Assembly (NCBI GenBank): GCA_951406725.2
Contig: OX597819.1
Span: 30,814,001-30,878,000 of the forward strand
Source: Octopus vulgaris
Lineage: Eukaryota
DNA length: 64,000 nt
Direction: 5' to 3'
Below the pieces are notes generated by a model. It worked only from the letters and a program-made list of their open reading frames with translations, had not been told where the DNA came from and made no database searches. This document shows positions 1 to 64,000 of this stretch, in pieces. Position 1 is the stretch's first letter, and each line of letters opens with the position of its first letter. The position numbers and the translations under genes were made by a program.

Positions 1-312
1 TGATGTTAAATATCTACCAAAATTAGAATTGGTATTTTCTGCAAGTTTTGCTGCCACAATAAACTTAACACATCCCACAAAAAAATAGTTTCAAACATGA
101 CATTCCTAAATAAAAGATAGATTGGTATATATAAAATTGCTTTCTGCAGTTAAAGGTAATGAAATTTTGAGTGAATATATCTGATTTTTGCAGTAAAAGA
201 GTTAAACTAATTCAATGACTAAAGAAATACAATAAATCACAAAACAGTGTCTAATTGAAGGACTGAAAAACTACAATTAATTATGAAACCGGATGCTACA
301 CTTCAATGAACA

Positions 313-541
313 TTATGATACATCTGCGATAAATAGTAAGATTTGAAAGTTCAGCTGCTTCATTTGACACCTTTCGTCAACAATTTTTTTATTCATAAAG
401 CAATAATTAGAAGGATTTGTGGCTGTCATGAAACCCATATTGTCAAATTTCAAAGCTTCATGTCTAGACATGAAAATTAAACCTAACAACAGTAGGCCGA
501 TACTGGCCAGGAAAGCTGCAAATTTTTGTGGTTTGTTATCA
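313..541 (-). CDS. Possible exon with a hydrophobic segment (alternative terminal exon or neighbouring gene)
   Basis: tttttttttatcttgtacag acceptor; open frame DNKPQKFAAFLASIGLLLLGLIFMSR...ADVS*. Confidence 0.25.
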
Positions 542-1082
542 CTGTACAAGATAAAAAAAATATAACAATAAATATTAATTTCTTAAATTTGTTAAAAAGG
601 GAAGGGAGTTAATCATGCTAGGCATTCTATTGACTCTCAGATATGAAAGACTGTGAACTAAACTAAATGCTTTGATTCAATTAGTTTTGGTATATACCAT
701 TTCTGTCACTCCAGCAAATTAGATAATGATTTCAAATAATTAGACATGATGATATAGCAGGTATGGGGAATAATATGTCAAAAAGCTGTTTATTTTAAGT
801 GACCATGATGACTTAGAGATAAGAAGAGGGGGAGAAATGTTGATAAAAAAATATAATTTTATTTCAAACAACCTTTTCTCTTCTCTCACCTCAAATCACC
901 AAGAAATCAATCATTTTGTATAATTCCCAATAACCTTCTTGGCTTCACCCTCAATGTTCCTCTTCCAATTGGTAAGGAAATCTGCTGTTGTCTTCAGAAG
1001 GTTTCTAGTTTAAAAGGTTTTATGCAGACGTAAGTGTAATTATGAGAACATGCAATGTATCAATGTCATACATGTGTGTGTA

Positions 1083-1140
<58 letters not shown>

Positions 1141-2345
1141 CACACATGTGTATTGATGGTGAACACATCATATACCTTTAATGATATAAAAGAGTGGAAT
1201 AAAACTTCAGCATACACCCAATTCATATTGTAATATAAAACATTTTAACCCCTCCCCACATACACACACACATACACATACACCTTTTTTTTTGTGTCTC
1301 TCTTGGTAACAAGACTGTTGTTCATAAGCAGGACATTAATAGCAAAGATGAATGGTAAGAACTTGAAATCATGATATTTTTAATTCTTACACCTTCAGAA
1401 ACAGAACAAATAAAAATACAGTTTCACTTTTATTGTTTGTTAAATTATGCTCCCAAAACTCAAGATATTATTTACAGATGCATTATATTGTGTACATCTA
1501 TTGCAGTAAGTCATAAATACATTCAACAAATATATATATATATTTAACATGAAAGAAAAGAAAAAAAAAACAATTGGTAAAAATTTGGTAAAATTGCACT
1601 TGGTAACATTAACATGTGTGTATATGTATTTATGGATATGTGTGTGTGTGTGTGTTCAGGATGTGCTATGTGCTGTCTGCGAAAGTCATGAAATAGCAAT
1701 TATATTTGTTTAAGTAAGTTAATTACCTATTTGTAATAGATTACTTCCTAATAATATAAAATGCTTTACACACACACACATACATACACACTCTCTGAGT
1801 CATGCACAAAATCTCTTTTACTAATATTTGACAAGCAAGACTGTTTTTCATGATTTTATCATATCAGCATTGTGTCATTGTCTTTACTTGAACCATACAG
1901 CAATGACATCTGGTGATTTCTCTCCAGGTCATCTTTTAAGTAGAGTAAAATTTTGTGAGGTAAAACAGATATCTGTTTTGCTTTTTTTTTTTTGTCTGCC
2001 AGAGCATAAAAGAAAAACTTTGCCTTAACCAAACTAAATAATATACTAAGATAAAAAGGATTAAGATTCTCATATTTGACTTTTTTCCACATCAGATTTT
2101 TTTCTCTCTCAGTGGCAGAAACAAAGCACAAATTACATAGTTCAAATCCTGAGAAAAGATAAAAGTTATAATATAATAATAATAGTCTGTAACATACATA
2201 AACAGTCTCACATTTTAGTGGAGGGTACACATGATGAAGACTGGCCCCACTCTGTACTCATTTTATTGGCCCCAGCGGTACTCATTTTATTGGCCCCAGA
2301 AGGATGAAGAGTATCTTTGACTTTAGTGGGGTTAAGGAAAACTTG

Positions 2346-2573
2346 TTAACCCCTTGCAGACGGGAAGCAGTACTGACTGCATTGAAACACTATGTGTGTG
2401 AGCAGTGTGATGTCTCGCTCTGTACAGCACCATGTTTTCAAATATACCAAACTGAGAAAAATTTGTAAATACACTGTAAAATTCCTTGTCTGGAAAATTA
2501 TGTAGTTACTGAACAGCCTAATACTGGTATACAGCATAGACGGACAGTACTAAGTACGCCTGCAAGGGGTTAG
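2346..2573. mobile_element. piggyBac-like MITE
   Basis: ttaa-ccccttgcagacg ... cgcctgcaagggg-ttag terminal inverted repeats. Confidence 0.7.
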
Positions 2574-3062
2574 AATAGATTTTAGTGTTTATTGCAAAAA
2601 TGCATTACTTATAAATAATCACAAAATTTCAATGTTAATCTTGGGGTACAAGCAGGTAATGCGATTAGCACATGGAACTAAAGATTTAGATTACAATATG
2701 TAGCCCAGCATAGAGAGTGAATAGTTCATAGGAGAATCATGCCATATGCCAAGCTATGAGATAGCATCACTTAGCTAGTTCAAAGCATGCTATTTAATCG
2801 TTACTTTAGTCTTAGCGTTTGTTTATTTCAAACAACTGTGACAAAACTATTTAAAAAACTAAAAATGAAATTAGTAACTCTTCCTACTAAATTTTCAACT
2901 ACAGAAAGTCACTTCAATAAATGATTTCTTGTAATATTTATAAATGATATATATTAACATCTAAATATATCATGTTCATAAAATAATGTTCAAATTTACT
3001 TTTTATAACGTTTACATCACCAACTTTCAGTGTCCACAATATACCACTTCTGACATACATCA

Positions 3063-3118
<56 letters not shown>

Positions 3119-3981
3119 TCACACACATACACTACATACATACATATGCACACCAACATACATACGTATACACACAGGCACAAATGAGAAAAAATAATGA
3201 TATGTACATAAGCATATACAATATCTGCCTCAATAACTGATTAAAAAAAGTGAGGCAAAAATCGGAAAATATAGGATGAATGTGTGGAGGTTTAGTGAAA
3301 TAATGTATAAGTTTTAGGAACATTTTAAAGCAATTAGATTGCAAACAAGAGGTTTTTGAAGTCCAGTGTTTCAACAAGTAAGCTGATGAAAGAGTGAGAT
3401 GAGATTTGGTGGAGAGGCAAGAATAATATAACATTTAACACCATGCTGATTAATTATCTCAGGTTTCAATACCATCATTATCATCAACAGCAGCATTAGC
3501 AACAGTAGCAACAACACAGGCAACAACAGCATTGTCATCAATGCAAACATCCCTTCTCGTCATCGACCCCTTTCAAAAAGCAAATCATGTCAATTATCGT
3601 TATCATGAGTTTCATAATAATTAATAATAATAATAACAATTTCAATGATTGACATTATCGTGATCGATGACGACATTATCGCTTGGTTTCATCTTGTCAA
3701 GCTTGCAAATAGCCACGTTTGTATATAAGTATCATGGCCGACGTACTTTGCAATCAGACAAAGAAGTATATCAGCTTGGCGAGAAGTTTAAAAATAATGA
3801 AGGAGTGAACAAAGATGATACTGTTTGAAAAAATGCAGTGTGAATTAAATGGCTAGCAAGCAGTCTCTCTCTTCCTCTCCAACTTAAAAACAAACCATGA
3901 AAATGTGTGAAGGCATTATGCATTTGTTTCTTTTTTTTTTTATTTTTTTATTTTGCACATAAAAATAATGAGTTTGAAGCT

Positions 3982-4204
3982 TCATGGTTTGAGAAAGTTT
4001 TTTCCAGAGCATTTTAAGTCCAAGAGATATTTCAGAATATTGTTCTGGTGAAGAGCATTCATGTAAGCTAAAGCCTCTTGTGCTGAACCTGGTTCCGTTG
4101 CTGGTGATGGCTCCGGTGTCGGTGCTGGTTGCATCAGAGACTGTCCGAAAATCACAGATAGGTTGCCATTAGTCATCTTATTTTGGGAGGAATACTCATG
4201 GACG
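3982..4204 (-). CDS. ABR: ABR/BCR terminal coding exon (RhoGAP C-terminus)
   Basis: ttttttag|C acceptor; [26 protein letters not shown]...NFLKP*; TGA at 3982-3984. Confidence 0.9.
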
Positions 4205-4931
4205 CTAAAAAAAGATAAGAAAAGAAACATTAGAATTTTATTTCATTTAGAACCACATGGACTTCAGATTTATAAGGAGCTTTTTGTCTAGCCCCAAATC
4301 CCTTCTGATTAAGAAGAACAATAATCAATAGCACTTCAGCCCATAAAGTAGCTTTTATCTGTTTCAGTCATTGAGCTGCAACTGGACTAAGGGTTGTGCA
4401 TTGGCTGTCTCAGCACCTATCAAGGTGCACAACATACACCACACACTTCACACCAGATAATGAACCATCACTCAGCAATGGCCCAATCCCTTCTCCATTG
4501 AGTGAGCAAGGAAACTATGGCATGCTGGAATGCTGCCTTGAAGGGTTTTAGTGAAACAGATCAAGCCCAGTAACTATTTTTATCTCTGGCACATATTCTA
4601 TCAGTCTCTTTTTACTGAACCACTAAGTTATGGGGACATAAACAAATCAACACTGGTTGTCAAACAGTGGCAGTGAGGGACAACCACAGGTATAAAGATA
4701 TACACACATAGACACTTGCCCAAGGTGTCACACAGTGAGACTGAACCTGAAACCACATGATTGCAAGGCAAGCTTCTAACTACACAATCATGCCTGATGT
4801 TTGTTTGCTTCTTTTTCTCTTTGTATATCTGGGACTACACTGTGAGATGTATCCTTTATTTTTTATAAGATGGTGGTTAGTTAGTCCACATTATTCCATA
4901 AGAAACATAGGGCTGGTTTCCCTGTTTCTCT

Positions 4932-4968
<37 letters not shown>

Positions 4969-7900
4969 TCAAGTACATAAACATCGAAATAAATATCAAA
5001 TGGAAATAGTAGTTGTGATACCTATGCCAGTGTCATGTAAAAAGCACCAACCGATCGTGGCCGCTGCCAGCCTCCCATGGCACCTGTGCCGGTGGCACAT
5101 AAAAAGCACCCACTACACTCACGGAGTAGTTGGCGTTAGGAAGGGCATCCAGCTGTAGAAACACTGCCAGATCAGACTGGAGCCTGGTGCAGCCTCCTGG
5201 CTTCCCAGACCCCGGTCGAACCGTCCAACCCATGCTAGCATGGAAAACGGATGTAAAAAAAAAAAAGAAAATATATATTCTACAGAAACAGTATTTAATC
5301 TGGTTCCTAATGTATAGGTACCAGATTAAATCCTGGAGATCAGTATAATTGACTAACAAAACAAAAAGAAAAAAATCCTTGAAGGCAGTGCTCTAGCACG
5401 GTCAGAGTCTAATAATTAAAATCAATAAATGATTGAGAGAATGTATTAGTAACTTACCATTTGAGATGATCAAGCATATGTAGAAGTATGTTATAATTGA
5501 CCTCAGGAAGAGAATGAATCAGGGAGATGAGTTCTTTTTCTTTCTGTTCAGGTTCTTTTATATCTGTTCAATGTGAAAAGAGACAGTGAGATGGAGACTG
5601 TTGCTGTTTTTATTCTAACATCCCACTGGATCAGCATTATTGTGTTGTTGTTATTACTATTGGATCTTTTCTGTTTTAACGGCAGTTTTTAACATAATTT
5701 CTAGGTAACTAAAAAAAATTTAAACTTCGTATACTGGTAGAATGTGTTTATAAAACATCTTTTTCTCTTGGCTTTATTGAGAAAGTTCTATAGTTTGTAA
5801 GATATTTGTTGTTTTTTTTCTTCAATTTCTGCAATTTCAACCAATCATTGACATCCATTGAGGTAAAAAAACATTCTGTGCCGTATGAATATGTCCCTCG
5901 TTTAAGAAACAGATTGGGTTTATTTACATTTATTTACATTTGTGAAGAAAAAAAGATACCCTTCCCCCACCCCTAACCGTAACCCTAAAACAGATTGAAA
6001 TGCAATAGATCAATACTAGGGTCATAATTATGGGTGACAATTTCATATGACACTGCTAGAAAAAACTGCTGTTCAAATCGAAAAAATCCTTATTATTTAA
6101 TTAAACATAAGTAATATCTTGTTCTATAATTTTTCCTAAATTTTTAAACTTAACAGCAATAATCCTGTTATTTTATCCACAATGTGTCACAAAGTCAAAG
6201 AGGATGAAACCCACTGGAGTATGCATGCATACATATATGTATTAACATCCATCTATATAACATACCATGATAGATGGTTCGATTCTAACAGAGTATATTT
6301 CTCCCACAATGAGAACAGATAGAAAAAAATCTCCATTTAGACTTTTCCATTGGGGAAAAAAATCATACCTGTGACAACTTTTATATCCAACTTAATGTGG
6401 ATGTCTTGTCAGAACACTAAATATTGCAGTATTAGCCTTGAGAGGTCCTCTCATATAGATGCATGGTGCATTAAAGCACAGGTATGAATCATAGCAAACG
6501 AGAATGGTCTATTATGATCTATGCTTTTATGCACCATGTGTCTATGTATTTGATGTTGGGTATAAAGATTGCTTTTTGGTACTAATACTGCCTCTGTTGC
6601 TAATAATTATTTTCATACCTGTGACTCATAAATAAGTATGACTGGTAGCATCTAAAATACTTTGGCCAATAGTTTTAAGTGTTAATAGTAGCATCTGTAA
6701 TACATTGATTGTGTAGTCATGGGCAGACATCAACACACACTCAACCTTCCACCATTTGGTGCAGTGGAGCATCCAGGATGAAACAGTTAGATAATGAAAA
6801 GGCTATACCCAATACAAGGCTGAGAAAACTGGAGCAAAATGAAATGGAGCACCTGGCCAAAGAGCACACTGCATCATCACATGGTGTAGCAATTGAACTC
6901 ATGATGTTATGATTAGGAATGTGTTGTGTGGACGCCCCCAGACGATGAAGTAGGCTAGCTCAATACGTAGATATAGAGGGAGAAGCCTAGACGTCAAAGA
7001 GAGAGCACAGTTGAGTAGCAGAGAACAGTTGAGTAGTACTGAGGTAGAACAGAGCGGAGTTGAGTGGAGTAGTAGAGGCGTCTGAACGTGCGACATAACA
7101 GACTGCAATACCCTAACCTCTAACCTGCACAGATTTTGATTGAAACAAGATATTTTAAAAAAAGATACTAAAATGGTTAGTTAGTATAACCACTGTATTT
7201 TAGCATGATTTTTCTTCATATAAACTGCAAATCAATTTGATTTGTTTACAATAATTTGAAAGATTCAGTTGGCTGAGTTATTGGAATTTGTCCTACCCTG
7301 CATTGCCAATACCTCTAACAAAAATGTTTAGTGACCTGTAGAGACACCATATTTTGTTATGCAACCCTAATATACAACAAGTATATTAAATCTTTATTAT
7401 TATTCAAAACTATATTCTGCTGTGTTACCAGTGCTATTACATCATTTCTTATGGTTATCTCTACAGATCTTCTATAGAAATTGTGGCCAGCACTGATTTT
7501 ACTACGTTGTCTCGTATTTGAGAAACAAGAATTATGAAAATTGGACAATGGGCAAATATGCATATTTCAGGAGCTTTTTAGGAGTGCTGGCTATAATTAC
7601 TATAGAAGATCTATAGAGAAAAACCTTAACAAAAAATGTTTAGCTCCAGTTGGCTCAAACAATTACTCCTTTAAGAATCATAAGACTTGTTAAATTGATT
7701 ATTAAAGTAAAAGGATGAAAGAAATACTTTAAACTTTAATGTTGGTATTTGAAATATACTTAGTGACTTACCAGAAATGCCAATAAATTTGTCATACAGA
7801 AGATTCGTAAATAATGGTTCAGGCAATTCTCTAAAGTAAAGTTTCAAAACAGCAGCAATTGTGTGAACACTACAGTCATTGTCTTCTACTATACGCCGGG

Positions 7901-10900
7901 CTTTCATCGTATCTGAAACAAAACAATACAAATATACATATATGAGTGTGTGTGTAGGGTTGTTTAGGTGTAGGCATGGCTATGTGGTTAAGGCATTTGT
8001 TTCCAACTATGTGGATTCAAGTTCAATCTTCCTGCATGGCACCTTAGGTATGTGTCTGACCAAAGCCATGTGAGTGGATTTGGTAGATGGAAAATGAAAG
8101 AAGCATGTTATATAAGTATTTATATATTATATATGTGTGTGTGTGTGTGTGTGTTTACTAATTAACTAATATTTAATATACAATAATATAGTGTATAATA
8201 TTTCCCTAATCACTCACACTCCTTTTTGTTTGTTTGTACATTAGCATTTGTTCAGTAAATCCTTTTGATGAGGTATTGTGCTAAAACAGACCTACCCAGC
8301 CCATTCTAGCTACCAAAAAAAAAAAAAAGTGTTAGATGATGATGATAAATATTTACATTAAATTTTACATTTAAATCAACTAAATTGGAAAAAAATTAAA
8401 AATTAAATCCTAAATGATTGGCCATTAAAATTTCTGGCTTCATAAAGTTAAAAACTAATTCTTTAGAAATACAAACACGAACTGGGAAATTAGTAACTTA
8501 CTTTTTTCAAATGCACATTTTAACTGTTTAACTTCAGTTAATCCTCCTGACACTCTGTAGATACCAACTTCATCTAGACCTAAATTGAAAAATAAAATAC
8601 AAAGAAAATAACGATTTGAAATAAAATGCTCACATGGTGTGTGTGTGTATGTGTGTGTGTCGGTGGGTGGGAGCACCAAGTCTGTTTTCTAGCCACACGG
8701 CTTTGGATTCAGTCTTACTCCATAAGTATCTTCTACTATAACCATGGGTCAGCCAAAGCTTTATGAGTGGATTTGGTAAATGGGGGCTGAAATAAGGCTC
8801 AAGGAGAGTGAGAGATATAACGTAAGGGGAGAGTGAGAAACATATGGCAATAGGGATAGACGTTGTCAGAAGTATATAGGAATAAGTCACCAGGAAGTAT
8901 TTCAAAAGAGAGGGTGATAATTGGGAGCACAGAAGCGGGTAATGAATGTAAAATGAGAAAGGTGGATGTCAAAGGAAATGACCTGGAGGGAGGAAGGGAA
9001 ATAACTAGTCCCGCAGAAAAAGATGGTGAAATATGTAGTCTGCTTTCATTTAATTACAGAGTATTGTAGTAGTTAGGAGAGTGATGGAAGGATCAGTGAT
9101 AGGAAGATGTGGTGTTTATAGAGGCATGGGAAGGACATATTGGGCAATGAACTCAGTTGTGTGCATACACCTTACACATCCAGAATCTCAATTTCACAAT
9201 GCTGGGTCAATTCTTTAATCACTGTATATTACCAATCACCTTGATTCTTTGCCATCTCTTCTGTGAAGTTCAAAATCTTTAAATTGTCTCACATTTTTTT
9301 TGGTTTCCCTCTTCCACAAACTCCATACTGAACAATCAGCACTTCTCTATACAGCTGCTTTCATCCTTACACATCACATGTCCTGTCCATACCAGCACAG
9401 TCTTCTCTCTTACACATGACATACGAATTTCCTTATATCCAGTATTTCTCTCAACACATTTGTACTTTATTGTTCATGCACACTTATACTGAACATCCAA
9501 CAGAGTAAGCATGCTTCATTTCTTTTCAGTTTTTGAAAGTTCTCAGCATTCAAGACCCACCTCTATCATTTAGCATTTCACTTTGTACATAAACATCATA
9601 CAAATTGCTATAGTAATACACATGAGTTTAGATCGGTTCAGCTTTACATACCTCTCTTTTCTATTTCTCGAGTGCAGATTGGAATGATGTCTGGTATTAC
9701 TTTTCCTTGATGGCTGAAAATAAAGGTAAATATGTGTCAGATTCCAAAAGATTAGGGACACTAAATCAACAAAAAGAAGATGAAATGACACAAAACATTT
9801 TTTAACAACCAGATTCATTCCAATCCACATTGTCTAAATTGTTCAAATATTTCACTCAACTGATTTTATTGAAGTTATCTCCCTTGCTTGTTGCTATTAA
9901 GTTTTAGATGTTAACCCTTTTGTTACCAACCCGGCCAAAACCGGCTCTGGCTCTGTGGTAAAATGTCTTGTTTTCATAAGTTTTGAATTAAAATCTTCCA
10001 CCAAACCTTAGTCACAATTTATGTTCCTAACACTAGCTGAATGATAACTAAGTTATTTTACTAAATTCTTTGTTACATTTAAAAATGATTGAAAGAAACA
10101 CAGAGCATCTCAAAATAAATACAGTAACAAAAGGGTTAAATGCCTCCAAGAGAAGGATTTGTCTACCAATGGCATGGATAATTTCAGTTAATGACTGCTT
10201 ATCAATTCACTATATTACATACATGAGACTTTACTCTTATATAAGCAGAAAGAATGCTCCTCTGAGATATTTTCTCTCAGTAATATTGTTGGGCAGCAAG
10301 ATGGTAAAACGGTTAGCACACCAAGCAAAATGCTTGGCAGCATTTCATCTGTTTTTATGTTCTGAGTTCAAATTCTGCCAAGGTCAACTTCGTTTCTCAT
10401 CCTTTCAGGGTTGATAAAATAAGTACCAGTCAAGCATTAGAGTCAATGCAATTGACTTCCCCAACCCTCAAAAATTGCTGATCCTATGCCAAATTAAGAA
10501 AGGATTATTACATCATGGTTGTTAAATATGTTTTGTGTCATTTCATCCAGGTGACTTGGATAGAGTTGTTAGTACATCAAACAAAATGCTCAACAACATT
10601 TCTTCCAGCTCTCTACATTCTGAGTCCAAATTCTGCCAAGGTTGACTTTGCTTTTTATCTAGTCAGGGCTGATAAAAATAGAGTACCAGCTGAGTACTAG
10701 AGTTAATGTTATCAACTTTACCCTCCCCTAAAATTACTGGCCTTATACCAAAAGCAGAAAGAATTATTACATTGACTTCTTCCTTTTTTTAAAAAAAACA
10801 TTTAAGTGAAAAGATACAAACCAACAGAAAAACATGTATTCTAAAAAAATTTGTCTGTTGTTTCTTATCATTAAAGATGTATTAAAATTCAAACTAAATC

Positions 10901-13900
10901 TTAATATGTCAGTCATAGGAACGCAAAATAATTTTCATAATGTCTTAACCCTTTAGCCTTTAAACCAAGCATATCTGGCCAAAATATTCAATTTGCTTTA
11001 TGGTTCAGAGTTACCATATCTGGCCACTCACACCTACCCTGCAATATTATTTTGAAAATAAACTATTACGTTATCAAAATCTTGAAGCTGCAAGGTTATG
11101 CATGATTAATTTAAAACAATGTGAATAAATGAGCTTTATATTTTACAGAATAATCTGTATGTTAATGGGTTAATAGTAAAAACACTTTCCACAAGTAAGA
11201 AAACCCTATTTTTTAAGTTCTTATTAAATATATACATTAAAAATAAATAAAGCCAATAAGCTAATGTTTTTAACATCAACTCACCTGAGACAGCATTCAC
11301 TAAAATATATATATCAAAATCTTCTATTTAGTATAATCACTAATAATTAGTAGCTATAAATACAATATTATTGCTATAGATAGACAGAGAAAGGTAATGA
11401 GTTGCAAATAAAAACACAACAATGAGTGAAACTGGCTTAGCAGATCCCTCATTTTCTGTCCACAACAGAAAACATATATACATAACGACAGTCATTTACA
11501 ACTATTTAGGATATTTGATTAATTTTCATTAATTTAAACATGCAGTGCCACCATAGTTGGTTCTGTAATATACCATAATATTGACAACAAACACCACAAA
11601 TGCTTCAATAATTAATACATGTTACGATTAGGGAGAGCGAATATTTTTTTTACTGTAATCTTGAGCCAACCAGTGCTTTGTGAATGCTATTAGTAGACAA
11701 AGTGGCAGAAACTGCGTGGAATCTTGTCTTATATACTTTTTTTTTTTTTTTTTGAATGGTGAAACTTGAAGGAGATTAAGCTATAAATAACAGTGTGCAA
11801 AATTTGAGTTAAAAAACCTTTGGGTATAAAAAAGCTGAAGACTACTCAAAATTCAATAATCCAATGTTTACATATTATTTATAGCTTTATCTGCATAGAA
11901 TTTCACAACTTCAACAACAGAATTATTTCACATTATCTTGGACTTTCTAAATTCTTATGACATTAACTATATATGTATATATATACTATTTAATAATAGT
12001 TTGAGCTCCAAACAAAAGAACTGAGTGTCACTTTCTTTTGTTTATACACATATACATAGAGCAAAGTTTAATGTGAAAAATCTGGTGTTTGTGTTTGGTT
12101 TTCATTGCTTGACTTTCAGTGAATGTCCCCATAATTTGTCGCCCCCACAAATTAGTAGTTTTAATAAATATAAGGCAAAAAAAGGAGCTAAGGTCAATAG
12201 GATAAGTGCTAGAATTAAAATAACTGTTGGGGGTCCTTTTGATCAACTAAAACAACTTTTCAAAGCAGTGCCCTAGCATGGACATAGCCCAATGACTGAA
12301 ACAAGTAAAAAAAATAAGATAATATAATATATATACTAGCTGACTACGTGCCATCAATAATGACGGCCAGTAGTAGTATTTTATATATAAATTAGGTACA
12401 AAATAAGGTACATAATAATCACACATACAAACATACACATACTTTCCTTGTACATGCACACACATATACTCACACAAAGTTGAAACACTGATTTTTTTTT
12501 CTACCCCTTCCTTATTCATCTATCACCCCTTCCTTTCTCTCATTGCTATTACTTTCTCTCACTCCCTCTCAGTCAGGGTCATTGCTCTCACTACTTCTCC
12601 TTCACTGAATTACTATTTTCTCTCCTAACTCTGCATCTGGCATGATTATGGACAAATATATATAATATATATACAAATATATAAAAACACTACACTCATT
12701 ATATTAGGAGATATGTAAAGTTATAGATATTTTACTAAACTCCTTTAAAGTTTTGATTATACTGAAAAGCAATTGAAATAAACAGCCAGTCCATCTAAAA
12801 ATCTAGTCATATAAGGGTTAACTAAAGGAATGATTTGATGTTATATCAATACCAATCATGTCATGATAACATATATATAGGAGCCTATAACAAGCTGTAA
12901 AGATACTTTAATAAAATATTATCACAAGACAAAGGATTTCTCATTGTAAAGTAAATTTAGATAAATTAGAAATGTTTTTTTTTTACTTACAGAGCAACTT
13001 TCTGAACATCAACGCCAAAGACACCAGTTTTCACTTTTGATGGAATTCTTTGGATCATCTTATTCGGTGGAATATGATAAACTGAAATAACTAATGAGAT
13101 CTAGAAAAAAGAAGAAACATATTTATTAATCCCACCAGAATATTGCTATGCTGTGTTTTTGTTTGCTTGTTTTTAAAAAGGAGATAACATTTTAACATCT
13201 CATCTCTCTTCCCAGCTGGAATGGAGTGGATGATTCAGCCAACAGCAGTAGTTGTTGAATTTAGTTTTAAAAAGGTTTTTTTTAAAAATTACTCAACTAT
13301 ATATACTAAGAAGTTCAGTAAAAATCTTCCTGAAACATTTTTTTGCTTCGTTTTAATAATAAATTATGTTAGTATTATAGAAAAGGCTGAAACGTACCAA
13401 TAACACCCAACCTTACATGGAATGCAATTTACTGCTATGTAAAACCACAATGCCAAAAGTAAATCTTTGTAAATTTGATCTCTTTATTTATTTAATGGTT
13501 TACTAAGAGCACAGGCAGGGCAGGTACTGTAATCTTTTCCAATCTTTCTGTGACTGACTGAAGGGAGAAAGGGAAGAAATTTATCCTCAAATCAGAGACC
13601 TAGCATGAATTTTGGTATCAGAGTGGACTCTGCTACAAACACACTAAGAGACTTTATAAAGTGTATGTAGAGTAATGATGCAATATCTGTCTGAGAAAAT
13701 AGAACTGTTTGGTTACTCTAAAAAACTAATAGCTGGTGATAATGGAATTTATTAAGTGAAAATGACCAAATACCATTGTCAAAAAACCTCATTTTCCTGC
13801 ATACAGTTTAATCTAGTATGTAGTGTAAACATTCAAACACTGCCACTATCATACCAAATTTTGATGCATTTCACATGGAAATTTTGATCCACCAAAATCA

Positions 13901-14233
13901 TCTTTGGGTATAAGTTGACCTATTTTTTGTAGTAGTAAATTTTGGTCTGAAAAATTTGACTTGTATATCAAAAAATATAGTAATGACAAAAAGTGATTAC
14001 TAAAAGATGACTCATTCAAACTGAGAATATTTGACAGAATCATTAGAGCACTGGAAAAATGCCTCATGGTATATATTTTGGCTCTTTACATTCTGAGTTC
14101 AAATCATACCAAGGTTGACTTTCTCTTTCATCCTTTCAGGATCAAAAAAATAAAGTACCAATAAAGTTGATGGTATCAACTAACCCCTCCCCTTACAAGA
14201 GAAAACCATTATTATTCTGCCTAAAACAGAAAC

Positions 14234-14266
<33 letters not shown>

Positions 14267-15268
14267 GTAATGCTTTCACTGTACTACTGAGCACACCTCT
14301 TGGTGCCTTGGGTATGTACTGTGGTTTGCTTTAGTGTTATTTTTATTGTAGTGAAAGCATTTCAAGTAGGATGTGTGCGGTGTGTAGCAGTGTTATTTTC
14401 TGTATGTCATATATATTTGCAAGTTCTGGTGTTTTTTGGTTATGTATTCGTCTATGCTTTTTAACCATACCTAATACACCTATTATTATAGAGATTATTC
14501 AGGCCCCACATTCAGGATATCTCTCTTTCTAGATTTTCGTATATTTCAAGAGTCTCTCTGTTGGGACTGATATGTTGATTAGAAGGCTTTCTTTTTTTTT
14601 TTTTTGGTGATTCCTAATGACAATACCTGGCCTATTAGTCTTAGTTTTTCTATTTGTGTGCATTGAAATAACCAGAGTATAGTTACTCTGTCAATTTCTG
14701 GGACTTTTTCCAGGGTATGCCTATACTATATTCTTCCTGTTGTCATTTTGTAGTGCTGGCATAACTTCCAGTGTATATAAACCCCAACTCTGTCATGTCT
14801 GTGGATGTATTCCTTCTTGACAAGGATTGGCCAACCAAAGACAAAATGATTTATTATTGTTGTTGTTGTTATTATCATTATTAAGAGGTGAGCTGGTAGA
14901 ATTGTCCATGTGTCAGGAAAAAAGGCTTTGCCATATTCCTTCCAACTCAATACATTCTAAGTTCAAATCCTGCCAAGGTCAACTTTGCTTTTATCCTTTC
15001 AAAGTTGATACAATAAAGTATTAGTCAAAAACTGGGGTCGATGTAATTGATTAACACTGCCCCACCCCCACCAACTTAAAACTGTTAACTGAAAATGCTT
15101 AGCAGTATTTCATTGACCTTCACATTCTGAGTTCAAATTCTGCTAGGGTTGACTTTGCCTTTCATCCTTTCGGTGTCGATAAAATAAAGACCAGTTGAAC
15201 ACTGGGGTCGATGTAATCAACTTTGCCCCTCCCCTGAAATTTCAGGCCTTGTGCCTATAGTAGAAAGG

Positions 15269-15300
<32 letters not shown>

Positions 15301-16884
15301 CATTATTAACATTAACAACACTGTTCATTGCATTACTAGATGTTTGGATATCCTTGTACTATCTTTGCGACAATCTTATAAAGTAAAAGCAGGACTATTT
15401 TTTGCTAGAGATATGGAACTGTATGTTTACATAGGCATTCTTGTTTATTGACACACATGTTAATACATTAGCAATAATAAGACATCTACCCAACATTTTA
15501 AGAAAATACCCAGAGGAAGGTTTACATATAAAGAAGATGACAAATTCAGGTCACAATTATTTTAATAAGAAATTCAAAATCATAAGTCAAAGAAAGCAAA
15601 AAATCTCTGCATTCATGCTGACTAAATAATTTTAATGTTACAAAAACCGATAAAAACTCTTAGAATACATACCTTATTCATAGAAATCGTCTTCCGGGTG
15701 AAATTAGATAGCCAGTCTTTACTTAGCTGTAAAAGGGAAAAACGAAAACGTGAATAGCATTATAGAAATTATTAGGGAGAAATATATATGAATTTATTAT
15801 AAGTGTCTTTGTTTATAGTTACCAATATAACCCAGCATGTTAAGTTGCATCCCTGTATGTTTTATTTTTTTATTTGTTTCAGTCATTGGATGGCAGCCAT
15901 ACTGAGGCATTACTTTCAAGAATTTTTAGTTGAATGTATTGACCCTAGTACTTATTTTGTTTTAAAGCCTGATACTTATAATATGAGCCTCTTTTGCTGA
16001 ACTGCTAAGTTATGGGGATGTAAATGCACCAACACCAGTTGTCAAGTAGTAGTGAGAGGGACAAACACAGACAAAAGGACAGGGACACACATACACATAT
16101 ATATGATGGGCATCTTTCAGTTTCTGTGAACCAAATCCACTCACAAGGGTTTAGTCAGATCAAGGCTATAATAGAAGACACTTGCCCAAGGTATCACACA
16201 TTCTGAGTTCCAATTCTGCTGAGATCGACTTTGCTTTTCATCCTTTTGGAGGTCAATAAATTAAGTACTACTTGTGTACTGGAGTCGATCTAATCGACTG
16301 GTCCCTTCCCCCAAAATTTCGAGTCTTGTGCCTCGAGTAGAAAGGTATATTCACTTTCAACTATATTCAATATCAAACATACATGGTATAATGGACTGAA
16401 CCTTGAACCATGTGGCTTACGACACAACTATGAATTTGGTGATTCCCTAAAGAGAAATCAATGAAATAAATGCCTGACTGAAATAAATACTAGAAATCAA
16501 TATGACCAATTAACTCACTTAAAAGCTGTGCCCCAGCATGACTAGAGTTAAATGATAGAAAATAGTAGACAATATAATATTTCATGAACTCAATAAATGT
16601 TTATTAGCTTTGAATGTAGAGAACTGTAAAGTATGTTGCTGTCCTCCAGTGTATTCTGTGAAGTTGTGTACACAAATTTATGAAATGTCAAATGGATACG
16701 ATGGTCATTGTACACAATAGGCATAGGAGTGGCTGTGTGGTAAGTAGCTTGCTTACGAACCACATGGTTCCGGGTTCAGTCCCACTGCATGGCACCTTGG
16801 GCAAGTGTCTTCTACTATAGCCTCGGGCTGACCAAATCCTTGTGAGTGGATTTGGTAGACAGAAACTGAAAGAAGCCTGTCGTA

Positions 16885-16970
<86 letters not shown>

Positions 16971-18987
16971 TGTATATGTTTGTGTGTATGTGTGTGTATA
17001 TGTTTGTGTGTATGTGTGTGTATATGTTTGTGTGTCTGTGTTTGTCCCCCCAACATCGCTTGACAACCGATGCTGGTATGTTTATGTCCCCGTTACTTAG
17101 CGGTTCGGCAAAAGAGGCCGATAGAATAAGTACTGGGCTTACAAAAGAATAAGTCCCGGGGTCGAGTTGCTCGATTAAAGGCGGTGCTCCAGCATGGCCG
17201 CAGTCAAATGACTGAAACAAGTAAAAGAGTAAAAGAGAGAGAGTAAAGAGCAGTATTGTTTCAATATCTACTTTTCCATATTTGTATGGCTCAGGCAAGA
17301 GGATATCGAGGCAGAGGTTTTCTATGGCTGGATGCACTTCTTGTCATCAGCCCCACCACATATCCAAATGAGGCAGAAGTCACACAGACATCATAACAAC
17401 CAGCATCTCTGATATGTTTTATGCAGAAAACTGAACCCAAATACCATTGTTTCAGGGGACTTTTATTTACAAAGATCAGGCAACATGTCAAGAAACCCGG
17501 ATATCACTTTGTAGTAGATTGCAAGCCAATGACACTGGGAGGAAGCCATTGTTTAAAAACCAAATGACACGAGGAAAACATACACACAACAGGCTTCTTC
17601 AGTTTCCATCTGTCAGATCTACTCACAAGGCTTTGATCAATCAGGGCGACGGTAGAAGACACTTGCTCAGGGTGCAACACTGTGAGACTAAACCCCAAAC
17701 TACATGGCTAGGAAGTGAACTTTTCAGTCGCATAGACATGCTTGCATTAGTACTCAAACATGAAATATATTCACTTTCAGTCGTTAGCTGGCAGAAACAT
17801 TACCATTTTGGGTGAAATGCTTAGTGGTATTTCGTCTGTCTTTATATTCTGAGTTCAAATTCTGCTGAGGTCGACTTTGCCTTTCATCCTATTGGGGTTG
17901 ATGAATTAAATACTACTTGCGTACTGGGGTCGATCTAATCGACTGGTCCCTTCCCCCAAAATTTCATAGACCCAAATCCTGAAATGTTGAGCGGGTGGAA
18001 AATAGCTGATTACATTGACATCAATACATGACTGGTACTTTATTTTATCCACCTTTGAGAAAGATGTCAGAAGAAAGATGACCTGAGCAGGACTGTCAAA
18101 TATTAGCATGTGTAAGCCATGCCAAATATTAACACAGACATATGTTATGCTAAATATTAACATATATATATATGTGTGTGTGTGTGGATATATATATAGT
18201 TGAAATTTACAGAAAAACAAGACAAAGACAGGTGTATTAGTTTGATGCTTGGGAAGGTGAGAAAGTCTTTTACATTTCAAGCCTATGCTCTTCAACAGAA
18301 AGAAACACGAGGAAATAAGCAGAGAGAGAATAAAAAAACTTGTGGATTTAGCAGTCAATCATGGCAACTGGTTGGGAAAAGGTCATTGGACAGGAGAGCT
18401 AGGAAGAAGGGGAGATAATAAAGTACTGTTGATCATAAAAAGGTGTGCGGTGGGTGTATGTAAGAGTGTGTAAGTGTGTGTGTGTGTGTGTGGATAGGGG
18501 CTAGTGACTGACATGTGTATGTGTGCATGTGTAAGTGTGTGTGTCTATAATGTGTGGGTGTGCGGATGATGGTGTGAGATGTGGGTGGTGGAAAGTGGTC
18601 AGTGCTAGTGTTCGTGGAGTGGTGTGGTGATGTGACAGTGTGGGGGTGGGGTGTAGCTGGAGGGGGTATCAATGAAGGGAGGTGGGTGGGAGTGAAGAGA
18701 GAAAGTAGGTGTCAAGGCAAGAGAGGAGAGGTGGGTAGGAGGGAAGTGAGGAAGTAGGTGTCAGATGAAGAGAGGAGAAGTGGTAAGTCATATGAAGAGG
18801 AGAGAGGAGTTGAGCCCATGTGGTACAAAGGAGTGAAGATCAATTCTTGTACATGGTGAAGGTGAGAGTCCGGATGGCCCCTGTGCAAAGACAATATGAA
18901 CACAAACAGGTGTTGTAATGAATGACCAGTAGAGAGGAAATGGCACGAGACCAGGGTTTCATTGCTGAGTCTAATGTGTATTGTGTG

Positions 18988-19039
<52 letters not shown>

Positions 19040-19637
19040 TATGCAATAACATAATATATAAACACATATATGCATATATACATACATATATGTACATACC
19101 TACATCTATATGTATATATACATGCATATATGTACATACCTACATCTATATGTATATATACATGCATATATAGGTACAGGACATCAAAAAAACGTTGAAC
19201 ACAATGAGAAATGAAAACATAAAAACAAAACCAAGGAAATGGACATTTTTTTCAAACAACGAAAAAACAGAGTACAACTCAAGGAATATTCACCTTCTTC
19301 AGTTGTCCCTGTTTTGGATGTTCCGCGTTTCGAAGGTACGCGGAGTAGCCAAAACAGGTACAACTGAAGAAGGTGAATATTCCTTGTGTTGTATGTTTTG
19401 TACTCTGTTTTTTCGTTGTTTGAAAAAAGTGTCCATTTCCTTGGTTTTGTTTTTATGTTTTCATTTCTCATTGTGTTCAACGTTTTTTTGATGTCCTGTA
19501 CCCATATATGCATGTATATATACATATAGATGTAGGTATGTACATATATGTATGTATATATGCATATGCTTATATATTATTTTGTTATTATGTGACCGGT
19601 CGTCATGCATCCACTTCCAAGTGAGTTTTATCTATCT

Positions 19638-19721
<84 letters not shown>

Positions 19722-22700
19722 AACACACATACATTTACAGTTAGTGGTCTGTCTAACCCATGTAGGTTTAGAAAAGTGGATGTGAAACAGTGATGATGAT
19801 GATAATGGATTTTATCATAGATAACTTTGTGAAGTTTCATCCCAATATTTTTGTAAAATTCCATTGCTTACTGCAAGAGCACTTTTTCCAAGAAGAATGT
19901 CACCGTTGTCTATGTTCCTCTTGAAACAAAGGATCCGCAATGTTTGAGAATAGTCAAGTTCCAATTCAAATTCTTCATTCCAAACTGGATTAGTTGATTC
20001 TTTGACGGCAGACCGAGCTTTGGTGAAGAACTGCCCACAAGAGTCGAGCTCCAGACAGCAATATGTACCTAGATAAAAAGGGAAGAACATATTTGAATCA
20101 CAACGATCAGTTTAGCTAAAGCACGCCATACATACATATGCATGTGTGTATACACACACACACACACAAGCAAACATCAAAATGGAAAACATTGAATTGT
20201 AAAGATTTATATCCAAGATTATTTTGCAAGAATCAATGTGAAATCAACAAGTTATAGAAGAAGAAGAAGAAGAAGAAGAAGAAGAAGAAGAAGAAGAAGA
20301 AGAAGAAGAAGAAGAAGAAGAAGAAGAAGAAGAAGAAGAAGAAGAAGAAGAAGAAGAAGAAGAAGAAGAAGAAGAAGAAGAAGAAGAAGAAGAAGAAGAA
20401 GAAGAAGAAGAAGAAGAAGAAGAAGAAGAAGAAGAAGAAGAAGAAGAAGAAGAAGAAGAAGAAGAAGAACTATTTAGTTTCTGAAGAAAGATAATACTAG
20501 AGAAATCTTACAAATGCAATTATGAGAAAACTTTTGATTCATTCCTTCATTCATAGTTACCAAAATCATAACATTTTTCAAGATTTTCCAAACCACAAGT
20601 AGATGTTATTTAATGATTCACATATTCCAAACAAACCATTCCCACATTCTAAACATGTAAAACAATAATTATCTCTAATATAAGGTCTTTTGAAGAATAT
20701 TCCAAGGAATTGTTTACTCTGTATTAGTGATTCTGTTATTACCTTAAAGAATTTGCTTAGAATTTATTTAAACCCAAAATCTGTAACCTCATTTATATTG
20801 CATAGTATTGCAATGCCTATATAATAATTCAGGCAGAAGCCAATTAATTTGACACAAGCCAACTGGAATTTTTCTTAAATCTAAAATTTTGTACAAAATC
20901 AAGACCTATTCTATAGACATGGCCAATGATAGAGTAAAGAATACCAGATTAGATCAAGTCCAACAACAATTTGGAAAAACAGAGAAATAGATCTCCATAT
21001 TCATTATTCAGTTTTTGTATTCTAGCAGTTATACTACTTCAGTACAAGGTATGCTCATATTTTTATGTTGATATAACTGAAATACTGCTACAATTTGGCA
21101 CATCACTCCACCTAACATTGGAGATATATCAGCATTAGCTGAGCCTGAAAGGGCTGGTCTTCATCCAAGAGAAAGGTTGGTGAGAGTGGAAAGTGAAATT
21201 TGAAGAGAGAACACAAAGAATCAGAACAGATAATACATGGTGGTACCTCATTCAATGCTCTAACAACTTCACTAAGCCACTATCATGGATTGATACATTA
21301 TTTATTGATCCCTAAAAGATGAAAGACAAATTTGACCCTGGCGGGATTTTAACATTGAGTGCAGACAGTCAAAAACACATTCCATTCAATACTCTTAAAA
21401 ATTAGCCAATTTGCTACTTTAATCTCCTTTTAATAGATGGCTGTAGTTTAGTTCATATGAAATAACAAAACAATATTCAAATCATTGATTAGTGAGTAAA
21501 ATTACTTGGGGGAAGGTTTAAAAACAACATCCTCTAATATTCATTGAAATTAAAGTTGTCAAATAACTGTCACAACAAGTAGGTAACCAGAGTGTGAGAA
21601 AACAAGTGGAAAACTGTGTCGACAAACATTTTACAATGAAGATGTTAAATTTGGATAAGTTGTATGTCTTAGCAAGTACTTGCATAATCTTGTAATATTT
21701 CAGCTGCAAGTATTTCTTCATCAATAGAGATGAATGAATTTACAGAAGAGAAAATTTGAAACCATTTCTTACCACAAACTTCATCAAGGCCAGTCAGTTC
21801 ATGAAGAGTCACAGACAAGGATCCTCCAAACAGATGTTCCTCTACTTTAAAAATACAAAAAATAACATATTAAGTGGCCATATTAGGATAATGACAGCAA
21901 GGTACTAAGTACTTAATATTAAATCATATAAAATTAAGTTAATGAAATAGCAAGGAGACATTCCATTCCTTGTACACAATATTCCAATTATAGAATATAT
22001 TCCTCTGTCTAATAAATTTGATGTTAAAAATATTAAACATATTATTGATTATTAAAATAAAAGAAATAGGGGAGCAGGCACATAAATGTTAACATTTATG
22101 TACCTACTCCCCCAATTTTTTCTTTCTTTCTCTCTTCTTTCTTTTTTTTTTTTTTTTTTTGAAGTGTGAAACTAATAACATCTTTGTGAAAGGTTGTCCC
22201 ACAATTTACTATTAAATATTTACTATCAAATCTTAAATATTATTTGACAATGAAACTGGATAAATTCATCAAGGGGATTGTTTGTTTACCTTTCTGTGAA
22301 AATACTGTGTTGATTATGCTTGGTAACTGAAAAAAATGGAAGAAAAACAAAAATTAAAAATGAATTTAAAATCATTAGAAATATCAGACAACGATTTGAA
22401 ATCATTAACAAAAATAAGATAAAGACTCAAAAATCAATCTCTAAAAATTAATTAACATGCTTTCATCTTTTTTCTTTTACTTGTTTCAATTAGACTGTGG
22501 CCATGCTGGGGCACCACCTTGAAGAATTTTTAGTTGAATGAATTGACCCCAGTATTTGTTTTTTTAAAGCCTGGTGCTTATTCTATTGGTTGCTTTTGCT
22601 GAACCACTAAGTTACAGGATCATAAACACACCAACATCAGTTGTCAAATGGTGATGGTGGTGGACAAATATAGACACAAAGACACATAAATATATATAAC

Positions 22701-24971
22701 AGGATCCTTTCAGTTCCCATCTACCAAATGCACCCACAAGGCTTTGTCAGCCCAAAGCTATTGTAGAAGACACTTCCCCCATCAGGTTGTTGGGAAGCAA
22801 ACTTCTTATCACACAAACAAAAAGAAAACTTTCTAAGCTTTGTGGACTTTTGCATGAAAAGATAAAACTTCATAAACTTGGAGTCTTGTAATTTTAGGAA
22901 AATCTTTGAAATATTTCCACATTTATTCATTGGATGCGTTGTACTGACAGAAATGGATTTCAGCCTCAATCTGAGTTAGGCTTTCATGATTGAAATGCTT
23001 ATGGCTATATTAATTACAAATGGTTGGTACATGGTATCAAAAGAATTTAGATAGAGATGAGTTGAACCCTAATGACTTGACTTGACAGCATTCACCTGGG
23101 GTGGGTTGAGCTGGCTTCATTCATCCTCAATGCTGCATCGCTCACAAACACCGACCAGGTCTGGCGATTTGAGGCTAACAACTACGTGATCTCCAACCAC
23201 TCCTTATTCCAGCGGCAAAAGCTGTAGATATGGGGGCCTAGGTTGGGTTCCAGATCAGCCTTGACTGTCATCAGCCAGGTTTTTCGCTGTCCACCACATT
23301 GCTTTCGCCAACCCTGAAGGGGAGCTGGGGCAATTGCTTCGTAGAACCCTAATGTAGCAAGATAAAGATTTTCACCAAAAGGTATCTAGAATTTAAAATT
23401 CAGAATTTAAATCAGTATTAAGGATCAGTTTGTTGTGAAACTAATTTAAAAATTTAATTCACATGATTTAAATTATTTTATTCTTTTATTTGTTTCAGAC
23501 ACTTGACTGTTGCTATGATGGGATAGAATAAAGTTGACAGAATCAATCCAACTTCCAGTATTTCACCAGCACCTATTCTATTAACCTTCAAAAGCATGAA
23601 GGAGAAAGTTGACCTGGGTAGGAGTTGTACTCAGAATGTCAAAGGATTAACTAAATACCACAATGTATTTTGTTAGGTGATCTAATTCTATACTCCACTG
23701 TCTATGTAAATGAAATAAAACAAAAAAAATATTCAGTTGGTATATTAAAATGATTGAGTAAATAAAGTAATGTTGGACTTATAGATCAGTTTCTTCAAAA
23801 ATGAATTTCCTACACAGATTTTGTTATGGCTCTGGGTAGTACATTTAATTCCACATGCCTCAGTCCAATAAGACAGTGATAAGAAGCTGAATGACAACGA
23901 CACAGATAGGGATATCGTTGGTAAGAGCAATGATAATTGGAACATTTTTGGTATTGCTTTTGTTGTTTAGCCACAAGTCATGACTAACTGTATAAACCTA
24001 CGACTAAAAAGTATTCTAGTTATGACTGTTCCTACCTTCTCTCAGCCACTGCATATATAAATTACATTATCCAGTGAATGCCCCCTTCTTATTTCAAGAT
24101 GGTAATATGTAAGATGAGATAAATATAGTTGTTATTACTAACAGGTCAAGTTACCATATAGCAGCTCTCTTTAATGTTCAGATTAATCAACAAGTATGTA
24201 AAGAAGGAGTACCTGATATTGTAGAATAATAGCAGAACAAAGAGAAACCTACCTTTTTACAATTTGTTACTATTTGCTGGATATCAGATGTTGTGTAGTT
24301 ACAGTCTTGAAAAGCTAAATGAAGAAAGAAATACAGTATATTATATATATCATCATTATTCTTTAATGTCCATTTTCCATGATGGCATGGATTGGACAGT
24401 TTGACCAGAGCTGGTAAGCAGGAGAGCTGCACCAGGATCCAGTCTGATTTCGTTTGGTTTTTATGGCTGAATGAGCTCCCTTAACACCAGTCACTTTACA
24501 GAATATGCTGGGTGCTTTTTATGTGGCACATAAGCTTGGTGCAGCTTGGTCCAGATGGCTGCAGCAAGCTCCAGTCTTGATCTGGCAGAGTTTCTACAGC
24601 TGGATGCCCTTCCTAACACCAACCTCTCCAAGAGCGTAAAAGCACCCACTACACTCTCGGAGTGGTTGGCGTTAGGAAGGGCATCCAGCTGTAGAAACTC
24701 TGCCAGATCAAGACTGGAGCTTGGTGCAGCCATCTGGTTTGCCAGCCCACAGTCAAACCGTCCAACCCATGCTAGCATGGAAAGCGAACGTTAAACGACG
24801 ATGATGATGATGATGATGATATACATATGCACACACACATATGTGACTGAGTGGACAAGTAAAAGAAAGCGGCACTCAAAACATTTTGTAGGAGTTTCAT
24901 ATAGTACAGTTTGATTCAGCTCCAAACAACTTAAAATACTGCATATTGTATAGGTCTGAATCCATATGTTT

Positions 24972-25061
<90 letters not shown>

Positions 25062-28000
25062 ACTAATGTTATCTTTCTTTACATGGCACGGATCATATGA
25101 AAATACAATGATATTTATAAGAGTGGTCCATACACACACGTTCAGTTATATAAACAGAAGACACAATACATACATTAGGAATATAACTGTAGTCATAATT
25201 ATGATTGCAGGAAACTCATTTAGAAGCAAGGAAGTTCTTTTATCTGTACCCCGGCCTTTGTATGTTTTATGCACCTGCTTCAACATATCGCTAATGGTTT
25301 TTTACAATAAAAGTTGTTGCTTGGCCCAGAGCAGCCCTATCCAGTAGACCGATAATCAGAAGCATTTCAGCCTTGCTTATCCTGTCTTATGTCTAGACAT
25401 AATATATCCAGACTACATTATCCAATATACTTGCTTTTTTTTTAAGATGATATGATATGATTTAAGAGAGATTTGGCAGCCATTTTTAACAGCTTATGTG
25501 ACCATGTAGTGTCTACCTCTTTTCTGTACAGTCAAACAAAATAGAATGGCATACTTATTATGAATGTGTTAAATAGTTTTAGAGTTTAGAGATTTAAAAT
25601 ATTTTAAAAGAGTACAAAAATGAAATAACAGATGGGTCAGAACTTACATTTATCTTTTAAAGAAATGATGGCTTCTTTCCATTCTTCACGGGAATAATTT
25701 GTAGACATCAATAAGGTATATACTTTTTTGCCATCTTTCAATTTAAACTCCAAGCTACCAGAAAGTCGTGCTATTTCTCGTTGCTAGATAATGAAAAATT
25801 GAAAATAAAACCATAATTATTAAAAAGCAATTTATTAATGAGCAGTGGTTTTAAATATGATATAGACACAGTAAATGTCGAGTGGGCACCATATAGGGTC
25901 AAGTGGGGAGGGATTGAGCACTTTGAGGAGTCGTAATTTTTATAAGAATAAATCAGTGAAACCAGGTATATACATTGTTCTAGGTTCAATCCCATTGCAT
26001 GACACCTCTACATAACAGCCCACTAACTATTCTACTCTACCTGTGTAAACTGTGGGTATGGGAGTATGATATCTACTATGTATATTTCCTATTTAGTATT
26101 GGGGAAGTTTCATTTATGAGGACATACTCCTGTATTTATCTGAGTGTTGGGTCCTTTGGGTGCTTGGATAAGATGCAGAGGTCAAGTTGACCCATGTTGC
26201 CTAAAGACATTATAAATTGTTCCAAATCATGCTGAAATTTGTCCTGATCAAAAGGTCTTTCTGTCAGGGAAGATATAATCTGACAAGAAATAAAGAAAAA
26301 ATGAAATAAAGGTATTCTATTATGAAAATTGCCTGGCAACAATAGGCTATTCAGTGTGTGTGTATGAGTGTGTGTATGTGTGTGTTGTGTTTGTCACCCA
26401 CCACCACCACCTAACAACTAGTGTTGGCTTGTTTATATTCCCATAACTTAGCAGTTCAGCAAAAGGGACCAATAGAATAAGTACCAGACTTAAAAAGTAA
26501 GTCCTGGGATTGATTTGATTGACTAAACCCTTCAAGGCAATACCCCAGCATGGCTACAGCCTAATGACTGAAACCAGTAAAAGATAAATAATAATAAATC
26601 AATTACTTGACTACACAAAAACCTTTGTGTTAACAACAGCTGCTACCATCAACACCTCCATTCAAAATGTCAATCTAAAAGCATAACATTGCTACACCTG
26701 GGAATTATATTAAACACTTTAATCACTACATACATTCTTGTCTACTCAAGTATATCTAGGCTCACTTACAAAAATCCTATTTATGTCTATACATACTGAT
26801 CTATATATATATATATTCAAAATGTGACCATGTGTGTACCGTTGGCAATTTTTTTCCTCTGTCTTCCCTTCTTTGGATTTTTCCTTTTCCTATGTCTCTG
26901 ACGAAGAGCTCCGCTCGAAACATTAAACCCTCCCTCTTTCCTTCCTTCCTGAGCGTCCAATAATACTATATTTGTTCTATATAGTATTATTGGACGCTCA
27001 GGAAGGAAGGAAAGAGGAGGGTTTAATGTTTCGAGCGGAGCTCTTCGTCAGAAACATAGGAAAAGGAAAAATCCAAAGAAGGGAAGACAGAGGAAAAAAA
27101 TTGCCAACGGTACACACACGGTCACATTTTGATATATATATATATATATATATAGATCAGTATGTATAGACATAAATAGGATTTTTGTAAGTGAGCCTAG
27201 ATATACTTGAGTAGACAAGAATGTATGTAGTGATTAAAGTGTTTAATATAATTCCCAGGTGTAGCAATGTTATGCTTTTAGATTGACATTTTGAATGGAG
27301 GTGTTGATGGTAGCAGCTGTTGTTAACACAAAGGTTTTTGTGTAGTCAAGTAATTGATTTATTATTATTTATCTTTTACTGGTTTCAGTCATTAGGCTGT
27401 AGCCATGCTGGGGTATTGCCTTGAAGGGTTTAGTCAATCAAATCAATCCCAGGACTTACTTTTTAAGTCTGGTACTTATTCTATTGGTCCCTTTTGCTGA
27501 ACTGCTAAGTTATGGGAATATAAACAAGCCAACACTAGTTGTTAGGCGGCGAGATGGCAAAGGCGGCGAGATGGCAAAGGCGGCGAGATGGCAGAAACGT
27601 TAGCGCGCCGGGCGAAATGCTAAGCGGTATTTCACCTGTCGTTACGTTGTGAGTTCAAATTCCGCCGAGGTCGACTTTGCCTTTCATCCTTTCGGGGTCG
27701 ATAAATAAAGTACCAATTTCGCACTGGGGTCGATGTAATCGACTTAATCCATTTGTCTGTCCTTGTTTGTCCCCTCTATGTTTAGCCCCTTGTGGGTAGT
27801 AAAGAAATATATATATATATATATATATATATATCTTTCCTGTCATTCTAAGAACTGCAGCCTTGGTTAGACACACTAAGGTGATCTAATCAGTCCATAG
27901 TTGTCCCCATACTTTTGAAGATCAGATACACTTTCCCCCTGACTTTATTCCATTTTTGATCAATTTCAATTCACTGTTTTGTTTGTTTTGTTTTTTTTTT

Positions 28001-28942
28001 CTCAACTGGAATTAGTTAATTAAACTTTAATTATTCTAATCATTAATTTTTTATATATATTTAAGTAAAATTTAACTTACAACAACTACAACTTAACAGA
28101 AACAACTCAACAACTCACTCTGAAACATTCACATCAGAAAAAACTTGATATATTAAACACATAAGCAACAATGAGTTCTGGCTAAAATAAGAACCTAACT
28201 ATATTTAGACTACAGAAATGACAAAAGTATAAGCTAACAATTATACTTTAAAGTATTTGGTTCAGAAAAAACCATTATTACTTTTTGACAGTTGACACAT
28301 CACACTTAGTTTTGTAACTTAACCCTTTTGGGATTGATTACTAAACCAGCTGAAAATAAGACAACATAAGAGAGTCAATGAGAAAATATTGAAAAAGAAT
28401 ACAGCAGATTTGTAAAGGAATACTCCAAGCATGTCAGACAGTATACAATCATTTGATAGGATGGCATTTTTTTCTTCTTCTTCCTTAGAGAACCAGTCAT
28501 GCTTGCTTAGGGTTTTATTTCATTATTTTCATTGGCAGTCATCAAATGTTCCCAGTCAGTTTTATAATGTTTTAAAGTAAAATAATGAAGTATCTTAGAA
28601 GCAAGATATCATTCTCTCCTATGATATCATGGTTTTCTCTTACACACTGTCTTGCAATCTGAAATACTTCAGTTCCTTGGTCCTCACATCATTGAACATT
28701 AGCAAACTTCTTTTCTGCTACTCACTTGGCTATATATACCTGACTCCTAGCTTATCTTTTGGCTATCTGATACATTCTCCTGCTACCCCAATTCTTCCAG
28801 GCCTTCCAAGCTTGTTTCTTTGCTCTAATAGCCCTGCCTACAGTATTGTTCCACCACCATATTACCCTAGGTCTAGAAGGGACTTTGCACCAGCCACAGA
28901 TTTGGTCTGTGGTACTTAGCAAGTTATCTTGCAGGAATTCTC

Positions 28943-28981
<39 letters not shown>

Positions 28982-29397
28982 CATATATATATATATATAT
29001 ATATATTGGAAATTGCAGCTGTGATACCAGTGCCGGTGGCACGTAAGCGAACCATCTAATCGTGGCCGTTGCCAGCGCCACCCTGATTGGCCTCCGTGCT
29101 GGTGACACGTAAAAAGCACCATACGATTGTGGCCATTGCCAGCCTCACCTGGCCCCCCGTGCCAGTAGCACGTAAAAAGCACCATCCGACCGTGGCCGTT
29201 TGCCAGCCCTATCTGGCACATAAAAAGCACCCACTACACTCACAGAGTGGTTGGTGTTAGGAAGTGCATCCAGCCGTAGAAACATTGCCAGATCAGACTG
29301 GGCTTGGTGCAGCCTTCTGGCTTCCCAGACCCCAGTTGAACCGTCCAACCCATGCTAGCATGGAAAGCAGATGCTAAATGATGATGATGATGATGAT

Positions 29398-29433
<36 letters not shown>

Positions 29434-29526
29434 TAATCCAAACGGGAAAACAGAAAAAACAACAACACGTGGAACAATTACAGTATTATTATTATTAGGC
29501 GCTCAGGAAAATGGAAGAAATATCAT

Positions 29527-29561
<35 letters not shown>

Positions 29562-32500
29562 CAGAAATAGAGAAAAGAGAGAGAGTGCTGTGTAACAGTT
29601 TAAACCCTCATAAACACACAGACAATATAACAAATATAATATATTCCACTTACATGTTCGATCAGCTTTTTTGTCAGTTTCTCTGTCGTTCGATCTGAGA
29701 CTTTTGAAGATAATTTCAATTTCTATAAGAAAAGAAATAGAAGAAATATTTTTATAAACATAATACCATCTTTTTGGTGAAATCTTTAAAATATACAAAC
29801 AAAATGAAACTCATCTGAACAACCCAAATATTTTTCTGCTCAGAAAGAGATATAAAAAAATGTGTTTACATTTCATAATAAAGATTATAATTAAAAATTG
29901 CAGGTAGACCTATAAAAGCTATGAGACAGGCTTGAAAAGACTAGAAGAAAGGAGGAAGCAAAGAGCAAAACAAAGTAGCTAGAAAGTAGATGTCAGAAGC
30001 ATTTGACTATAGTTGAACCAGAAATTAAGAGGTCCTACTATATATAATGAAGCACATGAGATGTTCATCATTGCATGACAGCCATCATCATCATTATTTT
30101 AATGTTCACTTTTCCATGCTTACATGGGTCATACAAAATTTGTTGAGACAGATTTTCTACAGCTGGATGTCCTTCTGTTCACCAACTCTCACATATTTCT
30201 AAATAAGGTAATATCAGTTCCACTCCTTTGATCACGAACAGCATAACAGCTGGACATGATTTCATGGAAGATTGCAAATGAAAGACACCACTTGTACGAC
30301 AGTGACATTCATTTACAATAAGCATACAATGTCAAGACAAGGAAGCACAAATACATACCCCAACACATACATGCAAGGGGCTTCTTTCAGTTTCCTCCCA
30401 CTAAATCCATCTACAAGGTTTTATTTTGTAGAAGACATTTGCTCCAAGTGCTGCATAGTAGGATTGGACCTAAAACCACAGAGCTGGGAAGTGAACTTCT
30501 TAACCACATAACCATGCTCGTGCCTATTAGTGTACTAGTGTACTAGAGAAAACTGAAAAGTCATTGGGGAGGAATGTATGACATTTATCCTAAGTAATCA
30601 TGCAAAGAAAGAGATATGGAAGTGCTATTATGAAAGACTGTTGAATGAGGAGAATTTATAGGGAAAAAAAGGGTCCAGATCAAGTAGACCCAACAGAGGA
30701 ACAAGCTTTTTAAGGATATGAAGGTATAGAAGACAGCTGGACATTAACTATAGCTAAGCTGAAAATATCTGGCAAGGTACAGGTCACATGCTAATCATAC
30801 ACAAAATCAATTAGCTAATGCAGGAAGATATCATGCCCAGTGATTGGTGTAATAGTCCCACTGTCAACTACTACAAAGGCAAATGATATGCAGTGGAGAG
30901 AGGAAACTACAGAGGTATCAAATTGATGAACCAGGTTATGAAAGTTATTGAATGAGTCATACTGTAATTGATTAGAAAAAGATTTAGCTTAGATGAGGAA
31001 CAACTTGGGCTTGTGCCAAGAAGTAATGCTACTAATACCCTCTGCTGAGTGAGACAACTGTAGAAGAAGTATGAAGTATTCAGCTACACATAAGCCACTG
31101 TACGTAGCATATGGTGACCTGTGAAAGACTTCTGAGAAGCTTCTACACTCAGTAATCTAGTGACTGCTGTAAAAACTAGGGGTAAATGAGCAACTTGTGA
31201 CTGCCATCATATCATGTATATAGGCACAGGCAGCAAGGTGTGAGTTAGCAATGAGTACTGCAACAAATTTAGCATACAAGAAGAGGGCTACCGAGGTTCA
31301 ATCTTCAGTCTCCTATTATCATTGTCCTCCAGGATATAACAGAAGAGTTTAAGATCAGCTGTCTATGGGAATTCCTATATACTGATGACCTATTTCAGAT
31401 CTAGTCTTTCTCTTTTGCAAAATGAGCCCCACTTAATTTTGTTCAGATTGCTCTCAATCAATGCAACTTTGAATTTTGATTATGATCAACTAATTACTTT
31501 ATCTTGTAAATTAAAGAATCTGATGTTATTTGGAATTAAAGTTGGGAAATTTGGGTAATTTTGGCCAATCAATAGACAGCATGGCATTAGTAGCTTGTTA
31601 CCATGACAACCACACACTGTGTTGTGGTTCACCATTGTCTACGTTGATTTTTCACACTTGATTCTTCACACCACGAGATTCTTTTCACCTGCGTGTTTTG
31701 TTTTTTCTGTATGTTAGTATATTATATACCTTTCTGTGCTTCTGTGTGTTAGTATTTTTATATATTTTTCATTTCATATATTTTTGGGACTCATTGACTT
31801 AGATAGCTGGATTTATGATTTCACTAAGTTAATTCTGTTCATAAAAATTTAAATTAGGAGTATTTTTTAAACCATTAGCTTCCCATTTCAACAACTTAAC
31901 TGAAATTTAGCCCACGTAACAGGAACTGAGAGGGATGTCGTGGAACAGAGAAACTGTGGGCAATACTGTGGGCGATACAGACAATTTGACATAATTTTGA
32001 ATTATGCATGCAAAAACGTATAAGATACAGGTATTCTTTTTCTTGGGACAAATTCTTTATTGACCAGTGTTATTATTATCATAGTTTACAAATCGAAGCA
32101 TGAAAACATTACTCAACTTTGGAATTTTGGAGACAGACACACACACATATGAATGCATAAATGTACACAAATACATGACAGGTATACATAATACTGAAAT
32201 ACGCATAAATTAAACACATGCAGGAAAATATATCAATATAACAAATTAAAAAAATAATGAAATAATACAATTAATGAAGAAGCAAGAGAAACAGTAAGAT
32301 GATACATGTTGATTTTCTTAGGTATTTCTGTTTATTTAGAGAGCTACTATGAACAGGTCAGATGCTAAACTATAAATTTCACAGGGTACAACCTTAAAGT
32401 TGACACTGCTCTGCTAAACACAGAAAATTTCTGTCTCACTATTGACTATAAATACATAGTTTTTACAATTTTTTAAACATCTGTAACTTTTTTTCTCCAC

Positions 32501-35500
32501 AACATCATACATTCAAAGCAATGAGACCGGAAGGCTACATTATTATAGCCAATTTGCAGATGTTTTACTTCCTTTTAAAAAATGCATATTTTGTGAATGA
32601 AAAAAAACTAGATCCCCTAGTTCTTGTAACTAAACCCATAGCAGAATAAGAGAACAAATTACAGATGTAAAAACAAATGTAGAATTGAGAGGTCTGAAAG
32701 TGAACTTAGCAAATACTAAAGTTCTAGTAAATAGGAAAGAAGACAGTACTCTGCTATTATTGATGAAATGATGATGCTTGATATGCAGAAAGGAAGTAGA
32801 CAGAAATTCCATATGATGTACTCAATGTAAACAATGGACACATGAAAGATGTGTGATCACCGGCAGGCTAATAGAGAAGATAGACTTTGTATATGGCAGA
32901 TGCTCAGGAGCAGTAAGCACTAAGAATGCACATGAAACAGATTTCCTCAAATGCCTGGAAGGCTCACTAGAAGTAGTTAATGGCTTTTGTTATGTAGGTG
33001 ACCTAATTAGCAGTGGAGATGGATGTTCCAAAATAATAGTAACCAATGAAAGAATTATGTGGAATGGTTAATGTGAGAGCTATGAACAGACAATATGATA
33101 GGAGACAACACAAATGAATTGAGAGTGCTCGAATGGAGGTGACACAAGATCAGCTGGCTTGGAGGCACAGAGGTCATTGTAGGAGCATGGAAGGCATAGA
33201 GAGGAGACACCATCATGCCTGTGGGTCAGAGGTTAGAGTATATCTGTTAGTGATTTCACAACAATCAATCAGGCAATATTTCATGTTATGTGGTCTTAGA
33301 TTTATGTGTGTATAGCAGGAAGATTTTTCCACATGTGGAAGCAATATTTCATTGCTGAGCTCTGTAAAAGCTTGATAGTTATTGAGAAACTGAAGAATAA
33401 AGTCAGTCTTTGCTATGTCACACTTTGCTGGAGAGTAAAGAAGACTGCGAGAAAGAAGAGACCAAAGCATTTGAACTCTTACTGGAATTTTTCTATGGAC
33501 TAATAACTAAAGCAGATCATCACCCACTGTCTTACATTCCTGATTTTACCAAATTCTATAGCTAATCTATCAGGACTTTTATAAACATTCATTTGTAACT
33601 TGTCTATCTTGGCTTAAAAACAAAACTGTGGAATCTGAACTTACTCTGTTTCGTAATTCTGTTTCTATACTGCTCATTCTTTTCTTTAATTCGTCGATGG
33701 TTTCTGTAAACTTATAATTTGTTTCTGCAATGAAGAAATAGAAAATTTTAAGAGGAATTATATAGAAGAGTAGTTGATGAAAGTGAAATGATGGTTTATA
33801 TACCAGTCTCTTTTGTATATATTGTGAGGTTAAAATTGTCATAAGCTACAGAGAACTGGTCCATCTTCAACACCTGAGCCTGCTAGCCAGCCAGCTTGCT
33901 GTTTGTCTTTGTGTGTGTACGTGTGTGTGTACGTGTGTGTGTGTGTGTGTGTGTGTGTGCATGCATGCTCTTTATATTTCTTTTATATAACACACACATA
34001 CACACACACGTATAATGGACTCTCTTGTTGATTTCAACATTCAAGGGTCTGACAGCATAGTTTTAAACTTTTGTTTTAGTTCTGCTGTCTATGTCTCTTA
34101 TGAGACTTTAATGCAGCCAAAAGTTTAAAGTCAAGTCCACAGATAAGACATAAGAATGGATTATATTGGACTGGATTGACTATGTTCAGTCCACTATAAG
34201 ATGGAGGCCTCTGCATGTTCTCTCCATCAACCACAGTCTAGTGTGCAGGCTGCAAAACTGAGTCTGAGACCATACAGGTTTGATGAGCCTACTCTGTCAC
34301 ACTGGGTTGACATGGCTTGGCAGAGGGTTGCAGTTTTTAAACTCTTATCCACAAGCAGTTACGTTGATTACATTGACCTCATTTCTCAACTGGAACTTTT
34401 TTTATCAACCCAAAAAGGATGAAAGGCAAAATTGACATAGGAGGAATTTGAACTTGGAACATAGGGATAAATGAAATAACACTAAGAATTTTGCCTGGCA
34501 TGCTAACATATATGTATACACTGCATACCACATTATTTGGGAAATCAACGTCTTCTCAATAGATAAAAGCATATTCATTCAAAACCAGTTGTTTTCCCAC
34601 TGACTGTTGGCAACACCTATCTGTGCACATTCTGTTCACTGACAAATGCCTGCTACTCTTGACAGACCAGATGGCTGGAGTAAAGCTTGGGTATCCATCA
34701 GCAGGAACCATCCTCATCATTTGAGACGCCAACAGGGTGGGGGCGAGGTGGGGGTCATACTTTGGGCTGGCATCGTTGATGGTATGATGGTTGGGCCATG
34801 GAAAGTCCCAGATGGCATTAAGGTGACATCGAAAACATATGTTACCTTCTTAAAGGACAATTTCCAACCATGGTTCAGAAAGCAAAAACTTTCATTTAAG
34901 AGAAAGCTGGTCTTAGTGCAAGATAATGCCCCATCACATGCAGTGAAGATTTCTGAGGAATACCTGCAGCAAATATGCTTCTCTGGAGGTCGCTTGATGG
35001 AGTGGTCACCTTGTTCCCCTAAAACCCAAATGAGAACCTGTAGATTGTCCTGAAGAGGCATGTTTACCAAAATGGACAGCAGTCTCCAAGTAAAGCTTCC
35101 ACCTGGGATGCTATTGTAGATGCTGTTCAAAGCATGACACAAGAGGATATCATCACCTTGACAAATTTAATGGATCAGCGCTTAAGCAAGGTTATTGCAT
35201 GTGGAGGATCATACATCAAACATTAAGAGCTGTATGACATCATAATCACATGATTATTTCAATTCCAACATATTATTATGTTTAACATTAAGTCCTTTAT
35301 GAATAACTTTTTTGTTAAACCTTTACTGTTGAACTAAATAAATGTTTGTTCTGATACAATTACCATTTTTGTTATTCTTGCCTAATAATTTGTGACGGTG
35401 AAAATGTTGCCCAATCATAAAAATGGTGCCATTTGTTGGCCTGCTGGTTGGAGATGCCTATCTAGCTCTTGTAAACATATAAGAATTCTAGTGAAATAAA

Positions 35501-38500
35501 TCCACTGATTATAAAAATAGAAATAATACATTTATAAATATCTCAGAGAGATTTATGCAGTAGCGGTATGATAGAGTAGTTGCATACTGTCAACTTAATG
35601 TGACAGGCCATGCTACTCCAGACTGATGACGAGCAAAGACTCAGAAACTAGTCTCTGGTTGCAGGCTTAGCTGGGTGGAGGTGCTTATCTCTCCCTTGTA
35701 AACATAAGTACACAGGAAATGTGTCAAGGCCGACAGAAAGCATTGATGCTTCCTAGGGCTAAATAGCAGTGGTGTGATTCCCTTCATGAGACTGTCACAT
35801 TAAGTTGACAGTATACAACTACTCTATCATATCACTACTGCTTATATCTCTCTGAAATATTTAGAAATGTAATATTTCTATTTTTGTAATCAGTGAATCT
35901 ATTTCACTAGAATTCTTATATGTTTACAAGAGCTAGATGGACATCTGCAACTAGCAAGCCCGACTGATGACAAGCAAAGACTCAGAAACTAGTCTCTGGT
36001 TGCATGCTTAGCTGGGTGGAGGTGCTTATCTCCCCCTTGTAAACATAAGGACACAGGAAATGTGTCAAGGCCAACAGGAAGCATCACAAAAAAAAAAAAA
36101 CAGTTTTACATTAACCTGAAGGATTATTCAATACTTTTTGTAAAGTACATATTTATTACAATTTTACAGGAGTAGTGCTACACACACACAGTGGGGAGGG
36201 ATTATGATTTTGGGGGATGAGTAAATAAACAACAAAGAAACTGGAATGGAAAAGTTGGGGAGAGAAGTTTTAAGGATCAGATGTGAGACAATCAGGTTAG
36301 AAGACAATTTCACAAGGGAATGACATAACTGATTAAAATAAAAAGAAAAGACAGGAAGTAGAAGGAAAACAGTTAATAAATTGACAAAGTTGGAAATGAG
36401 AGAGAGAGGGGGGGGTTAATATAAGTAGGAAAAAAAAAGGGGGATTGGGATTAAAACAACTGATTTATAAGATTAAAGAAAAAATGAGTAATTAGATTAA
36501 AGAGAAATATTGTTTTAGCATTATATAACCATTTGAGAGCAAACATAAAGAGTGAAGCTATAGTATTGGGTGACCAACCAAGAGATCAACAATTTATATC
36601 TTGTCATTAACAATATTTCATGTCAATGACTAACATTTTTAGCTCTGAAATGACCTACTCTGCCTTACTATGAAGAGGTAACATAGGAATGACACAGTTT
36701 TTTGTAGCAACTTTGTGCTATTGGCAGTGTCAATGGCAACTGTGTTATAAACATTGACAAGCATTTTGTTGACTTGCAATGTTTAGTTCAATTATGCTAG
36801 ATACACTACACAGATTGGGGAAAAAAAAGGGAAATAGAAAGGGAGATTAGTTAAATGGAGTGAGAAAAGAGGTAAATAGATTGGAGAATAGACAAATAGG
36901 TTAACCCTTTAGCATTTAAACTGACTATATCAAGCCAAAATATTCTGTTTTATGTTGAACCTGGCAAGTTCTGGCCTCTCACACCTATCCTGCTATGTCA
37001 TTATAAAAAAAAAACTGTCAAATCATTGAAATCTTGAAGCTACAAGATAATCCATGTTTAATTCAAAACAATATGAATGAATAAGCATTACATTTGACAG
37101 AATAATCTGAATGTTAAAAGCTTAATCCTTTTTATCAACCGGGCTGAAACCAGCTTTGGCTCTGTAGTACAAATGTCTTGTTTTCATAAGCTTTGAATTA
37201 AAATTTTCCACCAAACCTTAGTCACAATTTATGTTCCTAACACTAGCTGAAAGATAACTAAGTTATTTTACTAAATTCTTTGTTATATTTAAAGTAATTG
37301 AAACAAACACAGAGCATCTCAAAATTAATACAGTAACAAAAGGGTTAAAGTTATGGGAGACAAGATAATTATACACTAGGGCACAAAACATGGTTAAAAG
37401 ATATGAAATTAGATTGTAAATCAATTAGTGAGGAAAATAACAAACCAACTGCAGGCAATATGAAGACATACAACAAGGATTTTCTCCTACAAATAAAGCA
37501 GATGTGAAGAATATTTACCTGCTCTATGATCTGTACTGGAATGAAATTCAAGCTTGTGTATTGGAATGAACCATTTAACATCAAATGAATCTTTTTGGCT
37601 GAAAGATATAAATAGATTCATCATGCTCATCATTACCGACATCAAAAATATCACTACCCCTTCTCTCTAGAGAGAGAGAGAGAAGAGGGAAGAAGAGGAT
37701 GAGAATAAGAGAAACATTAAATGTCCAATGCCAAATAAGTGAGTGTTGAATCAGGGATACTAAAACAACCCTGTCAAAATGTCTCATGTCCTACATATAG
37801 CATTTGTATGCGTGGCTGTGTGGTAAGAAACCTGCTTCACACCTACACAGTTCTAGCTTCAGCCTCATGGCATGGCACCTTGGACAAGTGTCTTCTTCTA
37901 TAGCCTCAGGATGACCAAAGCTTTGTGAGTGGATTTTGTAGACAAAAACGGAAAGAAGCCCATCATATATATGTATATATCTATGTGTGTGTGTCTTTGT
38001 GTCTGTGTTTGCCCCTCTCCCCGCCACCATCACTGCTTGACAACTGGTTTTGGTGTGTTTACATCCCTGTAACTTAGTGGTTCAGCAAAAGAGACTGATA
38101 GAATAAGTACTAGGCTTTAAAAAATTAAGTCCTAGGGTCAATTTGTTAGACTAAAAACATTCAGAGCGGTGCTCCAGCATGGCCACTACAAACGACTGAA
38201 ACAAGTAAAAGAACAAAAGAATATCTATCTATTTAACACTTTATCAATTTATGAAAGTAAACAACACTATTATTATGTACCATTTCATCTCATGAGTCAA
38301 TTCTTGCAAATATCTGGACATAAAAAGAGGAATCAGCCAGACTTGTTTCAATTCTGCATTAAGATTTCATCAGTGACTGAGTATCTACATTTTTTTTGTC
38401 TATCTACAAATAAACTGCATGTAAAAACAAACTGTTGACATTTGTCTATATTACACAGTGTTAACTAAGTTACAATTATGGTCCCTTGTATAGTATAACA

Positions 38501-38871
38501 TTAAAACAATATGCTGTTAACACACCAGTAATTAATTAATTGACCTAGAGGCCAAGAATGTTTTATATATGTGAATTGGCATCTCCATTTTATTTAAGCT
38601 CTTGGTAGTTTCCATAAATGTGTGTGTGTGTGTATAAATGTCCAACAATGAGAATGAGTGTTGAACATCGTATGGGTAAAAACTCTTTATTTGTGTATTT
38701 TAAGGTTACCATTGGCTTCATGTTAAGAAAATATCTTAATAATTTTTCAAGCTAATCACATGGAGGAATGGTGTTTGTCTCCATGTGATCAGCTTGAATA
38801 ATAGTTAAGATAATAGGATATTTTCTTAACATGAAACCAATGGTAGCCTTAATACACACACACACACACAT

Positions 38872-38916
<45 letters not shown>

Positions 38917-41900
38917 AGGAAGAAGAGAAATCTAGAAAACCAGTGCTTTTAAACAAAATCCCTACTGCTAATTGTTCTGTATGGTCTTAATGACACTTCC
39001 TTATTCTCGTGGTCAGAAATATAGAAATACAGTGAACCAGTCTATTGGAAACCTGTAACAGTCAACAGCACCACTGATCAATTACAATATTAAATAGATA
39101 TAAGAAAAAAAGAATATTACTTACTAGAACTTTTGTTTGGTACAAACAATCACATCACTAAACAGAAAGAAACAACGTAGTTTTCTGGCATTGTTACTGA
39201 GCAATTCTACAAGATGTTCAGCCTTCAGAAGATAATGGTCATTCTCTACCTGTAATATAATATTCGTTAGAAATAATTTAGATTTTTATAAAGGTGCAGA
39301 TGTGGCTGTGTGGTTAAGAAGTTTGCTTCCCAACCAGAGTTAGTACTGGTCGAGAACTAGTGAAATGAAATCCTCTCTCCCTTCAATGCTCATATTGAAC
39401 TTATTCTGCTGGATCAAAGGTGAGAGGATTAAGAGAGTGTCTATTTTTGCTCACAACTACATAGGGACTGAAAACCAATTAGTGAAAGAAAGGTACAAGC
39501 TACCATGTCATACTGACTTGCATGTGACAGCTATGGTGTAACAATATATGGTCTAAGAATAATTCTCATTTACTGGTAGTGATTTTTTCAGGTTATTTCT
39601 ATAAATACTTAAAATCTGTTCAAATTTTTGATGTTTTAATTCACAACATATAGACATCATTTTTGTTGCCAACATTATCATCATTATTATTTTTTCACAT
39701 CCTCTTTCTATGTTAGCATGGACTGGACAGTTCAAATAAGATCTAACAGAGCAGAGAACCACATCTTTTTCCAGTGCCTCAATTTGGACATGGTTTCTAT
39801 GGTTGGATGCCCTTTCTAATACTAAAACTTTACTGAGTAGACAGAGTACATTTTCCATGGCATCAGTACTAGTGAGGTTGTTTTGTGACTCACAAAACTA
39901 AAGAAATCCCTTTACTGAGAAAGAGAAGAATTGAAAGGGAAAAAGCTTTATGTGAGGTGTCTTGAGGGCTTCAAGAATGAGAGTAGAGACAAGAACAGTT
40001 TGTTGTTGGTGAAGAAGATTCATGACTATCATGCATTATATATGAGCTAGTGGGAGCGGATGAGGTCGAACAGGAAAGAGAGATTAGAATTTAGAAATTC
40101 TATTTTATTTTGCTAAAGAGATAGAAGCAGCATTTAAAAAAAAGTATCAAATTATATGTATTTACGCATAAAAATAAAATAATTTCTTTCTGTCCTAAAT
40201 ATTGCAGGCAAAAAAATTTTTTTATTTACAATTATATAAACACTTCTTTTAAACACTTCTTTTAAAAACTTCTATTTGAAACATGCTTGTAAACCACACA
40301 TGATACGTTGTAGCTAAGATGGAAAGTAGAAATATAATTACTTATGGTTTTATGGTATTAACATTTTTACAGGAAGGAAATAATTTATTTCTTTCCAGGA
40401 AATTAAATAATCTATTGAAAATGATAACTAAATAAATATGCTTGTCAATAGTTCCAGAGTTGAATTTGTAATACTTAGCAATATGGCCATTTCTTAATCA
40501 GAAATATAACTACTTAAAGTAGACAATATTCCCAAAAAAGTCAATAAAAATAGTAACATCTTCTAAAAACAATTTTTATTTACATTTTAAGTAGAACACT
40601 AAGTCATTTTTTGTTTAAAGGCAACATTATCAATAGTATTTATCAAATAAATAAAATTAAAGCACAAGAAAACTTTTCTACTGGAAGGAAACAGTTTATT
40701 TCTATTCAGGAAATTGAATAAGCTATTGAAAATGATAAATTAATAAAAATAGATATACATGCCAATGGTCCTAGAGTTACTTGGTATCTATGAAAAATAC
40801 TTAGCAAATATGGCCATTTCTTGATCAGAATTGATTATTTTGATTAAGACTTAATTGATGTGGATGGTAGATGAAAGTTACAGCTGTGGCTCTTAAAGTT
40901 ATGGCATAAACAACCCACCTAGGTGACATGTTCATTCCAAATTACAAACAATTAAATCAGGACCAAAAGGTTAGGGCTGGAGATAATTCTTAGTGCAGTG
41001 GAAGAAGCTGTTCAGTGTTGGTATCGCAATAAAACCTCTTTGTAAAGTTTGTTGGCTGGTGGTAGGCCTTACATATTACCAAGTTTAACATTGCCACTGG
41101 GTTCTTGTGTGCCTTTAATAAAAGTTCTCTCTGTTAGGGTTTGGTTGAAGGCTAAGTGTTCAAACCAGATCCTCTATTCTCTCCTTGCTCCCATTTTAAC
41201 TGCAGATGTTCAGACTGGACATCAACCACACCAGTTCAGTCTAACCAATCCAGGGCGACCAATACATGTTCAGTTTAGACACTGGCTGCATCACTCTCAC
41301 CAGTCTAAGGTGGCCTACAGATGTTCAGGTTGACCATACTACACACCAATCTCACTGTCTGGATGACATTCAAAGGTCATGTAAATTACCTCCACTTCTC
41401 CAGGTTAACTTACATAAAAATATAGGATTGCACCTAGAAAGTTATCTTCTGAGGTACAAGCCTGGGAAAGTTTGTTTATGAAAGACCAGCAGTCACTCGT
41501 GCTTACCAGCCTCCCTTCACCACACCACTGATGTTATCCAAGGGAAAGGCAAAGGCCGATACAGCTTGGCACCAGTGACATTGCAACTCATTTCTATGGC
41601 TGAGTGAACTGGGGCAACATGAAATAAAGTGTCTTGCTCAAGGACACAACACACAGCCTGATCCAGGAATTGAACTCACTACCTCATGATTGTGAGCCCA
41701 ATGCTCAAACACTGCGCCTTGTGCCTTCATATAAAAACATTAAGACCAAAGTAACAGATACTGAGCATTAAAAAAAAATCTATAAAGCCTATCTAAAATG
41801 ATGTTCCTTTTTACTAATACTTATATTCATAAGTATTAGTAAAAAGTATTAGTAATAACAGAAAAAAGTATTAGTAATAACAGTAATAACAGAAAATCAT

Positions 41901-43500
41901 GAAGAGACTAGGAATGAGAATTCTGGTTAAATGTGGGTGGGGAATTAGGGCTTTTTTGTTATTTGCTTATTTATTCATTTATCTATTTTTTCAGGTTGGA
42001 TGTTGAATTTGATGCGACAAATATTTACATACATTGAAACTAAAAATGAGAGTCTAAAATTTGAACTGAATTCAGAATTTAAAGAAAAAAGTTACATTTT
42101 TTTATCAATTCAAATCAAATTTATGGGAAATTTTAACTGTTTCAGTTTAAGTTGAAACATTTTTTCTACTTTTACCTCACAATTTTAGTTTCTAAGATCA
42201 TTTCAGAGCTTTTAATCTGAAGTTTCATCCAAAATTACTGTTTTTAACGTAGGAAAAAAAAGTGGGGGGGGGGTCAGTTGAAATAGTTGAAAATTACTTG
42301 ACCATCAAAAAAAAAAAAAAAGAAAAAAAATTATTGATTAAGTATTTAATCTAGTATCTAAAGATTACTATTTTTGATCAGCTGTTGCAATAATATCCAA
42401 GGATTGCATGTAATGTAAACTTAGAATGCAATTTTAATATTGATCCAAAGATGTTTTTCATTTCTCTTTTTTCCATATACTGCAGCTAATTTTAAACTTT
42501 ATACCATTTGCAGAAGCAGTCATATGGATACTGCAAACTAATAATAGCTTCAAAATATTTAATCTATCATCTTACAGCAGATAACAGCTGTCATGTTTGA
42601 TGTCAGTTATTTTCAAGAAAAGAATAAAAAGAGGTTTGTTATAATTATAAATGATACATGACAAAGTAACGAAATAAGTTATCACAAACCTGATCAGCAT
42701 GAATGGAAGAGTCGTTTAAATTATGTTGTGTAATCCGCCATGTTCCTGACAAAATGTCATAATCTGGATGAGATTTTGGAGTGAACCGTAACAATTCCTG
42801 CAAATAGATTATTAAAAAAAATGAAGTATTTTCTGTACTACTATTTTTGTTCAAATGATTAGTTCTTTCATCCATTTTAAGACATGAAAACATTTTGTAA
42901 AATTTTCAATGCATCACCTATTACTACAGAAGAAATACTTTTCAATGTTTGCTGTAGGCTTTAAAATTTTTTTTTATGATTCCATACAAAACCTAAATTT
43001 TAAAGAGGCATTACATAATCTTTTGTGTATTATTTCTGATGCTTATTTTACCAACTGTAGGTGGAAGAACAGAAAAAAGAATTTGATCACAGATGAGGGA
43101 GGGCTTGAAATAAAATATAGTAACACACTTTTATCATTAACGCATCTATAATAATTGTTTCTAGATACAAAGCCAAGAATTTTGAGGGGAAGGGGTTAGT
43201 TGATACCATTGATTCCTGTACTTGACTAATACTTTATTTTATTAACCCTGGAAAGATGGGAGCAAATTTGACCCCCGTGAGATTTTAACCTACAATATAA
43301 AGAGCCAGAAAAAAATTCACATGACATGTTGTCCAATGCTTTGCTGATTCTGCAAATTCAACTGTTATCTTGATACCAGCTTACATATATAAATCTATAA
43401 CTATGGAACAAAGATATAAACTGTAAGTTTCATCTAACAGCTTCAACTTGATCAGCTGAATAAGCAGTCATCCAAAACTTAAAGTCCTACTCAACACAAA

Positions 43501-43586
<86 letters not shown>

Positions 43587-46500
43587 TCATCATCGTTTAA
43601 CGTCCGTTTTCCATGCTAGCATGGATTGGATGGTTTGACTGGGGGCTGGGAAGCCAGGGGGCTGCACCAGGCTCCAGTCTGATCTGGTAGTGTTGAGTAA
43701 AGCAATATTTTATTATAATGATTCAACATTTTGTAATATTTAACCCCTACTAACCTCTTCATTTGCAAAGCAACAAAAAGTCTTGTTACATAAGTAATGC
43801 AATCTATCAATGCAGCAGTGATAGTTTGTTTAAGCATCAAACTGGGACAAATGCTTGAGACAGGCAAGATAAATATGCGTATAATAGAAATTGGGTAATA
43901 GAAAAACTAAAGAATAGTATACAGTCATGAATTCCAACTCAGAGATCAAGTTGATATTTCATCTGTCTACATTGAGAATTGTAGTTGATGTATTTGATCT
44001 CAAGTTCAATCAGCCACCTCTACCTTCATGCTATAGGAGAGCTACCTCTCCTGCAGAAGAGCTACTTCCATCAAGAAGCCAATAAAAACTCTAGATCAAC
44101 AAGTTTCCAATTTCTTTTTTTTAAATAGAAACAAGGAAAGCAAAATATTTAATAGATCATTGCGACATTTTCATTATTGTTACACCATCTTGTCTTGAGC
44201 ATAAGTAGGTTTCTCAAATAATCTACAATATAAGAACCAACTTAGTTTAACCTTACAGAGTTTGGGAATTATCAAAGAGTTCACATGGCAATATACAGAA
44301 AAACATTAGTAGATTCGTGACCTCATAACAGACAAAAACCTAGTGCTGCACAACAAGACACAGGGGTTAGAGTTTAATGATAATTTACATAATTGTCTAT
44401 AAGCACAAAAGAGAGAGTGTTTAAATACCGTAAATCCTCGAGTATAGTCCGCCCTTGAGTATAATACGCAGGGGATTTTTAGGAGGCTGTACCTCTGAAA
44501 AACCTAAACCTTGTGTATAATACGCACGCCTTCTCTAATTTGAGTCAAGGAGGTCTATATAATGTCCTTGGTTTGTAAAAATGTATACAGTAACGTCCTT
44601 TATTATTATTGCATATATAACATAATGCAAACGTGTAGCTTTTTTGTGCATTTTGTTTGCAGAAAATAAAGAAATAACAGTAATAACGTTTAATAAATGT
44701 TGCTTACAGCAAGTTACGGATGATCCGTTTATGACTTCATTGCGTTCAGGCTTAGCTTAAGGTATTTTCGCGCCCGACATCACAAAATGCATCAGAATAC
44801 ACATAGCCAGACAGCAAATAGAGACTCAGACATTGCTTAGAAAATATTTTTCATTTTTAACCTCGTATATAATATGCACTAAAGATTTTGACCTTTAAAT
44901 TTTGGGGAAAAAATGCGGATTATACTTGAGGATTTATGGTAATTGATCAAGTAAAAAAAAATTCAGAATAAAATACAAAGTGTTTACTTGTATAAATGAA
45001 GCATTCTGTTGAAGTTGACCGATGGGTTTCTGGAGAAGAGCTGAAAATTAGAGAGAAATATATTGATATATTCAAATATACCTCAGCTAAAAAAAAAATA
45101 TTTATAAAGATATATTGAATATAAATATATATACATTTATATTTTAAAAATATATATTTACGGAACATAGAACAAAGATAATAGAATATGTTAGTGAAGA
45201 CAGGGCATAAATAATGATATAAATATAGATTATGCAGACACAAGTGTATGGTAGTTTTCTACATAAGCTCAGGAATAGCTGTGTGACTGAGAAGTAGAGT
45301 TATTCACATTAAATTAGTGGAGTTATTACAAAGACCATCCCTTCATAAAACACAGTCTCCAACACCACATACAACTGTCTGAATATAGTGAATTGTCCAA
45401 GCCAGGTTGTTGATGATTTAATTGAATAAATACATGATTAAAGGTATTTCAGCAAGAAGTGTATAAGCTAATGTTTTCATCCCACATTTCTGAAGATGCT
45501 AGGTTGTAATTTGATGGATATTTCTCTGCTATATCAGCAAGCAGAGTAACCTTGTAGAATCTCTGTTGCTGTCCTGCCCACATTAATGTTAAATATATGA
45601 GATCTACAAATGTTTAAAAAATTGTACTTACTTATAAGGTTAATTGACTCTTTGTCAGGGACTGTGAATGCATCCTGGAATGGAAGACAAAAACAAAGAC
45701 AGATTAGTTCTCTGTAAATCATACATCAAACACTGAAGTGAGGGGATATTATAACATTAAATGATAGCCTTCCAAAGAGCAAGTATGACTGAGTGGCTAA
45801 GAAATACACTTCATAACAGCATAGTTGCTATGTCTTCTGTCATAGGGTCTGGTTGACCAGTACGTCATCATCATTATCATTTCACATCCGTTGTCCATGT
45901 TGACATGTGTTGGACACTCCAATCAGGGATTGCAAGCTGGAAGGCTGCACCAAGCTCCAGTTTTTTTTTTACATGGTTTCTATGACTGGATGCCCTTCCT
46001 AATGCCAACCACTCTGAGAGTGTAATGGGTGCTTTTATGTACCACTGACACAGGTGCCATTTACGTGACACCAGTATCTGCTACAACAGCAGTTTTTCTT
46101 GGCTTGATGGGTCTTCTTTCTCAAGCATGACATAATGCTAAATGGACTCAGTCATTGCCTCCATGAGGCTCTATGCTTGAAGGTTGGCATAATGCCAAAA
46201 CGATCTCAGTCCTTGCCTTCTTAGATTGAGTAAAGTGTGCAGGATGGAATCCTGTCAAATATATATATATGTGCATGTGTATATCTTTCAGCAGTGTATA
46301 TTGATAAACAATGTAAACACCAGTAGGAAAACTGATAAATTGAGGCTTTTAAGCAAAAATCCTTCCAAAGTTTGTTCAAACAGATTTGAGCAGACAATTT
46401 CTTGTGTCTCTCTTTTTCCCCTCCCTCTTCTCTTCTACAATACTAAAACTTTGCCTTCTTTTGATTCTCTTCTTCTCATAGAATTATGCTTGACCTAACA

Positions 46501-47943
46501 ATAAGCATTTTACCAGTTTTCTTCACCCAAAATATATCTCATTGGAATGACATATCTCTTTGAAACCATTTTCTTCACGGTTCTTGTTTCCTGAATCTGA
46601 TACTGTAAACTAATGAGACAATAATAATTTTACATCTGTTTTTCAATGCTGGCAGAAGTTGGACAAGTCTGTTCCATTATTTACATTTGGCAGATAATTG
46701 TCCTCATCTTGTTTGTTTTTGACACATTTCAGCTGATATACCCTCCAGCCTTCATAAGGTATCTTGGGGAAATTTTGAACCTGGGTTCTCATTCCTAAGG
46801 TAATTGTTTTTTTTAATGTTATTATTATTATTATTGTTAAGGTCACTGCTTATGCCCATGGGCATATGTCATAGTGGTTAAGAGCGTGGGCTACTAACCC
46901 CAAGATTCCGAGTTCGATTCCAAGCAGTGACCCTAACAATAATAATAATAATAACATTGAAAAAAAAAATTACCTTAGGAATGAGAACCCAGGTTCAAAA
47001 TTTCCCCAAGATACTTGACGAAGGCTGGAGGGTATATCAGCCGAAACGTTGTGTTAACAACAAACAAGATGAGGACAAATATCTGTCGAATGTAAATAAT
47101 GTATATAATTCCTCATCTCTTAAATATAGAACTGGAAAGTCTGTTCCAGTCAGCATTTTGTTACTTGTTGTAGGTCATCATCTCTTACTCCTAACAACAA
47201 AGAAAAACCACTGATCTCTGATCTTGCATATGTGACATTTTCTTTTTTTCTTCCAAAGAGCAAGTATGACTGTGCAGTTAAGAAATACACATAAAAAGCA
47301 CCATTTGAGCATGATCGTTGCCAGTGCCGCCGGACTGGCTCCCGTGCCAGTGGCATGTAAAAAAGCACCATTTGGGTGCGGTTGATGCCAGTAATGCTTG
47401 ACTGGCCCTCATGCTGGTGGCACGTAAAAAGCACCCACTACACTCTCAGGGTGGTTGGCGTTAGGAAGGGCATCCAGCTGTAGAAACTTTGCCAGATCAG
47501 ATTGGAGCCTGGTGCAGCCTTCTGGCTTGCCAGCCCTCAGTCAAACTGTCCAATCCATGCCAGCATGGAAAGTGGACGTTAAACATTGATGATGCTGATT
47601 TTCTTTTCTTTTTGATTTTCTTTTTGGCAACACTGATATGGCTGGCAGACCTTCCTGGTGCCAAGTAGTTCAAACCATTTAAGGAATGCATTTTCATAGT
47701 GCTACTAGTCCAAGACAAAAGACAGATGTGAACATTTAAATGGATGATAAAAAACAAGAAATTTAGGTGGGGGTAACCAAAATTACATTACCTCTGCAAC
47801 CTTTTTGAAGTAATTATTAGTTTGTGCACATCGAAGAACCGTATCACATGCATTTGGGTAATTTTTTGAATATTCCTCAAAATCTGGAAAATGTACCAAC
47901 TAAAAAAATGAAAAATAAAACAGATTATACAGTGTGCATATGT

Positions 47944-48014
<71 letters not shown>

Positions 48015-48057
48015 ATTTTGCAGAACAAACAAGCCAAACAGAACTCAATACATTAAA

Positions 48058-48088
<31 letters not shown>

Positions 48089-49061
48089 GTTCAAATTTAC
48101 AGACAACAAAAGACAGGTGAGGAAACAAGAAGCAGATGTGTTAGTTTAACACTTGGGAAGAATGGAAGTCTTTGACATTTTGAGCCTATGCTCTTCAACA
48201 GAAAAGATTGAGAGGAAAACAAATGGAGAGAGAAAAAAAATGTGTAGGGATTAATGGTTCAACATGATGAATATATATATTCATTTTTTTAATTTACAGA
48301 AAGTCAGAAAAATGACTCAGAGCCCAAAAGCTTCATGTAAGACACTCATCAAACTTTAGTCACTTTTGAAAATTTGTCAATCGAAAAACAACTATATACG
48401 TATGTATTTATAAATATGAACATTTATATGTGATCTTGTGTGTGTGTACATGCATGCAAATATTGGCAAATGTGTGAGTGTAGAGAATAAAGAAAGAGAG
48501 GTTACTCAATACTAAAGGTAGTGTATGTGTGTGTGTGCGTGCATGCTTGTTGAAGCCAATACTTTGTGTTTCACTTTGTATTTCATTTAGTCATAGTTTC
48601 ATGGCTCTAATCATCAGACTAAATGGGAACACTTGATATTTTCTATGATTATTGGAAACATGAAACTGAATAACAAAAAAGTTATGAGTTGGTATGAGTC
48701 ACCATCATCATTTTCACTTGTATTCTTCCATGCTTGCATAGGTCAGACAATACTACATTGAAGTAGAGTTTTCTATGGTTTTGATGTCCTTCCTGATGCC
48801 AACCTTTACCTGTCTCAAAGTGAGGTAGTGATCTCTCAGTCTACTGAACAACAACCAGCTCGGATATATTTGTGTGTGGAAGCCAGAAAGAAAATGACAC
48901 CAAAATTACTATTTTGTTTACAAAGATTGTGAAACACATCGAGACATGTCCCAAAAAACTTGGATATTCTTTCTTAGTGGATTGGAAGCAAGTGACGCTG
49001 TTAGCAAAGCTACTATTCACAACAAGCAAAGAAACACGTGTGTAGAGTTGAGAAATACAAA

Positions 49062-49103
<42 letters not shown>

Positions 49104-50923
49104 TGATGGGTTTCTTTCAAGGTCAGATGAAACTTGTTGAGGCCAGTTTCCTACTGCCAGATGCCTTTCCTGTTGCTCCCCCTCACCATTTTGAGGTAAG
49201 ATAATATTTCCCCAAGGCCAGAAAATTTTTTCACAGAACACTGGAAATGAACAACATTGCTTGTATGATGGTGATGCTCCTTTACAGCCATCACTTGATA
49301 TCAAGATAAGGGTACACACAAAAACACACATACATAGAGATGATAGTCTTCTTCCAGTTTTTGTCTACCAAATCCACTGATAAGGCTTTGGTCAGCCTGT
49401 TGCTATAATATAAGACACTTGTCTAAGGTGCTCCACAGTAGGGCTGAACCCAAGACTACTTGGCTAAAAAGCAAGCTTCTTAGTCATAGAGCCATGCCTA
49501 CATGTGTATGTGTGTGTAAGATATTTGAGGACAGATATATGTTTATAAAAAAAAACAGATATATAATAACAGATAATACCTTTATTATGCTACAAGGATA
49601 AAAATAAACCTTCATTTCTATAATGTTACTCAATAAAGCCACCTTCAGTTTCAACAACTGCTTCTATATGAGATCTAAATTATCTACATGCTCGAATCAA
49701 GTGGTCCTGATTCATTTTGGACATTACTCTGACCATGGCAGCTTTCAAAGAATCTTTGGTATTATGGGCGTGTTCATTGACCTCTCTCTCAACAATGCTC
49801 CACATGTAATAGTCCAATGGATTGAGATCTGGGGAATTAAGAGGCCAAATGTTAGGGGTTATATGATCATGAAAATTTTCAGCCATCCATCCCTAGAGCC
49901 ATGTGTAATAGTGCAGAGTCTTACTGAAACACATATATAGCCTTCCATTGCATACACTGTCTATCCAGGTCTTAACAATTATTTCCAAGACCTCAATATA
50001 GGCGGCAGAGTTAACTCTAAGGCTTTGTGGAAAGAAGTAAGGAGGCATCACATGTCCTTCATTACTGACCCTAAAACCATGACAGTTGCAGGAAATTTTG
50101 TATACATAACACTTGGAACTTCAGAAGGGTCTGCACATAACCATCTGTCATTTCTTCTGTTAACTTTTTGATCTTAATTGAAGTTTTTCTCGTTTGAGAA
50201 TAACCAAATCAATTCTTCTTCTGCTGGATTTTTCAGTTTGTTTAAGAGCCTTTTAGATATGATGTAGTGACTTCTTTTGCTTTTTGACAAATTGACCTTT
50301 CCTAATCATATAGGAAGGTGGTCGTGAAGCTGGTGATGGTGATGATGATGATGATGGAGAAGAGGAGAGGAGGCGGGGAAGGAGGAGGAAGAGAAGGGGA
50401 GGAGGAGGCTGAGGAGGGGGAAGGAGGAGGAGGCTGAGGAGGGGAAGGAGGAGGAGGAGGAGGAGGAGGAGGAGGACAGAAGGAAACTCATAAACTTACA
50501 AGTTCTTTTAGTGTTGGTCCAACAGTCTCTGAATGACTCCAGTTCTGCACCTTTGGAGTCAGCTGCAGCACACATTCTCTGTGGACATTCAAAATCTTGG
50601 GGACATTGGAAAAAATGCTTGCTATATCTTGTTGAGTTAATATACTGTCCTTACTGTTCACTGATGCACTGAACATATCCATCAGCTGTAAAATATTTAC
50701 AATACAATAAATTAATATGATTTGTTTCAAATGTACACATGACGAAATTTTGTTAAGGAGTGATATGATATGATATGATATGACATAATCAATTAAACTC
50801 CAGTATATCATCACTGCTTCATTTATTCACACCAAAATGGATGCAAAGCATATTTTTACCCTGCCAGGACATTACTTGCATTTGACAACTGAGACTAAAT
50901 CCAATAAGAAGAGCTGTCAGGCA

Positions 50924-50955
<32 letters not shown>

Positions 50956-51682
50956 ATTTTATTATTTGCGGGAATAAAATCCAAACTTACAAGGAAAAAA
51001 ATTCAATTTAGAAATACTAAATCAAATTTCACACAATATAATATATATAAAAAAAATTAGAAAAAAAAACACCTTTTATCAATTCAAAATGAAGAATTAA
51101 ATTACACCATCTAGGAAATTACATATAATAGAAAAATTAAAATTAAAATATTATATACGTTTTTATTATTATTTTTTGCAATTTACTTAATCTTTGACAT
51201 TTTATTGTTATTTTAATTTTAATTTTTCTATTATATGTAATTTTCTAGATGGTGTAATTTAATTGTTCATTTTGAATTGATAAAAGGTGTTTTTTTTCTA
51301 ATTTATATATATATATATATATTCCTTTAATTTCCACTGTTTAGGTTGCAATATACTTTACGTGAAATAAATGAATTTTGAAATAAATTTTGTTGTGTCT
51401 TAGGAGATTCATTACACCAGTATTAATAACATATGCAACATTTTATTTCAGTAGACTTATGGGGCTCATCCAACAAAAATACCAGTGTGTGTGTGTGTGT
51501 GTGTGGTATTAATATTGGTGTAATGACTCTCTCAAGATACAAGAAAAGTCAGTAATAGTCTTTCCTTTACCTGGTTATCAGGGTCAAAGTACCAAAAGCA
51601 AAGTCCTATAAACCAAAATCAGAGTAAAAACATGCTGTGACAAGTACAAAGAGTGTGAGCACAGTTGTGTGTGTAAGAGAGA

Positions 51683-51719
<37 letters not shown>

Positions 51720-53322
51720 TGTGTGTGTGAGTGCAAGCTTAAAACCATGCAGTTTTGAGTCTGACCAATGCTTTGAGTAGAATTGGTAGATGAAAACTGT
51801 ACGGAAACCACAACCTCTGCTATCAGCATTTATTTGAATATTTAATCACCTGTGTTTCCTACTTGATGCAAATACATCACGAAAATCCAAATTAACAGCA
51901 GTATTCATCCAGAAATAATATCTCCTATGGATGTACAGCGTTAAATAACACAAATACATAAGTAGCAGACAAAACTCATCCAGCAGCAGTAGTGAGAAAG
52001 CTAGGTGCGCATTTCAGCCTCATTGGGCTTTGTCAGTAGTATATAACTACTAGCAACCAACTGAATTATTTAATATTTATTTATCTACTCTGTGGAGGTG
52101 CAATGGCCCAGTGGTTAGGGCAGCAGACTTGCGGTCGTAGGATTGCGGTTTCGATTCCCAGACTGGGCATTGTGAGTGTTAACTGAATGAAAACACCTAA
52201 AGCTCCACGAGGCTCCGGCAGGAGATGGTGGTGAACCCTGCTGTACTCTTTCACCACAACTTTCTCTCACTTTTTCTTCCTGTTTCTGTTGTACCTGTAT
52301 TTCAAAGGGCCAGCCTTGTCACATTCTGTGTCATGCTGAATCTCCCCAAGAACTACGTTAAGGGTATACGTGTCTGTGGAGTGCTCATCCACTTGCACGA
52401 TAATAGATGAGCTGCGATGTCACTGATGCCAAGCTGTATCGGCCTTTGTCTTTCCCTTGGATAACATCGGTGGCATGGAGAGGGGAGGCTGTTATGCATG
52501 GGCAACTGCTGGTCTTCCATAATCAATCTTGCCCAGACTTGTGCCTCGGAGGGTAACTTTCTAGGCGCAATCCATGGTCATTCATGATCGAAGGGGATCA
52601 CAATTTATCTACTTTATATCACAACTGGTGAACAATAATGCATTGGTTACAGGTTTTCAATGGGATAATAATTGGTTTATTGATGATGAAGCTAATGAGG
52701 AATTGTCTAGTACTATGTAGAACGAATATCTTCAGAGACTTCATGTGTAAAGCAGTTTTTTTGTTTGACATTAATCTTTATATACTTCACCAACACACAT
52801 CAGGGAAAAACACATACATATACACAGTTTCTTTCAATAAAATTTCCTTCATAAGGCATTGGATCAACCTGAGACTAAGGCAGAAGATATTTACACAAAG
52901 CACCATGCAGTGAGATCAAATTCATGGTTGCAAAGCAAACTTCTTTATCATACAACTATGCCAGTACCCACCAGAAACAAAAGTCTTTCACAGCCTACTA
53001 ATCCCTTCCATAATAACTATTATCCCTATAAATGGAAATGGAAAATCAAAGTTTATCATTTTGTTTATGTAACAGTTATTATCAAAGTAATGTAGCAAAA
53101 TAGATTACAATAACAATAAAATTATTTAATAAATAAATAAAATTTTAACTAAATTTTTTAAAAATCAATAGAAACCTTTTCTAAATGCTCTAAGTATTTG
53201 ATAAAAGTTTCTTCTTGTGCCAGAAATCCTCGAATGGCTCGTTCCCTCATCTTTAGTAAATTGGCATCATCTGCTGATTCTTCATACTCTCGAATAAAGT
53301 CATATTCCGGTAAGATATTTTC
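3982..53322 (-). CDS. ABR: BCR/ABR-family RhoGEF(DH)-PH-C2-RhoGAP gene, 22 coding exons (about 758 aa); N-terminus uncertain
   Basis: Manually spliced GT-AG exons join in frame. DH (EETFIKYLE...IFSNVPKI...LLQKP...[12 protein letters not shown]), PH ([17 protein letters not shown]...KWFIPI...REEWKEAI), C2 ([15 protein letters not shown]...[12 protein letters not shown]), RhoGAP (GVFGVD...GIYRVSG...[12 protein letters not shown]...[13 protein letters not shown]). This domain order is diagnostic of BCR/ABR. Confidence 0.93.
5458..5563 (-). CDS. ABR: ABR/BCR exon (RhoGAP)
   Basis: cag|...|gtaag, 106 nt; [36 protein letters not shown]. Confidence 0.9.
5661..6090. mobile_element. Non-autonomous DNA element with about 30-bp TIRs
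   Basis: ggatcttttctgttttaacggcagttttt / aaaaactgctgttcaaatcgaaaaaatcc; internal ccctaaccgtaaccctaa. Confidence 0.65.
6905..7100. mobile_element. Possible solo LTR
   Basis: TGTTATG...CATAACA termini, composition distinct from flanks; no clear TSD. Confidence 0.4.
7772..7912 (-). CDS. ABR: ABR/BCR exon (RhoGAP)
   Basis: 141 nt; [46 protein letters not shown]. Confidence 0.92.
8502..8579 (-). CDS. ABR: ABR/BCR exon (RhoGAP arginine finger)
   Basis: 78 nt; [26 protein letters not shown]. Confidence 0.92.
9170..9560 (-). mobile_element. Degenerate RTE LINE 3' fragment
   Basis: Minus frame EKRLCWYG-like RTE C-terminal motif with stops. Confidence 0.5.
9652..9713 (-). CDS. ABR: ABR/BCR exon (RhoGAP start)
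   Basis: 62 nt, cag|...|gtatgt; [21 protein letters not shown]. Confidence 0.88.
9911..10139. mobile_element. TTAA-flanked piggyBac-like MITE, family 1
   Basis: ttaa-cccttttgttac ... gtaacaaaaggg-ttaa; second copy at 37122-37348. Confidence 0.8.
10945..11173. mobile_element. TTAA-flanked MITE, family 2
   Basis: ttaa-ccctttagc ... ggg-ttaa; copies at 36901-37125 and 59087-59312. Confidence 0.75.
12991..13100 (-). CDS. ABR: ABR/BCR exon (C2 end and linker)
   Basis: 110 nt; [37 protein letters not shown]. Confidence 0.9.
14265..14830 (-). mobile_element. R4/Dong-like non-LTR retrotransposon 3' fragment (RLE domain)
   Basis: [27 protein letters not shown], followed by NRPGIV and [12 protein letters not shown]-like motifs; abuts (ATT)n. 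Confidence 0.65.
15673..15726 (-). CDS. ABR: ABR/BCR exon (C2)
   Basis: 54 nt, phase 0/0; [18 protein letters not shown]. Confidence 0.82.
16720..17250 (+). mobile_element. Full-length tRNA-derived SINE, family A (internal TA/TG microsatellite)
   Basis: ggagtggctgtgtggtaag...gggttcagtccc head, gactgaaacaagtaaaagag tail; other copies at about 4360-4795(-), 15860-16200(-), 22470-22815(-), 37810-38220, 60985-61390. Confidence 0.85.
18200..18975 (-). mobile_element. Penelope-like retroelement 3' remnant (GIY-YIG C-terminus, pyrimidine-rich tail, terminal hammerhead-like motif)
   Basis: [22 protein letters not shown]...QELIF resembles the PLE endonuclease C-terminus (HF...HS...E.LIF...GLN); motif CUUU-CUGUUGA-AGAGC(AUAG)GCUU-GAAA-UG-UA-AAAG at 18267-18302. 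Confidence 0.6.
19045..19590. repeat. About 540-bp imperfect palindrome (centre 19329-19337), Penelope-terminus-like
   Basis: Mirror ORFs 19184-19525(-) and 19195-19491(+); contains ctgaagaagg and cttcgaaacgcg; microsatellite flanks. Confidence 0.9.
19872..20068 (-). CDS. ABR: ABR/BCR exon (C2)
   Basis: 197 nt; [65 protein letters not shown]. Confidence 0.93.
20256..20469 (+). repeat. (GAA)n microsatellite, about 71 uninterrupted units
   Basis: Direct reading. Confidence 0.98.
21773..21844 (-). CDS. ABR: ABR/BCR exon (C2 start); tandem AAG/TAG acceptor, so the boundary may be 21841
   Basis: [23 protein letters not shown]; gtaag donor. Confidence 0.82.
22290..22326 (-). CDS. ABR: ABR/BCR small exon (PH-C2 linker)
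   Basis: 37 nt, cag|...|gtaaac, phases 0/1 fit neighbours; [12 protein letters not shown]. Confidence 0.75.
23075..23350 (-). mobile_element. RTE-clade LINE 3' end
   Basis: [23 protein letters not shown]...RWNKEWLEI, ending in (caagt)n. Confidence 0.7.
24253..24314 (-). CDS. ABR: ABR/BCR exon (PH-C2 linker)
   Basis: 62 nt; [20 protein letters not shown], gtaggt donor. Confidence 0.8.
25648..25783 (-). CDS. ABR: ABR/BCR exon (PH C-terminus)
   Basis: 136 nt; [45 protein letters not shown]. Confidence 0.88.
26894..26928 (+). ncRNA. Hammerhead-like motif in left arm of palindrome (decayed stem III)
   Basis: GUCU-CUGACGA-A GAGC(UCC)GCUC-GAAA-CA-UU-AAAC. Confidence 0.5.
27021..27055 (-). ncRNA. 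Hammerhead-like motif in right arm of palindrome
   Basis: Minus strand GUUU-CUGACGA-A GAGC(UCC)GCUC-GAAA-CA-UU-AAAC; stem I intact. Confidence 0.5.
27544..27810 (+). mobile_element. SINE family C (MetaSINE-like core) with triplicated 17-bp 5' end
   Basis: (aggcggcgagatggcaa)x3, gagttcaaattcc B box, gtcgactttgcctttcatcctttcggggtcgataa core; copies near 10290-10770, 14885-15270, 17780-17970. Confidence 0.8.
29010..29400 (+). mobile_element. Repeat family B (RTE-associated tail with internal tandem units, ending in (GAT)n)
   Basis: gccggtggcacgtaaaaagcacc units, ggaagggcatccagctgtagaaac, catgctagcatggaaa; copies at about 5005-5255, 24350-24820 (inverted pair), 45865-46080(-), 47290-47595, 56830-57345. 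Confidence 0.8.
29654..29722 (-). CDS. ABR: ABR/BCR exon (PH insert)
   Basis: 69 nt, strong pyrimidine tract plus tag; [23 protein letters not shown]. Confidence 0.78.
30545..33075 (+). pseudogene. Degenerate RTE-type reverse transcriptase, split by an insertion
   Basis: [43 protein letters not shown] motifs with many stops. Confidence 0.7.
31398..32614. mobile_element. TIR-bounded insertion within the RT, just after the YxDD motif
   Basis: gatctagtctttctcttttgcaaaatg / catattttgtgaatgaaaaaaaactagatc; RT resumes on the far side. Confidence 0.6.
33645..33724 (-). CDS. ABR: ABR/BCR exon (PH insert, coiled-coil-like)
   Basis: 80 nt; [27 protein letters not shown]. Confidence 0.85.
34646..35400 (+). 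mobile_element. Tc1-like transposase C-terminal remnant
   Basis: [32 protein letters not shown]; frameshifted. Confidence 0.8.
35618..35658 (+). ncRNA. Minimal type-I hammerhead ribozyme motif (copy 1)
   Basis: CCAGA-CUGAUGA-C GAG(CAAAGA)CUC A-GAAA-CUAG-UC-UCUGG: 5-bp stem I, intact core, palindromic stem III, GUC triplet (cleavage after 35653). Confidence 0.75.
35959..35999 (+). ncRNA. Minimal type-I hammerhead ribozyme motif (copy 2, slightly decayed)
   Basis: CCCGA-CUGAUGA-CAAG(CAAAGA)CUCA-GAAA-CUAG-UC-UCUGG; extra mismatches in stems I and II. Confidence 0.6.
36901..37348. mobile_element. Two adjacent TTAA MITEs (families 2 and 1) sharing one TTAA
   Basis: Similarity to 10945-11173 and 9911-10139; junction ttaa at 37122-37125. 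Confidence 0.75.
37519..37598 (-). CDS. ABR: ABR/BCR exon (PH)
   Basis: 80 nt; [26 protein letters not shown] (BCR-like KWYIP motif). Confidence 0.87.
37810..38220 (+). mobile_element. SINE family A copy
   Basis: Colinear with 16720-17250. Confidence 0.8.
38701..38851. repeat. 150-bp imperfect palindrome
   Basis: taaggttaccattggcttcatgttaagaaaatatc ... gatattttcttaacatgaaaccaatggtagcctta; next to (CA)n(TA)n. Confidence 0.85.
39125..39249 (-). CDS. ABR: ABR/BCR exon (PH start)
   Basis: 125 nt; [41 protein letters not shown]. Confidence 0.92.
42690..42797 (-). CDS. ABR: ABR/BCR exon (DH C-terminus)
   Basis: 108 nt; [36 protein letters not shown]. Confidence 0.9.
44426..44941. mobile_element. 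pogo/Tc2-like MITE
   Basis: ta-ccgtaaatcctcgagtata ... tatacttgaggatttatgg-ta TIRs with TA TSD. Confidence 0.8.
44988..45040 (-). CDS. ABR: ABR/BCR exon (DH)
   Basis: 53 nt; [17 protein letters not shown]. Confidence 0.85.
45632..45674 (-). CDS. ABR: ABR/BCR exon (DH)
   Basis: 43 nt, phase 0/1; [14 protein letters not shown]. Confidence 0.78.
46677..47136 (+). mobile_element. tRNA-derived SINE with hammerhead-like tail and inverted duplication of its body
   Basis: A box tagtggttaag (46872), B box gagttcgattcc (46910); arms 46675-46851 and 46922-47101; flanking direct repeat aagtctgttcca at 46665 and 47137. Confidence 0.75.
47011..47054 (+). ncRNA. Hammerhead-like motif (core C3 to U)
   Basis: AUAC-UUGACGA-A GGCUG(GAGGGUAUAU)CAGCC-GAAA-CG-UU-GUGU. 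Confidence 0.55.
47792..47899 (-). CDS. ABR: ABR/BCR exon (DH)
   Basis: 108 nt; [36 protein letters not shown]. Confidence 0.88.
48088..48265 (-). mobile_element. Second copy of the same Penelope-like terminal repeat
   Basis: Similar to 18195-18365; ctgttgaagagcataggctcaaaatgtcaaag at 48170-48204; next to (TA)n. Confidence 0.55.
49600..50305 (-). mobile_element. Tc1/mariner-superfamily (maT-like) transposase remnant
   Basis: [20 protein letters not shown] motif. Confidence 0.8.
50500..50685 (-). CDS. ABR: ABR/BCR exon (DH)
   Basis: 186 nt; [62 protein letters not shown]. Confidence 0.92.
51040..51320. repeat. AT-rich inverted repeat (arms about 110 bp)
   Basis: caccttttatcaattcaaaatgaa...ccatctag paired with ctagatggtg...ttcattttgaattgataaaaggtg. 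Confidence 0.85.
52090..52602 (+). mobile_element. tRNA-derived SINE, family D, with 11-bp TSD
   Basis: tggcccagtggttagg A box, ggtttcgattcc B box; TSD atttatctact at 52079 and 52603; related pieces at 41480-41725(-) and 58345-58660(-). Confidence 0.8.
53176..53322 (-). CDS. ABR: ABR/BCR exon (DH start)
   Basis: 147 nt; [49 protein letters not shown]. Confidence 0.9.
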
Positions 53323-53743
53323 CTGAATCAGAAAAGAGAAAAACTTTGGTGAAGACAAGAATTTTTTTTAAAAAAAGGCATGAAAGAAAGAAAAAAAATT
53401 AAATAAGCTTCATTTTTATATTTGGTTGACAAGATTCTTGAGGTAAATTTGTGTGTTGAAACCAAATTATGTGTCTTGGGAAGGTCGTTATGCCAATAAT
53501 AATAACACGTGCAAAAGAGCAAAAAACATTTCAACTGGGAATCTGATAGGGAGAGCAACACTGGGCAAATATGGTGTTTTGCACCTTTTACCATAAGAGA
53601 CAATTTTTTTTTTCCCATGGTAACTACAATGAATTAGTTTTTTCTGAAGTTGAAATATTTCACAAACATATTCTAATTAACCTAAAGGTTGCCTTTGTCT
53701 AAACACTGCTTGGTGCTGATACTGCTGTGTATGAAAACATACA

Positions 53744-54312
53744 TATTGGGTCATCTGGAAAGTCCATGCCAGTTTTTAAAGGAAAGAAAAAGGTCAATAA
53801 ATACTTGCCATTACATTTCTAATCAACCAAATATGAACCATTTTGTTGCACAATGCATCTACATCTTTCCTTTGACTTGAAAATACCCTCTTCCCAGAAT
53901 TGAGGTGGTTTCATGGCAAAGAATTCATCAAGGTATCTTTTTATGTCATCCAAGGCAGTGAAATTTTAACCATTAAGACTATTCTGCAGAGACCTGAATA
54001 AGTGGAAATCGGAAGGAGCAATATCTGGTGAATATGGAGGGTGGGGTAACACATCCCAGCCGAGCTGCAGCAATATTTGTGTGGTTCCCAAAGCATCAAG
54101 TGCCGAAAATGAACTTTCTTATCTTCCATTTCAAAGGGTTACAGAATTAACACAGGTTATAGGAACATAAACCTTCTTCCATGAAAAGATAGCTTAAACT
54201 GTGCTCTAAATGGAAGTGTAGTCAAATCCTATTTTATGGACTCAACCATGTTCTAAAATAAGTTGAAAGGTAAGCTACTATAAATCGACACAAACTTTTC
54301 AGACAACCCAAT
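53744..54312 (-). mobile_element. Internally deleted mariner element
   Basis: TIRs tattgggtcatctggaaag / cttttcagacaacccaata; MEDKKVHFRHLML and HPPYSPDIAPSDFHLFRSLQN. Confidence 0.8.
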
Positions 54313-54318
54313 ACATAC

Positions 54319-54387
54319 ATATGTACGCAAGTGAGTTTGCAGGGATATATTATCCACGACGGTACCATGTTTGCTCTCTTTCTTCAT
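54319..54387 (-). CDS. Candidate initiating coding exon of the ABR/BCR gene
   Basis: ATG at 54387, MKKESKHGTVVDNISLQTHLRTY, phase-0 gtatgt donor matching the next exon; in-frame TAA just upstream; non-repetitive sequence; no homology support. Confidence 0.4.
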
Positions 54388-55964
54388 CCAGTTTTAATCT
54401 GAAGCGACCTAAGGTACAGATCTTGGTGAAAATGCACTGACAATATTGCTAAGTTGCATCTGCAACAGTGTACAGTCGTTGCAGTGGAAACACACGTAGA
54501 TCATGGTAATATGCTATAAATAACTGTAAAATCAACCATCGATGTGCAAATCTCCATTCTCCTTATTATTAATGTTTTATATATGTATAGACACAGACAC
54601 ACACATGTATGTTTGTATGGGGGGGGGGTGCATGTGTGGCTGTTCATTCCCAGTCTTCCATGAAAACAGGTCCAGTTATAGGAAATATTACTTTGCTTCG
54701 AAGCAGATGAGGGTCAGTAACAGGAAGGGCATCAGACCATAGAAAATCTGCCTCAACAAATTCTGTTTAACCGAAGCAGGCTGGAAAAAGTGGACATTAA
54801 ATGATGATGATGATGATATAACAGCTACTAGCCCAAATTGTGCTAATAGTTGAGAGACAGACATGATTGAAGAAAATAAAGAGCGAATGACAGGCCATAA
54901 AAAAACCCTAGCAGAAAGACAACACATACATACATACATATATATAACTATACATACACACACATATGCAAGTATGTGTGTGTGCATGCATGTGTGAGGG
55001 CAGGTGCAATGAATTAAAAAATCCAAACTCAGCTCAACAAAATAATGAGGACATCACACACACACACACACACACACACTGATACTATTATATAAAAAAA
55101 AGTAGACAACACCATTAACCCAATTATACATACATATATACATAAAAATATATGTACACACATACATATGCACACAGAGTTTATACCTTGTGAATATTGA
55201 CAAGTAAAAAAAAAGAAGGACAATTCATAAGATTCCAAGAAATAAACAGAGAGCATAAAGAACTAGCATGGAAGGGGGAACACACCAGGAACACATCATC
55301 AATAAGGTCACAGGCTGTAATGAAAAGAACTCTGACAAACAAATTAATCAATTAATTAACTGATAGCAAAATTGAATTGAAAAAGAACGAATGCATGTAT
55401 TTTGTTATGGTACAATTTTTCCTTAAAAACAACAATAGGTTTCAACTAACAATTTTATGTGAAAAAATATCTTGTATTCAACTGATTGTCCAGCAAATAT
55501 GAGCAGATAGATCAGGTATTCTGATTTACAAAATTAAGAATAAAGTACTCAATACATATTAAGATGTAAAGTATATACATATATTAGTATATAAATTCTG
55601 TAGGTGAGCTTATCTGTTTCAATTCACTCTTAGAACCTTACTGATCAAATGCGGAAAACTATTGTGCTGGCTTTTGCATTTCTTATATATTCAATATAGA
55701 TTAGCAAAAACAACCAAAAAAGCTAAAAGGAAAATACACAATCTCACGAACACATGTCTGAGCGTGCGCATGCGCACACACACAGAGACATGCACACAGA
55801 CACACACACATACATGATGGGTTTCTTTCAGTTTCCATCTAGCAAATTCAACAAGGCTGCACTCAAATGACTGAAACAAGTAAAACAATAAAGAAAATAC
55901 ACCACTTTAACCCTGAGGAAGGCCGGCTATTGCTGCTAGTATATATATATAATATGTATGTATG

Positions 55965-56002
<38 letters not shown>

Positions 56003-56079
56003 GTATATATATAAAATATGTGTATATATATATATATAGATAAAATGTGTATATATACATTTATATATATATATACGTA

Positions 56080-56120
<41 letters not shown>

Positions 56121-56123
<3 letters not shown>

Positions 56124-56270
56124 AGAGTAAACACATAAATGTGAAACAAGGTGGAAATAGTACTCGAATACCAGTGGTAGAGTAATATGCTTTATTTAAA
56201 GCAGCAGAAAATTCAACAAAACCTGTTACTCTGAGTTTCATGTTTCCGTTTGTCAGACAGTTTTTGCTAG
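56121..56270 (-). mobile_element. Penelope-type terminal fragment with decayed hammerhead
   Basis: Minus strand CUGU-CUGACAA-ACG(GAAA)CAU-GAAA-CU(CAG)AG-UA-ACAG at 56223-56260; adjacent to (TA)n. Confidence 0.45.
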
Positions 56271-56461
56271 AATAGAACCGATATGTCAATTCTATCCAGA
56301 CTAGTATAAATGCTACACCTTTAAAAATGGACTTGTTTGATTGGTCCTTTAATGCATTTTAACATTTTAATTTCAATTTCCATGTATTAATTATATTTCC
56401 TTTATTAATGACAATATGTATTTTATTCAATGTAAGGTTTTTTCCTAGAATTTTATAATTT

Positions 56462-56505
<44 letters not shown>

Positions 56506-56599
56506 AGCTCATTTTTGTTTATCGCTTGAAAATTGACCATTATGAAACTGTATCTGAAGTTTGTTAGGAAATCGTTCCTAACAAACTTCAAATACAAAC

Positions 56600-56830
56600 C
56601 CAGATGACTGCGCTGGTACAGTCATGTGTTACGTATGGATGAGGACAGCTGTGTGAGAAAGTTCCACACCCTAACTGTGGAAGGGACCTGTGGAAGAGGT
56701 AGACTCAGGAAGACCTGGGATGAGGTGGTGAAGTATGACCTTCAAACGTTGGCCCACACAGAGGCAATGTCAGGAGACCAAGACCTTTGGAGATATGCTG
56801 TGATTCAGAAGACCCAGCAACTAAAGTGAG
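56600..56830 (+). mobile_element. RTE LINE 3' coding fragment joined to a family B tail
   Basis: LRWYSHVLRMDEDSCVRK...GRGRLRKTWDEVVKYDL. Confidence 0.75.
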
Positions 56831-58139
56831 ATCGCAGCCATGGCCAATGCCAGTGTTGCATGTCTGGCCCATTTATAACTAACCTCAATGCGTCAGGCGA
56901 TATGATATGCTTGAGAAGACCTGTTGAGTCAAGTAAAACTAAAATCATAGCTGTGGCCAGTGTCCCAACTGGCTCCCATGCCAGTGGCATGTAAAATGCA
57001 CCATCTGAACATGGTTGATGCCAGGTCCACCTGACTGACTCCTGTGCTGGTGGCCCATCTGAACGTTGTCAATGCCAGTGCCTCTTGACTGGCTCCCATG
57101 CCAGTGGCACATAAAAAGCACTATCCAACCATGACTGATGCCAGGGCCACCTGACTGGCTCCTGTATCGGTGGCACATAAAAAGCACTCACTACACTCAG
57201 AGTGGTTGGAGTTAGGAAGGGCATCCAGCTGTAGAAACATTGCTAGATCAGATTGGAGCCTGGTGCAGCCACTAGCTTCTCAGACTTCAGTCAAACCGTT
57301 CATCCCCTACCAGCATGGAAAATGGCTGTTAAACAATGATGATGATGTGTGTGTGTGTGTGTGTATATATGCATGCATGTACATGTGTGTGTGTGTGTGT
57401 ATGTATGTTTTAGTATGTACATATTTGTACCTATGTAAAACAATTTGAAGAAAACAAAATATTATTTCAACCCTACTCCCCTAATATCTCTAATCAGATC
57501 TACATTACTTATAGAATATGAAAAAAATCCTTTAAAACACAATTACTTGTTCTCAGATTTATGTCACAAAATTCAAATAACATTTAATGTTTTAAGTGAC
57601 TATTCTTTAATTTAGGTCAGTAACAAGACATAGCATATTCAGGATGTTAAATTGTGCGTATCAGCTTCTGGGAAAAGGGTGCAGGAATGACAATGAAATA
57701 ATATTAAGCATCAAAATGCATTGAAATTACATCAGACATTAAAATTATGTGAAATAACTTTATCAAGTCTAATAATAGAGACAATAAAAGGCAGATGTAC
57801 AGTTAGTATTTATATTGAACTTTAAAAGCCCAGAGAGATTTCTCTGAGTGAGGAAGAATCAAGGACTGATAGAGAAAGGTAGAAGCACAGTTAATTATTG
57901 CTAAGGAGACGTTAAGTAAACATTCAGATCACAGAGGGAAGGGTGGTTGCTTCATATTTCTATTGAACCAGATTTCCTAAACCAGACAAGTTGAGTAGAA
58001 AGTGAAAGCTTAATCTAAATTCGTAGACTCATTTCTCACAGCCAAGTCTGAATTTTCATATGCCATAAATAAAATTATATACAAACTATTAGACTATTTA
58101 AACATGTCAAGTAATAATTTTAGTTCCGAAACACATCTC

Positions 58140-58345
58140 AAGCATGCTCTAAAATACATCGCCAGTGATTTCTGGGGTCCCAGGAGGTTTCCGATCTTTC
58201 ACCGTCAGACTCATCCTCACCCAGTTGACTCATCCAGGGTTGATCAAGTCCCAGATTGCATCCAAGCAGTAGCAAAGCACTGGTCTTCCTTTTTTTATCC
58301 AAAGCCATTAAGTGGCCTTCACTGCAGCTTCAGTTGTTTGTTCCT
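58140..58345 (-). mobile_element. HERO/R2-like non-LTR 3' end fragment
   Basis: EAAVKAT*WLWIKKG followed by gatcaaccctggatgagtcaactgggtgagg, resembling my recollection of HERO 3' ends. Confidence 0.5.
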
Positions 58346-59086
58346 TTTTGAGCCATGCCTGGCTCAAAAGGGCTGGTTTCCCGGTTTCTTGGCATATAGG
58401 TTCCCCGGTTTCTTGGCATATAGGCTCCCCACCTGGACGAGACACCGGTCCGTCGCAGGTGAGCTGCAAGATACAGGAGGAAAGAGTGAGAGAAAGTTGT
58501 GGCGAAAGAGTCAGCAGAAGTTCGCCATTACCTTCTGCCAGAGCCGCGTGGAGCTTAGGTGTTTCACTCATAAACACACACATCGTCTGGTCTGAGATTC
58601 GAACCCACGATCCCTCAACCACGAGTCTGCTGCTCTAATCACTAGGCCATGTGCCTTCACGTGCAGTTTCAGTAATGGTATTTATAGCCATTTGGTCATG
58701 TCTCTAAAAAATATGTACATCATAATAAGGTAGAAATGACTCTTAGCATCCCCCAGATGGAACAAAACTTAAGACATACAGGTTTATTTTGAGAAATTTG
58801 TTGGTTCCATCAGAAATATGTCAGCACAAACAGTAGTCAAGAAAGCTGAATACAATGTAGGAAAAATGTCACTATTAACATTATTTAGTAAATGTAGTCA
58901 TAAGAGAACTGATGATTTCTATGGATGTTCAGTTCTTGATTTCTGTCAGTAGTGAGATTAGAACAGATCTTCATATAGAGAAGGGTGGTCATTATCTTTT
59001 CCTTATAGAACTATGCCACTAGTAGAGAATTATTCAGATTTATATGGAAGGATGGTGATATTAATTGGAGAAATAGTTTGAATGCA

Positions 59087-59312
59087 TTAACCCTTTAGTA
59101 TTTAAACCGGCCATATCCGGCCAAAATAGTTAATCTGTTTTACGTTCAAACTGACCAATCCAGGCTCTCACACCTACCCTACAATGTTATTCTACATTAA
59201 GTAATCACACCATCAAGATCTTGAAGATATGAGATAATGCATGATTAATTCAAATCAATGGGAATCAACAGGCATTATGTTTGATAGAATAATCTGAACG
59301 CTAAAGGGTTAA
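59087..59312. mobile_element. TTAA-flanked MITE, family 2
   Basis: ttaa-ccctttag ... ctaaaggg-ttaa. Confidence 0.8.
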
Positions 59313-59482
59313 AACAGCAACATTAGTAGGAGATGTGTGCCAACCAATGAAGTTAGAAACAATAACTAGAAAAGAATTCTTCATATATGTACGGAACATT
59401 ATTTAGAGAGAGATCATCAATGCAATAACATAAAGACAAGAAGTGACAACATTAGTAGCAATAACTAACGTAACCTGATATA

Positions 59483-60386
59483 TACGAGGAGGTACCCAAA
59501 GGTAACTGGAAGCGTTCTCTGTGGGACAAGCTCGTTGTTGTTCAGGCTTCTGCCACTAGAAGTCACTTAATGCACCCCTCCGGCATCAGTGTGCTGACCA
59601 GCGTCATCCTATCAAGTTGTACTGCCACACGATGCATCATTGTTTTGCAGTACTTCTCCCCTGTTTGTCATTTTGTTGCAATGGCTGAAACAAAGGAACA
59701 GTGTGCTTCTGTGAAATTTTGTATTCTGCTACAGAAAACGGTGGCCAAAACAGTTGTCATACTTCAGACAGCTACCATGAGCAGAATACAAGTTTACAAG
59801 TGGTTTCAATGCTTTAGGAATGGTCACTTATCACTTGAAAACCAACCTCATCCAGGGTGACCGTCAATCCCCCGCATGAATGAAAATATCACGAAAATGC
59901 ATGAACTGATGTTGGAGAACCATCACCAAACAATTGATAAACTTGTTGATATGACCAGTGTGTCTTGTAGCTCCTGCCAACGAATTTTGAATGAGGAATT
60001 GCAAATGAAAAGAGTTACAGCAAAATTTGTGCCTCACTTGCTCACAGATCAAAAGCAGTCACGACTGAATGCATGACTCCACTTACCCACCCTCCCTATT
60101 TACATGAGCTTGCTCCCTGTGACATTTTTTTGTTTCTCCAAATGACAAAAGTTCTTAAAGGAAAACGTTTTGCAAAGGTGGATGAGGTGAAGAAAGAAAT
60201 GATGGAGGCATTAAAAGGCATCACTTTGCAGAGTTCTAGGACTACTTTGAACAACGGGAAAACGCACCTGGACTGATGCATTGCTTCAAATGGAGAATAC
60301 TTTGAAGGCAATAAAAGTAAACATATAAAACTAAGTGAATAAAATAATGTTGCAAAATTCTGGTTTCTTTTGGGTACCCCGTCATA
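59483..60386 (+). mobile_element. Degenerate mariner element (irritans-like), internally deleted
   Basis: TIRs tacgaggaggtacccaaa / tttgggtaccccgtcata; EQCASVKFC, KRVTAKFVPHLLT, HPPYLHELAPCDIFLF. Confidence 0.85.
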
Positions 60387-60984
60387 GTTAACAAAATTAG
60401 CAGTAAAGACTTAACCAGAAGGTTGTTTACAGAAAGACAAATGTAATAAATATTTAGTTTGTTTAAGAGTTCTAGAGGAGGAACAAATGAAGCAGTCCTA
60501 TACCATTCAAAGAAAATATTTCAGTTCCTCAAAGAAATACTCAGTTCAACAGGAAAAACCAACTATTTCAGTAGTGTGAGACATGATTTAGCTAATAAAT
60601 AGAGAGGGAGATATATATATTTATTATATTTTGGGATGGTCTTTTTTTTTTCTTGCCAATTAAAACACATACACGCTATATATATTCATTCTTCACTTGT
60701 TTATTATTGTTTTTGTTTTATCTCATGGCCATTATCTGAAAATCTTTTATCAAACATCAGTGACCTCTTCAGCAGCTCTTCCATCCACATGTATCCTCCT
60801 GTTCTGTTTAGTCCATTCCGTCTTTATGTACATATATGTAGAAATCATGAAATCAGGGGGTGTGAGGGGTGAAAATAGATTAATTTTTCCATACAGCTTC
60901 CATATGATTACAGCCATTACATAGCCTTCTTCTTGTAGCATCATAAATTTTAGAAAGCAAAATTATACATTCAAGTTTGTCAAT

Positions 60985-61390
60985 CAAGTGGCTGTGTGGT
61001 AAGTAGCTTCCTTACCAACCACATGGTTCTAGGATCAGTCCCAATTGCGTGGCACCTTGGGCAAGTGCCTTCTACTATAGCCTCAGGCCCACCAAAGCCT
61101 TGTGAGTGGATTTGGTAGACGGAAACTGAAAGAAGCCCGTCATATATATGTATATATATATATATGTTTGTGTGTCTGTGTTTGTCCCCCCCCCCCCCCA
61201 CATCGCTTGACAACCGATAATGGTGTGTTTACATCCCCGTAACTTAGCGGTTCGGCAAAAGAGACCAATAGAATAAGTACTAGGCTTACAAAGAATAAAT
61301 CCTGGGGTCGATTTGCTCAACTAAAGGTGGTGCTCCAGCATGGCCGCAGTCAAATGACTGAAACAAGTAAAAGAGAGTAAAGAGAGTAAT
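60985..61390 (+). mobile_element. SINE family A copy
   Basis: Colinear with 16720-17250. Confidence 0.85.
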
Positions 61391-62164
61391 CAGTCTTATT
61401 CAGAATTACTGTCCTCCAAGAGAAGCTGGAGGACTAAATCTTGCTCAAACATTTCATCTTTGATTTGGCTTCTATGACTGGATGCTCTTCCTAACACTAA
61501 ACACTTACACAATATATTACATGCATTTTATCATGGCACCTGCACTAGAGATGCTGCCATGTTTTAGGTAAGACTGAAAAAAATCCTCTCCACCCTAGTG
61601 TCCCGACTCATTTACTAACTACTTCACAGAGTATACTTGGTGCATTTTTCCATATCAGTAGCACTACAAATCTTATGTTGTCTCTTCTCTCTCTCTTTTT
61701 CTTCATATAAATACATAAATTAATACTATCTCACCATTCTACTTTTATTTTTTATTTTATTTTTTACTATTTTTTAAACATTTTAAATTTTTGAAAAATT
61801 ACTTTAAATTTATCCTTTTCTTTTTCATCTGAACAAAATATATAATACAACACTTTCAGTAGTTGATGTTCCATGAGTGAAGTAAAATGGATGAGTTTAT
61901 CTTAGGATAAATACTAAAATAGTGTATGCGTGATGTGTGTGTGGGAGGGTGTACGTTCTATCCAATAAAATTGTTATAAAAATGTCAACAACAAAGGAGT
62001 CTTGATCTGCTATAAAATGCAGCCGTTCATCATCATTTGTCACTGTACTGTCTTAAAAAAAAAAGTAAATGTAGATCAAGGTGCTCAATACCTGAAAAAG
62101 AAAATGGGATTGCCATGGCTGGAATGTCTCCAATCATATATCATATGTTCAGTTGATAAGGGCT

Positions 62165-62432
62165 GAACAACAACAACAACGAATATTGTTAACAATAGCA
62201 ATTATAACAGTATTGATGACAGCAATATAATAGCAATGGCAACAGCAATAACAGCGATGACAACAACGATGACAGCCATGAAGGCAGCAATAACACTGAC
62301 AACATCAATGATGACAACAGCGACAGTGATGACAGCAATGTTGATAACAATGATGACAGTTGTAATGACCGTGATGACAGCTTTGAAAACAGCAAAGACA
62401 ATAATGATGACAGTAATAATGATGATGTTGAT
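62165..62432. repeat. Degenerate trinucleotide low-complexity tract (ACA/ATG/GCA)
   Basis: Direct reading. Confidence 0.85.
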
Positions 62433-62644
62433 GTTTAACAAGTGTTTACTTTTTTCCAATTTATCTATCATGTTTAAAAGCTGAGAAAGTATACCCCTCA
62501 CATTAAAAACTAAATTTACACACTTAACTTAGTTTGATAACTGAAGTTACCCCATACACTTATGATTTATTTGATTATCACCTATATTATCTATTGACTT
62601 TAGTTTTGTAAATAACAAACTGTAGAAAAACTGATAGAGTATAT

Positions 62645-63130
62645 ATATTTCTTTATTGCCCACAGGGAGCTAAACATAAGAGAGGACAAACAAGGACAGA
62701 CAAAGGGATTAAGTCGATTACATCGACCCCAGTGCGAAACTGGTACTTTATTTATCGACCCCAAAAGGATGAAAAGCAAAGTCGACCTCAAGGGGCTGAA
62801 CATAGAGGGGACAAACAAGGACAGACAAAGGGATTAAGTCGATTACATCGACCCCAGTGCGAAACTGGTACTTTATTTATCGACCCCAAAAGGATGAAAG
62901 GCAAAGTCGACCTCAAGGGGCTGAACATAGAGGGGACAAACAAGGACAGACAAAGGGATTAAGTCGATTACATCGACCCCAGTGCGAAACTGGTACTTTA
63001 TTTATCGACCCTGAAAGGATGAAAGGCAAAGTCGACCTCGGCGGAATTTGAACTCAGAACGTAACGCCAGACAAAATACCACTAAGCATTTCGCCTAGTG
63101 CACTAGTGTTTCTGCCAGCTCGCCACCAAA
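62645..63130 (-). mobile_element. SINE family C with a 125-bp unit repeated three times
   Basis: Period 125 (62732 to 62857 to 62982). Confidence 0.85.
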
Positions 63131-63474
63131 ACTGATAAAGTATATAATAACCGAAATAGATTTTCAGAATGCTGCTCATGATATACTCATTTTTTTCATG
63201 ACAGTCCTGAAGTAAAGTTTGTGGAATACTAATTCCACTGGTTATGAGATCAAATCTTAGTATAGCCAATATTTTAGGTTCTAAGCACTGGTACCTAGTA
63301 TTACTTTGTTCAGTCTGTCTGACAAACAGCTGCTTCCACTAGTTGAGTAGCTAGCGACTAAAAGATACACAGCTGTAGAAGTAATCACACCAACAAAAGG
63401 GAATATTGAAAGTGCACAAAAGATATCACACACATGACAGCCTGTGAATATATATATGTATGTATGTATGTATG

Positions 63475-63519
<45 letters not shown>

Positions 63520-63582
63520 ATATTTCGGAATGGTCATATTGCCAGTTTAGCCAATAAATCTTGCACAACAAATATTTAAACG

Positions 63583-63613
<31 letters not shown>

Positions 63614-64000
63614 GTATGTATATATATACATATACATACATATATATATATGTATTTTTCCTTGGGGCTGGCCTGATCGGAGCGATCTCAAGATTAATCA
63701 GCCGAAATTGCGAGGATGATCCGGTTCTTGACTGAAGATTAGAGGCTTCGAATGACCCGTCCGTTTTTTGTGTCCTCTATTTGAATGTTTTGCGTTCTTG
63801 TCCCATTTTGTATTTTTATATATATTTTTTATATATATTTTTTATACATGTATTTATATATGTATATGTATATACATATGTATATATATGTATATATATG
63901 TGTATATATGTGTGTACATACATGTGCATATATATGTGTGCATATATATGTGTATATACATGTATATATCATCATCGTTTAACGTCCATTTTCCGTGCTA

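Follow-up and report, generated by a model that had tools for sequence, protein, structure and literature searches.

A 350-nt hammerhead repeat, present as a decayed copy in the window analysed here (a 64,000-nt stretch of the Octopus vulgaris genome), is probably a retrozyme copied by the reverse transcriptase-endonuclease of a Penelope-like element (PLE). Intact tandem copies of this repeat are predicted to self-cleave, while the window copy is likely to form no circle. PLE copying is considered likely because the insertions bear the marks of these elements: fixed 3' ends, inversions and microsatellite targets.

Hammerhead motifs in the window

The window element belongs to a non-coding repeat that is dispersed in the genome, and is a decayed copy of it. 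The two minimal type I hammerheads described in a sequence-only reading of this DNA are present, with CUGAUGA cores at 35623 and 35964, GUC sites at 35653 and 35994 (a spacing of 341 nt) and the palindrome ACUAGU in each copy. That reading had treated the two copies as equivalent, with stem I CCAGA/UCUGG; this holds for copy 1, but in copy 2 stem I reads CCCGA, with a C-U mismatch, and stem II is changed. Hammerhead 1 (35618..35658, + strand) is intact: it consists of a 5-bp stem I, CUGAUGA, an extra C, a 3-bp stem II with a 6-nt loop, an extra A, GAAA and the palindrome (35647-35652), with a predicted cut after 35653. Hammerhead 2 (35959..35999, + strand) retains its core and palindrome (35988-35993), with a predicted cut after 35994, but is damaged in three respects: stem I is mismatched, the first stem II pair is broken by an A in place of G, and 10 nt are absent immediately upstream. 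All parts of a minimal type I core (CUGAnGA, GAAA, UH and stems I and II) are thus found in copy 1, whereas the stems of copy 2 do not conform.

Both cores are contained in a 126-nt direct repeat with 94% identity. The 341-nt spacing is unique to the window locus, natural tandems being spaced at 350-351 nt. When the genome was searched with a 35-letter hammerhead motif, 70 exact matches were found, compared to 0 for the control; a looser motif gave 810 matches, compared to 3. Because these counts far exceed those of the controls, the hammerhead pair is above chance. An Rfam search (E-values up to 1) returned no hammerhead match, only miRNA matches driven by microsatellites.

Size and insertion ends of the dispersed family

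The family has a normal unit of 350-351 nt with 39% G+C and falls into three subfamilies, with 81-96% identity in the best matches. The search for it gave 3214 first-look candidates, 40 of which were scored. Eighteen loci with the family's core and palindrome were rejected as members, being unrelated older repeats. Dimers and trimers continue from unit into unit (L002, L003 and L005-L008). Units diverge by 7.1% within one locus and by 10.0% between loci, in a test that takes in two loci with the look of local duplications, L005 and L007; the within-locus similarity is compatible with a circle template and equally with a homogeneous tandem parent. Family-like pieces also occur in four contig sets (three of them only guessed to be RNA); none spans the stretch, and they have no bearing on expression, strand or circles.

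Positions in the unit are numbered from the first C of stem I (u1). The 3' ends are strongly grouped: u201-210 holds 32 of the 88 and u261-270 another 25 (57/88 in two 10-nt bins). The 5' ends are scattered, with 18/88 at u331-350, just upstream of the ribozyme. A microsatellite adjoins 31 of 71 fixed 3' ends versus 2 of 28 free 5' ends, against a background of 0.146, and head-to-head inverted pairs occur at 30 of 55 loci. For subfamily A, no common flank was found outside the unit. The cut site coincides with one of the 88 3' ends and none of the 88 5' ends; as the ends ignore the cut site, they provide no demonstration of cleavage.

Conservation and folding of the ribozyme

The family passes the check for conservation and covariation that the sequence-only reading had suggested. 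With subfamilies B and C chosen by their non-ribozyme body, the majority letters of the core, stem I and stem III are common to A, B and C at 27/27 positions, compared to 124/168 in the body; conservation elsewhere in the unit is high too (51/60 at u41-100). The palindromic stem III ACUAGU is the majority sequence in all three subfamilies. The G10.1-C11.1 pair is kept in 22/23, 15/16 and 13/17 rows by subfamily, with one extra base before G12, and the letters flanking it are C/A, U/U or A-U by subfamily. The unpaired base after A9 (u13) is likewise C, U or A. In each of the three subfamilies, a long helix pairs stretches lying on either side of the ribozyme. This distal helix carries three compensatory changes (in 14, 11 and 3 of 31 rows), which amount to only about three events on the three-subfamily tree, and its covariation score was reached by 0 of 500 shuffles.

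One reading, which we consider unlikely, is that the hammerhead is a non-cleaving vestige kept as a protein-binding or promoter signal. The insertion ends do ignore the cut site, and PMC8557442 describes hammerheads as having no clear role in PLEs, some of which thrive without them. However, the subfamilies differ in the stem II loop but agree in every catalytic base, in stem I and in the palindrome, and a stem II pair in subfamily C occurs as A-U in 5/17 rows and as G-C in another 5/17 (4/17 are mismatched).

The natural monomer folds with z = -8.1, and in the natural dimer L006 the double hammerhead lies 2.6 kcal/mol above the minimum, with a palindrome pairing probability of 0.93. The L005 dimer has a cost of 7.3 kcal/mol, rising to 17.8 kcal/mol with longer flanks, such that the fold depends on context. 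Stem II is just 3 bp long with an extra base ahead of GAAA; minimal hammerheads cleaved weakly in vitro (PMC4209133), and one of nine Xenopus dimers cleaved. The prediction for intact tandem copies is self-cleavage in dimer form.

Mobilisation by Penelope-like elements

The family has the anatomy of a non-autonomous PLE: a fixed 3' end with a tail, 5' truncation, a partial tandem and an inverted 5'-truncated copy. This insertion anatomy matches that of the PLEs described in PMC8557442 and is also seen in an autonomous PLE of the O. vulgaris genome. In a second autonomous PLE family, 29 of 30 loci carry a minimal hammerhead close to the 3' end. The sequence-only reading had taken the element to be non-coding and retrozyme-like or PLE-type, with minimal dimer-type hammerheads, and a dispersed family with PLE ends and no ORF agrees with this.

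An autonomous partner was not found among three PLE families (of more in the genome), namely a young PLE of 778 aa, an older one with a cysteine-rich linker and a young hammerhead-bearing one. These have no DNA similarity to the unit, their sole resemblance to it being one 16-nt AT-rich word. Pfam did not recognize the 778-aa protein; its probable assignment as a PLE rests on motifs read by eye, insertion anatomy and relatives bearing PF26215, which we take to be a PLE-associated family. PLE fragments near L083, L097 and L070 were considered as a partner and rejected as separate insertions.

It is improbable that the copies are instead 5'-truncated 3' ends (pseudo-LTRs) of an unfound autonomous PLE, with the 350-nt tandem as a partial-tandem by-product. 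PLE hammerheads are mostly solitary remnants of truncated elements (PMC4209133), a direct hammerhead tandem was found in only 1 of 30 motif-picked loci (none in the other 29), and the grouping of 5' ends just 5' of the ribozyme would fit such an origin. Three observations argue against it. First, the upstream extensions in the dimers and trimers enter another unit: no ORF with reverse transcriptase and GIY-YIG lies between repeats, and the unit directly follows itself. Second, no same-strand PLE ORF or remnant of one lies directly upstream of the unit in L001-L120. Third, the long helix spans both sides of the ribozyme in three subfamilies.

In the preferred reading, that of a retrozyme copied by a PLE enzyme, a tandem transcript would fold into a long rod, bringing the palindromes together so that a double hammerhead could form. 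Cleavage would yield unit-length RNA, perhaps ligated to a circle. The PLE enzyme would nick microsatellite-rich DNA, and the cDNA would start at u209 or u263; because this cDNA would read through the ribozyme junction, its template would be either uncut or religated.

LINEs inserted beside the ribozyme

In 30 of 53 copies examined, the 3' end of an L1-group LINE lies at a fixed site approximately 20 nt upstream of the hammerhead. The best solved match of the LINE is human L1 ORF2 and its relatives carry PF03372, PF00078 and PF13966, similarities which point to L1-group affinity. Target words are duplicated at the LINE insertions of L094, L338 and L344; a fixed insertion site and target duplication, the combination expected of a Tx1-type element, are therefore both found in the upstream LINEs. 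Tx1L is itself known to insert into another transposon. With the LINEs located on the upstream side and the target words duplicated, the unit appears to be a LINE target, not a passenger. Some composites of LINE and unit appear to have moved again with PLE-type ends. A reading of L081 as a longer element with a gag-like ORF between two hammerheads was rejected; the duplications and tandem LINEs favour a LINE insertion.

We tentatively suggest, as a possibility that goes beyond the preferred reading, a three-tier chain of parasites in the octopus: PLE enzymes would copy a religated circular hammerhead RNA, L1-group LINEs would have become specific for the site just upstream of the ribozyme and would then reach new sites within the retrozyme by means of the PLE machinery, and the hammerhead would be placed so as to trim LINE read-through transcripts. 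A religated circle as template would cause inserts to exceed one unit and to ignore the cut site, and the covarying rod would pre-organise the double ribozyme.

It is very unlikely that the family is moved in a SINE-like manner by the L1-group LINE machinery, with the junctions of LINE and unit reflecting a partnership. Those junctions would suit such a mechanism, as would the window insertion: it has an A-run at its right end, and the outer end of its inversion corresponds to the start of the forward part, resembling L1 twin priming. The 3' ends of the family, however, fall at two fixed positions inside the unit and adjoin microsatellites or unrelated DNA, not poly(A), and the LINEs, with their duplicated target words, are found on the upstream side of the unit.

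Structure and genomic context of the window copy

The forward part of the window copy (35604..36084, + strand) comprises approximately 1.4 units, running from u338 into the following unit as far as u120. It does not include the 3' end usual for the family, and the copy lacks both fixed ends; the stretch between the fixed 3' ends u209 and u263 (~35826..35880, + strand), a tail of ~54 nt, is internal here. Upstream lies an inverted head (35437..35609, - strand; u171-u344) without the hammerhead, which joins the forward part and a Tc1 flank via short common words. The inverted partial copy noted earlier at this position was recovered as 169 nt (35438-35606) that are 91% complementary to 35792-35960.

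The cut-to-cut monomer (35654..35994, + strand) is 341 nt long here (350-351 nt in the family), with 39% G+C and a rod-like fold (z = -3.9). The complementarity reported between its start and end was also found, in arms at 35670-35706 and 35919-35955 (73%). These arms form the long helix extending stem I: the downstream arm (35670..35706, + strand) has compensatory changes between subfamilies, and the 3' part of the upstream arm (35919..35955, + strand), together with the next bases, is the LINE end site (~u330-345) in other copies.

The sequence-only reading had also raised the possibility of a 341-nt circle from this locus, and here the evidence is against it. Although both copies retain an intact core, palindrome and GUC site, the monomer folds as a rod and animal retrozymes produce circles (PMC7229834), it is extremely unlikely that the locus is transcribed and releases such a circle via its two hammerheads, given the broken stems of hammerhead 2, a cost of 17.4 kcal/mol for the double-hammerhead fold (149 when the inverted head, which would sequester the unit, is included), 6-8 letters per 126 nt differing from the majority and the lost 3' end. 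At most, the half-ribozyme with the catalytic strand of copy 1 could work, cutting at 35994.

The insertion adjoins a Tc1/mariner remnant (34630..35440, + strand) at its left junction. The right terminal repeat of this remnant is missing beyond the insertion, and because the Tc1 right end is absent from the window, no target duplication was found within it. A PH-domain exon frame (39127..39285, - strand; best solved match BCR) and a RhoGAP exon (~7773-7886, - strand) flank the element, from which we infer that it is intronic in, and antisense to, a BCR/ABR-like gene, in agreement with the orientation originally suggested. Since the window ribozyme is antisense, host pre-mRNA should escape cutting. 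The window copy is probably inert, and nothing indicates that it plays a part in the host gene.

Significance

The family bears on two questions, the enzyme that mobilises animal retrozymes and the function of hammerheads in PLEs. For the enzyme, previous papers propose PLEs from co-occurrence and sequence trees. The octopus family bears PLE insertion marks directly, which constitutes anatomical evidence for mobilisation. Because its ends avoid the cut site, an uncut tandem and a religated circle can be clearly tested against each other as the template, and natural intact dimers are available for cleavage assays. LINEs landing at a fixed site beside a ribozyme would extend the targets of site-specific retrotransposons by a new kind.

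Comparison with known systems

The class to which this repeat probably belongs is already known: it is that of the animal non-LTR retrozymes, proposed non-autonomous PLEs (PMC4209133, PMC7229834, bioRxiv 10.64898/2026.07.22.740005). Like these retrozymes (PMC7229834, bioRxiv 10.64898/2026.07.22.740005), the octopus family is non-coding, ~300-350 nt in length and below 45% G+C, and each unit has a single type I hammerhead; dimers, trimers and dispersed monomers occur in both, as do co-occurring PLEs. Unlike in these retrozymes, the octopus hammerhead is minimal, not canonical, and most copies have fewer than two units, with PLE-type ends and inversions. Animal non-LTR retrozymes are characterised by expression as linear and circular RNA monomers; in the octopus family, circles are putative. 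No cephalopod is listed among the animals with non-LTR retrozymes in the available portions of PMC7229834 and bioRxiv 10.64898/2026.07.22.740005.

The LINEs resemble the Tx1-clade APE LINEs, as far as the available part of PMC4640811 describes them, in an L1-group ORF2, a CCHC ORF1, insertion at a fixed site within multicopy DNA, duplication of the target and tandem re-insertion. They differ from the Tx1-clade LINEs of that portion in that their target is a hammerhead retrozyme, and the likeness is one of features, only L1-group affinity being shown.

With PLEs (PMC8557442), the octopus family shares partial tandems, an inverted 5'-truncated copy, a tail at one end and microsatellite targets; unlike PLEs, its unit has no reverse transcriptase-endonuclease ORF and its tail is ~54 nt, compared to 30-40 nt. 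Its hammerheads resemble the minimal hammerheads of PLE pseudo-LTRs (PMC4209133) in their short stem I, the extra base after A9 and a palindromic, dimer-requiring stem III, but are distinguished from them by a 3-bp stem II, an extra base before GAAA and a covarying helix of ~30 bp that extends stem I.

The window copy and its genomic setting

The insertion at about 35437-36084 is genuine but decayed, and belongs to a new family of dispersed non-coding repeats, of a kind already known, whose unit carries one minimal type I hammerhead (unit positions are written u, with u1 the first C of stem I). Two cores (35623 and 35964) and two GUC sites (35653 and 35994) are present, as the sequence-only reading had claimed, as are an upstream inverted partial copy (169 nt) and complementarity between the two ends of the monomer (73% across 37 nt). 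Both cores sit within a direct repeat of 126 nt whose copies are 94% identical. Both had been read with the same stem I, CCAGA/UCUGG, but in copy 2 this stem carries a mismatch and the first pair of stem II is gone; an Rfam search detected neither copy. Ten nt are missing before hammerhead 2, the natural tandem period being 350-351 nt. The copy runs from inverted u171-344 to forward u338 to u120 and is atypical in having neither fixed 3' end of the family (u209 and u263). Its monomer has a fold z of -3.9.

The window has a G+C content of about 30-40%. Repeats of octopus SINE type, together with an argonaut protein among the relatives of a local PLE (Penelope-like element), suggest that the genome may be that of an octopod. 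Because minus-strand exon frames correspond to RhoGAP and to a PH domain whose best solved match is BCR, we infer that the element is intronic and, as on first reading, antisense to its host gene. Another minus-strand frame (53161-53367) looks by eye like an exon of RhoGEF (DH) type belonging to the BCR/ABR-like host gene, and had no match in Pfam. The left junction falls in a Tc1/mariner remnant (34508-35440) that gave 144 first-look candidates, the best of the other copies reaching 85-91% identity. Other Tc1 copies run on into a right terminal repeat that was lost at the window insertion, so that no target duplication is readable. The right flank (36096-36170) opens partway into a different repeat family; the absence of that family's upstream part suggests that sequence was deleted here. 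Elsewhere in the window, near-perfect long inverted repeats at 26407-27549 (410 nt at 100% with an inner 117-nt pair at 98%) and 19108-19567 (170 nt at 98%) are possibly young foldback or PLE-type inverted insertions.

Family size, ends and insertion marks

The genome-wide search (2.8 Gb in 227 contigs) proposed on first reading revealed a dispersed family that includes natural tandems of the 350-351-nt period. The element's DNA gave 3214 first-look candidates, 40 of which were scored. An exact 35-letter hammerhead motif had 70 matches (control, 0) and a looser motif 810 (control, 3); among the first 100 looser matches listed, no fewer than 19 are unrelated repeats. Sixty loci were mapped, comprising the 30 best DNA matches, a choice biased to long copies, together with the first 30 motif matches, biased to intact ribozymes; removal of five duplicates left 55 loci with 88 segments. 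Segment 3' ends fell at u201-210 in 32/88 and at u261-270 in 25/88, with one at the cut site (u31-40). The 5' ends were spread out: 18/88 lay at u331-350, and the cut site had none. Head-to-head inverted pairs occurred in 30 of the 55 loci, and a microsatellite adjoined 31/71 fixed 3' ends versus 2/28 free 5' ends (background 0.146). Only one of the 30 motif-picked loci held a direct tandem of two hammerheads.

Many 5' ends in subfamily A (e.g. L003, L005, L008, L011 and L066) cluster at u339-345, which is 7-13 nt before stem I, and their flanks are unrelated; the cluster could be a transcription start or a favoured reverse-transcription stop. Loci L101-L118 are older, unrelated repeats that share the core and the ACUAGU palindrome with the unit, several having a TATA-like word about 60-80 nt upstream.

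Conservation and covariation

Two sister subfamilies (~70-84% identity) were each sampled at 25 loci, chosen by the part of the unit outside the ribozyme (the body). Majority letters are the same in all three subfamilies at 27/27 positions of the core, stem I and stem III versus 124/168 of the body, a contrast that is only moderate because u41-100 is also well kept (51/60). The core is intact in 17/23, 10/16 and 13/17 of the rows reaching the ribozyme. Covariation was scored on 31 natural ribozyme-spanning stretches: the window's and 30 found by flank motifs, which are biased to rows with both arms. In the distal helix 93% of cells are paired, with exchanges of A-U to U-A in 14 rows, G-C/A-U in 11 and U-A to A-U in three. 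No shuffle of 500 reached its covariation score, the changes representing about three evolutionary events. The conservation and covariation by which the first reading proposed to judge the ribozyme were thus both found. A natural monomer has a fold z of -8.1.

Dimer folding and the insertion template

A 2017 paper reportedly showed that PLE hammerheads cleave as dimers. Since the stem III palindrome of the unit would be unable to close alone, two copies would be required for activity, as is described for minimal PLE hammerheads (PMC4209133). A rod in the tandem would link the 3' strand of ribozyme 1 with the 5' strand of ribozyme 2. Folding of the natural dimer L006 gave probabilities of 0.94 for the swapped stem and 0.93 for palindrome pairing, and the complete double hammerhead costs 2.6 kcal/mol over the minimum, or 7.9 once the 3' end of this dimer is included. 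The corresponding values are 7.3 kcal/mol for the natural tandem L005 (17.8 with longer flanks) and 17.4 for the window copy (149 with the inverted head). Judged by these energies, intact dimers would plausibly cut, and the window locus, once proposed as a possible source of a circle, would be unlikely to release a monomer.

Insertions cross the cut site and are often longer than one unit, so they would have been copied from a tandem RNA left uncut or from a religated circle. Units within one locus diverge by 7.1% and have 40% of non-majority letters in common (36 pairs); for units of different loci the values are 10.0% and 12% (1314 pairs). This likeness fits one template, and equally an uncut tandem or a circle.

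Autonomous PLEs

Three autonomous PLE families were compared (30 loci each), none with DNA similarity to the unit. The first, a very young one (L151:3670-6006, L152, L153 and L121-L150; 15283 first-look candidates) has intact 778-aa ORFs. It has the same insertion anatomy as the unit family: about 155 nt separate its two fixed 3' ends, and its targets are (TA)n; no canonical hammerhead was found after its ORF. Another family (L234-L263) carries a minimal hammerhead close to the 3' end in 29/30 loci. Its core begins with U, its palindrome, AACGUU, differs from that of the unit, and the ribozyme lies about 110-130 nt before the end. This family is very young, 150/150 scored matches being 100% identical over 123 aa.

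LINEs ending beside the ribozyme

The 3' ends of LINEs with an L1-group RT and a CCHC ORF1 are joined to the unit at about u330-335 in several copies. In LINE-only searches, the unit came next in 12/30 and 18/23 copies reaching their own 3' end, nearly all at about u330-335; these counts include four loci that prompted the search. Several other LINE copies have the same target word and then a further LINE, and one subgroup of the first set runs into sequence other than the unit. At least two L1-group lineages terminate at a fixed position just upstream of the hammerhead (L338, minus strand; L094:1290-3680; L344; L324-L343). Some of these LINEs are short forms of about 1.9 kb that have ORF1 only, and tandem re-insertions are seen.

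Among 20 loci read across 9 kb, the unit's upstream half precedes the LINE in five (L324, L331, L338, L339 and L342), an inverted PLE-type head is followed by LINE and unit in three (L327, L340 and L341), and the remaining 12 lack a unit upstream. Target words are duplicated in L094, L338 and L344, the last belonging to the window's subfamily with the LINE site shifted to u342-u5. Some composites bear PLE-type inverted heads. Template switching could have made some of the junctions. We read the arrangement as site-specific LINE insertion followed by re-mobilisation of the composites, so that the LINE-unit counts would not be independent events.

Relation to known elements

Literature searches covering few subscription papers found no description of the unit family (hammerhead with octopus or cephalopod) or of LINEs targeting a retrozyme (hammerhead with Tx1). 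The value of the family lies in its direct PLE insertion marks and in the LINEs that target its unit, not in the window locus as a circle source. Animal non-LTR retrozymes and their circles have been described (PMC7229834), and a preprint based on 31 vertebrates, three insects and one coral, in which only 1/9 dimers cleaved, argues that animal retrozymes are non-autonomous PLE derivatives (bioRxiv 10.64898/2026.07.22.740005). The insertion marks of the unit family are like those described for PLEs, where tandems are partial, a 5'-truncated copy stands inverted, one end has a tail and insertion is biased to microsatellites (PMC8557442). Both L1-Tx1 and Penelope elements are expanded in coleoids (PMC8967140). 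Tx1-clade APE LINEs with target specificity are already known (PMC4640811), and the LINEs at the unit resemble them in their apparently target-specific insertion.
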